From UHGV virus genome UHGV-0164984: a DNA stretch of 35,681 nt; one strand, given 5' to 3'. The notes below the pieces were generated by a model. The model was not told the DNA's origin. It did no database searches and saw nothing but the letters and a program-made list of their open reading frames with translations. The position numbers were made by a program, and so were the translations under genes. Numbering within the stretch: position 1 is the stretch's first letter; the number at the start of each line of letters is the position of its first letter. Positions 1 through 35,681 of this stretch are shown here, in pieces. The DNA comes from a virus.

Positions 1-262
1 CATGGACCTGCAAAACGGTACGACGCTGGAACCCTGACTGAAAGCCGCCGTGCGTCAGGAATACGCCGATTCTAACCAGGTGAAAGTTAATGACGATGGC
101 AAATTTAATAATGATGTGGCTGGAACCCGTGGCGTTTATCAGGCTGGGATAAGGTCATCGTTTACCCCGACGTTAAGCGGTCATTTGTCAGTCAGCTATG
201 GCAATGGCGCAGGGGTAGAATCGCCGTGGAATACTCAGGCGGGTGTGGTCTGGACGTTCTGA
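1..262 (+). CDS. 3' end of host outer-membrane beta-barrel / autotransporter-like protein (partial, continues upstream of window)
   Basis: Frame open from window edge to TGA at 260-262; C-terminus ...GVVWTF ends in an aromatic residue as in OMP beta-barrels; converges on the tRNA fragment; lies outside the att junction. Confidence 0.45.
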
Positions 263-323
263 TAACAAAAAATAAACAGGCTGTGATGTGTCACGGTCTG
301 TTTATCGAATTAATTGCAGATAT

Positions 324-356
324 AAAAAAAACCAACCGTAAAGGTTGGTTTTTTCT
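324..356. terminator. Bidirectional intrinsic terminator between host gene and tRNA fragment
   Basis: A-run, stem ACCAACC (331-337) / GGTTGGT (343-349), then T-run 350-355. Confidence 0.6.
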
Positions 357-365
357 TGGGATTTT

Positions 366-414
366 TGGTCGGCACGAGAGGATTTGAACCTCCGACCCCC
401 GACACCCCATGACG
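366..414 (-). tRNA. Partial tRNA-Pro, 3' terminal 49 nt only (prophage attR-type core copy)
   Basis: Reverse complement reads CGTCATGGGGTGTCGGGGGTCGGAGGTTCAAATCCTCTCGTGCCGACCA, which matches my recollection of the 3' part of E. coli tRNA-Pro(GGG) from anticodon loop through CCA; sequence 5' of it (415 onward) does not continue a tRNA. Confidence 0.65.
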
Positions 415-943
415 CCGCTTATAAACTGCTGAGAACCGCACCATTTCTGATGTTAGGTACTATTCGCATGTATAAACAAACAGTGCTTATTTAGCAAAAT
501 CTGCTCTATGTACATCAATGACTTAGGTGGTGGTTTCTCCCCATCATCTTTTCAAGAATCACCTCAGATTGGACCGTGCATATAGGTAACTCAATCAAAT
601 CTGTAGAACAAATCGTACAATACCATATTGAGTGTTGGATGTTGGCGACAGCCCGTCTGGCAGTCATCTTGCTTTTATATGTCCCAGATAATCGCCTTCT
701 GTTCCGGCATGTGACTAAAATGCGTTCTTCGTTCATAGCAGCATACCCCTTGTTAAAGGATTACGTTGCATCGACCAGTTTAACGCATAACTCGACGCTG
801 ACGTTTTGTTTTTGAAAATGAGCTGGTTTGACATTTTTCTGAAAATTATAATGACATTAAGATTAATAAAATATATATTTCAAATAGAAATGCAAGGAAT
901 GTGTTTTAAAATGTTTACTTTCTGTTTTGAGTTAAATACAAAA

Positions 944-1720
944 ATGAAAAAATTTAAGAAACACTGTATTGGTTGTGATAAAAAAATGAAGAATCCAACT
1001 AAAGAACATTTTTGGCCCAAATGGCTTATCAAACATACCAAAATGGAAAAACACAAAATAGCTTGGTTTAACGGAAAGAGAATACCGCCGTTAACTGCCA
1101 CAATCCCTCTTTGTGCGGAATGCAATTCAGAATTAGGAGGGAAGTTAGAGGATCCAATGAAGAATCTCTTAATTGATATTGAGTCTGGTAAAGGGATATC
1201 CGATAACGAAGCTGAGGTATTTATCCGATGGGCTTGGAAAATGGAAGGATTCTCATGGAGATTGGTTCTACCTGATGGGAATTATTCATCTGTTTATACA
1301 GTTAAAGATAGGGTATTAAAGAAAATAGATCAAATTAGAGGTGAACTGGTTTTAGCTATAGCCCTTGTCGAAGATGCATACGAGGGAAGAGAATATCTTC
1401 CGATGGGATTATGCAACTTCAACGAAGTCAATGCAATCATTGTATCAGGCGTTATAGGCCATGTGGCTTTTATTGTTCTTACTGAAGATCAAATTGGTAA
1501 ACTGCCTATAAATTATTCTTATTATAGATTAAATCCCTTGCGTGATAATTTGGGGGACGCAAAACTTTTTTATCCAGCGATTGGATTCAAAACGTTTCGT
1601 CAGGCACAAAATTTAACAAGATATGCTGCGCAATTAATATCCTATTCTCTTGATAAAGAGAAAGGTGACATTTTCAAACAGATAGAAAGAGAAGAAAACG
1701 GCAATGTTATCGTTTATTAA
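944..1720 (+). CDS. AT-rich cargo protein with N-terminal HNH-like zinc-ribbon nuclease motif and unknown C-terminal domain
   Basis: ORF 806-1720; plausible ATG starts at 890, 911 or 944 (806 is TTG). Motif CIGC...KEHFWPKWL...IPLCAECNSELG resembles CxxC...EH...CxxC of HNH nucleases; strongly AT-rich versus flanks; sits between att and int. Confidence 0.55.
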   Translation: MKKFKKHCIGCDKKMKNPTKEHFWPKWLIKHTKMEKHKIAWFNGKRIPPLTATIPLCAECNSELGGKLEDPMKNLLIDIESGKGISDNEAEVFIRWAWKMEGFSWRLVLPDGNYSSVYTVKDRVLKKIDQIRGELVLAIALVEDAYEGREYLPMGLCNFNEVNAIIVSGVIGHVAFIVLTEDQIGKLPINYSYYRLNPLRDNLGDAKLFYPAIGFKTFRQAQNLTRYAAQLISYSLDKEKGDIFKQIEREENGNVIVY

Positions 1721-1841
1721 TTTTTAATAAATTGTGTTGAATTTAGTGTTTGTTTTTAATGATTGAGATTTAAATTATTTTAAGATAGACCAAATCTTGG
1801 TGACTAAATCTAAAATAAAAATTTTTATAATCTCATCTTTT

Positions 1842-1881
1842 GGCATAGAGCTACCTATCCAATCAGGATTAACTCTATGCC
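1842..1881. repeat. 9-bp perfect inverted repeat (GGCATAGAG / CTCTATGCC) with 22-nt spacer, downstream of int
   Basis: Directly read at 1842-1850 and 1873-1881; no adjacent U-tract on either strand so not a classical terminator. Confidence 0.4.
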
Positions 1882-1928
1882 ACTTTAATATTCCAAAATC
1901 CAAAGAAATTTATTGTAGAGAGGGGTTC

Positions 1929-3107
1929 TTAACCAGTTTGAATTTCTCCATGGGGAACAACAACCCAATCTATATGGTTTTGCGTGTAGATCTTCGTCGA
2001 CTTCGCATCGCTATGCGCCATTCGTCCTTGTGGATCAATGCCTTGCTGATCGAAAAGATGCGCTGCTAATGCTCTAATTTCGTGAAAGGTTGGCCTTTCA
2101 TCCATCAGAAGATTGTCGCATAAACCTAACTTGTCGCGCGTAGCTGAAAATGACCGACTCAAATAGTCTGGTGCAACCTGAGTGGGGTGTGAAACCTCTT
2201 TGCTGCGTTTAACCTGCCGTTCTGGGAGCCTGTGAACGACAAACGGACTGGCCACATTATCTCGGCTATCGTCAATTATCCGTTTCAACTCTTCACCAAT
2301 TGGTATTGCAACGTGTGATGCCTCTTTTTTTTGCACTTTTTGCCTGTGGATGTAAAGCGTCCCATATATGCCATTTTGTGGTTGTTCGAACCAGACACAT
2401 CCACATATACCGTCTTTAGGTTCGCGAATTGAGTAACGGATTCGCGATACTTCGAGTCGTGCATGTGTAGTCTGCAATGCTAGGTCCATTGCTGTTCTTA
2501 ACCATGGTGCAGCGGCCTGCCTGATAGCTATAAAATGCTCGAGTGACAGGCGCCGTCTTTTCTTCTCATCAGTCCTACGCATTTTTTTTCTGATGGCCGG
2601 GTTATCCAGCATTAGTGATTCATCGACCGCATAAGAGAACAACTTTTTAAGAAAGCTGACCTTTCTGTTCTGCACATTTGCGGATGCGCTGGCATGATAT
2701 TTGTTGATGTAGGTATTAACGTGTTCAAGTTCGATATCGCATGCCGGAACATTTACGAAAAACGCTTTTACGCGTAGAGCGTCATTTTTCCAGTCATCTA
2801 AGGTGCTTTGGGAAGGACGTTCGTCTTCGATAATCCGGGTCATTATGTGATCAACATGTTCAGCAAATGGTTTTGCTTCTCCGATAACACCGCCAGATTC
2901 TCTAATAAGATTATCTACTGATGGAGATAATTCTGGTCGCATCCTCAGGTTGTACTCTCTGGCGATTGCAATGGCTATTGCCCTATCCTTACCTATATTT
3001 TTCTTCTTTCCGGTAATAAGTGTGAATTTATAAACACCTCGATCTTTATCAAAAATCAGATAATCAGGAAGATGTCTGTATTCTTTTTTACGTGGCCTTG
3101 CCGCCAT
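1929..3107 (-). CDS. Tyrosine-type site-specific integrase
   Basis: 392-394 aa ORF beside att and xis; C-terminal region with conserved R/H/Y-type catalytic residues (…HSDAKSTKIYTQ); second ATG at 3107 has GAGGG SD at 6 nt. Confidence 0.9.
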   Translation of the reverse strand: MAARPRKKEYRHLPDYLIFDKDRGVYKFTLITGKKKNIGKDRAIAIAIAREYNLRMRPELSPSVDNLIRESGGVIGEAKPFAEHVDHIMTRIIEDERPSQSTLDDWKNDALRVKAFFVNVPACDIELEHVNTYINKYHASASANVQNRKVSFLKKLFSYAVDESLMLDNPAIRKKMRRTDEKKRRRLSLEHFIAIRQAAAPWLRTAMDLALQTTHARLEVSRIRYSIREPKDGICGCVWFEQPQNGIYGTLYIHRQKVQKKEASHVAIPIGEELKRIIDDSRDNVASPFVVHRLPERQVKRSKEVSHPTQVAPDYLSRSFSATRDKLGLCDNLLMDERPTFHEIRALAAHLFDQQGIDPQGRMAHSDAKSTKIYTQNHIDWVVVPHGEIQTG

Positions 3108-3109
3108 GG

Positions 3110-3319
3110 TCATCCCTCATTTATTAACTTGCGAACAGCTTGACTAACCATTGAGTCGACTCCCCATTTTTCTGTTTCGCAGACAAAAACAGAACCGTCC
3201 ACGATGCGTCCCATGAGTAGACCGTTCTCGACCCAGCGTTTTATCGTTCGGTTGTCAGGAATTGAGCCATTAGAGAATTCACGGCGTCCCCATTGGCTCG
3301 CTTTCATTAGTTTTGCCAT
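3110..3319 (-). CDS. Excisionase (lambda Xis-like winged helix)
   Basis: MAKLMKASQWGRREFS...TIKRWVENG... parallels lambda Xis (…LQEWNARQRRPRSLETVRRWVREC…); GGAG SD 8 nt upstream of ATG at 3319; stop adjoins int start. Confidence 0.7.
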   Translation of the reverse strand: MAKLMKASQWGRREFSNGSIPDNRTIKRWVENGLLMGRIVDGSVFVCETEKWGVDSMVSQAVRKLINEG

Positions 3320-3380
3320 GGCTGTTTCTCCACTTAGCCCGCTGCACTCGGGCAGTAATATCAAATTCCAGTCCTGATAA

Positions 3381-3596
3381 TTAATTTTGTTCTCTGGTTG
3401 CTACCTGTTTTATTGGCCTGATGCTGTCCAGGATCAGACGGCGACGCATGTTTGGCGCACCCCAACGGTAACCAGTCTTTTTGTCGTAGGATTCACAACG
3501 TCCGGCAACCCAGGACGTTTCAGTGGAATGTAATTTCATCCGCTTTTCACCGTCTCGGGTGATAACAATTCCTGTATGAGTTTTTATCACGCTCAT
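3381..3596 (-). CDS. Hypothetical small prophage protein
   Basis: 71 aa ORF in the leftward operon, start overlapping the upstream gene stop. Confidence 0.45.
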   Translation of the reverse strand: MSVIKTHTGIVITRDGEKRMKLHSTETSWVAGRCESYDKKTGYRWGAPNMRRRLILDSIRPIKQVATREQN

Positions 3597-3955
3597 TTCT
3601 TAGTCTCCGGTGCTTTCGGCATTACTGCCCAGTGAGTGATATTGACGTTTTCAAGGTCCCCGACCTGAAATGTCCACTGCCATTCTCCGGTTTCTTTTTG
3701 CCCCCATGTGTACCAGAGAGAACGCCAGCCAATCAGCCAGCCTTCTCCACTAGCATCAAATAACAGAACACTTTCATTTGCTGGTGGCAGTTCAGCTGAC
3801 ACTGGTATTATTTTGTTTTCCAGTGCCGCACATTTAGCTTCAAGCGCGTTGAATTTACGTACTAGGTACTCAGCATTTGTTTCGTTCACTTTCAGATCTC
3901 GCGGTACACATTTCCCGCGAAGAAACCCTTCCATTTCGAAAACATTCATGCGCAT
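3593..3955 (-). CDS. Hypothetical prophage protein
   Basis: 120 aa ORF, Trp-rich C-terminal half, overlaps neighbouring gene ends (operon). Confidence 0.5.
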   Translation of the reverse strand: MRMNVFEMEGFLRGKCVPRDLKVNETNAEYLVRKFNALEAKCAALENKIIPVSAELPPANESVLLFDASGEGWLIGWRSLWYTWGQKETGEWQWTFQVGDLENVNITHWAVMPKAPETKK

Positions 3956-4482
3956 TTGCGTAACTCCGATAACTCGTTAAAACGTTCCATAAACATCCCG
4001 TAGGCCTGGCCCGGTGCCAGTGGAATCACGTTGAACATCTCTGTTGCCGGGATGCCTTCCAGTACAGGCCAGAAAGAGCCATCATCAAGCCCGAGATCGC
4101 GGCGTTCGGTTGCCAGCATGATGAGATCGGCATATTTCACATGCGTGCTCATAACCGGGGGTAACCCGTATTTCTCACGGATTACGGCGTCTATTTTTTC
4201 TTCCATCCGTTTATAGTCAGGAAGAAGGCGTTTCAGTGGAGCCGGGATGTCCTGGCAATACGCTTCTGTTGCATCATGCATTAACGCTTCAAAAGCAAAT
4301 TCCTGCGGTACCAGCTGGCTGCAAAGCACCGCATGTTGGGCGACGCTGTAGAAGTGTGAAAGATGTCCTGCAAAGCGACAGATATTTGAAAGGGAAACCG
4401 CGATATCGTTAATAACGATGTCGTCTTTATTTATCCTGTCATAATAAAAATGCTTCCCGGAAAAAGTTTTAATAAATGACAT
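3946..4482 (-). CDS. HD-domain metal-dependent phosphohydrolase
   Basis: His...HD motifs (FAGHLSH...LMHDATEAY); ATG at 4482 preceded by GGAGA SD; ORF track extends to a GTG at 4509. Confidence 0.8.
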   Translation of the reverse strand: MSFIKTFSGKHFYYDRINKDDIVINDIAVSLSNICRFAGHLSHFYSVAQHAVLCSQLVPQEFAFEALMHDATEAYCQDIPAPLKRLLPDYKRMEEKIDAVIREKYGLPPVMSTHVKYADLIMLATERRDLGLDDGSFWPVLEGIPATEMFNVIPLAPGQAYGMFMERFNELSELRKCA

Positions 4483-4606
4483 TTTGTTCTCCACGTATAT
4501 GCGCTGCACCGCGCTGAATTCGGGTAAAAGGAAGCCCTCACCGTCCGGCGATTATTGAGTCAATTACATTTCCATAAATGCCCCCGTAGGGGCGGTTAGT
4601 TTCTCC

Positions 4607-4695
4607 ACAAAACAGAGAAGAACACCTGTGGTGGCAGCCGCCCGGATGGATTGGGTTATGAGCCCGTCGTCCGATGATGCTCTTCTCTGTTTTGT
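4607..4695. repeat. Perfect 15-bp inverted repeat (ACAAAACAGAGAAGA / TCTTCTCTGTTTTGT) enclosing 59 nt, within GC-rich ORF-poor spacer
   Basis: Arms at 4607-4621 and 4681-4695 are exact reverse complements; flanked by hairpins at about 4580-4593 and 4706-4739. Confidence 0.6.
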
Positions 4696-4740
4696 AAAAA
4701 GGACGGTACCAGCCGGAAGCAAGGGTACAAGCTGGTACCG
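4696..4740 (-). terminator. Candidate intrinsic terminator for leftward transcripts
   Basis: On the minus strand: stem GGTACCAGC / GCTGGTACC (9 bp, extendable) followed by UUUUU (plus-strand A-run 4696-4700). Confidence 0.45.
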
Positions 4741-4960
4741 CCAAGACAACACACAGCATAAAGTTGTGGTGCCGGGTGCCTCCCGGTGCCTGGCGAAGGT
4801 TGTACACCAGACGGGTGGGTATCCACAGAAGGTCGACTGTCAGCCTCAACCTTAACCCGCGTGCGCTGAGCCGCATTCACCACAACGCTAAGGATTCTCT
4901 CTGGTTGAAAATACTTAGCTGTTATGTGCCTGCTTTTAGCCACATCAGGCGAGGTGGACC

Positions 4961-4995
4961 TGGTTATTCCCCAACAACAAGGATTCGGTATAATC
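4961..4995 (+). promoter_or_regulatory. Candidate sigma70 promoter for rightward accessory operon
   Basis: Perfect TATAAT at 4989-4994 about 30 nt upstream of the first micro-ORF; -35 region weak. Confidence 0.35.
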
Positions 4996-5026
4996 TGGAT
5001 ATCCCAACAACAGGTAGGAAGGAAAT

Positions 5027-5110
5027 ATGTACGTAGATAGCAATGAAAAATTTCATGTTCCGGTAAATCAGAGACCAGCACCGATCCCTGAGCCGAAACC
5101 TGAAATGTAA
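5027..5110 (+). CDS. Proline-rich micro-ORF A (27 aa; MYVDSNEKFHVPVNQRPAPIPEPKPEM)
   Basis: Strong SD AGGAAGG 4-5 nt upstream of ATG; shares an HVP...RP.P.PEPKP motif with two downstream micro-ORFs. Confidence 0.4.
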   Translation: MYVDSNEKFHVPVNQRPAPIPEPKPEM

Positions 5111-5120
5111 GGGAATAGAG

Positions 5121-5600
5121 ATGACTCGAGACGATCTAGCATTCGATATTCATTATTCTTTCTTTCTTGAGAAAATGAATTACACCCTTTTAAATCGGAT
5201 AGACAAGAGCATAACTCTTGTTCTCATTGTCTTGGGCTTTTCTGTTTTTGCGCCATATAGCAATATGTTTATTTTTGGCGCATCTGTAGCTATTTTGTCG
5301 GTGCTTCAATTGGTATACCAATTTGGGCAGGAAGCTGGCTTATCAAAGGAACAGATGCGACAGTATAAAAGGTTGATTGTTGAGTTTTCCTCCCTTTCTG
5401 ATGACGAACTACGCACTCGGTTTTTAAAGGTTCAAGACGCTGATAGTAATCCATGGAGATCTTTACAAGATGCTGCGTTCAAACGGACCTGTATTGCGCT
5501 GGGACGTGTTGATGAGTCAGAAATATCATTCATGCATAGCGTTATCGCATGGTTTGCTGGAGATTTGCCTCGGTCAAAAAGGTGTAATAATGACAAATAG
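5121..5600 (+). CDS. Small membrane protein, two predicted TM helices, unknown function
   Basis: 159 aa; hydrophobic stretch LVLIVLGFSVFAPYSNMFIFGASVAILSVLQLVY; AT-rich; in immunity-adjacent position on strand opposite to cI. Confidence 0.6.
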   Translation: MTRDDLAFDIHYSFFLEKMNYTLLNRIDKSITLVLIVLGFSVFAPYSNMFIFGASVAILSVLQLVYQFGQEAGLSKEQMRQYKRLIVEFSSLSDDELRTRFLKVQDADSNPWRSLQDAAFKRTCIALGRVDESEISFMHSVIAWFAGDLPRSKRCNNDK

Positions 5601-5706
5601 AATTCCCATAATCCCTAACCATGTACCTCCAAAGCCCAGACCACCATCACCAAAGTCACACAGGCTTTATGAGTATGAATTAATAATGGATTCTATATTG
5701 AGATGA
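5590..5706 (+). CDS. Proline-rich micro-ORF B (38 aa; ...IPNHVPPKPRPPSPKSHR...)
   Basis: ATG at 5590 overlaps the upstream gene end; AGGTG SD; motif paralogous to micro-ORFs A and C. Confidence 0.35.
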   Translation: MTNRIPIIPNHVPPKPRPPSPKSHRLYEYELIMDSILR

Positions 5707-5710
5707 CCAA

Positions 5711-5800
5711 ATGAATGCATTTATATATACATGGAAAGAGGATCATATACCCTTAAAACCTCGTCCTTCACCGCCAGAACCGAAGCCAAAATCCCGTTAA
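5711..5800 (+). CDS. Proline-rich micro-ORF C (29 aa; MNAFIYTWKEDHIPLKPRPSPPEPKPKSR)
   Basis: Starts 5 nt after micro-ORF B stop; same HIP.KPRP.PPEPKP motif encoded with synonymous codon differences. Confidence 0.35.
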   Translation: MNAFIYTWKEDHIPLKPRPSPPEPKPKSR

Positions 5801-5837
5801 GTGTTGGGGATCTCCAGATTGTTAAAGAGCGAAGCGT

Positions 5838-5866
5838 CCTATAGGGCGCTTTTTTGTTGCTAACGA
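5838..5866 (+). terminator. Intrinsic terminator ending the rightward accessory operon
   Basis: Stem AAGCGTCC / GGGCGCTT with loop TATA, followed by TTTTTTG. Confidence 0.5.
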
Positions 5867-5929
5867 ATCATCCTGGACTTCATATGCCCCAGGCGGCTAC
5901 TTCGTGGGCGTCCTGCCTGTTCGTTGTTT

Positions 5930-5970
5930 CGCTTGGGTACATTATGTATCTCAAAGGTACATTGTCAAGT
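5930..5970 (-). promoter_or_regulatory. Candidate pL-like early-left promoter with CI operator half-sites
   Basis: On minus strand TTGACA (plus 5963-5968), 16-17 nt, CATAAT/ATAATG (plus 5940-5946); GGTACA half-sites at 5936-5941 and 5956-5961 resemble the cI-cro operators. Confidence 0.45.
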
Positions 5971-5997
5971 ATAAAAAAACCTGCCGAAGCAGGTTCA
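5971..5997 (-). terminator. Intrinsic terminator downstream of cI
   Basis: On minus strand stem AACCTGC / GCAGGTT with loop TTCG then UUUUUUUAU, immediately after the cI stop. Confidence 0.55.
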
Positions 5998-6007
5998 TAA
6001 ACATTGA

Positions 6008-6682
6008 TTAGGCTTTGATTTTGTATCTTCTTGGTTTTCCTGAGAAAATCACTGTACCAATTATAGAGCAATTACCGTTGATCTTAATGTAAGGCTCAGG
6101 CCAGTTTGGGTTTAACGCTTTGAGATAACGCTGTGTCCCATCTTCTATCAACCTTTTGAAGGTGGTTTCACCTGTATCGTGCATCAATGCAATAACGTCG
6201 TCACCGTGGCAGGCAGGTACTTCAGGATCGACAAAAATCATGTCTCCCGGGCGGTACTCATCAATCATTGAATCACCTATCACCCGCAAGATATAAGTCA
6301 TTTCCCCACAGGGTACAGGGCAGGGATACGTTTCTGCTGTGCTCAAATCAACCTCAGAATATCCAACTTCTTTCCATGCTCCGGCCTGTACCCATGATAT
6401 GACAGGGACTAATGTGATTTGTTTATTAGTGATTGAAACATCAGGTTTTTTTGTGATGTTCGTTGTCTGGTGTTCTTGATCGAGCCATCCGACAGGCAGG
6501 TCGAAACATTTTTCGATGTGTCGTGCCATGCTGTCACCGATATTTTTAGTAGCACCATCTCCCATAAACCTGCTGGTCTGGGTTGGCTCGCGATCAATCA
6601 TAGTGGCAAAGGAAGAATTCCCGCCAACACCATCTCTCAGTTTTCTGGCGTTAGACCGCCGGATGTCATGGATTGTTTTCAT
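6008..6682 (-). CDS. CI-type phage repressor (HTH + S24 LexA-like peptidase domain)
   Basis: 224 aa; C-terminal GDSM serine motif and downstream Lys (TFKRL) typical of S24 autoproteolytic repressors; divergent from cro with operators between. Confidence 0.9.
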   Translation of the reverse strand: MKTIHDIRRSNARKLRDGVGGNSSFATMIDREPTQTSRFMGDGATKNIGDSMARHIEKCFDLPVGWLDQEHQTTNITKKPDVSITNKQITLVPVISWVQAGAWKEVGYSEVDLSTAETYPCPVPCGEMTYILRVIGDSMIDEYRPGDMIFVDPEVPACHGDDVIALMHDTGETTFKRLIEDGTQRYLKALNPNWPEPYIKINGNCSIIGTVIFSGKPRRYKIKA

Positions 6683-6688
6683 AACGAA

Positions 6689-6768
6689 ATTAAAACCCTT
6701 GTACCGTTAAGGTACAAGTATCTTGAAGGTTCATTTCAATCATGTAATATGTACACCAGAGGTACATA
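6689..6768. promoter_or_regulatory. Divergent pRM/pR region with palindromic operators
   Basis: Perfect palindrome CTTGTACC-GTTAA-GGTACAAG at 6698-6718; second site ATGTAC-N7-GTACAT at 6749-6767; pR-like TTGAAG (6723-6728) 16 nt TAATAT (6745-6750). Confidence 0.55.
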
Positions 6769-6772
6769 TTGT

Positions 6773-6973
6773 ATGAAAGCGTATTGGGACTCTTTAACCA
6801 AAGAACAGCAGGGCGAGTTGGCCGGAAAAGTTGGCTCAACACCTGGCTACTTACGGCTGGTTTTCAATGGCTATAAAAAAGCCAGTTTTGTGCTGGCTAA
6901 AAAACTTGAGCAATGCACGTCAGGTGCAATTACGAAATCTGACTTAAGACCGGATATCTATCCGAAAGATTAG
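6773..6973 (+). CDS. Cro-like HTH regulator
   Basis: 66 aa ORF divergent from cI immediately downstream of operator region; HTH-like GKVGSTPGYLRLVFNGYKK. Confidence 0.75.
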   Translation: MKAYWDSLTKEQQGELAGKVGSTPGYLRLVFNGYKKASFVLAKKLEQCTSGAITKSDLRPDIYPKD

Positions 6974-7004
6974 CAGAACACTTTCAATTTTTAACCACAG
7001 AACG

Positions 7005-7574
7005 ATGAGGCTAATCGTGGGTAAGCATCACTGGAAAATAGAAAAACAGCCTGAGTGGTACGTGAAAGCTGTCAGAAAAACTATCGCGGCGTTGCCGGGT
7101 GGTTACGCTGAAGCGGCTGACTGGCTCGATGTAACAGAAAACGCTTTATTCAACCGCCTTCGTGCAGATGGCGATCAGATTTTCCCGCTGGGATGGGCAA
7201 TGGTTTTACAGCGTGCTGGTGGCACTCACTTCATTGCTGATGCTGTGGCGCAGTCTGCAAATGGCGTCTTTGTGTCTCTTCCTGACGTCGAGGATGTGGA
7301 CAACGCCGATATTAACCAGCGTCTGCTGGAAGTCATTGAACAGATCGGCAGTTATTCAAAACAGATTCGTTCAGCAATCGAAGACGGTGTAGTGGAACCG
7401 CATGAGAAGACAGCAATTAACGACGAGCTGTATCTCTCAATTTCGAAGCTGCAGGAGCATGCAGCACTTGTCTACAAAATTTTTTGCATTTCAGAAAGTA
7501 ATGACGCCCGCGAGTGTGCAGCTCCGGGCGTCGTGGCGTCGATTGCTTCTGGTTGTGGAGAAACTAACGCATGA
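7005..7574 (+). CDS. CII-like phage regulatory protein (e14 YmfL-like, 189 aa)
   Basis: Position after cro; size and [19 protein letters not shown] segment resemble CII/CP76-type regulators as I recall them; alternative GTG start at 7017 with GAGG SD. Confidence 0.55.
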
Positions 7575-7909
7575 ACAGTTTAACAACACACTACCGTCGC
7601 TCGCAACTGATTGCGCTTCCTGTACCGGGTGGAAAAGCGAAGGTGGAATATTGCTATGCAGTGAATGTACCAGGTGACAGGGAAATTGTAACCCACAGCT
7701 TTGCAGAGTGGGCTGTGGGTGATTTCAACCGGCAGAAGGAGACAGTCCTTTGCGACAAGTTAACCGCTGGTTCAAAGATCACTACGGAGTGCCCGTCAGA
7801 GTCATTCGTTGGGAGCCGGAAACACAACGGGTTATCTACCTCCGCGAAGGTTATGAGCATGAATGCTTCAGTCCGCTCGAACAGTTTCGTCGTAAATTCA
7901 GGGAAATAG
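7571..7909 (+). CDS. Hypothetical protein (e14 YmfM-like size, 112 aa); C-terminal third of doubtful coding quality
   Basis: ORF in operon position; N-terminal two-thirds protein-like, C-terminal part low-complexity; an alternative-frame ORF overlaps (see findings). Confidence 0.45.
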
Positions 7910-7918
7910 AGGTCGGTC

Positions 7919-8860
7919 ATGAGCACTAAATTAACCGGCTATGTATGGGATGGTTGCGCTGCATCAGGCATGAAGTTATCCAGCGTGGCAATTATGGCCC
8001 GCCTGGCTGATTTCAGTAATGACGAAGGTGTGTGCTGGCCATCAATTGAAACCATTGCCCGTCAGATTGGCGCGGGGATGAGTACCGTCAGAACGGCTAT
8101 CGCACGGCTGGAAGCAGAAGGCTGGTTAACGCGTAAGGCGCGTCGCCAGGGTAACCGCAATGCGTCGAATGTTTATCAGCTTAACGTTGCGAAGCTTCAG
8201 GCAGCGGCATTTTCTCAACTGTCAGATTCTGACCCGTCAAAATCTGACGCATCAAAATCTGACCCGTCAAAATTTGATGCGTCGAAATCTGGCAAAAAAG
8301 CGGGTTTTCACCCGTCAGAATCTGGCGGGGATCCGTCAGTAAAATCAAAACATGATCCGTCAGATAAAAAACCTTCTCGTCCGGACGCTTCGCAACCGGA
8401 CACGCAGACGGCTGAACAGGATTTTTTAACTCGCCATCCTGATGCGGTTGTATTCAGCCCTAAAAAGCGCCAGTGGGGAACGCAGGATGATTTGACCTGC
8501 GCACAGTGGCTCTGGAAAAAAATCATCGCCCTGTACGAGCAGGCCGCCGAATGTGACGGCGAGGTGGTTCGTCCCAAAGAACCTAACTGGACAGCCTGGG
8601 CAAACGAAATTCGCCTGATGTGTGTGCAGGATGGTCGTACTCACAAACAAATCTGCGAGATGTACAGCCGCGTCAGCCGCGATCCGTTCTGGTGCCGTAA
8701 CGTGCTCAGCCCGTCGAAGTTGCGGGAAAAATGGGATGAGCTTTCCCTGCGCTTATCGCCGTCCGTCAGCACGCACACAGAAAAACGTGAAGACCCGTAC
8801 TTCAAAGCCAGTTACGACAACGTGGACTACAGCCAGATCCCGGCAGGATTCAGGGGGTGA
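7919..8860 (+). CDS. Replication initiator (O-like, N-terminal HTH; internal iteron-encoded linker)
   Basis: 313 aa; N-terminal winged-helix-like region (…WPSIETIARQIGAGMSTVRTAIARLEAEGWL…); tandem DNA repeats inside the gene; position after cII-like gene. Confidence 0.75.
   Translation: MSTKLTGYVWDGCAASGMKLSSVAIMARLADFSNDEGVCWPSIETIARQIGAGMSTVRTAIARLEAEGWLTRKARRQGNRNASNVYQLNVAKLQAAAFSQLSDSDPSKSDASKSDPSKFDASKSGKKAGFHPSESGGDPSVKSKHDPSDKKPSRPDASQPDTQTAEQDFLTRHPDAVVFSPKKRQWGTQDDLTCAQWLWKKIIALYEQAAECDGEVVRPKEPNWTAWANEIRLMCVQDGRTHKQICEMYSRVSRDPFWCRNVLSPSKLREKWDELSLRLSPSVSTHTEKREDPYFKASYDNVDYSQIPAGFRG
8231..8373 (+). repeat. Iteron-like direct repeats (putative replication origin) inside replication initiator gene
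   Basis: About 15-bp units GACCCGTCAAAATCT / GACGCATCAAAATCT / GACCCGTCAAAATTT / GATGCGTCGAAATCT (8231-8290), further CCGTCAG-containing copies to about 8373, followed by A-rich stretch. Confidence 0.6.
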
Positions 8861-8862
8861 TC

Positions 8863-9351
8863 ATGAGTCTGTTAAATGACGTTCAGAAATTCATTGAAGC
8901 CCATCCGGGGTGTACTTCCGGAGACATTGCGGATGCTTTTGCTGGTTACTCACGGCAGCGCGTTCTGCAGTCAGCAAGCAAGTTACGTCAGAGTGGGCGT
9001 GTGGCTCACCGTTGTGAAGGAGATACACGCAGACATTTCCCGCGCCTGACTGAGAGAGCGCAGGAACCGGAACCACAACCAGTTCGTGAAACCAGACCTG
9101 TGCGCAATTTCTATGTCGGCACTAACGACCCGCGGGTGATTTTGTGCCTGGCCCGCCAGGCGGAAGAACTGGAGTCCAGGGGCTTATTTCGTCGTGCTGC
9201 AACCGTGTGGATGGCGGCATTCCGTGAAAGCCACTCCCAGCCAGAACGAAACAATTTTCTGGCGCGTCGTGAGCGGTGCTTACGGAAAAGCAGCAAGCGC
9301 GCTGCATCGGGTGAAGAGTGGTATCTGTCAGGGAATTACGTGGGGGCTTAA
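8863..9351 (+). CDS. Putative transcriptional regulator with PerC-like C-terminal region
   Basis: ATG at 8863 with GGGGG SD; C-terminal LARQAEELESRGLFRRAATVWMAAFRESHSQPERNNFLARRERCLRK resembles the PerC/Pch family as I recall it. Confidence 0.5.
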   Translation: MSLLNDVQKFIEAHPGCTSGDIADAFAGYSRQRVLQSASKLRQSGRVAHRCEGDTRRHFPRLTERAQEPEPQPVRETRPVRNFYVGTNDPRVILCLARQAEELESRGLFRRAATVWMAAFRESHSQPERNNFLARRERCLRKSSKRAASGEEWYLSGNYVGA

Positions 9352-9677
9352 TGACGACGTTAACTCAATGCCAGCAGCAGGTGCTGGATATGCTGATTTC
9401 TTATCAGAAAGAACGTGGCTTCCCACCAACCAATCAGGAGGTGGCAACCATGCTGGGATACCGTTCGGTGAATGCAGCGGTGGAGCATCTTCGTGCTCTG
9501 GAGAAAAAAGGCGTCATCACGATAAAGCGTGGCGTGGCCCGGGGGATAACGCTTCATACCGCGGTGAAGGACGACGACAGCGAGGCGGTCGGGATTATCC
9601 GCTCACTGCTTGCCGGTGAGGAAAACGCCAGGCTGCGTGCAGCCCACTGGTTACATGAGAGGGGCCTGAAAGTATGA
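9351..9677 (+). CDS. LexA N-terminal DNA-binding-domain-like protein (no peptidase domain)
   Basis: LTQCQQQVLDMLISYQKERGFPPTNQEVATMLGYRSVNAAVEHLRALEKKGVI parallels the LexA winged-helix domain; TAATG stop-start overlap with upstream gene. Confidence 0.6.
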   Translation: MTTLTQCQQQVLDMLISYQKERGFPPTNQEVATMLGYRSVNAAVEHLRALEKKGVITIKRGVARGITLHTAVKDDDSEAVGIIRSLLAGEENARLRAAHWLHERGLKV

Positions 9678-10063
9678 AGCTTATTCTGCCTTTTCCGCCC
9701 AGCGTGAACACGTACTGGCGACACCCCAACAAAGGGGCGTTTGCTGGTAAGAGCCTGATAAGCACGGCGGGGCGAAAATTCCAGAGCGCGGCGTGCGCAG
9801 CAATAGTTGAGCAGTTACGTCGTCTGCCGAAACCAACGTCGGCACCTGCTGCAGTGGAGATCGTGTTGTTTCCACCGGATAACCGGATCCGCGATCTGGA
9901 CAACTATAACAAGGCGCTGTTTGACGCCCTGACCCACGCGGGTGTGTGGGAAGACGACAGTCAGGTGAAAAGAATGCTGGTGGAGTGGGGACCGGTTATC
10001 CCGAAAGGGAAGGTCGAGATCACTATCAGTAAGTATGAGAAACCGGCGGGTGCAGCCGCCTGA
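9674..10063 (+). CDS. RusA-family Holliday junction resolvase
   Basis: 129 aa; LPFPPSVNTYWRH...DLDNYNKALFDALTHAGVWEDDSQV matches RusA signature with catalytic Asp cluster. Confidence 0.85.
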   Translation: MKLILPFPPSVNTYWRHPNKGAFAGKSLISTAGRKFQSAACAAIVEQLRRLPKPTSAPAAVEIVLFPPDNRIRDLDNYNKALFDALTHAGVWEDDSQVKRMLVEWGPVIPKGKVEITISKYEKPAGAAA

Positions 10064-10082
10064 TTAAGAGGAGAAACGAAGT

Positions 10083-10880
10083 ATGAATAATCTGATGGTT
10101 ATTGATGGTATTGAAGTTCGTCGTGATGCTTATGGGCGTTACAGCCTGAACGATCTGCACAGGGCTGCCGGTTCTCTGGATAAGCATAAGCCTGCATTCT
10201 GGCTCCGCAATGAGCAAACTGAACGTTTAATAAGCGAGTTGCAGATTTGCAACTCGGTCAATATAGAGCCAGTTAACGTTATTCGTGGCGGAAATAACCA
10301 GGGGACGTATGTCTGCAAAGAACTGGTGTATGCCTATGCAATGTGGATAAGCCCGTCATTCCATCTTAAGGTGATCCGTACTTTCGACATGGTAACCAGC
10401 GCACCGGAAAAATTATCCGGACAGGCTGCTGACAAGATGCAGGCTGGTGTGATTCTGCTGGACTTTATGCGCCGGGAATTAAATCTGTCTAACTCTTCAG
10501 TGCTTGGTGCCTGTCAGAAACTCCAGGAGGCTGTTGGCTTACCGAATTTGGCACCGCGCTATGCCATTGATGCTCCTGCTGACGCGCCTGATGGCTCAAG
10601 CCGCCCCACGCTGTCACTGAGTGCACTGCTGAAGCAGTATGGTATCCGCCTGACAGCTAATCAGGCATATCACCAGATGGCGAAGCTGGGGATCGTTGAA
10701 CAACGTGAACGATACAGCCGCACTGCGATTAACAACATCAAAAAATTCTGGTCGCTGACGGCGAAAGGCTGCATGTTCGGCAAAAACATCACCAGTCCCG
10801 CAAATCCGCGCGAGACGCAGCCGCATTTCTTCGAATCCCGATTCCCTGAGCTGTTAAAGCTGCTCGATACCGTTCATTGA
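10083..10880 (+). CDS. KilA-N domain protein (antirepressor-like)
   Basis: N-terminal YSLNDLHRAAG...KPAFWLRNEQTERLI is the KilA-N signature; C-terminal domain unknown. Confidence 0.75.
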   Translation: MNNLMVIDGIEVRRDAYGRYSLNDLHRAAGSLDKHKPAFWLRNEQTERLISELQICNSVNIEPVNVIRGGNNQGTYVCKELVYAYAMWISPSFHLKVIRTFDMVTSAPEKLSGQAADKMQAGVILLDFMRRELNLSNSSVLGACQKLQEAVGLPNLAPRYAIDAPADAPDGSSRPTLSLSALLKQYGIRLTANQAYHQMAKLGIVEQRERYSRTAINNIKKFWSLTAKGCMFGKNITSPANPRETQPHFFESRFPELLKLLDTVH

Positions 10881-10881
10881 G

Positions 10882-11877
10882 GTGACCGTGAGAGCACTAC
10901 TGACCCCTGAAATTGCCCCGCGTATGGGGATCGTATTGTTCAGGCCAGGTTCAGAGCTGATGCCCCTGTTTATGCAGGGGCGTGTCCTGCTGGAGCCTGA
11001 GCCGGAACGTTACTCATCTTTCGCCAGTGGTGCCGTTCCGGCGGCATCACAACCGCTGGCGGATGATCCTGCCGTTCGGGCCGTGTTCCGCAATGAGGCA
11101 GTGATCCGTCGTGCTGGTGGCGTGGAATGTCTTGAAAGCTGGTTACTTCGTGAAAAAGGCTGCCAGTGGCCTCATTCCGACTGGCACAGCGAGAACATGA
11201 CCACAATGCGACACGCTCCGGGCGCAATCCGTCTGTGCTGGCACTGCGATAACCAGCTGCGCGATCAGTTCACGGAACGGCTGGAATCAATGGCAACGGA
11301 TAACTGTGCCCGCTGGGTGTTGTCTGTTGTGCGTCGGGATCTCGGTTTTGATGACAGTCACGTTGTGACAATGCCGGAACTGTGCTGGTGGTTGATTCGT
11401 AATGATCTGGCGGATGCCTTACCGGAAAGTGCAGCCCGTAAGGCACTGAGATTACCGAAGCCTGTTGTGCCATCTGTCACCCGGGAAAGTGACCTTGTGC
11501 CTTCGGTTCCTGCCACCAGCATCATCCAGGATAAAGCGAAAAAGGTGCTGGCGCTGAAAGTGGATCCGGAGTCGCCGGAGTCTTTTATGTTACGCCCAAA
11601 ACGTCGCCGCTGGGTTAATGAAAAGTACACGCGCTGGGTTAAGACGCAGCCGTGTGCATGTTGTGGAAAGCCTGCTGATGATCCCCACCATCTGATAGGC
11701 CACGGTCAGGGGGGAATGGGTACAAAAGCGCATGATCTCTTTGTGTTGCCTTTGTGCAGAAAGCATCACGACGAGCTGCATGCGGATACCGTGGTATTTG
11801 AAGAGAAGTATGGCTCCCAACTGGAGCTGATATTTCGTTTTATCGATCGTGCGCTGGCAATTGGCGTGCTAGCCTGA
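10882..11877 (+). CDS. DUF968-family prophage protein with C-terminal Cys/His cluster
   Basis: 331 aa; C-terminal PCACCGKPADDPHHLIGHG...LCRKHHDELH; typical of the lambdoid Nin-like region. Confidence 0.7.
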   Translation: MTVRALLTPEIAPRMGIVLFRPGSELMPLFMQGRVLLEPEPERYSSFASGAVPAASQPLADDPAVRAVFRNEAVIRRAGGVECLESWLLREKGCQWPHSDWHSENMTTMRHAPGAIRLCWHCDNQLRDQFTERLESMATDNCARWVLSVVRRDLGFDDSHVVTMPELCWWLIRNDLADALPESAARKALRLPKPVVPSVTRESDLVPSVPATSIIQDKAKKVLALKVDPESPESFMLRPKRRRWVNEKYTRWVKTQPCACCGKPADDPHHLIGHGQGGMGTKAHDLFVLPLCRKHHDELHADTVVFEEKYGSQLELIFRFIDRALAIGVLA

Positions 11878-11894
11878 TTTTGTGGAGAAGGTTG

Positions 11895-12242
11895 ATGCGT
11901 GATATGTATGAAGTATTGGAGCGCTGGGGAGCATGGGCTACAGCAGATAATAGTGGCGTGGACTGGCAGCCGATAGCAGCAGGCTTCAAGGGGCTTTTAC
12001 CTCATGGCAAAAAGTCCCGGATTCAGTGTGATGATGATGAGGGGCTCATGATCGATGGGTGCGTAGCTAGATTAAGAAAGTACAAACCAGAAGAGTATGA
12101 ACTTATCGTTGCCCATTTTGTTATAGGAGTATCAATACGTACCATTGCAAAGAAAAGGAAATGTTCAGATGGGACTGTCAGAAAAGAATTGCAAGCCGCA
12201 ATTGGATTTGTGGAAGGCGTATTTAGTATTTTAAATATGTAA
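11895..12242 (+). CDS. Late-gene antitermination protein Q
   Basis: LERWGAWA...VDW...GFKGLLPHGKKSRIQCDDDEGL...IAKKRKCSDGTVRKELQ resembles Q-antiterminator family; precedes lysis region. Confidence 0.7.
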   Translation: MRDMYEVLERWGAWATADNSGVDWQPIAAGFKGLLPHGKKSRIQCDDDEGLMIDGCVARLRKYKPEEYELIVAHFVIGVSIRTIAKKRKCSDGTVRKELQAAIGFVEGVFSILNM

Positions 12243-12257
12243 GGGGCGGTGCCCCTT
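12230..12257 (-). terminator. Weak hairpin terminator between Q and the convergent MBL gene
   Basis: Stem AAGGGGC / GCCCCTT (12241-12257) with a U-rich stretch on the minus-strand side. Confidence 0.35.
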
Positions 12258-13347
12258 ATAAGCAAACAGCAGCGTAATGTGTTTCAACCTTAGGACTAGA
12301 CGTTAAGCAATTACTAACAGCAACTATTCCAAATTTATTGTTATTATTTGAAAATGAAACTGAACTTTTCATCTTCGCTAATATGCTCCGTGCTTCAGCA
12401 ATCGCAGGTGATTTTTCTTGAGCGTTATCACTTTTAGGCATCGATGTACAGTATAATGCTGATGATTTTGATTTGTAGAGGTCGATCATATCCTGCCGTG
12501 GTAGTGATGATTTATCATAAGTGGTTAAAATCGAAATAGGGTCTTTTTTGATTAGCTTGTTCCATGTTTCCTCATGAAAGCCTGTTTGGGAACCGTGGTG
12601 TGGAAGTTTGAAAATACCTGCTAAGTTTGGTTCTGGACGATTTATTGCATTGCAAACGGAATTCCATCCAGTGTTTTTACTAACTTCTAAATCTGCGCCT
12701 AATAATACTTCATTATTTTCTGATGTTGGAGAGCATATTCTGATTACAACGCAGTAGTGATTAGGATTAACTAATTTAGCAGACATGGCTATTTCGCTAA
12801 AATTTGATGATAATTTTGTAGAGTTTGCGAATTCAAGATCAGAGTTTGTTATATCCATATCAGAAGGCGATAACGAATGTACTTGAATATTCTCGCTGCT
12901 TTTGAATAGTATGCAGTCTTTTTTTGCATGGACAAGACGATCATTTTTGTGCAAATCATAGAATAAAGACATGACCTTGTTTATTTCTTTAGTTTTTGCC
13001 ATATCCTCACCATTAACACTTAGTGCATTAATATATCCTCTAAATTCAGATGTGTTCAATGCTGCGCTAATTACAACTTTTGCATTTTTGCAACTATTAA
13101 TAATTTCGGCTATCCCTTTAATATGATCATCGTGAAAATGACTAATGACTATCAGTTTTACTTCATCTTGTGGATTAACACCTTTTTCTTTCAGATAATC
13201 TAATGCTGCGGGGCGTTTATTATCATTTAAACAGGAATCAATAATCATCCATTCATTTAACCCAAGACGAACGACAATTGATTCGCCAATACCTTTACCA
13301 AAAACAATTGTTTCACAGATAGAGTTTTGAACAGTAGGCACCTGCAT
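12256..13347 (-). CDS. Metallo-beta-lactamase-fold hydrolase (distal gene of AT-rich cassette)
   Basis: 363 aa; HxHxDH motif SHFHDDH encoded at 13123-13143; additional His (KLPHHGSQ); AT-rich. Confidence 0.8.
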   Translation of the reverse strand: MQVPTVQNSICETIVFGKGIGESIVVRLGLNEWMIIDSCLNDNKRPAALDYLKEKGVNPQDEVKLIVISHFHDDHIKGIAEIINSCKNAKVVISAALNTSEFRGYINALSVNGEDMAKTKEINKVMSLFYDLHKNDRLVHAKKDCILFKSSENIQVHSLSPSDMDITNSDLEFANSTKLSSNFSEIAMSAKLVNPNHYCVVIRICSPTSENNEVLLGADLEVSKNTGWNSVCNAINRPEPNLAGIFKLPHHGSQTGFHEETWNKLIKKDPISILTTYDKSSLPRQDMIDLYKSKSSALYCTSMPKSDNAQEKSPAIAEARSILAKMKSSVSFSNNNNKFGIVAVSNCLTSSPKVETHYAAVCL

Positions 13348-13370
13348 TCACCGTATTGCGTAATTTCTAA

Positions 13371-13943
13371 TTATTGTTTAAAAATTCTTCTTAGGCGAAA
13401 TTCGGATACTCTTTTTTCTTGTCCAAATAAAGTTTTTTCCATACCAACATACCAATAAAAAATAGCGTTTTCGACAAGTTTTTGTTGATCGCTTTTACTA
13501 AATTCATCTGAAGAGAACGTTATCTCATCAATGAATTCATGAGAGTTTATATCATATACTCTAGCATGTATTTCTTTATTTGATTTCATATTGACAATTT
13601 TGTCAATTATACCATAAGTATCTAATGCCTTTTCAAGAAAGGTTATTTTTTCTTTAAGTCTTGCCTTGAGTTTTTTATGCTGAGTTCTATTTTTCACTCC
13701 TTTTTGTGTAGATGGGAATGGTTGCGGAGTAGGTATTTCAATTATATTTGTTGAATATTTTGAGCTGCAAGTTTCTTGCTGCTGTTCAAATGTTTCAGAA
13801 TAATTTTCAAAACCTGTCTTAATTATACAGGAAAGAGTTATGTTGTGGGTCTTTACAAATGTTTCAATGTTTTTTTCTTTTTTTGTTACGCAACGTGTAT
13901 TACTAAGGCTGGAAGAATTTTCAGGATAGGTTAATATATTCAT
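13371..13943 (-). CDS. Hypothetical protein (middle gene of AT-rich cassette)
   Basis: 190 aa ORF; start overlaps the upstream gene stop (ATGA at 13940-13943), implying translational coupling. Confidence 0.65.
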   Translation of the reverse strand: MNILTYPENSSSLSNTRCVTKKEKNIETFVKTHNITLSCIIKTGFENYSETFEQQQETCSSKYSTNIIEIPTPQPFPSTQKGVKNRTQHKKLKARLKEKITFLEKALDTYGIIDKIVNMKSNKEIHARVYDINSHEFIDEITFSSDEFSKSDQQKLVENAIFYWYVGMEKTLFGQEKRVSEFRLRRIFKQ

Positions 13944-14695
13944 GATAGAATCCGCTTAAACATTTGTTCATGGCTGAGGATATCATTCTTAATTGCTGCG
14001 GAAATATGTTTTTGAATTATATTTGGGAGTAATTGAGTGAATGCAACAGCGTCACGAATATCTTTCAAAGCTAGATCGTGATTGTATTGAACGTTTAAAC
14101 CAAATACATCTGGACTAACTTTTCTATACGAAGCATAAGAGACATTGATAGCCTCTTTGTAAATTGATTTATCTTCCTTGTTAGAGTTTTCTATTGCAAT
14201 GACTAAATTTCTCATCCCATAATGATATTCAACTTCATCCTGAAGTATTTCTGATTTATTGTGTTCTTGCCAATAAATTTTGGGGACTAATGCATCTCCT
14301 AACTGATTCCAGTTGGTTTCATTATTAAAATGATAATCAAAAAGGGTGTTTATTCCAACAGCTTGTGTCTCAGAATGAGGAAACATAGAAAATATTGATG
14401 ACACTAAGTCTGCCAAGGAATTTTCAAGCCCTGTTTTTTTCAGTTGAAATACTACTTTTGTTGGTATGCACGTAATCTCAATCCAACCGTAATCTGTTGT
14501 TATTGAATCACCATCAAAAGTTGTGTTTGAATTTGCTATATCTTCCTCTCTTAGCAAATCGTATCTTCTAAACCATTCAGATGAAAACATCAATGGAGTA
14601 ATGATGTTAGAGATCCATACAACATTAATCGTATGCTTAATAAGTTTGAAAGTCATAAATTGTTCTTGGCCCTCAGAATGAAAACCTAAGTGCAT
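13940..14695 (-). CDS. Hypothetical protein (first gene of AT-rich cassette)
   Basis: 251 aa ORF; alternative ATG at 14656 preceded by GAGGG; no recognisable motif. Confidence 0.65.
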   Translation of the reverse strand: MHLGFHSEGQEQFMTFKLIKHTINVVWISNIITPLMFSSEWFRRYDLLREEDIANSNTTFDGDSITTDYGWIEITCIPTKVVFQLKKTGLENSLADLVSSIFSMFPHSETQAVGINTLFDYHFNNETNWNQLGDALVPKIYWQEHNKSEILQDEVEYHYGMRNLVIAIENSNKEDKSIYKEAINVSYASYRKVSPDVFGLNVQYNHDLALKDIRDAVAFTQLLPNIIQKHISAAIKNDILSHEQMFKRILS

Positions 14696-14861
14696 TTAGG
14701 CATAGCTACCGCACGACTGTTTTTAATAAAACAATCCGATTGATAGCTATAACCTATTGATGTCTAACGTTATAGTGCATAAGAAACATAGCAAAAATCT
14801 AACGCGTACGCAAAAATTCTTGTAATCTGTTAAGAGTGGTTACTTTGCCACGCAGATTAAC

Positions 14862-14889
14862 CCCGCCGATGAGCGGGTTTTGTTGTTTC
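14862..14889 (+). terminator. Intrinsic terminator upstream of lysis genes (possible tR'-like late terminator)
   Basis: Stem CCCGC / GCGGG with loop CGATGA followed by TTTTGTTGTTTC; no plus-strand gene immediately upstream. Confidence 0.55.
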
Positions 14890-15031
14890 TAGGCCTGGGT
14901 GTTCGTTGGGGTTGGTCTATCCCGTAGTTACCTGTGGCTCGGCTTCTTTTACGTTTCCGCTTCTGATTTGCGGTTCGTGGTACTCCCTCAATTTGCACCT
15001 CCTGTATCGGCGAGGTGAGAGATAACTACAA

Positions 15032-15358
15032 ATGCCTCATAACCCAAATACCTGGCTGGAGTTGGTCCAGAGCTGGTGGCGTGGAGACACACCGCTGGGC
15101 GCAGTGATTATGTCGATTGTTATGGCTGGTTTACGTATTGCCTATTTTGGCGGTGGTGGCGGCTGGAAGCGAAAAGCACTCGAAATTCTACTCTGTGGCG
15201 CTCTGACGCTGACTTTTGCATCCGCTCTTGAGTATGTCGGATGGCCTAAATCACTATCTGTTGCCATTGGTGGTGGCGTTGGGTTGATCGGTGTCGATGC
15301 TATTCGTGGGGCTGCAATGAGAGTAATCGGTAATAAGTTTGGTGGCTCTAAGGAGTAA
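15032..15358 (+). CDS. Holin
   Basis: 108 aa with about three hydrophobic helices, charged C-terminus, GAGGTGAGAG SD, immediately upstream of endolysin. Confidence 0.7.
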   Translation: MPHNPNTWLELVQSWWRGDTPLGAVIMSIVMAGLRIAYFGGGGGWKRKALEILLCGALTLTFASALEYVGWPKSLSVAIGGGVGLIGVDAIRGAAMRVIGNKFGGSKE

Positions 15359-15361
15359 TTT

Positions 15362-15838
15362 ATGCAGGTACTAAATTCCCAGCGTAAAGCTTTCCTCGAT
15401 ATGGTGGCATGGTCAGAAGGAACGGATAACGGGCGACAACCGACACGTAACCACGGTTATGATATTATTGTTGGTGGTGAACTCTTCACTGATTACTCCG
15501 ATCACCCTCGCAAGCTTGTCACGCTAAACCCGAAACTCAAATCAACAGCTGCAGGCCGTTATCAACTTCTTTCGCGCTGGTGGGATGCTTACCGCAAGCA
15601 GTTAGGGCTGACAGACTTCTCTCCTAAAAGCCAGGATGCTGTTGCATTACAGCAGATTAAAGAGCGTGGCGCTTTACCGATGATTGATCGCGGCGATATT
15701 CGTCAGGCTATCGATCGTTGCAGCAATATCTGGGCGTCGTTACCTGGTGCAGGTTACGGTCAGTATGAACATAAAATCGGTGACCTGATTTCCCGGTTTA
15801 AAGAGGCTGGTGGGGTGGTAAATGAAGTTGAGCTATAA
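15362..15838 (+). CDS. Endolysin, lambda R-like lytic transglycosylase
   Basis: Near-identical over long stretches to lambda R as I recall it (…QRKAFLDMVAWSEGTDNGRQPTRNHGYD…). Confidence 0.95.
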   Translation: MQVLNSQRKAFLDMVAWSEGTDNGRQPTRNHGYDIIVGGELFTDYSDHPRKLVTLNPKLKSTAAGRYQLLSRWWDAYRKQLGLTDFSPKSQDAVALQQIKERGALPMIDRGDIRQAIDRCSNIWASLPGAGYGQYEHKIGDLISRFKEAGGVVNEVEL

Positions 15839-16214
15839 GCTGGTTATCGCTGCATTCTTCTTTACTGTCATCGGTTCTTTCATCTGGTCTGCCAACCACT
15901 ACTACAGCAAATATCAGCACGAAAAGAAACGTGCTGATGAGGCTGTACAAAATGCTGAATCTGCAACAGCCATTACCCGTAACGTCCTGCAATCACTGCA
16001 AATCGTCAATACAGTTATAGAGGTTAACCAGCATGCAAAACAGCAGATCGCACTGGAGTCACAGAGAACCCAGAAAGATATCAAAGTGGCTGTTGCGGAT
16101 GATGATTGTGCTGCACGCCTTGTGCCTGCTGCCGCTGCTGAGCGGTTGCGGAAGTACGCGGACAGTTTACGTACAAGTTCCGGCAGTACCACTCCCGACG
16201 AATCTGATCGCTGA
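15822..16214 (+). CDS. Rz-like i-spanin
   Basis: N-terminal TM segment, coiled-coil-like body, start overlaps endolysin 3' end. Confidence 0.8.
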   Translation: MKLSYKLVIAAFFFTVIGSFIWSANHYYSKYQHEKKRADEAVQNAESATAITRNVLQSLQIVNTVIEVNQHAKQQIALESQRTQKDIKVAVADDDCAARLVPAAAAERLRKYADSLRTSSGSTTPDESDR

Positions 16215-16356
16215 AACCTCGCAACCAGTTATTCCTGAGCCGCTGACTTTTGAGGGCAGCCTAGATTTGAACGTTAGTCTGTTATCGGCGTTGGGTCAAT
16301 GTAACCTTGACAAGGCTAGCATCAGACAGATTGAACAATCACGATTCTCACAATAG
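16099..16356 (+). CDS. Rz1-like o-spanin lipoprotein (overlapping Rz in another frame)
   Basis: MMIVLHALCLLPLLSGC lipobox, Pro-rich mature region; begins inside Rz in +1 frame and extends past the Rz stop. Confidence 0.6.
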   Translation: MMIVLHALCLLPLLSGCGSTRTVYVQVPAVPLPTNLIAETSQPVIPEPLTFEGSLDLNVSLLSALGQCNLDKASIRQIEQSRFSQ

Positions 16357-16504
16357 CGAGTTTTTATCATAAGAAAGGTGCTTTTCACTAAATCCCTGCA
16401 TTTGAAGCTGAAGATGGAAAGAAACGCTACTGGGTATACTACTACTGGTCGCTTATTCTGAATCAGAAGAGAACGGCGTCCTTCAGCTCGAAGAGTCGGT
16501 TATA

Positions 16505-16530
16505 AACAGGCACTTTGGGTGCCTGTTAAT
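16505..16530 (-). terminator. Hairpin downstream of the minus-strand accessory gene
   Basis: Perfect 9-bp stem AACAGGCAC / GTGCCTGTT with 5-nt loop, adjacent to the stop codon at 16533. Confidence 0.4.
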
Positions 16531-16532
16531 GA

Positions 16533-16928
16533 TTAGTCCTGCATGAATCTCTCTCTTTCTATTTCATAACCGTCGCTTTCTTCTCGGCAGTTTTGACATA
16601 AGAGATCTCCATAGTAACCTTGTAAGTTATAAGCTTCTTCTAGCTCATAGCCAGAGATAACCTTAGAGCAACCGTTATGGTGCCCGCCTGGATTTCTAAC
16701 ACCACCACATGGGTGAGAAAGGAAAGGTTGCAATACCCTCTTTTGCGGTGCAGAAAGACTATCAAATCCTTTGGTTACAGCTAACTTAGCGATTCCACTA
16801 ACTTTGCCATCTTCATGATAAAATGCGTCACAATTAAGCATTGTATTGAGTAATGATTCTACTTCGTCAGACACTGGAAATACCTCTCTATAAACAAAAG
16901 TAATAGCTATCACACAAAGCTTAAGCAC
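16533..16928 (-). CDS. Hypothetical Cys/His-rich accessory protein
   Basis: ORF of 131 aa (GTG at 16928) or 113 aa (GTG at 16874 with AGAGAGG SD); motifs HPCGG...GGHHNGC...CQNC. Confidence 0.5.
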   Translation of the reverse strand: MLKLCVIAITFVYREVFPVSDEVESLLNTMLNCDAFYHEDGKVSGIAKLAVTKGFDSLSAPQKRVLQPFLSHPCGGVRNPGGHHNGCSKVISGYELEEAYNLQGYYGDLLCQNCREESDGYEIERERFMQD

Positions 16929-17046
16929 ATAAACTAAAATAAATCAAAATGTTAATGATAATCGTATAGTAAAAAGAAAAGGCTGAAGTAGCCGAGAGGT
17001 AGCAATAGCAGGTTAAGGCAGGCACTTAGTAAGTGCCTGCCACTGG

Positions 17047-17256
17047 TTAGTAACAAGATGGTGTATTGTTGAATCTGTAAGAGAGGCGAACTATTTCAGA
17101 AACCCCTTTTCGGTTTAACAATCGCCTTATATTCTCTGGATTTTTGTAAATAAAAGGATTCCTTAGATCCTCGAACACTCCTCCTGCAATGCAAATCAAA
17201 TATTCCAGATCTTCTTGTGTTGGTAAGGTTGAAAGTTTGTTATTTGCATTATTCAT
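17047..17256 (-). CDS. Hypothetical small accessory protein (69 aa)
   Basis: ATG at 17256 with AGGAGC SD 6 nt upstream; same strand and composition as 16533-16928. Confidence 0.45.
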   Translation of the reverse strand: MNNANNKLSTLPTQEDLEYLICIAGGVFEDLRNPFIYKNPENIRRLLNRKGVSEIVRLSYRFNNTPSCY

Positions 17257-17377
17257 TTTACAGCTCCTAATTATTGCCGTTATTGGCGTGGTGCATGATA
17301 GGAAGTTTGTGATTTTTAACGGTAGCTGGGGCAAGCTTTTTGTGAATCCTATGCACATCATCAAATCGAGTTTTTCA

Positions 17378-17728
17378 ATGCCACAACTAACCCCAAAAGC
17401 CTGCCGTGTTCGCGGCTGCCGCCATACCACTACTGACCCGTCAGGCTACTGCGAAAGCCACAAAAGCGAAGGCTGGAAGCAATACAAGCCAGGCCAGTCC
17501 CGACACCAGCGCGGTTATGGTTCGAAATGGGATGTTATCCGTGAACGTGTGCTCAAGCGTGACAAAGGCCTGTGCCAGTTGTGCCTGCGTGCTGGTGTGG
17601 TGCGCGAGGCGAAAACCGTTGACCACATCATCCCTAAAGCGCATGGCGGCACTGATGCCGACTGTAATCTGCAGAGTCTGTGCTGGCCGTGTCATAAGGC
17701 GAAGACGGCCCGTGAACGGTTGAAGTGA
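17378..17728 (+). CDS. Phage HNH endonuclease (terminase-associated)
   Basis: CxxC...DHIIPKAHGG...CWPCH HNH motif; immediately upstream of terminase small subunit. Confidence 0.85.
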   Translation: MPQLTPKACRVRGCRHTTTDPSGYCESHKSEGWKQYKPGQSRHQRGYGSKWDVIRERVLKRDKGLCQLCLRAGVVREAKTVDHIIPKAHGGTDADCNLQSLCWPCHKAKTARERLK

Positions 17729-17853
17729 TAATAATTCTCAACTGCCTGAGGGGAGGGGCGGGTCAAATCCCTGCGGCCTGATGTCTTCCGGACTGCCCGC
17801 CCCATCGTTTTTTTATACCCGCGAAAAATGAAATTTAACCAGGAGTGCCGCAT

Positions 17854-18348
17854 ATGGCTGGAACGGTGGGGCGTTCCGGGCGTCGCCCCAAGCCAACGGC
17901 GCGCAAGGCGCTGGCCGGAAACCCCGGCAAGCGAGCCCTGAATAAAGATGAACCTGTTTTTACGCCTATCAAAGGTGTTGAGCCACCGGAGTGGTTCGCT
18001 GAAGAAGATCTCCCTCTCGCTACGATCATGTGGCAACTGACAACTAAAGAACTCTGCGGTCAGGGCCTGCTGTGCGTGACTGACCTCGCGGTGCTTGAGC
18101 GGTGGTGCGTGGCCTACGAGTTCTGGCGACGTGCCGTGAAAAATATTGCCAGACAGGGCAACACCATCACCGGTGCAATGGGCGGTATGGTCAAAAATCC
18201 GGAGCTGACCGCCAAAAAAGAACAGGAGTCCGAGATGAGCAGTACGGGGGCAATGCTCGGACTCGACCCCAGCAGCCGCCAGCGTCTGATTGGTCTGGCG
18301 GGGCAGAAGAAAGCCACTAACCCGTTTCTGAAAATTATCGAATCATGA
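17854..18348 (+). CDS. Terminase small subunit (P27-family-like)
   Basis: AGGAG SD 8 nt before ATG at 17854; basic N-terminus; directly precedes terminase large subunit. Confidence 0.8.
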
Positions 18349-20078
18349 GCCGGAAATCTTACCCCAACGTAAATGCTGCCAATCAGTATGCCCGTGATGT
18401 CGTGCGCGGAAAGATTGTGGCCTGCCAGTTTGTGATTCAGGCCTGCCAGCGCCATCTTGATGACCTGATGGCGGAAAAAAGTAAGTCGTTTCGTTACCGC
18501 TTCGACAAGGACCTGGCTGAACGGGCCGCCAAATTTATTCAGCTGTTGCCGCACACCAAGGGTGAGTGGGCATTCAAGAGGATGCCCATCACGCTGGAGC
18601 CGTGGCAGCTCTTTGTGATCTGCTGCGCGTTTGGCTGGGTCAATAAAGGCTCCCGGCTGCGCCGCTTCAGGGAGGTGTATACCGAAATCCCCCGTAAGAA
18701 CGGCAAATCGGCAATCTCTGCCGGTGTCGCCCTGTATTGTTTTGCCTGTGATAACGAGTTTGGCGCGGAAGTGTATTCCGGTGCCACGACGGAGAAACAG
18801 GCGTGGGAAGTCTTTCGCCCGGCGCGACTGATGTGTAAACGCACACCCATGCTGACGGAAGCGTTCGGGATTGAGGTTAACGCCTCAAACATGAACCGTC
18901 CGGAGGATGGCGCGCGGTTTGAACCGCTGATCGGTAACCCCGGTGATGGTTCATCACCCCACTGTGCTGTGGTGGATGAATATCACGAGCACGCCACCGA
19001 TGCGCTTTACACCACGATGCTTACCGGGATGGGGGCGCGACGTCAGCCACTGATGTGGGCCATCACCACCGCCGGGTACAACATTGAGGGGCCGTGCTAC
19101 GACAAGCGGCGGGAAGTCATCGAGATGCTCAACGGCTCGGTGCCTAACGATGAACTGTTCGGGATCATCTATACCGTTGATGAAGGTGACGACTGGACCG
19201 ACCCGCAGGTGCTGGAAAAAGCCAATCCAAATATTGGCGTGTCGGTTTATCGCGAATTTTTGTTAAGTCAGCAGCAGCGTGCGAAAAATAACGCCCGTCT
19301 GGCAAACGTCTTTAAAACAAAACACCTCAATATCTGGGTGTCGGCGCGTTCGGCGTATTTCAACCTGGTGAGCTGGCAGAGCTGCGAGGATAAATCACTG
19401 ACCCTTGAGCAGTTCGAGGGGCAGCCGTGCATTCTGGCCTTTGACCTGGCGCGTAAGCTGGATATGAACAGCATGGCGCGACTTTATACCCGCGAGATTG
19501 ACGGTAAAACGCATTATTACAGTGTGGCCCCGCGTTTCTGGGTACCGTATGACACGGTGTACAGCGTCGAGAAAAATGAAGATCGACGGACAGCCGAACG
19601 CTTTCAGAAATGGGTGGAAATGGGCGTTCTGACCGTTACCGATGGTGCGGAGGTGGATTATCGCTACATCCTCGAGGAGGCCAAAGCGGCGAACAAAATC
19701 AGCCCGGTCAGTGAGTCACCCATCGACCCCTTCGGGGCGACCGGGTTGTCACATGACCTTGCTGATGAAGACCTGAACCCCATCACTATCATTCAGAACT
19801 ACACCAACATGTCCGACCCGATGAAAGAGCTGGAAGCGGCAATTGAATCGGGGCGCTTTCATCATGACGGCAATCCCATCATGACCTGGTGTATCGGCAA
19901 CGTGGTCGGCAAAACCATTCCGGGTAACGATGATGTGGTGAAGCCCGTCAAAGAGCAGGCGGAAAACAAAATCGATGGTGCAGTTGCGCTGATTATGGCG
20001 GTTGGCAGAGCCATGCTGTACGAGAAAGAAGACACGCTGTCTGACCACATTGAGTCCTATGGGATCCGCTCGCTTTAA
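18345..20078 (+). CDS. Terminase large subunit
   Basis: 577 aa; ATPase and nuclease-like regions; ATGA overlap with small subunit. Confidence 0.95.
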
Positions 20079-20089
20079 CTGAGGTAATT

Positions 20090-20272
20090 ATGATCATGCT
20101 GATTCTCGCGCCTCTGGTGGGCGTGCTGGGGGCGCTTTTGCTGGCGTATGGTGCCTGGCTGATTTATCCCCCGGCGGGGTTTGTTGTTGCCGGGGCGTTG
20201 TGCCTGTTCTGGTCGTGGCTGGTGGCGCGATATCTTGACCGTACACAGTCGTCTGTCGGCGGAGGTAAATAG
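20090..20272 (+). CDS. Small hydrophobic protein between terminase and portal
   Basis: 60 aa, two hydrophobic segments, GAGGTAA SD. Confidence 0.5.
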
Positions 20273-21513
20273 TGTTCTTTTCGGGATTATTTCAACGAAA
20301 AAGTGACGCACCGGTGACCACGCCAGCAGAGCTGGCGGATGCTATCGGGTTGTCCTACGACACCTATACCGGAAAGCAGATCAGCAGCCAGCGGGCCATG
20401 CGACTGACGGCGGTTTTTTCCTGTGTCAGGGTGCTGGCGGAGTCGGTCGGGATGTTGCCCTGCAACCTGTATCACCTGAACGGCAGCCTGAAGCAGAGAG
20501 CCACTGGCGAACGTCTGCATAAGCTGATCTCCACGCATCCCAATGGCTATATGACGCCGCAGGAGTTCTGGGAGCTGGTGGTCACCTGTCTGTGCCTGCG
20601 GGGAAACTTTTACGCCTACAAAGTGAAAGCATTTAGCGAAGTGGCTGAACTGCTGCCCGTCGATCCCGGCTGTGTGGTACCGAAGCTTAACAGTAGCTGG
20701 GAGCCGATCTATCAGGTCACATTCCCGGATGGCTCCACGGATGTACTGAGCCAGGAGGATATCTGGCATGTGCGCACGCTGACGCTGGACGGACTGGTGG
20801 GGCTGAATCCCATCGCCTATGCCCGCGAGGCAATATCGCTGGCAGCTGCGACCGAAGAGCACGGGGCCAGACTGTTCAGCAATGGCGCGGTGACGTCGGG
20901 TGTGTTGCGTACAGAGCAGACGCTGTCAGATCAGGCTTATGAGCGCCTGAAGAAAGATTTTGAGGAGCGTCACACCGGGCTTGGCAATGCTCACCGCCCG
21001 ATGATCCTTGAGATGGGGCTGGACTGGAAGTCGATGGCGCTGAACGCCGAGGACAGCCAGTTCCTGGAAACCCGCAAGTTTCAGCTTGAAGAAATCTGTC
21101 GTCTGTTCCGGGTGCCGTTGCACATGGTGCAGAACACCGATCGCGCCACCTTCAACAATATCGAAGAGCTGGGGCTGGGATTTATCAACTATTCACTGGT
21201 GCCGTATCTGACCCGCATCGAACAGCGGATCAACACCGGACTGGTACGAAAAAGTAAGCAGGGCGTTTATTACGCCAAATTTAACGCCGGGGCGTTACTG
21301 CGCGGGGATATGAAGTCCCGTTTTGAAGCCTACGCCACCGGGATCAACTGGGGAATTTACTCTCCCAATGACTGCCGCGACCTGGAAGATATGAATCCGC
21401 GTCCCGGTGGTGATGTCTATCTCACACCGATGAACATGACCACGAAACCCTCCGATGGCAGTAAGGCCGGTAAGCAGAAGGATAACGCCAATGCAGACGA
21501 AACAACGTCTTGA
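20272..21513 (+). CDS. Portal protein (HK97-family-like)
   Basis: 413 aa; GTG start with GGAGG SD; position and sequence character of portal. Confidence 0.9.
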   Translation: MFFSGLFQRKSDAPVTTPAELADAIGLSYDTYTGKQISSQRAMRLTAVFSCVRVLAESVGMLPCNLYHLNGSLKQRATGERLHKLISTHPNGYMTPQEFWELVVTCLCLRGNFYAYKVKAFSEVAELLPVDPGCVVPKLNSSWEPIYQVTFPDGSTDVLSQEDIWHVRTLTLDGLVGLNPIAYAREAISLAAATEEHGARLFSNGAVTSGVLRTEQTLSDQAYERLKKDFEERHTGLGNAHRPMILEMGLDWKSMALNAEDSQFLETRKFQLEEICRLFRVPLHMVQNTDRATFNNIEELGLGFINYSLVPYLTRIEQRINTGLVRKSKQGVYYAKFNAGALLRGDMKSRFEAYATGINWGIYSPNDCRDLEDMNPRPGGDVYLTPMNMTTKPSDGSKAGKQKDNANADETTS

Positions 21514-22141
21514 TGTACCGCTGAGTCTGAAATCTGTCAGTGACTCCGGTGAGTTTGAAGGGTATGGCTCCGTCTTTGGTGTAAAGGACAGCCACGATGA
21601 TGTGGTGATGTCCGGGGCATTTGCTGCTTCCCTGCGGGCGTGGAGTGACAGAAAAGCGTTACCTGCGCTGCTCTGGCAGCACCGCATGGATGAACCCATC
21701 GGTGTTTACACCGAAATGAAGGAAGACGATGTCGGGCTTTACGTCAGGGGACGGTTGCTTATTGATGATGATCCCCTCGCAAAACGCGCACATGCACACA
21801 TGAAGGCCGGTTCGTTAACCGGCCTTTCTATTGGGTACGTCCTGAAAGACTGGGAATACGACCGGAGCAAAGAAGCCTTTCTGCTGAAAGAAATCGACCT
21901 CTGGGAAGTCAGCCTGGTGACGTTCCCGTCTAACGACGAGGCGCGGATCAGCGACGTCAAGAACGCACTGGCCCGCGGGGAAATCCCCGAACAGAAAAAA
22001 ATCGAAAGAGTCCTGCGTGATGTCGGACTCTCCCGTACCCAGGCCAAAGCATTCATGGCCGGGGGCTATGGCGCACTGTCCCTGCGCGACGCTGAGGATG
22101 TGGGCTCTGCACTGAATGCACTGAAAAATCTGAACTTCTAA
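21491..22141 (+). CDS. Prohead maturation protease (HK97-type)
   Basis: ATG at 21491 overlapping portal 3' end; EGYGSVFGVKDSHDDVV... resembles S78 prohead protease. Confidence 0.85.
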   Translation: MQTKQRLDVPLSLKSVSDSGEFEGYGSVFGVKDSHDDVVMSGAFAASLRAWSDRKALPALLWQHRMDEPIGVYTEMKEDDVGLYVRGRLLIDDDPLAKRAHAHMKAGSLTGLSIGYVLKDWEYDRSKEAFLLKEIDLWEVSLVTFPSNDEARISDVKNALARGEIPEQKKIERVLRDVGLSRTQAKAFMAGGYGALSLRDAEDVGSALNALKNLNF

Positions 22142-22155
22142 TCAGGAGAAATACG

Positions 22156-23361
22156 ATGGCGGTTGATATTAAAGATGTCGAACAGGTCGCGCAGGAGCTG
22201 CAGCAGAAGTTTGACGACTTCAAAGCAAAGAACGACAAGCGCGTGGATGCGATTGAGCAGGAAAAAGGCAAGCTTGCCGGGCAGGTGGAAACCCTGAACG
22301 GGAAACTCAGCGAGCTGGAAAATCTCAAAAGCGACCTTGAAAAAGAGCTGCTTGAGCTGAAACGTCCGGCAGGTGGAGCGCAAAATAAACTGGCCACCGA
22401 GCATAAAGAGGCGTTTGTGGGCTTCCTGCGTAAAGGCCGTGAAGACGGTCTGCGCGATCTGGAGCGTAAGGCATTGCAGGTGGGTACCGATGAAGACGGT
22501 GGCTACGCCGTGCCGGAAGAACTGGATCGCAACATTCTTAACCTGCTGAAAGATGAAGTTGTGATGCGTCAGGAAGCCACGGTGATCACCGTTGGCGGTT
22601 CCGACTACAAAAAACTGGTGAATCTGGGCGGTACGGCTTCCGGATGGGTGGGGGAAACGGATACGCGATCCCAGACTGCCACCTCCAGACTGGAGCTGAT
22701 TGAACCTCTCATGGGGGAAATCTACGGCAACCCGCAGGCTACCCAGAAAATGCTGGACGATGCCTTCTTCAACGTGGAGGCCTGGATCAACAGCGAGCTG
22801 GCAACCGAATTTGCCGAACAGGAAGAAATTGCCTTTACCTCAGGCGATGGCACCAAGAAGCCGAAAGGGTTCCTGGCGTATGAATCCACCGATGAAACCG
22901 ACAAGGTCCGGGCGTTCGGCAAACTTCAGCATATTGTATCCGGCGAAGCGACCGCGGTGACCGCAGACGCCATTATCAAACTGATTTACACGCTGCGTAA
23001 GGCACACCGCACTGGCGCGAAGTTCATGATGAACAACAACAGCCTGTTTGCCATCCGTCTGCTGAAAGACACCGAGGGTAACTATCTGTGGCGTCCGGGG
23101 CTGGAACTGGGGCAGCCGTCCTCTCTGGCGGGTTACGGTATCGCTGAAAACGAACAGATGCCGGATATCGCCGCTGATGCGAAAGCCATTGCATTTGGTA
23201 ACTTCAAACGGGGTTACACCATCGTTGACCGTATCGGCACCCGCATTCTGCGTGACCCGTACACCAATAAACCGTTTGTCGGTTTTTATACCACCAAGCG
23301 CACCGGCGGGATGCTGGTCGATTCGCAGGCCATCAAACTGCTGAAGATTGCAGCGGCGTAA
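22156..23361 (+). CDS. Major capsid protein (HK97-fold, N-terminal scaffold-like coiled coil)
   Basis: 401 aa; coiled-coil N-terminal delta-like domain then capsid body; AGGAGA SD. Confidence 0.9.
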   Translation: MAVDIKDVEQVAQELQQKFDDFKAKNDKRVDAIEQEKGKLAGQVETLNGKLSELENLKSDLEKELLELKRPAGGAQNKLATEHKEAFVGFLRKGREDGLRDLERKALQVGTDEDGGYAVPEELDRNILNLLKDEVVMRQEATVITVGGSDYKKLVNLGGTASGWVGETDTRSQTATSRLELIEPLMGEIYGNPQATQKMLDDAFFNVEAWINSELATEFAEQEEIAFTSGDGTKKPKGFLAYESTDETDKVRAFGKLQHIVSGEATAVTADAIIKLIYTLRKAHRTGAKFMMNNNSLFAIRLLKDTEGNYLWRPGLELGQPSSLAGYGIAENEQMPDIAADAKAIAFGNFKRGYTIVDRIGTRILRDPYTNKPFVGFYTTKRTGGMLVDSQAIKLLKIAAA

Positions 23362-23368
23362 TCACTCA

Positions 23369-23395
23369 GGGGCGCGGAACCGCGCCCCCTGTTCT
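23369..23395 (+). terminator. Partial terminator hairpin after major capsid gene
   Basis: GC stem GGGGCGCG / CGCGCCCC with GAAC loop; weak U-tract. Confidence 0.4.
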
Positions 23396-23410
23396 GACGG
23401 GTGAAGAATC

Positions 23411-23611
23411 ATGATCCTGAAACAAGATCTGAAATGGTCACCGGACGGTATGCGTGTTGAGGTCATTCGGGCCGGTGAGTATGACGACGGGGCGCTTCCT
23501 GCCCGGGTGCAGGAGATTGCACTTCAGGCCGGGTTAGCAGAGCGCGGAATCAGTGCAAAAAGCAGTAAAGCGGCAAAAGAGAAAAAAGCCACGACCAGTA
23601 AAGAGGGCTGA
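23411..23611 (+). CDS. Hypothetical small head-module protein
   Basis: 66 aa ORF with Lys-rich C-terminus between capsid and connector genes. Confidence 0.5.
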   Translation: MILKQDLKWSPDGMRVEVIRAGEYDDGALPARVQEIALQAGLAERGISAKSSKAAKEKKATTSKEG

Positions 23612-23613
23612 GT

Positions 23614-23937
23614 ATGCTTCTGACAATGGAAGAGATTAAAGCCCAACTCCGGCTGGATGAGGATTTCGATACTGATGACCGCCATCTGCAACTGCTGGCA
23701 TGTGCGGCACAAAAGCGGACGGAAACGTATCTGAACCGGAAGCTCTATGCACCGGATGAAACCATTCCGGACAGCGATCCGGACGGGCTGCACCTGCCGG
23801 ATGATATTCGTCTGGGGATGCTGATGCTTATCAGCCATTTTTACGAAAACCGCTCGTCGGTTACGGAAGTGGAGAAACTCGACATGCCGCAGAGTTTTGG
23901 CTGGCTTGTCGGCCCGTACAGGTACTTTCCGCAATGA
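23614..23937 (+). CDS. Head-tail connector (gp6-like)
   Basis: 107 aa; position and MEEIKAQLRLDEDFDTDD N-terminus typical of head-tail connector proteins. Confidence 0.7.
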   Translation: MLLTMEEIKAQLRLDEDFDTDDRHLQLLACAAQKRTETYLNRKLYAPDETIPDSDPDGLHLPDDIRLGMLMLISHFYENRSSVTEVEKLDMPQSFGWLVGPYRYFPQ

Positions 23938-24344
23938 AAATTCGTCAGGCGCAGACCAGCGCAACCTACATTCTGCCGGACCCCGGTGAACTGAATAAAC
24001 GCGTCCTGATCCGCCTGCGGGTGGATATGCCCGCGGATAACTTTGGCGTGGAGCCTCAATACCCGGTTACGTTCCGGACATGGGCGAAGGTTATCCAGAC
24101 CAGTGCCACCACCTGGCAGGAAACCGCGCAGACCGGGGACGCCATCACCCATTACATCACTATTCGTTACCGCCGGGGGATCACCGCTGATTATGAGGTG
24201 GTCTGCGGTGACAGTGTGTACCGGGTGAAACGTCAGCGCGATCTGAACGGGGCGCGGCGCTTTCTGCTGCTGGAGTGTACGGAGCTGGGCGAATGTAGGC
24301 AGAGTCACGGAGGCAACAATGACGACTTCCTTTTTGCACGTTGA
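23934..24344 (+). CDS. Head closure / head-tail adaptor protein
   Basis: 136 aa, ATGA overlap with upstream gene, structural-module position. Confidence 0.65.
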   Translation: MKIRQAQTSATYILPDPGELNKRVLIRLRVDMPADNFGVEPQYPVTFRTWAKVIQTSATTWQETAQTGDAITHYITIRYRRGITADYEVVCGDSVYRVKRQRDLNGARRFLLLECTELGECRQSHGGNNDDFLFAR

Positions 24345-24825
24345 TTTTCAGCAGCCCGCGGAGATGCGCTTTAACCGCGCCCGTGTCCGGCGGGCGTTTG
24401 TCACGATTGGTCAGCGTCATATGCGTGATGCCCGTCGGCTGGTGATGCGCCGTGCGCGGTCGGCACCGGGTGAAAACCCCGGTTATCAGACCGGACGCCT
24501 GGCTCGTTCGATTGGTTACATGGTACCCAGAGCCAGTAAACATCGCCCTGGTTTTATGGCACGTATAGCCCCTAACCAGCGTAATGGAGAGGGAAACCGC
24601 CGTATCACCGGTGATTTTTATCCGGCTTTTTTGTTCTATGGCGTGAGGCGAGGGGCAAAGCGTCGTCGCAGCCATCATCGTGGTGCATCCGGTGGCAGCG
24701 GCTGGCGACTGGCTCCACGTAATAACTTCATGGTGGAAACGCTTGAAAAGAACCGCAGCTGGACACGCTATTTTCTGGCGCGGGAATTGCGTAAATCACT
24801 GAAGCCGGAGCGACGACACAGATGA
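24319..24825 (+). CDS. Tail-completion protein (HK97 gp10-like)
   Basis: 168 aa, Arg-rich; GGAGG SD. Confidence 0.65.
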   Translation: MTTSFLHVDFQQPAEMRFNRARVRRAFVTIGQRHMRDARRLVMRRARSAPGENPGYQTGRLARSIGYMVPRASKHRPGFMARIAPNQRNGEGNRRITGDFYPAFLFYGVRRGAKRRRSHHRGASGGSGWRLAPRNNFMVETLEKNRSWTRYFLARELRKSLKPERRHR

Positions 24826-25382
24826 AACTGACGCCTGTTATTGCTGCACTGCGTGCCCGTTGTCCGTATTTTGAAAACCGGGTTGCAGGCGCGGCCCAGT
24901 TCAAAAATCTGCCGGAGGTCGGAAAGCTGAAACTCCCGGCGGCATATGTTGTACCGGGTGATGATTCTCCGGGAGAAAACAAAAGCCAGACCGACTACTG
25001 GCAGGAGCTGAAAGAGGGTTTCTCCGTGGTTGTCATACTGAGTAACGGGCGTGATGAGCGCGGTCAGTTTGCCTCGTATGATGTGGTGGACGATGTCCGG
25101 CAGATGCTCTTTAAGGCTCTGCTGGGCTGGAACCCGGAGGCGTGCGGTAACCCGATTACCTATGACGGCGGCACGCTGCTGGATCTGAATCGTCATGAGC
25201 TGATTTATCAGTTCGATTTTTCGGTCATCAGCGAGCTGACTGAAGACGATACCCGCCAGCAGGATGATCTGAACAGTCTGGATGAACTGCAAACGCTGGC
25301 GATTGATGTTGATTATCTCGAGCCCGGTAACGGGCCTGACGGCGATATCGAACATCACACCGAAATAACCCTTCCTTCCTGA
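24822..25382 (+). CDS. Tail terminator / tail-completion protein
   Basis: 186 aa; ATGA overlap; upstream of sheath. Confidence 0.6.
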   Translation: MKLTPVIAALRARCPYFENRVAGAAQFKNLPEVGKLKLPAAYVVPGDDSPGENKSQTDYWQELKEGFSVVVILSNGRDERGQFASYDVVDDVRQMLFKALLGWNPEACGNPITYDGGTLLDLNRHELIYQFDFSVISELTEDDTRQQDDLNSLDELQTLAIDVDYLEPGNGPDGDIEHHTEITLPS

Positions 25383-25390
25383 GGATCCTC

Positions 25391-25561
25391 ATGTTTGTCA
25401 AACCTGTTAAAGGGCGGTCAGTTCCTGACCCTGCCCGCGGCGACCTTTTGCCCGCCGAAGGGCGAAATGTTGACGAGAACAACTACTGGCTGCGCCGTGA
25501 AGCAGTGGGTGATATCCGGCGCGTGAATAAAAAGGTGAATACCGATGACGATAAGCTTTAA
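25391..25561 (+). CDS. Small conserved tail-module protein (56 aa)
   Basis: Not in the ORF track (under 60 aa); GAGGA SD 5 nt upstream of ATG; overlaps sheath start; basic, protein-like sequence. Confidence 0.5.
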   Translation: MFVKPVKGRSVPDPARGDLLPAEGRNVDENNYWLRREAVGDIRRVNKKVNTDDDKL

Positions 25562-27041
25562 CACCATTCCGTCGAATACGCTGGTTCCGCTGTTTTATGC
25601 GGAAATGGATAACCAGGCAGCGAATACTGCACAGGACAGCGGAGCATCGCTGCTGATTGGTCATGCCAGTAACGGTGCAGAGATTGTTGCCAACAGTCTG
25701 GTGTTGATGCCGTCGGCAGACTATGCACGCCAGATTTGTGGTGCGGGAAGTCAGCTGGCGCGTATGGTCGAGGCTTATCGCCAGACCGACCCGTTTGGTG
25801 AGCTGTATGTGATTGCCGTTCCGGAAGCCACAGGCGCGGCGGCAACGGTTACGCTGACGGTGACCGGGGAAGCAACCGAAAGCGGCACGGTGAATGTCTA
25901 TGTGGGACGTACCCGCGTGCAGGCTCCGGTGACCAACGGCGATAACGTCACGACGATTGCCAGCAGTATCCAGGATGCCATCAATGCCGTTCCGACTCTG
26001 CCGTTTACAGCTTCATCTTCGGCTGGTGTTGTCACGCTGACCGCGCGTCATAAGGGGCTTTGCGGGAATGAAATTCCTGTCAGCCTCAATTACTACGGCT
26101 TCGGTGGGGGCGAAGTGCTGCCAGCGGGCGTACAGATTGCCGTGGCGACGGGGACCGCCGGAACGGGCGCTCCGGTTCTCACCGGCGCGGTGGCTGCAAT
26201 GGCGGATGAGCCGTTTGATTATATCGGTCTGCCGTTCAACGACACGGCCTCCATTAACATGCTGGTGACCGAGATGAACGATACCAGCGGTCGCTGGAGC
26301 TATGCGCGTCAGCTGTATGGTCATGTGTATACGGCAAAGACCGGCACACTGTCAGAACTGGTGAACGCAGGTGACCAGTTTAACCAGCAGCACATCACCC
26401 TGGCGGGGTACGAAAAAGAGACCCAGACGCCTGCCGACGAGCTGGTGGCAAGCCGTACCGCCCGCGCAGCGGTGTTTATCCGCAACGATCCGGCACGTCC
26501 CACGCAGACCGGTGAGCTGGTGGGTATGCTGCCTGCGCCGAAGGGGAAACGGTTCACGATGACCGAGCAGCAGACCCTGCTGTCTCATGGCGTGGCAACG
26601 GCGTATGTCGAAAGCGGGGTGCTGCGCATTCAGCGTGATGTCACCACGTACAGGAAAAATGCTTACGGGGTTGCGGATAACAGCTACCTCGACAGCGAGA
26701 CGCTGCATACCAGTGCGTATGTACTGCGCAAACTGAAATCCGTCATTACCAGTAAGTACGGGCGTCACAAGCTTGCCAGCGACGGTACCCGCTTTGGTCC
26801 CGGTCAGGCGATTGTCACCCCGGCGGTAATCAAAGGCGAACTGCTGGCAACCTACCGTCAGCTCGAGCGTGCGGGCATCGTGGAAAACTACGAACTGTTT
26901 AAGCAGTACCTGGTTGTGGAGCGTGATGCCAGCGATCCGAACCGCCTGAACACGCTGTTCCCGCCTGACTATGTTAACCAGTTGCGTGTCTTTGCCGTGG
27001 TTAACCAGTTCCGTCTTCAGTATTCAGAGGAGTCTGCATAA
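25545..27041 (+). CDS. Contractile tail sheath protein (Mu gpL-like)
   Basis: 498 aa; size, position and sequence character of myovirus sheath. Confidence 0.9.
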   Translation: MTISFNTIPSNTLVPLFYAEMDNQAANTAQDSGASLLIGHASNGAEIVANSLVLMPSADYARQICGAGSQLARMVEAYRQTDPFGELYVIAVPEATGAAATVTLTVTGEATESGTVNVYVGRTRVQAPVTNGDNVTTIASSIQDAINAVPTLPFTASSSAGVVTLTARHKGLCGNEIPVSLNYYGFGGGEVLPAGVQIAVATGTAGTGAPVLTGAVAAMADEPFDYIGLPFNDTASINMLVTEMNDTSGRWSYARQLYGHVYTAKTGTLSELVNAGDQFNQQHITLAGYEKETQTPADELVASRTARAAVFIRNDPARPTQTGELVGMLPAPKGKRFTMTEQQTLLSHGVATAYVESGVLRIQRDVTTYRKNAYGVADNSYLDSETLHTSAYVLRKLKSVITSKYGRHKLASDGTRFGPGQAIVTPAVIKGELLATYRQLERAGIVENYELFKQYLVVERDASDPNRLNTLFPPDYVNQLRVFAVVNQFRLQYSEESA

Positions 27042-27397
27042 TGGCCCGTATCGGGGGAACCTGTTATTTCAAAATTGACGGTCAGCAGCTATCGCTGACC
27101 GGCGGCATTGAGGTGCCCATGAACAGGACGGTCAATGATGACATCATCGGCCTGGACGGTTCAGTGGACCGCAAGGAAACTCACCGTGCGCCTTATGTCA
27201 AAGGGACCTTCAAGGTGCCGAAGAATTTTCCGGTGAGCAAAATCACCTCGTCTGATGAGATGACCATCACTGCCGAGCTGGCGAACGGTCAGGTCTATGT
27301 ACTGTCGTCTGCCTGGCTGCACGGCGAAGCGAACCATAATGCCGAAGAAGGCACGGTCGATCTTGAGTTCCACGGTGAAGAAGGGGATTACCAGTAA
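27041..27397 (+). CDS. Tail tube protein
   Basis: 118 aa immediately after sheath. Confidence 0.8.
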   Translation: MARIGGTCYFKIDGQQLSLTGGIEVPMNRTVNDDIIGLDGSVDRKETHRAPYVKGTFKVPKNFPVSKITSSDEMTITAELANGQVYVLSSAWLHGEANHNAEEGTVDLEFHGEEGDYQ

Positions 27398-27666
27398 TGA
27401 AAGAGCTTGAGTTAAAGAAACCGATTATCGCTCATGGTGAGACACTCTCCGTACTGGAGTTTGATGAACCCACCGGGAAGGATGTCCGCGAGCTGGGGTA
27501 TCCCTACCAGATGAATCAGGATGAGTCCGTCAGACTTCTGGCGCATGTGGTGTCGAAATACATTGTGCGGCTGGCGAAAGTGCCGCAAAGCTCTGTCGAT
27601 CAGATGTCTCCGGCAGACCTGAATGCAGCGGCGTGGCTTGTGGCTGGTTTTTTCCTCCAGGCCTGA
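27397..27666 (+). CDS. Tail assembly chaperone (short form)
   Basis: 89 aa between tube and tape measure; ends just after slippery T_TTT_TTC. Confidence 0.7.
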   Translation: MKELELKKPIIAHGETLSVLEFDEPTGKDVRELGYPYQMNQDESVRLLAHVVSKYIVRLAKVPQSSVDQMSPADLNAAAWLVAGFFLQA

Positions 27667-27815
27667 CGGCTGAATACCTCACTGATCGATTCTTTGACTG
27701 CGCCAGCTACTGGCGCATTAATCCCTTCGAATTGCTGAATATGCCGATCAGTGAAATTCCCTTGCTGGTCAGTCAGGCAAACAGGATAGAGCAGGAGAAA
27801 CGCACACATGGCTGA
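27633..27815 (+). CDS. Tail assembly chaperone -1 frameshift extension
   Basis: ORF in -1 frame overlapping the chaperone 3' end; slippery heptamer TTTTTTC at 27648-27654; ends at tape measure start. Confidence 0.55.
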   Translation: MACGWFFPPGLTAEYLTDRFFDCASYWRINPFELLNMPISEIPLLVSQANRIEQEKRTHG

Positions 27816-29643
27816 ATTTGAGCTTAAGGCGTTGATCACCGGTGTCGACAGGCTTTCTCCCGCGCTGTCGAAAATGCAAAAGAAAATCCGGGGATTTAAA
27901 CGCCAGGCGGAAGAAGCGTCACAGGGTGGGCTGGCGCTTGGTGGCGGACTGGCAGCGGGTCTGACGCTTTCCCTGAAATCTTATGCCGATCAGGAAAACG
28001 CCGCCACCGGGCTGAAAGTCGCCATGATGGATGCGAACGGCGAGGTTGGAAAGAGCTTTCAGGACATCAATAAACTGGCTATTGGCCTGGGTAACCAGCT
28101 ACCCGGTACAACGGCTGATTTCCAGAACATGATGCAGATGCTGGTGCGTCAGGGGATCCCGGCAGAAAACATTCTTGGTGGTGTGGGTAAAGCGACAGCT
28201 TATCTTGCGGTACAACTGAAAAAAACACCGGAAGCGGCTGCTGAGTTTGCTGCAAAGATGCAGGATGCTACCGGAACGGCGTCAGAAGACATGATGGGGC
28301 TGTTCGACACTATCCAGAAGGCGTTTTATCTGGGCGTTGACGATACCAACATGTTGTCCTTCTTCACTAAAACCAGTTCTGTTCTGAAGATGGTGAATAA
28401 GGACGGACTTCAGGCTGCACAGAGCCTTGCCCCTATCAGCGTCATGATGGATCAGATGGGGATGAACGGGGAGTCGGCAGGTAATGCCCTGCGAAAAGTT
28501 ATCCAGTCCGGATTAAGCGTTAAGAAAATCAGGGACGTCAATAAAGTCATGGCCCGCCAGAAACTCGGAGTGCAGCTCGATTTTACTGACGGCAAAGGGA
28601 GTTTTGGCGGTCTTGATAACATGTTCAGGCAACTGGCAAAGCTGCGAAAACTGACCGACGTTAAGCGAACAGGTGTACTTAAGGCAATATTTGGTGATGA
28701 TGCCGAAACCCTTCAGGTGGTCAATGCTCTGATCGATAAAGGAAAGGATGGTTACGATCAGATCCAGCAGAAGATGAATAAACAGGCCAGCCTGAATAAA
28801 CGTGTTCAGGCACAGCTTGGTACGCTGTCCAACCTGTGGGAGGCAATGACAGGGACCGCAACTAACGGCCTTGCGGCTATTGGCGGCGCATTTTCTGGTG
28901 ACGCCAAAAATATCACGCAATGGCTGGGGGAGTTGGGGGAAAAATTCACGAAGTTTGCGGATGAAAATCCCCGGGTTATTCGCGGCGTCGTCGGGCTTGC
29001 TGCCGGTCTTGCGATTCTGAAACTGGGATTGATGGGCGTGGGCAGTGCCATCAGTATCGTCAGCAGGATCATGTCGATGACGCCGATTGGCATGATTGCG
29101 ACGGCGATTGCCCTGGCTGCGGGATTAATTATCACTAACTGGGATGTTGTCGGACCTTATTTTAAGAAACTCTGGGAAACCATTAGTCCTTATTTTGAGG
29201 CTGGCCGGGAACTTCTGAAGAAGGTTTTTGCCTGGTCGCCGCTGGGGATGGTGATCAATAACTGGGGACCGGTTGTTAAGTGGTTTCAGGATATGTGGGA
29301 TAAGCTGAAGCCGATTATTGAATGGTTTACCGACAGTTCCGGTGACACGGTCGATGCCATTAACTCTGCGCAGTGGGGCGCGGGTGCTTATGATGCTTAT
29401 GGGACGGGAATACCGGCGCGGGGATACACACCTTATCCGGCGGTGGATCCGGCTCAGTCAAACAACGCCTCCGATGCCACAGGCTCGAATCCCTTCATGA
29501 TTAACAAAGCTTCTGCGCCAAAAGTTGATGGTGAGATCAAGGTCTCTTTTGTGAATTCGCCTCCGGGGATGCGGGTTATGGAAACGCGATCCAGCGGTTT
29601 TGATGTCAGCCATGATGTTGGCTATACGCGCTTTGGCAGGTAA
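27808..29643 (+). CDS. Tail tape measure protein
   Basis: 611 aa, Ala/Gly-rich helical protein with hydrophobic segment. Confidence 0.9.
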   Translation: MAEFELKALITGVDRLSPALSKMQKKIRGFKRQAEEASQGGLALGGGLAAGLTLSLKSYADQENAATGLKVAMMDANGEVGKSFQDINKLAIGLGNQLPGTTADFQNMMQMLVRQGIPAENILGGVGKATAYLAVQLKKTPEAAAEFAAKMQDATGTASEDMMGLFDTIQKAFYLGVDDTNMLSFFTKTSSVLKMVNKDGLQAAQSLAPISVMMDQMGMNGESAGNALRKVIQSGLSVKKIRDVNKVMARQKLGVQLDFTDGKGSFGGLDNMFRQLAKLRKLTDVKRTGVLKAIFGDDAETLQVVNALIDKGKDGYDQIQQKMNKQASLNKRVQAQLGTLSNLWEAMTGTATNGLAAIGGAFSGDAKNITQWLGELGEKFTKFADENPRVIRGVVGLAAGLAILKLGLMGVGSAISIVSRIMSMTPIGMIATAIALAAGLIITNWDVVGPYFKKLWETISPYFEAGRELLKKVFAWSPLGMVINNWGPVVKWFQDMWDKLKPIIEWFTDSSGDTVDAINSAQWGAGAYDAYGTGIPARGYTPYPAVDPAQSNNASDATGSNPFMINKASAPKVDGEIKVSFVNSPPGMRVMETRSSGFDVSHDVGYTRFGR

Positions 29644-29666
29644 TGAAAAATTAATCTGTTAATGAG

Positions 29667-29688
29667 TCCCACTCCGGTGGGATTTTTT
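29667..29688 (+). terminator. Intrinsic terminator / attenuator after tape measure gene
   Basis: Stem TCCCAC / GTGGGA with loop TCCG followed by TTTTTT. Confidence 0.45.
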
Positions 29689-29703
29689 ATGTACGGAGTT
29701 TAT

Positions 29704-31032
29704 ATGACGTGGAAAGACAGACTTCAGGACGCGTCATTTCGCGGTGTGCCGTTTAAGGTTGAAGAAGAAAGTGCGGGAACCGGCCGTCGTGTGGAAACAC
29801 ACGAATATCCGAACCGCGACAAACCCTATACCGAAGATCTGGGAAAAGTCACTTTCCGCCCGTCCATCACGGCTTATGTGGTGGGCGATGACTGCTTTGA
29901 CCAGCGCGATCGCCTGATTGACGCGCTGAATAAACCCGGTCCCGGCACGCTTGTCCATCCGACATACGGTGAGCTGAAAGTCTGTGTTGACGGGGAAGTT
30001 CGGGTCAGCACATCGAAGAATGAAGGGCGTATTGTCCGCTTTGACCTGAAGTTTGTCGAAGCGGGAGAACTCTCTTACCCCATATCAGGTGCGGCGACGG
30101 CGCAGACGCTGATGTCATCCTGTTCTGCACTGGATGACTGCATCAGTGACAGTTTCAGAGGTTTCAGTATCGATGGCGTGGCGGATTTTGTGCAGAACGA
30201 CGTCGTCGGTAATGCCAGCACAATGCTGGGGTATGTTTCTGATGCGATGAAAGTGGTGGATTCTGCCGTATCGGATGCCGCCAGGCTGTTGCAGGGGGAT
30301 ATCTCGGTACTTCTGTCGCCGCCATCGTCAGGCAAAAATTTCGTTGAGCAGGTGCAGAAAATGTGGCGTACCGGGAAACGCCTTTATGGTAACGCCAGCG
30401 ACCTGGTCACCATGATCAAAACGCTTTCCGGTGTCAGCCTCGGCAGCGATCTGCAACCGCGCGGCGTCTGGAAAACGGACAGTAAAACCACCGCCACGGC
30501 GACGCAGCAGCGTAACGTGGTTGCCAGCACCCTTCGTACGACCGCAATCAGCGAAGCGGCGTATGCCGTCACCCGATTGCCTGCGCCAACAACTTCCGCG
30601 GTGATGCAGAATGCCGCAGTGGGGCAGGCAACAACACCCGCGCAGAGCACTGGCTGGCCTTCCGTCACGCATCCGGCACTGAACAATGCACCGGCGGTGA
30701 AAAGCACGGTTGACCTGCCAACGTGGGAAGAACTGACTGACATTCGCGACACACTGAATACGGCAATTGATAAGGAGTTGTCCCGTACAACCAGTGATGC
30801 GCTGTTTCTGGCGCTGCGCCGGGTGAAAGCAGATCTGAATGCGGATATCAACACGCGCCTTGAACAGTCTGCACGGATCATTCAGCGCACGCCGGATGAG
30901 GTTTTACCCGCGCTGGTGCTGGCGGCGACCTGGTTTGATAACGCGGCGCGTGACGGGGACATTATCCGGCGTAATGCCATTACGCATCCCGGCTTTGTGC
31001 CGGTGATCCCTCTGAAGGTGCCAGTGCAATGA
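29704..31032 (+). CDS. DNA circularization protein (Mu gpN-like) of baseplate module
   Basis: ATG at 29704 with GGAG SD; N-terminus WKDRLQDASFRGVPF...HEYPNRD resembles Mu N family. Confidence 0.8.
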   Translation: MTWKDRLQDASFRGVPFKVEEESAGTGRRVETHEYPNRDKPYTEDLGKVTFRPSITAYVVGDDCFDQRDRLIDALNKPGPGTLVHPTYGELKVCVDGEVRVSTSKNEGRIVRFDLKFVEAGELSYPISGAATAQTLMSSCSALDDCISDSFRGFSIDGVADFVQNDVVGNASTMLGYVSDAMKVVDSAVSDAARLLQGDISVLLSPPSSGKNFVEQVQKMWRTGKRLYGNASDLVTMIKTLSGVSLGSDLQPRGVWKTDSKTTATATQQRNVVASTLRTTAISEAAYAVTRLPAPTTSAVMQNAAVGQATTPAQSTGWPSVTHPALNNAPAVKSTVDLPTWEELTDIRDTLNTAIDKELSRTTSDALFLALRRVKADLNADINTRLEQSARIIQRTPDEVLPALVLAATWFDNAARDGDIIRRNAITHPGFVPVIPLKVPVQ

Positions 31033-32108
31033 ACGATAACGTCACGCTACGGGTAAATGGCCGGGAGTGGAATGGCTGGACATCGGTGCGCATCGGTGCC
31101 GGTGTTGAACGACTGGCGCGGGATTTCAGTGTGGAGATCACCCGCCAGTGGCCGGGAGATGAGGGTATCACCACGCTTCAGCCGCGCATTAAAAACGGTT
31201 CAAAAGTGGAAGTGCTGATTGGTGATGAGCTGGTGATCACTGGCTGGGTGGAGGCGACGCCCGTTCGTTACGATGCCCGTTCGGTCAGCACCGGTATTGC
31301 CGGACGCAGTCTGACCGCTGACCTGATTGACTGTGCAGCCGAACCGACACAGTTTAACGGACGATCGCTGGTACAGATTGCGCAGGCGCTTGCTGCGCCT
31401 TTCGGCATTGAGGTGGTGAACAGCGGTGCGCCGTCGGGTGTTATTCCTGATGTCCAGCCTGATCACGGTGAAACGGTGATCGAGGTGATCAACAAAATAC
31501 TCGGTCAGCAGCAGGCGCTGGCTTACGACGACTCGCACGGCAGGCTGGTGATTGGCGGTATTGGCTCAACGCGGGCACATACCGCGCTGGTACTCGGGGA
31601 AAACATCCTTTCCTGCGATACGGAGAAGAGTATCCGGGAGCGGTTTTCTGTTTACCAGGTGGCGGGGCAGCGTGCCGGAAACGACGATGATTTCGGTGAG
31701 GCCACCACCACCGCGCTGCGGGCCCGCACAGAGGACGCATTTATTGCCCGTTACCGTCCGATGTATATCAGGCAGACAGGGCAGGCTACGGGGGCAGGCT
31801 GTATTGCCCGTGCTGACTTTGAAGCCCGACAACGGGCGGCACGGACGGATGAAACCACCTATGTGGTGCAGGGCTGGCGACAGGGTAACGGTACGCTGTG
31901 GCAGCCCAACCAGCGGGTGATTGTCTTCGATCCGGTCTGTGGTTTCGATAATACCGAACTGCTTGTTTCGGAAGTCACGTTTACTCAGGACCAGAACGGC
32001 ACCCTGACGGAAATCCGTGTCGGCCCGCCTGATGCTTATCTGCCTGAACCCGAAGCCCCCGGCGCGCGGAAAAAGAAAAAAGCCAGAGTACAGGAGGACC
32101 CGTTCTGA
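31029..32108 (+). CDS. Baseplate hub protein (Mu gpP-like)
   Basis: 359 aa; ATGA overlap. Confidence 0.8.
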   Translation: MNDNVTLRVNGREWNGWTSVRIGAGVERLARDFSVEITRQWPGDEGITTLQPRIKNGSKVEVLIGDELVITGWVEATPVRYDARSVSTGIAGRSLTADLIDCAAEPTQFNGRSLVQIAQALAAPFGIEVVNSGAPSGVIPDVQPDHGETVIEVINKILGQQQALAYDDSHGRLVIGGIGSTRAHTALVLGENILSCDTEKSIRERFSVYQVAGQRAGNDDDFGEATTTALRARTEDAFIARYRPMYIRQTGQATGAGCIARADFEARQRAARTDETTYVVQGWRQGNGTLWQPNQRVIVFDPVCGFDNTELLVSEVTFTQDQNGTLTEIRVGPPDAYLPEPEAPGARKKKKARVQEDPF

Positions 32109-32656
32109 TGAGGACGATTGAAGCCATGCAGCGACAACTCCTCGGCCTGATTGGGCGGGCCGTGGTGAAAAGCATCAGTGCCGCCACGAAATGTCAGACC
32201 GTGGATGTGTCCCTGATTGCCGGTGAACCCAAAGCCGGGGTTGAGCATCTTGAACCCTACGGTTTTACCGCAAGGGCAAACAGCGGTGCAGAAGCGGTGG
32301 TGTTGTTTCCGGATGGCGACCGTTCTCATGCGGTAGTTGTTACGGTGTCGGACCGGCGCTACCGCCTGAAAGGGCTGCAGACGGGTGAGGTGGCTGTCTA
32401 TGACGATCAGGGGCAGTCCGTGATGCTGACCCGGGAGGGGATCGTGGTGGACGGTGCAGGTAAAACGATCACGTTTCGCAATGCACCTGAAGCACGTTTT
32501 GAAATGGACCTTGAAGTGACCGGACAGGTGAAAGACCTGTGCGACTCCGGCGGCACCACCATGTCAGCGATGCGGCTTGCTTATAACGGGCATCGTCACA
32601 GAGAGAACGGTCAGGGCAGTAACACCGACAAACCTGATAAAGCGATGGAGGCATGA
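32108..32656 (+). CDS. Baseplate assembly protein V / spike
   Basis: 182 aa; gpV-like. Confidence 0.8.
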   Translation: MRTIEAMQRQLLGLIGRAVVKSISAATKCQTVDVSLIAGEPKAGVEHLEPYGFTARANSGAEAVVLFPDGDRSHAVVVTVSDRRYRLKGLQTGEVAVYDDQGQSVMLTREGIVVDGAGKTITFRNAPEARFEMDLEVTGQVKDLCDSGGTTMSAMRLAYNGHRHRENGQGSNTDKPDKAMEA

Positions 32657-33081
32657 TGGAACTGTGGCTGACGGTGAACGGTAAACGCACCTGCGCCAGC
32701 GCACCGCTGGATCCGCTGACCCGCGCCGTGGTGATTTCCCTGTTCACCTGGCGGCGGGCGGAGCCTGATGACAATGCCGACGTCCCGATGGGATGGTGGG
32801 GGGATACCTGGCCTGCGGTACAGAATGACCGTTACGGCTCCCGACTGTGGCTGCTTCAGCGCAGCAAACTGACCAATCAGCTGGTGCAGACGGTAAGGGG
32901 GTATATCCGCGAATGCCTGCAATGGATGATTGATGACGGCGTGGTGTCCCGTATTGATCTGGATATCCGCCGCACCGGGATTAATGAACTGGGTAACAGT
33001 ATCACTCTCTGGCGTCGTGACGGACCGGTAATGATTTCTTTTGATGATCTGTGGAGTGCGATAACGCATGGCGGACAGTGA
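32653..33081 (+). CDS. Baseplate protein (Mu gp46-like)
   Basis: 142 aa; position between gpV-like and gpJ-like genes. Confidence 0.75.
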   Translation: MMELWLTVNGKRTCASAPLDPLTRAVVISLFTWRRAEPDDNADVPMGWWGDTWPAVQNDRYGSRLWLLQRSKLTNQLVQTVRGYIRECLQWMIDDGVVSRIDLDIRRTGINELGNSITLWRRDGPVMISFDDLWSAITHGGQ

Positions 33082-34126
33082 ATTTCAGCGCCCGACGCTG
33101 GCAGAAAATATCAGTATGCTCCGTAACGATTTATTCGCCAGGCTGGACGTCAGCGACACGCTCCGGCGCATGGATGAAGACGTGCGGGCAAAGGTGTATG
33201 CGGCGGCGCTGCATACGGTTTACGGGTACATCGATTATCTGGCAATGAATATGCTGCCTGACCTGTGCGATGAGTCCTGGCTGGCGCGACATGCTGCGAT
33301 GAAACGGTGTCCGCGCAAGGGGGCCACGGCTGCCAGCGGGTATATGCGCTGGGAAGGTGTCAGCGATGGCCTGAAGGTGACTGCCGGGAGCGTGATTCAG
33401 CGCGATGACCTGGTTCAGTACACGGCAACTGCCGATGCAACCAGCTCCGGTGGTGTCCTGCGTGTGCCGATCACTTGCTCAACTACAGGCGCGGTCGGTA
33501 ACGCTGACGACGGTACGGCATTAATCCTGGTCACGCCGGTGAATGGTCTGCCGTCTTCCGGTGTGGCTGACACCCTGACAGGCGGATTTGATACTGAAGA
33601 GCTGGAAACGTGGCGCGCCCGCGTCATTGAGCGGTATTACTGGACGCCTCAGGGCGGGGCTGACGGGGACTATGTCGTCTGGGCTAAAGAAGTGCCCGGC
33701 ATTACCCGCGCATGGACATACCGACACTGGATGGGAACGGGGACTGTCGGTGTGATGATTGCCAGCAGTGACCTGATTAATCCCATTCCGGAAGAGTCAA
33801 CGGAAACGGCGGCAAGACAACATATCGAGCCACTGGCCCCGGTGGCAGGCTCTGATTTGTATGTATTCAGGCCGGTGGCGCATAAAGTGGATTTTCATAT
33901 CCGCGTGACGCCGGACACACCGGAAATACGGGCTGCCATCACCGCGGAGTTGCGTTCGTTCTTGCTGCGTGATGGTTATCCGCAGGGAGAACTGAAGGTG
34001 TCGCGTATCAGTGAGGCGATTTCCGGTGCGAACGGGGAATACAGCCATCAGTTGCTTGCACCGGCGGACAATATCTCCATTGCAAAAAATGAACTGGCGG
34101 TACTGGGGACGATTTCATGGACGTGA
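33068..34126 (+). CDS. Baseplate J-like wedge protein
   Basis: 352 aa; baseplate J family character. Confidence 0.85.
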
Positions 34127-34701
34127 CAAACGATGATTACATCCGTCTGTTGTCGGCACTGTTGCCCCCCGGTCCGGCGTGGTCAGCCAGCGATCCGGCG
34201 ATTGCCGGTGCGGCACCGTCATTAACCCGCGTTCATCAGCGTGCGGATGCCCTGATGCGGGAGCTGGATCCGCGCACCACCACTGAACTGATAAACCGCT
34301 GGGAGCGTCTGTGCGGTCTGCCGGATGAATGTATTCCCGCAGGGACACAGACCCTTCGCCAGCGTCAGCAACGGCTGGATGCGAAGGTTAACCTGGCGGG
34401 CGGCATCAACGAGAATTTTTATCTTGCACAGCTTGCTGCCCTGGGCAGACCAGATGCCAACATCACGCGATACGACAAAAGCACGTTCACCTGCTCATCA
34501 GCCTGTACTGACGCGGTGAATGCGCCGGAATGGCGGTATTACTGGCAGGTCAACATGCCAGCCGCCACCAACACCACCTGGATGACATGTGGCGATCCCT
34601 GCGATTCCGCACTGCGTATCTGGGGGGACACCGTTATCGAGTGCGTGCTTAACAAACTCTGCCCGTCGCATACCTACATAATTTTTAAATATCCGGAGTA
34701 A
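34117..34701 (+). CDS. Tail protein, YmfQ-like (DUF2313; Mu gp48 / P2 gpI-like)
   Basis: 194 aa; same size and position as e14 YmfQ; Cys cluster at C-terminus. Confidence 0.8.
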
Positions 34702-34704
34702 TCC

Positions 34705-35631
34705 ATGCATCGTATAGACACGAAAACCGCGCAAAAGGATAAGTTCGGCGCGGGTAAGAACGGTTTTACCCGTGGTAACCCCCAGACAGGCACGCCTGCC
34801 ACCGATCTGGATGATGACTACTTTGACATGTTGCAGGAAGAGCTCTGCAGCGTGGTGGAGGCATCCGGTGCCAGCCTGGAGAAGGGGCGGCATGACCAGC
34901 TGCTTACCGCGCTTCGTGCGCTGCTGTTAAGTCGCAAAAATCCGTTTGGCGATATCAAATCGGACGGCACGGTGAAAACGGCTCTACAAAACCTTGGTTT
35001 GGGAGATACAAGCGGATACGTGGGACGCCGGCTGAGTACCCGGGTTTTCACGTCATCAGGTACGTACACCCCGACGCCAGGAACAAAACGGATCAGGGTC
35101 ACAATAACGGGCGGCGGTGGCGGAGGGTGCGGCTGCAAAGCAGCATCCAGTAACGAAACGTTTTTTGGTGCAGGCGGTGGAGCAGGTGGAACAACAATTT
35201 CAACAATGACCCTGACAGAGAATAGTTATCCTGTCGTTATCGGTGCAGGCGGTGGAGGCGGTGTCGGTGCGTCAGTGGGTTACAAGGGAGGTGATAGCTC
35301 GTTCTCATCGTTAATTGCTCCAGGAGGTGAAGGTGCCGGAAAACCAGGAATCACAAACACAAACGGTGGTTACGGAGGCGTACCGAATATTGGCGATATC
35401 CGCATCACTGGTGGAGATGGAGGCGACGGTCAGTCAGGGAATATCGGCGTCAGCGGTGAAGGCGGTGCATCGTACTGGGGAGGCGGTGGACGCGCAGGCG
35501 CTGGCGGTGGTGTTAGCGGTAAGGCATATGGTTCAGGCGGTGGTGGTGCATACGATGCCGGTTATAGCGGAGCCAGTATGACGGGCGGGAAAGGCGCTGC
35601 AGGGATTTGTATTATCGAGGAGTTTGCATAA
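34705..35631 (+). CDS. Tail fiber protein with glycine-rich C-terminal repeat domain
   Basis: Conserved tail-fiber N-terminus (…[16 protein letters not shown]…) followed by GGxGG-type repeats. Confidence 0.8.
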
Positions 35632-35681
35632 TGAATGCGTCATATGCAGTTATTGAAAATGGGATGGTTGTGAATGTCATT
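35631..35681 (+). CDS. Tail fiber assembly protein (5' end only; continues beyond window)
   Basis: TAATG stop-start overlap with tail fiber; [18 protein letters not shown]-terminus. Confidence 0.5.
   Translation, partial: MNASYAVIENGMVVNVI

Follow-up and report, generated by a model that had tools for sequence, protein, structure and literature searches.

A prophage-borne LexA-type DNA-binding head with a conserved helical tail in place of the autoprotease: a possible RecA-insensitive repressor

The early-right operon of the prophage in UHGV virus genome UHGV-0164984 carries a short gene whose product joins a LexA-type winged helix to a conserved helical tail and has no S24 autoprotease domain. 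We analyzed the whole 35,681-nucleotide stretch of DNA (hereafter the window) and compared more than 290 related loci across clades. Our tentative reading is that the protein is a RecA-insensitive LexA-type repressor that would re-repress SOS-box promoters. A preliminary description of the window had suggested that the product could occupy SOS boxes or interact with host LexA, and so tune prophage induction or the host SOS response. As a functional idea this is reasonable and, judged on the sequence comparisons, plausible, with circumstantial comparative support.

The coordinates and the length of 108 residues given in the preliminary description proved exact when checked against the list of open reading frames and the sequence (Table 1). 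An alternative GTG start at 9318 would yield a protein of 119 aa; this start is unlikely because the large homolog clusters consist of proteins of 106-108 aa. Four bases separate a GGGGG run at 9342-9346 from the ATG, which shares its A with the TAA stop codon of the upstream PerC/YfdN-like gene (TAATG, 9349-9353). With a second overlap at its 3’ end, where the stop codon is joined to the start of rusA, the gene is embedded in a translationally coupled string. The product is a member of PHROG 362 (“transcriptional repressor”), matching with E=1.4e-59 over residues 1-108 against profile positions 1-106 of 106; a divergent relative, P0137, also matches this family (E=3.4e-38).

Table 1. Features of the LexA-like gene, its product and the surrounding prophage region in the window.
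Feature	Coordinates	Strand	Basis or remark
LexA-DBD-plus-tail protein gene	9351..9677	+	ATG at 9351, TGA ending 9677; 108 codons, 108 aa
Winged helix-turn-helix, residues 1-68, homologous to LexA 1-68	9351..9554	+	Pfam, AlphaFold2, Foldseek
Recognition helix alpha3, residues 40-52, VNAAVEHLRALEK	9468..9506	+	Alignments to E. coli LexA
Linker, residues 69-72, low confidence	9555..9566	+	AlphaFold2 pLDDT <50 at residues 71-74
Conserved C-terminal helical hairpin, H73-88 and H93-103	9567..9659	+	AlphaFold2 pLDDT ~87-90
Shine-Dalgarno-like GGGGG and TAATG stop/start overlap with PerC-like gene	9342..9353	+	Direct sequence reading
ATGA overlap of LexA-like stop and rusA start	9674..9677	+	Sequence; RusA Pfam E=1.3e-14
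S24-type CI repressor	6008-6682	minus	
Divergent operator/promoter region between CI and cro-like gene, presumed pR	6683..6773	+	GTAC-core palindromes
CII-like gene	from 7005		Part of coupled string
ORF without assigned function	from 7571		Part of coupled string
O-like replication initiator	from 7919		Iteron-like repeats 8221-8283
PerC/YfdN-like gene	from 8857		Directly 5’ of LexA-like gene
RusA	from 9674		Directly 3’ of LexA-like gene
KilA-N protein gene	from 10083		3’ of rusA
DUF968/HNH gene	from 10882		3’ of KilA-N gene
Q antiterminator	from 11880		3’ of DUF968/HNH gene

The resemblance to the LexA N-terminal winged helix, which had been noticed from the sequence alone, held up under each comparison and is far beyond chance. 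The Pfam LexA DNA-binding profile (PF01726, LexA_DNA_bind), the check that had been proposed, was matched from end to end: residues 1-65 align with profile positions 1-65 of 65, with E=2.9e-19 and 69 bits against a cut-off of 23.7. A sequence search of the PDB returned the E. coli LexA N-terminal domain (1lea, E=7e-16), and BLASTP against E. coli LexA gave 43% identity over 90 residues (1-90; E=1e-21). We modeled the monomer with AlphaFold2 from an alignment of 18 family sequences; mean pLDDT was 83 (~88 in the head) and pTM was 0.56. The predicted head comprises helices at residues 6-22, 28-35 and 40-52 followed by a two-strand wing (56-58 and 66-68). Foldseek superimposed it on LexA from a LexA-DNA crystal (3jso) at 1.0 Å rmsd over 68 residues with 50% identity; the model also fits 1lea and 1jhh, the three structures spanning 1.0-1.3 Å over 67-69 residues.

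The S24 autoprotease domain is absent, as had been stated. The 108-residue protein has no Pfam match to Peptidase_S24, and the NCBIfam lexA equivalog TIGR00498 is matched at profile positions 1-91 of 203 only, with 70.8 bits, under its cut-off of 110.95. The chain stops at residue 108, and counterparts of the catalytic residues Ser119 and Lys156 are missing. Without an autoprotease the window protein cannot cleave itself on RecA*, which bears out the earlier expectation that it would not be RecA-cleavable. The profile and BLAST alignments extend beyond the head, through the LexA hinge to the position of the cleavage site (VGIIRSLLAGE aligned with LVGRVAAGE), where Ala88-Gly89 of the window protein pairs with the LexA cleavage pair Ala84-Gly85 in a segment predicted to be helical. 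This Ala-Gly segment is probably what remains of a lexA gene that was truncated immediately downstream of the cleavage site. We considered whether it might instead make the protein a substrate for cleavage in trans, and rejected this; the family does not keep the pair, other members having AN, VG, ER, TR, DD and other residues there.

We compared the recognition helix with that of LexA, for which five helix-3 residues are listed as the DNA contacts (PMC3091678). Four of these five are retained in the window protein (Ser39, Asn41, Ala42 and Glu45); Pro40 is replaced by Val, and so is Glu44. In its S-x-N-A-A-x-E-H-L pattern the helix follows the beta/gamma-proteobacterial LexAs. Across the family the columns of the head that are invariant or nearly so include Gln8, Pro26, Glu30, Ser39, Asn41, Lys53, Gly54, Arg64, Gly65 and Ile66, with Gln8, Lys53, Arg64 and Gly65 invariant, and the most conserved columns coincide with the DNA-contact positions of the winged helix. 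The retained helix-3 residues, together with the four invariant positions, point to selection on DNA binding.

Position 44 sets the family apart. From a HMMER scan we took 12-13 LexAs with intact catalytic residues and aligned them with the family. Glu44 is near-universal among these intact LexAs and position 45 is variable; in the family, position 44 is Val, Ala, Phe, Thr, Leu or Tyr, and in no member is it Glu. On these aligned sequences, replacement of Glu44 is a family signature. Positions 40, 42 and 45 also vary across the family, Glu45 being replaced in some members by Leu, Ile, Gly or Asp, with Leu in a large sub-branch. LexA variants from which a negative charge has been removed (E45K, in helix 3, and E71K) bind DNA more strongly (bioRxiv 10.1101/2020.07.07.191791). 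By analogy, the change of Glu44 to Val or Ala across the family could raise affinity and so offset weaker dimerization; it could equally alter specificity.

Behind the low-confidence linker, the AlphaFold2 model places a helical hairpin where LexA has its protease domain, and we infer from the model that it serves as a dimerization or interaction module. The tail is conserved in family members down to 39% identity, with Ala97 and Leu101 invariant or nearly so, and carries a hydrophobic pattern (residues 79, 80, 83, 86 and 87, and 93, 97, 100 and 101) typical of packed helices. For the P0131 clade, with 73 distinct genes compared, dN/dS came to 0.21 in the tail and to 0.21 in the head. Equally low values in both parts indicate purifying selection and argue that head and tail are both functional.

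The gene is abundant in sequenced E. coli. Near-identical DNA (at least 95% identity) was found in 2233 of 5426 complete genomes (41%), in up to four copies per genome. These copies, those at 100% identity included, bear the annotation “LexA family protein/transcriptional regulator” and have PerC-family and RusA genes on their two sides. Among phages the gene appears in 51 records, with mEp460, SfV-like Shigella phages, 15 Stx2c phages and Stx2a phages among them. A HMMER scan of 1.8 billion cluster representatives recovered relatives of the same architecture down to ~39-40% identity, as well as many other short LexA-head proteins; BFVD likewise holds many phage LexA-head proteins of 65-150 aa. 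The main homolog clusters contain hundreds to thousands of members of identical length, and truncated or fused variants also occur in assemblies. The family is already annotated, as PHROG 362 and under the NCBI name “LexA family protein”; full-text literature searches returned no functional study of this coliphage LexA-head family.

The window prophage is of the SfV/mEp460-like lambdoid type, and the LexA-like gene lies in its early-right operon. No promoter-like site was found directly 5’ of position 9351, and no convincing plus-strand terminator was found in 7600-9351. With no promoter-like site of its own and no convincing terminator back to the operators, the gene is most likely co-transcribed from pR as a delayed-early product. 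In most of the 51 phage records a Dam-like methyltransferase gene stands between the PerC-like and LexA-like genes; it is absent from the window, as is a DinI homolog upstream of the LexA-like gene. A role in anti-phage defense was dropped, since PADLOC gave only a marginal, irrelevant match.

The comparison of related loci separated two genomic settings. Common to all clades is the position of the LexA-like gene directly upstream of rusA, followed by DUF968 and Q, except that a 67-aa phrog_1212 gene intervenes in one clade. This linkage holds whichever replication module is present, whether DnaD/O-like, lambda P or DnaC. The same loci dispose of the idea that the protein, whose gene follows an O-like gene, stands in for the missing lambda-P-type helicase loader, since phages equipped with Phage_lambda_P or DnaC-type loaders also encode relatives of it. 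In the first setting (the window, P0131, P0126, P0159 and P0125 clades) none of 182 loci has an SOS box within 2.5 kb upstream, and wherever an S24-type CI was detected, it was in phages of these clades.

The second setting is that of the P0137/P0207 sister clade, in which all 30 loci carry a canonical SOS box on the same strand, 437-2285 bp upstream of the LexA-like gene. These boxes score 17.6-30 bits and represent many different sequences (for example, TACTGTTTATTTATACAGTA). Each abuts the -10 element of a sigma70-like promoter that itself follows a terminator. The operon then runs through an optional RecA gene, an optional UmuD’-like ORF, DinI, phrog_1813, the LexA-like gene, phrog_1212, RusA, DUF968 and Q. 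RecA (Pfam RecA, 1e-130) and the 109-aa UmuD’-like ORF (starting GFPSPAKDY) are each present in some of these operons. A DinI homolog (PF06183) was found in 17 of 28 P0137-clade loci, and the phrog_1813 protein (75-82 aa) is encoded upstream in all 28 and in the P0207 locus. The LexA-like proteins of the sister clade are longer, at 130-135 aa, by virtue of an N-terminal extension, and no S24-type CI was detected in P0137/P0207 phages. When phrog_1813 was used as the query, the LexA-like gene adjoined it in 80 of 80 loci, with DinI upstream in 78 and an SOS box in 74 of 78.

Such neighbors (RecA, DinI and UmuD’-like genes) under one SOS box speak for a role of the family in the SOS circuit, and the sister-clade LexA-like product could, given where its box lies, shut its own promoter. 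The association may also be positional, if an SOS cassette has entered where the nin region begins, the arrangement known from Gifsy phages.

We then asked where in the window such a protein might bind. Exact CTGT-N8-ACAG has no match in the window, and 15 sites match when one mismatch is allowed, where 11.4 would be expected. A position weight matrix (PWM) was built from 21 E. coli LexA sites, which themselves score 13-27 bits. Its best score in the 35.7-kb window was 11.7 bits, at a site outside the prophage; this is below every training site, no score reached 12 bits, and the mean maximum of shuffled sequence was 12.5. A cis-acting SOS-box target in the window prophage was thus rejected on both the pattern and the PWM scans, so any SOS-box target must lie in the host chromosome or in other elements. 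With no box and a pR operon, the window gene is not under SOS-box control, unlike autoregulated LexA. A pair of weak sites in the KilA-N gene (10483-10502, 8.0 bits, and 10509-10528, 6.8 bits) was set aside as far below real sites. The search for a private operator by inverted repeats and PWM in 5000-15100 recovered only the CI operators, the origin iterons and sub-threshold sites. One odd palindrome, at 14715-14736, came from the inverted-repeat search.

These scans bear on what we regard as the strongest competing explanation, namely that the head has drifted to a private operator, as in gp6 of phage GIL01, so that the protein is a phage-specific transcription factor that activates or represses a phage promoter and leaves the host SOS regulon untouched. 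Such a history has a precedent in gp6 itself (PMC6182141). It would fit the family-wide loss of Glu44, the variability at positions 40, 42 and 45 with the Leu45 sub-branch, and the window’s lack of an SOS box; the clade-independent linkage to rusA, DUF968 and Q likewise suggests a role internal to the phage. However, the 5000-15100 scans gave no candidate operator. Near the presumed late promoter region (14695-15032), too, the repeat and PWM scans returned no candidate site, and late transcription is already served by the Q antiterminator. Most base-contacting residues, moreover, are still LexA-like, and gp6 has neither detectable similarity to the window protein nor a tail. We consider a private operator rather unlikely.

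The tail raises a different prospect, that the protein works mainly through protein-protein contacts. The tail, perhaps with the vestigial hinge and cleavage-site segment, would bind RecA*, host LexA, RusA or small neighboring proteins, and the winged helix would be a scaffold or a non-specific anchor. The tail is conserved as strongly as the winged helix, the alignment with LexA continues through the hinge to the Ala-Gly position, and rusA is always the adjoining gene. In the sister clade the upstream neighbor is without exception phrog_1813, much as gp6 and gp7 lie side by side in GIL01, gp7 being a LexA-binding protein. Yet the Ala-Gly pair is not kept in the family, and the columns conserved best are the DNA-contact positions. 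In LexA, both the dimer interface and the RecA-docking surface belong to the C-terminal domain, which the window protein does not have. We found nothing in support of the proposal in the preliminary description that the protein interacts directly with host LexA. A protein-protein modulator seems to us improbable. That a captured lexA has been left to decay here and has lost its function is scarcely credible: the gene does correspond to no more than the 5’ part of a lexA-like gene, and many truncated and fused variants are seen in assemblies, but clusters of hundreds to thousands of equal-length members, presence in 41% of complete E. coli genomes, architecture and synteny kept to 39-50% identity, a dN/dS of 0.21 and translational coupling within an operon all speak against decay. 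The remaining probability goes to functions outside these readings.

Repression of SOS-box promoters by a RecA-insensitive LexA head, the reading we prefer, would proceed as follows. The winged helix, derived from a gamma-proteobacterial LexA, would bind LexA-box-like DNA with CTGT-type half-sites, and the helical hairpin would replace the S24 domain as the dimerizing element, placing two heads on one palindromic box. Made from pR as a delayed-early protein, once CI is cleaved and the host has run short of LexA, the product would accumulate after induction or infection. It would then re-occupy the SOS boxes vacated by cleaved LexA, in the host and in co-resident elements, even while RecA* persists. 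The outcome would be an SOS response damped or reset during lytic growth, including that of LexA-controlled competitors. In the sister clade the same activity would close a negative-feedback loop on the SOS-induced antirepressor/DinI operon. The analysis establishes the domain content and fold, the loss of the protease, conservation and purifying selection in head and tail, the place in the operon and the SOS setting of the sister clade; we infer the SOS-box specificity, the tail dimerization (from a monomer model with pTM 0.56), the repression and the biological pay-off.

Prophages and Shiga toxin are induced through the SOS response, which also drives mutagenesis and antibiotic tolerance. 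The boldest extension of our reading, which we hold to be somewhat doubtful, is that prophages in ~40% of E. coli genomes, Stx2c and some Stx2a phages among them, encode a natural SOS “super-repressor” that re-silences the LexA regulon after induction. Such a protein would also silence LexA-controlled competitors (such as antirepressor-dependent prophages and colicins), and in Klebsiella-type relatives it would act with the DinI and RecA of the phage to complete a negative-feedback loop that SOS induction sets off. SOS amplitude, mutagenesis, the hierarchy among prophages and the induction of Shiga-toxin phages would then all depend in part on this hidden factor; if ~41% of sequenced E. coli carry a RecA*-proof LexA head, lysogens would differ systematically in their SOS dynamics. 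If the head instead reads a private operator, the family would represent a second independent exaptation of a LexA head after GIL01 gp6, which is of narrower interest. The family lends itself to testing: the sister-clade operons provide a ready comparative system, the protein is small and soluble, and reporters exist.

The window protein shares with E. coli LexA the winged-helix fold, Ser39, Asn41, Ala42 and Glu45, the wing residues Arg64-Gly65, and homology through the hinge. Unlike LexA, it has a 35-residue helical hairpin in place of the S24 autoprotease/dimerization domain, and its gene is phage-borne and read from an early-right operon rather than from an SOS-box promoter. In bacterial two-hybrid systems, LexA residues 1-87 fused to heterologous dimerization domains repress SOS promoters. 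Non-cleavable LexA (lexA3, Ind-) has the behavior predicted here, its head staying on SOS boxes despite RecA*, and lexA3 blocks SOS-dependent Gifsy induction (PMC3121763). The lexA3 allele and the LexA(1-87) fusions are laboratory alleles and constructs, whereas the window gene is natural and widespread, and its product has its own tail and a predicted specificity.

Gifsy phages offer a second point of reference. Their SOS operon, dinI-gftA-irsA, triggers induction through an antirepressor (PMC3121763). It resembles the sister-clade operons in its sequence of terminator, SOS-box promoter, dinI, an ORF of ~79 aa and a next gene, all downstream of the replication genes. Gifsy-type and sister-clade phages also both lack an S24-type CI, which the window phage has. 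The resemblance does not extend to the proteins: irsA was rejected as a family member, its Gifsy-2 homolog STM1020 being a DUF1367 protein, and GftA shows no similarity to phrog_1813. Neither the window nor any of the 82 loci of its clade has the Gifsy-like arrangement of terminator, SOS box, dinI and small ORF.

Other small phage-borne proteins intervene in the SOS response. DinI homologs and GIL01 gp7 damp or reshape the host response, and gp7 stabilizes the LexA-DNA complex and prevents LexA cleavage (PMC4551915). The targets of DinI and gp7 are the RecA or LexA proteins, whereas the window protein would act directly on DNA.

The closest parallel, and the one characterized analog, is gp6 of the betatectivirus GIL01, a truncated LexA homolog of 66 aa that recognizes a non-SOS palindrome (GaCACAn-nTGTGaC) via Lys38 and activates the late promoter P3 (PMC6182141). 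Both proteins are LexA-type DNA-binding domains without a protease, encoded among the early genes of temperate phages. The tail of the window protein has no counterpart in gp6, which stems from a LexA of the Bacillus type, and neither a palindrome of the gp6 kind nor an activating role is apparent for the window protein. BLASTP of the window protein against gp6 (L214, 4350-4547) gave no alignment at E <=100; the two truncations therefore arose independently, from different host LexAs. On these sequence comparisons, the coliphage family is an independent variant of the truncated LexA homolog theme, set apart by its helical tail and by recognition residues that are still largely those of LexA.

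SOS boxes accompany the LexA-like gene in several groups of related phages. In about 30 loci of the window gene's own clade, the coding sequence of an S24-type repressor contains a near-perfect SOS box, TACTGTTTTTA(C/T)ATACAGTA, scoring 25.8-27 bits and positioned in the part coding for the HTH-peptidase linker; the window's CI gene carries no such internal box. Several clades of phages with the LexA-like gene have a DNA methyltransferase gene between Q and the lysis genes, with a conserved SOS box, TACTGTAAAAATAAACAGTG, at its start; the window is without this box-bearing methyltransferase module. In one phage of the window clade, a terminator-like hairpin followed by an SOS box separates rusA from a variant KilA-N gene. 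This arrangement suggests that LexA can control the KilA-N gene lying downstream of the LexA-like one. The window's own KilA-N gene holds two adjacent sites that are among the seven highest PWM scores in the window, yet far under those of genuine LexA sites, and both probably match by chance.

Features of the window, of related loci (L-numbers; L001 is mEp460) and of related proteins (P-numbers)
Feature	Locus or protein	Position	Remark
SOS box within S24-type repressor gene	L001	1747-1766	mEp460 gp38; also about 30 window-clade loci
Methyltransferase-gene SOS box	L001; L007	10798-10817; 7739-7758	many further loci; +2.7 to +6.4 kb from gene start
SOS box TACTGTATTTATGAACAGTG	L116	974-993	one window-clade phage
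Adjacent weak CTGTC-N8-YCAG sites	window	10483-10502; 10509-10528	8.0 and 6.8 bits; inside KilA-N gene
Iteron-like inverted repeats GTCAGATTCTGAC, GTCAAAATCTGAC, GACGCATCAAAATCTGAC/GTCAAAATTTGATGCGTC	window	8221-8283	inside O-like replication gene
PerC-domain gene	window	8857-9351	upstream of LexA-like gene
Dam-like methyltransferase gene	L001	5552-6205	654 bp
Three-gene insert	window	12256-14695	minus strand; between Q and lysis genes
Palindrome GACTGTTTTTAATAAAACAATC	window	14715-14736	just upstream of insert's first gene
Sister-clade SOS operon sites	L006; L020; L007; L032	4531-4579; 9320-9339; 4561-4580; 8536-8555	
RecA or UmuD'-like genes in SOS operons	L032; L024; L030	8598-9680; 8172-9308; 8877-9203	
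Tandem LexA_DNA_bind proteins	P0132, P0133, P0148, P0152, P0153, P0156, P0160, P0163, P0164		

Upstream of the LexA-like gene, the inverted repeats within the O-like gene are probably the phage origin. The intervening gene encodes a YfdN-like protein of 164 aa that combines a MarR-like region at its N-terminus with a PerC domain. Most phage records, mEp460 among them, have a Dam-like methyltransferase gene between the PerC-like and LexA-like genes; it is absent from the window, and the two genes therefore abut there through a TAATG overlap. The minus-strand insert encodes a 363-aa protein of the metallo-beta-lactamase fold with weak matches to the PADLOC models RTasMBL (4e-12) and LmuA (2e-7). 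Together with the neighboring palindrome, the insert may represent a defence moron under an operator of its own.

LexA heads also occur in other settings. BFVD holds many stand-alone LexA-head proteins of 65-150 aa from diverse phages, and many metagenomic proteins of 140-350 aa contain two tandem LexA_DNA_bind domains, which may act as single-chain pseudo-dimers of the head.

In every locus of one family clade, the sister clade, the LexA-like gene itself resides in an SOS-box-controlled operon, preceded by a terminator and a sigma70-like promoter. The first gene of some of these operons encodes a full RecA homolog (Pfam RecA, 1e-130); in others it is a 109-aa ORF, UmuD'-like, with the N-terminus GFPSPAKDY (E=0.02 against PDB UmuD'), and this ORF has a second SOS box of its own. 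The majority of loci also encode a DinI homolog. The combination of a RecA or UmuD'-like gene with DinI and a LexA head amounts to a phage-borne SOS toolkit. All of these operons encode a phrog_1813 protein of 75-82 aa; it may work as an antirepressor or in partnership with the LexA-like protein. The layout is akin to that of the Gifsy dinI-antirepressor operon.

Follow-up and report, generated by a model that had tools for sequence, protein, structure and literature searches.

Two small antisense accessory genes occupy a variable cargo slot between the lysis and packaging genes of an SfI/HK97-like Escherichia coli prophage

Several described systems come close to the genes presented here. Morons, following the definition of Juhala and Hendrix as quoted in PMC2629481, are illustrated by genes such as bor of phage lambda, gp15 of HK97, and the “ant moron” of P22. 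The second system is Tab, an 83-aa protein of Pseudomonas phage JBD26, whose minus-strand gene lies between terS and terL and has a promoter of its own; expressed from the prophage, Tab blocks the tail assembly of the invader and shows no similarity to known domains (PMC10884400). The third is TerI of the Listeria comK prophages, the product of a 65-aa antisense gene that is constitutively transcribed in lysogeny; TerI blocks the DNA packaging of the invading phage, and its locus harbors alternating, unrelated small genes (bioRxiv 10.1101/2025.02.27.640495).

The DNA studied here (UHGV virus genome UHGV-0164984; “the window” hereafter designates the whole stretch of 35,681 nt) is a lambdoid E. 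coli prophage, kin of SfI and HK97. It codes for an integrase (1929-3113), an S24 repressor (6008-6682), the Q antiterminator (11880-12242), a holin of the lambda family (15032-15358), a lysozyme (15362-15838), Rz (15822-16214), and Rz1 (16033-16356), followed by an HNH endonuclease (17378-17728), a P27-type terS (17845-18348), and terL (18345-20078). A preliminary description had placed two minus-strand genes in the interval between Rz1 and the HNH and terminase genes; both ORFs are indeed present there, opposite to the genes that flank them, and we call them geneA (16533-16874, minus strand) and geneB (17047-17256, minus strand). The linear record of phage SfI has the homologous HNH gene as its final gene and ends 75 bp after it; the cos end would, thus, be about 75 bp past the HNH gene, and the distance between the right end of the virion DNA and the segment that carries geneA and geneB would be 0.4-1.4 kb.

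Both accessory units are included in a variable cargo cassette (16358-17376) that extends from the Rz1 stop codon to the HNH start codon and that we delimited by similarity breaks, GC content, and rarity. In relatives whose flanks are 85-96% identical to those of the window, similarity is lost at 16304-16365, a position that coincides with the Rz1 stop codon or shortly precedes it, and comes back at 17368-17378, at the HNH start. GC content is 36-44% in the cassette versus 47-58% in the flanks. When a 2.9-kb query spanning the slot was compared with 5426 complete E. coli genomes, 2791 of them matched some part of it, and only 5 had the middle, that is, the cassette filling; the carriers of the cassette include STEC and bovine isolates. 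Many other E. coli genomes matching the flanks have a different cargo, or none, in the slot. Among the relatives with 85-96% identical flanks, some have no filling at all (291 or 418 bp), and in others the slot codes for a hypothetical protein of 145 aa, for one of 168 aa, or for a DUF2513 protein together with a small hypothetical one; in SfI itself, the slot is filled by a 124-aa hypothetical protein. The presence/absence polymorphism among related prophages that the preliminary description had proposed to look for is, thus, observed. In one viral contig (L012), the cassette and a truncated HNH gene are joined to a lambda-type Nu1/A terminase; the cargo, therefore, moves with the lysis side and recombines freely.

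The 9-mer CGAGTTTTT occurs just twice in the 35.7-kb window, once per cassette border and both times on the plus strand: the left copy (16357-16365) comes directly after the Rz1 stop codon, and the right copy (17367-17375) is located 2 nt before the HNH ATG. This pair may mark a microhomology junction or result from chance. The reading of this 9-bp flanking repeat as the trace of a transposon or MITE was rejected, as the cassette ends have no terminal inverted repeats.

Taken as the longest ORF, the Cys-rich frame covers 16533-16928 and codes for 131 aa. The alignment of homologues and the PGAP annotation both place the initiation codon at the GTG at 16874, which results in a protein of 113 aa with a pI of 4.9. 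This product is RefSeq WP_001361772.1, annotated as “hypothetical protein”, and it matches phrog_12178 over its full length (E 6e-57). The geneB ORF starts with an ATG and codes for a 69-aa protein with a pI of 8.7; it is devoid of PGAP annotation and gives a full-length match to phrog_22590 (E 1e-40). The strong Shine-Dalgarno sequence previously attributed to this 69-aa ORF is found as AGGAG at 17264-17268, 7 nt upstream of the ATG. Both PHROG families bear the label “unknown function”, so that no mechanism can be read from the membership. When geneA is set against a Klebsiella homologue sharing 76% amino-acid identity, pN is 0.14 and pS is 0.80, synonymous change being saturated at this distance; for geneB, the comparison with its sole diverged homologue, found in locus L005, gives a dN/dS of 0.33. 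The question had been raised of whether the two ORFs are unconserved or disrupted in relatives: both are conserved under purifying selection, and both are intact in all near-identical copies. Because of the PHROG matches and of this purifying selection, the sequence evidence indicates that geneA and geneB are real genes.

Each gene is followed by a hairpin. The first one (hairpin 1, 16505-16527, minus strand), past the geneA stop codon, had been described as a perfect 9-bp hairpin, and fold energy and stem pattern bear this out: its arms, AACAGGCAC/GTGCCTGTT, form a 9-bp perfect stem closed by a 5-nt loop, with a folding energy of -13.7 kcal/mol on the minus strand (z -3.7) and -19.2 kcal/mol on the plus strand (z -4.4), which is far more stable than shuffled sequence. 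It is terminator-like, with a weak U tract (UUUAUAA). The second one (hairpin 2, 17017-17041, minus strand), which is absent from the preliminary description, comes after geneB and has 12-nt arms that are 100% complementary (-21.3 kcal/mol, z -3.2). Both hairpins have in common a 7-bp stem core, CAGGCAC/GTGCCTG, which begins 7 nt past a TAA stop codon, that of geneA for hairpin 1 and that of geneB for hairpin 2. This core hairpin pattern is found at only two sites in the window, for 0 expected and none in 100 shuffles. Hairpin 2 is kept after the geneB homologue of L005, and most of 67 distinct geneA homologues also have a GC-rich hairpin no more than about 25 nt past their stop codon, in many cases accompanied by a T run. 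A scan for consensus terminators called neither of the two hairpins of the window, both of which have weak, non-canonical U tracts.

On the 5′ side, the promoter of geneA is presumed to lie in an AT-rich region (16875-17016, minus strand) that contains the 8-bp palindrome ATAGCTAT; the Shine-Dalgarno sequence of geneA, GAGAGG, is located 8 nt before the GTG. The promoter of geneB is presumed to lie in the divergent intergenic region between geneB and the HNH gene (17257-17377), which is conserved together with geneB in L005. The sigma-70 consensus promoter scan gave no site for geneA or geneB, a relaxed promoter scan of 20 loci of the geneA family gave no consistent site, no LexA box (CTG-N10-CAG) was seen by eye upstream of either gene, and the Rfam scan of 16200-17900 gave no RNA family. 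When either unit is compared with its homologues elsewhere, the DNA similarity begins about 100 nt ahead of the start codon and does not extend past the hairpin. Since each gene has its own 3′ hairpin and since similarity is confined to the unit, geneA and geneB each look like an expression unit of their own. The two genes had been presented as an “independently expressed accessory pair”; the variable, AT-rich cargo speaks for their accessory nature, and the unit structure also stands, but the functional pair does not, as will be seen below.

We looked for relatives of both genes on a large scale. A word-indexed search of 5.8 billion proteins returned 12 clusters for geneA and 2 for geneB, and a HMMER profile search of 1.84 billion cluster representatives identified 67 relatives of geneA, nearly all of them free-standing proteins of about 100-120 aa. 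At 50% identity, the geneA family amounts to about 67 sequence clusters, and it is acidic (median pI 4.66). About 100 loci of geneA relatives were gathered from viral and genome contigs; 76 loci belong to prophage-derived contigs, versus a single occurrence among 50,697 sequenced phage records. The hosts are mainly Gammaproteobacteria, namely Escherichia, Klebsiella, Enterobacter, Erwinia, Pectobacterium, Pseudomonas, Vibrio, Halomonas, and Marinobacter.

The genomic context of these relatives is recurrent. A packaging gene adjoins geneA in at least 65 of about 95 loci, with at least four types of packaging module: on the 5′ side, 33 loci have a Terminase_2 terS, 11 have PhageMetallopep/DUF2280/Terminase_3, and 9 have HNH plus a P27-type terS, while geneA is found between a 321-aa terS and terL in 6-7 loci. 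The 3′ side corresponds to the end of the lysis region, with Rz present there in 39 loci, and geneA is usually antisense to both neighbors; the antisense position beside packaging genes is a family-wide trait of geneA. In Klebsiella prophages, geneA is alone in the same slot, 152 bp from an HNH-like gene. In a large subgroup, the start codons of geneA and of the divergent terS are only 27 nt apart, so that any promoter of geneA in that subgroup must lie inside terS; ahead of geneA, a palindrome is conserved in one subgroup. At diverged chromosomal loci, the neighbors of geneA include an integrase and an IS66-type transposase. Three of six large neighbors picked by hand at diverged loci match PADLOC models (PDC-S49, DzbB, and a type I methyltransferase), and this association with defense genes has to be taken as anecdotal because of the way these neighbors were chosen.

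The Cys/His-rich character that first drew attention to geneA is retained for the cysteines only: four Cys are conserved in the family, but the His residues vary. C56, C93, and C96 do not vary across 45 diverse members, at least 90% of which also have C69; the spacing is C-x12-C-x23-C-x2-C. The AlphaFold2 model of geneA, which is confident (pLDDT 92, pTM 0.80), consists of three helices at the N terminus, a short beta element in which the first two Cys are located, and a long C-terminal helix that starts from the CxxC. Homology and structure searches, which had been suggested as a check, place the two genes in phrog_12178 and phrog_22590 and nowhere else. Indeed, no fold relative of the geneA model was found in the PDB or BFVD, a PDB sequence search with the geneA family profile gave no match, the Pfam, NCBIfam, and PADLOC scans gave no match for geneA or geneB with E values up to 1-10, and no recurrent family emerged when the 45 members of the geneA family were scanned against Pfam with E values up to 5. 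No catalytic motif was found in geneA, and no signal peptide, lipobox, or transmembrane segment was found in either protein; both N termini are acidic or polar (VSDEVESLL... for geneA and MNNANNKLSTLPTQED... for geneB), and the GRAVY values are -0.58 and -0.51, respectively. Judging from the conservation pattern, the four conserved Cys of geneA most likely hold one zinc ion, and geneA is probably a compact and acidic protein of about 110 aa that would be located in the cytoplasm and bind zinc.

On balance, we lean, if only slightly, towards the following explanation as a whole. The segment 16358-17376 would be cargo gained by horizontal transfer, and its place, in the interval between the lysis cassette and HNH-terS-terL of an SfI/HK97-like E. 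coli prophage, would be a slot prone to recombination. This cargo would consist of two single-gene “moron” units stacked head to tail and antisense to the late operon; in each of them, a gene with its Shine-Dalgarno sequence is preceded by a 5′ region and closed by a 3′ hairpin. Q-driven late transcription would cross both genes antisense and counteract their expression in the lytic cycle, so that they may be expressed mainly in the lysogen. The orientation of geneA, opposite to late transcription, and its own putative stop signal make it probable that the protein is produced by the resident prophage. Its lack of any catalytic signature and of any membrane or export signal, its acidity, and its compact, probable zinc fold lead us to infer that it acts by binding another protein, which it would block. 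The role proposed for geneA would be in a conflict between phages, for instance by blocking an assembly or packaging step of an incoming phage.

One has to keep in mind that these parts do not carry equal weight. That geneA is a prophage-expressed inhibitor of incoming phages is suggested by analogy with described systems, and we put it forward as a tentative reading that may well turn out to be wrong. The same reserve applies to the wider proposal in which geneA would be the founder of a family of zinc-binding proteins of Gammaproteobacteria phages that either block the assembly or packaging of competitors or disarm host immunity: we regard it as possible, though rather doubtful.

In a rival reading, geneA would serve counter-defense: it would have its own promoter, be expressed as soon as the DNA has entered the cell, and act as an acidic decoy or inhibitor of a host defense system. 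The members of the family are small and acidic, with the median pI given above, and have no enzymatic features, as would be expected from such a decoy. In lambda, the right end of the DNA is injected first, and the cassette would be no farther than about 1.4 kb from an end of the virion DNA; moreover, one diverged geneA homologue is found beside a type I restriction-modification methylase. However, geneA matches no known anti-defense family and has no fold relative, single-gene units that run antisense and end in a hairpin of their own are typical of morons expressed in lysogeny, and geneA is found in only 1 of the 50,697 records of phage isolates, though it is present in many prophages. We, thus, consider counter-defense unlikely, and prefer to see in geneA a gene expressed from the resident prophage.

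The recurrent position of geneA also raises the question of whether it works for its own phage, as an accessory factor tuning the terminase or late transcription. The packaging neighbors described above (at least 65 of about 95 loci, four module types), the start of geneA at 27 nt from that of terS in some loci, and the conserved palindrome upstream of geneA in one subgroup would all fit such a role. Yet geneA is antisense to the late operon that it would serve, and it is dispensable: of the 2791 genomes matched anywhere by the 2.9-kb query, just 5 have it. As geneA is found beside unrelated terS families, a specific cognate interaction is unlikely; diverged members are located in non-phage islands, and the acidic pI argues against DNA binding. 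This role in the phage's own cycle appears quite improbable to us, and we keep to an inhibitor that would act on other phages.

A slightly lower probability is given to a lysogenic conversion function directed at the host, in the manner of Bor, Lom, or SodC, in which the prophage-expressed protein would act on the envelope or on the host. The bor gene of lambda is antisense and comes after Rz; the genes of the cassette have the same antisense post-Rz position, their cargo is AT-rich, and the carriers include, as mentioned, STEC and bovine isolates. Against this, neither protein has a signal peptide, a lipobox, or a transmembrane segment, and the geneA family extends to environmental Pseudomonas, Vibrio, Halomonas, and Marinobacter, a distribution ill-suited to host-specific virulence. 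Of the lysogenic conversion function suggested in the preliminary description, there subsists a possible accessory function expressed from the prophage, in the broad sense of the term, but not the Bor/Lom type with its signal peptide or lipobox.

The same description had also evoked a toxin-antitoxin pair. In such a pair, geneA would act as the toxin and geneB as its antitoxin or regulator, the two being co-transcribed for prophage stabilization or abortive infection; the shared orientation, the small basic protein coded upstream of a larger one, and the integrity of both genes in all near-identical copies would agree with it, but we hold it to be very improbable in view of the 172-nt spacer with its -21.3 kcal/mol hairpin right after geneB, of the lack of co-occurrence (about 100 geneA loci without geneB, and in L005 a geneB homologue without geneA, beside an unrelated HTH_3 gene), and of the lack of a match to any toxin, antitoxin, or defense model in Pfam, NCBIfam, and PADLOC.

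Indeed, the two genes have separate distributions. According to tblastn, geneB is absent from the roughly 100 other geneA loci, and only six near-identical E. coli copies and L005 have it; no other conserved small partner on the same strand was found at the geneA loci either. Attempts to extend the geneB family, by profile search, viral-contig scan, and degenerate-pattern scan of metagenomes, brought back only the same E. coli prophage and L005. In L005, the geneB homologue adjoins the HNH gene as it does in the window, and is then followed by the unrelated HTH_3 gene, which codes for 173 aa; between L005 and the window, the DNA is conserved from the start of HNH, across the non-coding region upstream of geneB, up to and including the hairpin of geneB. 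The geneB protein is predicted to be all-helical, with low confidence (pLDDT 64.5), and no informative fold or sequence match was found for it, the PDB profile search having returned one chance hit. geneB is a separate, very rare, basic, and presumably helical protein tied to the HNH-proximal edge of the slot. geneA and geneB occur independently of each other, and it is likely that they are two independent moron units rather than a pair.

How does this locus compare with the systems described above? Like morons, the cassette is present or absent at one fixed site among close relatives, and it is made of delimited units at the late operon, with alternating cargo and a base composition unlike that of its surroundings. 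It differs from them in that a consensus promoter and a canonical terminator are absent from our scans, and the products of geneA and geneB are unrelated to any characterized moron product.

The comparison with Tab is closer as regards position. Like Tab, geneA is small and antisense, within or beside the packaging genes, and the homologues in L006 and L016 are located between terS and terL, exactly as Tab is. The two proteins differ in that Tab does not have the four conserved Cys of geneA, and homology between them was rejected, hhalign giving a probability of 0.2% and BLASTP no alignment; more generally, geneA showed no sequence or fold similarity to the defense and anti-defense models with which it was compared. 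Tab also has a cognate anti-Tab gene overlapping terS, whereas no such partner was found for geneA. The search for a linked self-immunity gene in the late operon gave none: a 69-aa protein coded on the late strand is a recurrent neighbor of geneA homologues, in 45 loci (it is absent from the window), and it was rejected as a self-immunity partner, since it is also found in 14 phage records that do not have geneA.

With TerI, geneA shares the fact of being a small antisense gene in a locus of alternating cargo; TerI differs from geneA in that it belongs to Gram-positive bacteria, is located in an early module, and comes with two self-immunity proteins. The likeness of geneA to Tab and TerI would, thus, be one of architecture only. 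Small antisense genes from the late region of prophages have recently been a source of single-protein anti-phage mechanisms, as exemplified by these two proteins, and geneA is a reasonable candidate for a defense or counter-defense screen. If geneA turned out to have no such activity, it and its neighbor would merely be further moron genes; if it had, it would represent a new, structurally unprecedented class of zinc-dependent inhibitors, and the slot between Rz and the terminase genes of SfI/HK97-like coliphages would be a place to seek more of them.

The cassette that lies between the Rz1 stop codon and the HNH start (16358-17376) and holds the minus-strand genes A (16533-16874, 113 aa) and B (17047-17256, 69 aa) is framed by a short repeat: the 9-mer CGAGTTTTT occurs just twice in the entire window, at 16357-16365 and 17367-17375, exactly at the two borders. 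The insert between the two copies measures 1001 bp and carries no terminal inverted repeats; the paired 9-mer is either a possible trace of recombination at microhomology or a coincidence. Contig L012 (IMGVR_UViG_2547132417_000012) has, from position 3351 leftwards, the same A+B cassette followed by a truncated HNH gene, which breaks off at the equivalent of window position 17524 and is joined there to a lambda-type, Nu1-like small terminase subunit gene (terS, 164 aa) and a 700-aa large subunit gene (terL); this is a mosaic junction within HNH.

The same 7-bp stem (CAGGCAC/GTGCCTG) is found in the two hairpins of the cassette, one after gene A (16507-16525) and one after gene B (17019-17039), and in both cases 7 nt separate the TAA stop codon from the stem, the genes themselves being unrelated. 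In L005, the locus of the diverged gene B homologue, the stem is kept 3' of this homologue as CAGGCAT/GTGCCTG (786-806), and the palindromic motif TTCCTGTCAGGAAATTA is present in two direct copies (935-990). They precede the 173-aa HTH_3 gene located 3' of the homologue and resemble an operator for autoregulation.

A conserved inverted repeat, GTGATTT-N(19-21)-AAATCAC, is found about 60-100 nt upstream of the gene A homologue in L017, L019, L021, L022, L027, and L031; it is intergenic and belongs to homologues adjoining a PhageMetallopep gene. This repeat may serve as an operator; if so, the gene is likely to be under regulation in these loci. In another subgroup (L039, 3965-3997; L058/L062 group), the gene A homologue adjoins a Terminase_2 terS, and just 27 nt separate the start codons of these two divergent genes, so that the presumed gene A promoter must fall inside the terS coding sequence.

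Gene B (about 2808290-2808500 in NZ_CP038791.1) is left unannotated by PGAP in every RefSeq genome that carries it, despite its strong Shine-Dalgarno sequence, its PHROG match, and the purifying selection acting on it. Small genes of this kind are probably under-counted in protein databases.

A second cargo block occupies the slot between the antiterminator gene Q and the holin gene (12256-14695), with three minus-strand genes (363, 190, and 251 aa; 29-33% GC). The 363-aa product is a metallo-beta-lactamase-fold protein that hits the PADLOC models RTasMBL (E 4e-12) and LmuA (E 2e-7). The filling differs among close relatives, PF9285 (NZ_CP038791) having two hypothetical proteins there and H1827/12 a Kiwa KwaB-like pair. 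The slot is probably one for defence systems.

Follow-up and report, generated by a model that had tools for sequence, protein, structure and literature searches.

A chaperone gene and its overlapping reading frame

The window, by which we mean the whole 35,681-nucleotide stretch of UHGV virus genome UHGV-0164984 that we analyzed, is an SfV/SfII-like prophage, kin of the Shigella serotype-converting phages. Its early region matches SfIV and SfII, and positions 27041-27900 are 98.4-99.3% identical to SfII, SfV, SfI, and the E. coli phage vB_EcoM-689R6. A lambda-type integrase gene lies on the minus strand at 1929-3113. Pfam matches identify the late region as a Mu-type contractile-tail module; the genes found there encode the tail terminator (24822-25382), the sheath (25545-27041), the tail tube (plus strand, 27041-27397, 118 aa; Tail_tube, E=2.4e-33), the tape measure protein (plus strand, 27808-29643, 611 aa; PhageMin_Tail, E=1e-26), a DNA_circ_N protein (29662-31032), a gp44-like hub (31029-32108), a gp45-like protein (32108-32656), and Baseplate J (33068-34126).

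The TAA stop codon of the tube gene overlaps the ATG of the following gene (TAATG), an 89-aa ORF on the plus strand (27397-27666) that ends in GCT GGT TTT TTC CTC CAG GCC TGA. Its product matches Phage_TAC_7 (PF10109), the family of P2 gpE and Mu gp41, with 56.7 bits against a cut-off of 25 (E=2.4e-15), and the match spans profile positions 2-78 of 79; P2 gpE itself scores 47.8 bits on the same model. RefSeq names the 89-aa product 'phage tail assembly protein'. By homology, the gene is a Phage_TAC_7 tail assembly chaperone, and its zero-frame product would be the gpE-like short form. The gene lies between the Tail_tube gene and the PhageMin_Tail gene, which is the order expected of a frameshifted chaperone pair. 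In tailed phages, a chaperone and a frameshift-extended version of the same chaperone build tails of the right length.

A second ORF (27633-27815, GTG start, 60 aa) overlaps the 3' end of the chaperone gene in the -1 frame (27633 mod 3 = 0 versus 27397 mod 3 = 1). A preliminary description, made from the letters of this DNA, had reported both ORFs and proposed a programmed -1 frameshift in a tail chaperone at a slippery heptamer, T_TTT_TTC, in their overlap. We confirmed the coordinates and the frames of the two ORFs and verified the phase of the heptamer, which lies at 27648-27654 on the plus strand and reads T|TTT|TTC, that is, the third base of GGT followed by Phe UUU and Phe UUC. No other in-phase X_XXY_YYZ heptamer occurs within the final 200 nt of the ORF. 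The Phage_TAC_7 score, the flanking tube and tape measure genes, and the homology to P2 gpE likewise speak for the chaperone assignment made there. The GTG at 27633, in contrast, turned out to be no meaningful start codon for the -1 ORF. The frame is already open from 27525, leaving a possible shift window of 27525-27663, or about 46 codons.

From the heptamer, the -1 frame runs on for 53 codons (PPGLTAEYLT...EKRTHG) and a TGA stop codon (the extension, plus strand, 27654-27815), while the +1 frame meets a stop after 16 codons. The extension's TGA at 27813-27815 overlaps the tape measure ATG at 27808 (ATGGCTGA), and an AGGAG Shine-Dalgarno sequence for the tape measure gene, which we read from the sequence at 27793-27797 (plus strand), falls within the extension's last codons, 10 nt before that ATG. 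A -1 shift at the heptamer is predicted to yield a fusion of 86 + 53 = 139 aa (join 27397..27654, 27654..27815), with the junction ...AAWLVAGFF|PPGLTAEYLTDR.

This fusion is annotated in none of the GenBank or RefSeq records of SfV, 689R6, SfIV, EPP-1, AH07, ST64B, phiP27, BgVeeders33, F1055, and E. coli UTI89. The SfV record carries the 89-aa protein only, the 689R6 record shows the -1 ORF as a hypothetical protein in its own right, and in both E. coli UTI89 and SfV the 141 nt equivalent to 27667-27807 are left as an intergenic gap. Nor is an extension named in the feature lists of the SfII and SfI RefSeq records or of the other E. coli matches that we sampled; among 5426 complete E. coli genomes, 918 carry the segment. 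Our literature search, whose scope did not include Xu 2004, Christie 2002, or the SfV genome paper, found no paper on a frameshift in SfV, SfII, ST64B, or P27.

Conservation of the slip site and the extension

We asked how surprising the heptamer is when considered alone. In-phase heptamers occur 40 times per 10,445 codon positions (0.38%) in the window's proxy genes, and about 0.18 heptamers are expected in the 46-codon shift window; taken alone, the heptamer is only weakly significant against chance. T_TTT_TTC is set apart from the remaining 39 by three features that none of them combines: it has its own stop within 3 codons, at least 50 open codons follow it in the -1 frame, and this frame ends on the start of the next gene. 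The decisive support comes from comparative data.

Two other loci in the window also carry runs of this kind. An in-phase T_TTT_TTG at 24627-24633 (plus strand) lies in a 168-aa ORF without a Pfam match (24319-24825), just upstream of the tail terminator; the -1 frame there is open for 29 codons, with 63 codons to the zero-frame stop, and this heptamer is probably due to chance. The minus-strand integrase gene contains two A8 runs, at 2325-2332 and 2582-2589 (T8 on the plus strand), which read as in-phase A_AAA_AAA. The -1 frame is shut within 2-10 codons of these runs, which could be slippage- or mutation-prone sites.

The extension matches phrog_32181, a family of unknown function, with E=4e-40. 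When we compared a profile of 10 extensions with P2 E', hhalign returned a probability of 86% and E=5e-6 over 35 columns, with the alignment running over the HWPPSEL / YWRINPFEL motif. The Pfam model for this domain, PF06528 (Phage_P2_GpE), has zero matches to the extension at E<=10, and a Bordetella relative matches it at E=0.012. As judged from these profile comparisons, the extension is a distant homologue of P2 E' and no member of the family by the Pfam criterion. NCBIfam holds a model for neither half of the fusion. To compare the fold of the N-domain with solved or predicted chaperone structures, we ran Foldseek with an AlphaFold2 model of moderate confidence (mean pLDDT 71), which gave no match at E<=0.001 in PDB and BFVD, and a sequence profile searched against PDB gave nothing below E=0.05. 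A search of 5.8 billion proteins returned six long single-frame "fusion" proteins (P0001-P0006), which contain indel-type frame changes or scrambled stretches and which we read as assembly errors; five of the six are singleton clusters, and the other, P0005, comprises 15 member sequences from one contig.

To survey relatives, we collected loci from GenBank phages, IMG/VR, and GTDB genomes using peptide patterns from the N-domain, leaving the Phe-Phe pair out of the patterns, and used two HMMs to find where the N-domain and the extension lie in every locus. This yielded 244 loci with 170 distinct nucleotide sequences, compared with only 12 loci from a single-protein scan; a Bordetella-type query against the viral contig collection found nothing. 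All 244 loci have the extension domain in the -1 frame. Conservation of the slip site in relatives, which the preliminary description had set as a test of its proposal, was indeed observed: an in-phase T6N heptamer sits at the domain boundary in 167 of the 170 distinct relatives (145 TTTTTTC, 15 TTTTTTG, 6 TTTTTTT, and 1 TTTTTTA), and L151, which is among the three exceptions, carries G_GGT_TTT at this point. The remaining two are the record of Paraburkholderia phage IPK and one very weak match. In the IPK record (L011, PV588664, marked "UNVERIFIED"; positions ~940-1000), the Phe-Phe pair is encoded as TTC TTC and the -1 frame opens just 9 nt before the zero-frame stop, which points to a different slip site or a sequencing error.

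The relatives fall into 16 clusters below 50% amino acid identity, from Enterobacterales, Burkholderia, Pseudomonas, and Bordetella hosts, and in 13 of the 16 the T6N heptamer is found in all members. Additional loci, with 70-83% identity, have TTTTTTC in 10 of 10 cases. In an alignment of 11 fusion proteins (21-76% identity), both Phe residues encoded by the T run are invariant and lie at the junction. Elsewhere in the surveyed ORFs, only 50% of Phe codons are TTT and only 16% of wobble bases are T; because of this, the alignments indicate that selection acts at the nucleotide level, beyond the Phe-Phe pair. In the Phage_TAC_7 lineage outside Mu, then, an in-phase T6N on an invariant Phe-Phe marks the junction, and this rule is usable for automatic annotation of the fusion.

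In the relatives, the zero-frame tail past the heptamer varies from 3 to 35 codons, and the -1 extension is 50-63 codons long with one outlier; its stop overlaps or abuts the tape measure start in nearly all relatives, with an overlap of -7 or -3 in 121 of 167. In the SfV group, the -1 frame has 26, 15, and 38 variable columns at codon positions 1, 2, and 3, a pattern that by its distribution is the signature of a translated frame. These observations bear on the simplest objection, that the heptamer is a mere Phe-Phe pair, by coincidence or as a relic, and that the 141 nt before the tape measure gene are a non-coding spacer. The weak improbability of the heptamer alone (about 0.18 expected) and the fact that RefSeq leaves the stretch unannotated would fit such a reading, but a spacer should not match phrog_32181 and P2 E', show coding-type variability in the -1 frame, and keep both its length and a stop abutting the tape measure start across 16 deep clusters. 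We give this explanation almost no credence.

The extension could instead be translated on its own, as a separate 60-aa gene starting from the GTG at 27633, with no frameshift and no fusion. That GTG is present in the ORF list, and the vB_EcoM-689R6 record and some gene callers do list a separate hypothetical protein. Even so, no SD-like sequence precedes 27633, and the heptamer is exactly the point from which the extension is conserved. Between the upstream stop and the heptamer, the -1 frame contains no ATG, GTG, or TTG in 100 of 167 relatives, P2 included, so that an independent start upstream of the slip site is impossible in most relatives; the product in P2 is a fusion. A separate gene is thus extremely improbable.

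Another possibility is that the slip occurs during transcription, with RNA polymerase dropping one U, or adding two, on the T6 run. The conserved feature is indeed a homopolymer run, but six bases are short for productive polymerase slippage, which by itself makes this route unlikely. Moreover, the run keeps to a single phase (wobble T, TTT, TTN), which matters for tandem tRNA re-pairing and not for the polymerase, and the relative with G_GGT_TTT has a ribosomal heptamer with a T4 run only. Slippage on A/T runs is used by some Shigella and E. coli genes (PMC5009743), whereas the P2 case has been described as translational (PMC3091744). Overall, we regard transcriptional slippage as very unlikely and favor a shift by the ribosome.

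A homologue from BgVeeders33, a Burkholderia gladioli phage (L008, 598-1019), has an in-phase TTTTTTC and a -1 extension. The literature describes Bg_9562, a Phage_TAC_7 protein encoded by a B. gladioli prophage, as an antifungal effector that is secreted (PMC5581363). Judged by the BgVeeders33 locus, the one that our comparison covered, this family is expected to make a frameshift fusion as well.

Slip-site context and candidate stimulators

The heptamer U_UUU_UUC permits tandem re-pairing, with both the P-site and A-site codons read by tRNA-Phe, and U_UU.U_UU.C belongs to the H_HH.U_UU.Y class that is efficient in E. coli (PMC4066793). When measured with a reporter in E. coli, frameshifting at UUUUUUC was only 0.12% for the bare heptamer, 0.89% when the IS911 stimulator was added, and 7.6% when the IS3 pseudoknot was added (PMC4066793, supplement). 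According to PMC5009743, frameshifting at sites of the P2 type is 2-3 times higher than at the lambda site. Given the 0.12% measured for the bare heptamer, the yield of the frameshift here may be low, or dependent on other context.

We looked for the elements of the canonical bacterial -1 cassette, as in dnaX, IS911, and IS3, which consists of a heptamer, a spacer, and a downstream hairpin or pseudoknot and/or an upstream SD-like element; as stimulators we counted a downstream structure at a distance of 5-9 nt or an upstream SD-like sequence at 6-17 nt. The 45 nt downstream of the heptamer fold no better than shuffled sequences (z=+0.24), and across 41 sequence clusters the mean z of the downstream fold is -0.79, with no conserved structure at the canonical distance. 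In the RNAalifold consensus, the term for covariation reaches only -0.93. The 17 nt upstream pair with the 3' end of 16S rRNA at -4.2 kcal/mol, which is the background median, and contain no SD-like stimulator. The prediction of downstream RNA structure that the preliminary description had suggested as a check thus revealed no stimulator at the canonical distance, though it did bring out an 8-bp hairpin 44 nt downstream. The lack of a canonical stimulator is in line with P2, for which no obvious stimulatory structure has been reported (PMC3091744).

Two other structures were considered and rejected. Hairpins predicted over the conserved Trp motif across the family have a mean z of -1.35, with 11 of 33 clusters below -2, but they form in different registers, indicating that there is no conserved element of this kind outside the SfV group. 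Separately, two long-range inverted repeats, GCCTGAC/GTCAGGC with arms at 27661-27667 and 27772-27778 and CACTGATCG/CGATCAGTG with arms at 27680-27688 and 27745-27753 (all plus strand), together give a predicted 118-nt structure (27661-27778) that starts 6 nt past the heptamer and has a z of about -3. We rejected it as a stimulator; compensatory changes are almost absent from relatives, and Pantoea sequences have lost the pairing.

The hairpin 44 nt 3' of the heptamer is a perfect 8-bp stem, TGCGCCAG-CTA-CTGGCGCA, predicted by RNA folding at 27699-27717 on the plus strand. It lies inside the extension, over the codons C-A-S-Y-W-R, is unique in the window, and has no match in Rfam. In the SfV group, the stem is identical in 21 of 22 sequences and the loop base alone varies, while the wobble sites flanking the hairpin vary freely; 4 of 4 degenerate codons in the stem are invariant, and outside the stem 5 of 42 are (Fisher p=0.0008, post hoc test). 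In Hamiltonella, an aphid endosymbiont, the stem is largely lost. The contig from Candidatus Hamiltonella defendens (L247, 501-943) keeps TTTTTTC, followed by the zero-frame tail TTC CCG GGA TGA, and its extension has several changes (CAHYWRLNP). From this one copy, the pattern fits a relaxed constraint on the hairpin and a maintained constraint on the slip site.

A standard stimulator would lie closer to the slip site than this hairpin does. The hairpin lies past the zero-frame stop and is reached by frameshifted ribosomes only. We consider it an unlikely possibility that a non-canonical element, for which the 27699-27717 hairpin is the candidate, takes the place of a standard stimulator in the SfV lineage and tunes either the frameshift or the coupling between translation of the extension and of the tape measure gene. 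Such an element might make ribosomes pause or queue, might affect mRNA stability, or might be a palindrome to which a protein binds. If true, tuning by the hairpin would explain how a useful amount of fusion is made from a bare U_UUU_UUC that yields about 0.1% in reporters.

The proposed frameshift and its known counterparts

Taken together, the anatomy of the locus and the phase of the heptamer, the homology of the two halves to P2 E and E', and the conservation of the slip site support the frameshift interpretation. On this comparative sequence evidence, a -1 frameshift at 27648-27654 very probably yields the 139-aa fusion beside the 89-aa chaperone. Most ribosomes would read 27397-27666 through to its stop and yield the 89-aa chaperone. 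A minority would slip with tRNA-Phe on UUU (27649-51) in the P site and tRNA-Phe on UUC (27652-54) in the A site; both tRNAs would shift one base 5' and re-pair on UUU UUU (27648-53). Reading would then restart in the -1 frame at CCU (27654) and continue for 53 codons to the UGA at 27813-15, atop the tape measure ATG, to give the 139-aa fusion (...WLVAGFF|PPGLTAEY...).

By analogy with lambda G/GT and P2 E/E+E', the N-domain shared by both products would bind the tape measure protein, and the extension would recruit the tube protein and start its polymerization. The same two systems suggest that tail assembly would require both products, with the long form at a fixed, low proportion relative to the short one, and that neither would be found in the virion. 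The site is an unannotated case of a well-known kind, and its biological novelty is low; a specialist would expect such a slip site here, and the value of the finding is chiefly one of annotation.

The preliminary description had taken lambda G/GT as its model. The logic is the same, but the nearest model is P2 E/E+E'. In P2, an experimentally established -1 frameshift leads from E to E+E'; its site, which belongs to the FETUD tail operon, is TTTTTTG (PMC3091744, which cites Christie 2002 and Xu 2004). The P2 RefSeq record gives E at 19430-19705 (91 aa), the joined E+E' (142 aa) with the -1 site at 19685, and gene T from 19850; in our own dissection, TTTTTTG lies at 19678-19684 in the same phase as the heptamer in the window. 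The P2 N-domain also belongs to Phage_TAC_7, the gene lies between the tube and tape measure genes, and the T6 run falls on the same aligned Phe-Phe column. The sizes are similar (91/142 aa versus 89/139 aa here), the 8-nt overlap between the extension's stop and the tape measure ATG is identical (ATGnnTGA), and the extension is distantly homologous to E'. In contrast, the last base of the P2 heptamer is G, placing Leu UUG in the A site, whereas here it is C, so that Phe UUC allows full re-pairing on UUU. The zero-frame tail has 6 codons in P2 and 3 here, the extension here is below detection by Pfam Phage_P2_GpE, overall identity is about 21%, and the tail module of P2 is P2-type where that of the window is Mu-type.

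Lambda gpG/gpGT is similar in that the chaperone gene lies between the major tail (tube) gene and the tape measure gene and undergoes a low-level -1 shift near its 3' end (PMC5009743). The added part of gpGT is believed to bring in the tube subunit (PMC5009743). Unlike the site described here, lambda, a siphovirus, uses the heptamer G_GGA_AAG and other tRNAs, and its protein has no detectable sequence similarity to the window's chaperone.

Mu shares with the window the sheath L, the tube M, DNA_circ_N, and baseplate genes of the gp44 and gp45 types, and its gp41 (Pfam Gp41_Mu) weakly matches Phage_TAC_7 with 24.7 bits. The Mu locus (L010, 3553-4132), however, lacks a T6 heptamer. Its extension ORF, 55 codons long, occupies the +1/-2 frame and stops 15 nt short of the tape measure start. 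This frame agrees with the -2 frameshift reported for Mu gp41 (PMC5009743). The Mu extension matches our extension profile weakly, with a probability of 12.5%. Comparison of Mu with the window therefore suggests that closely related tail modules reach the extension by different shifts.
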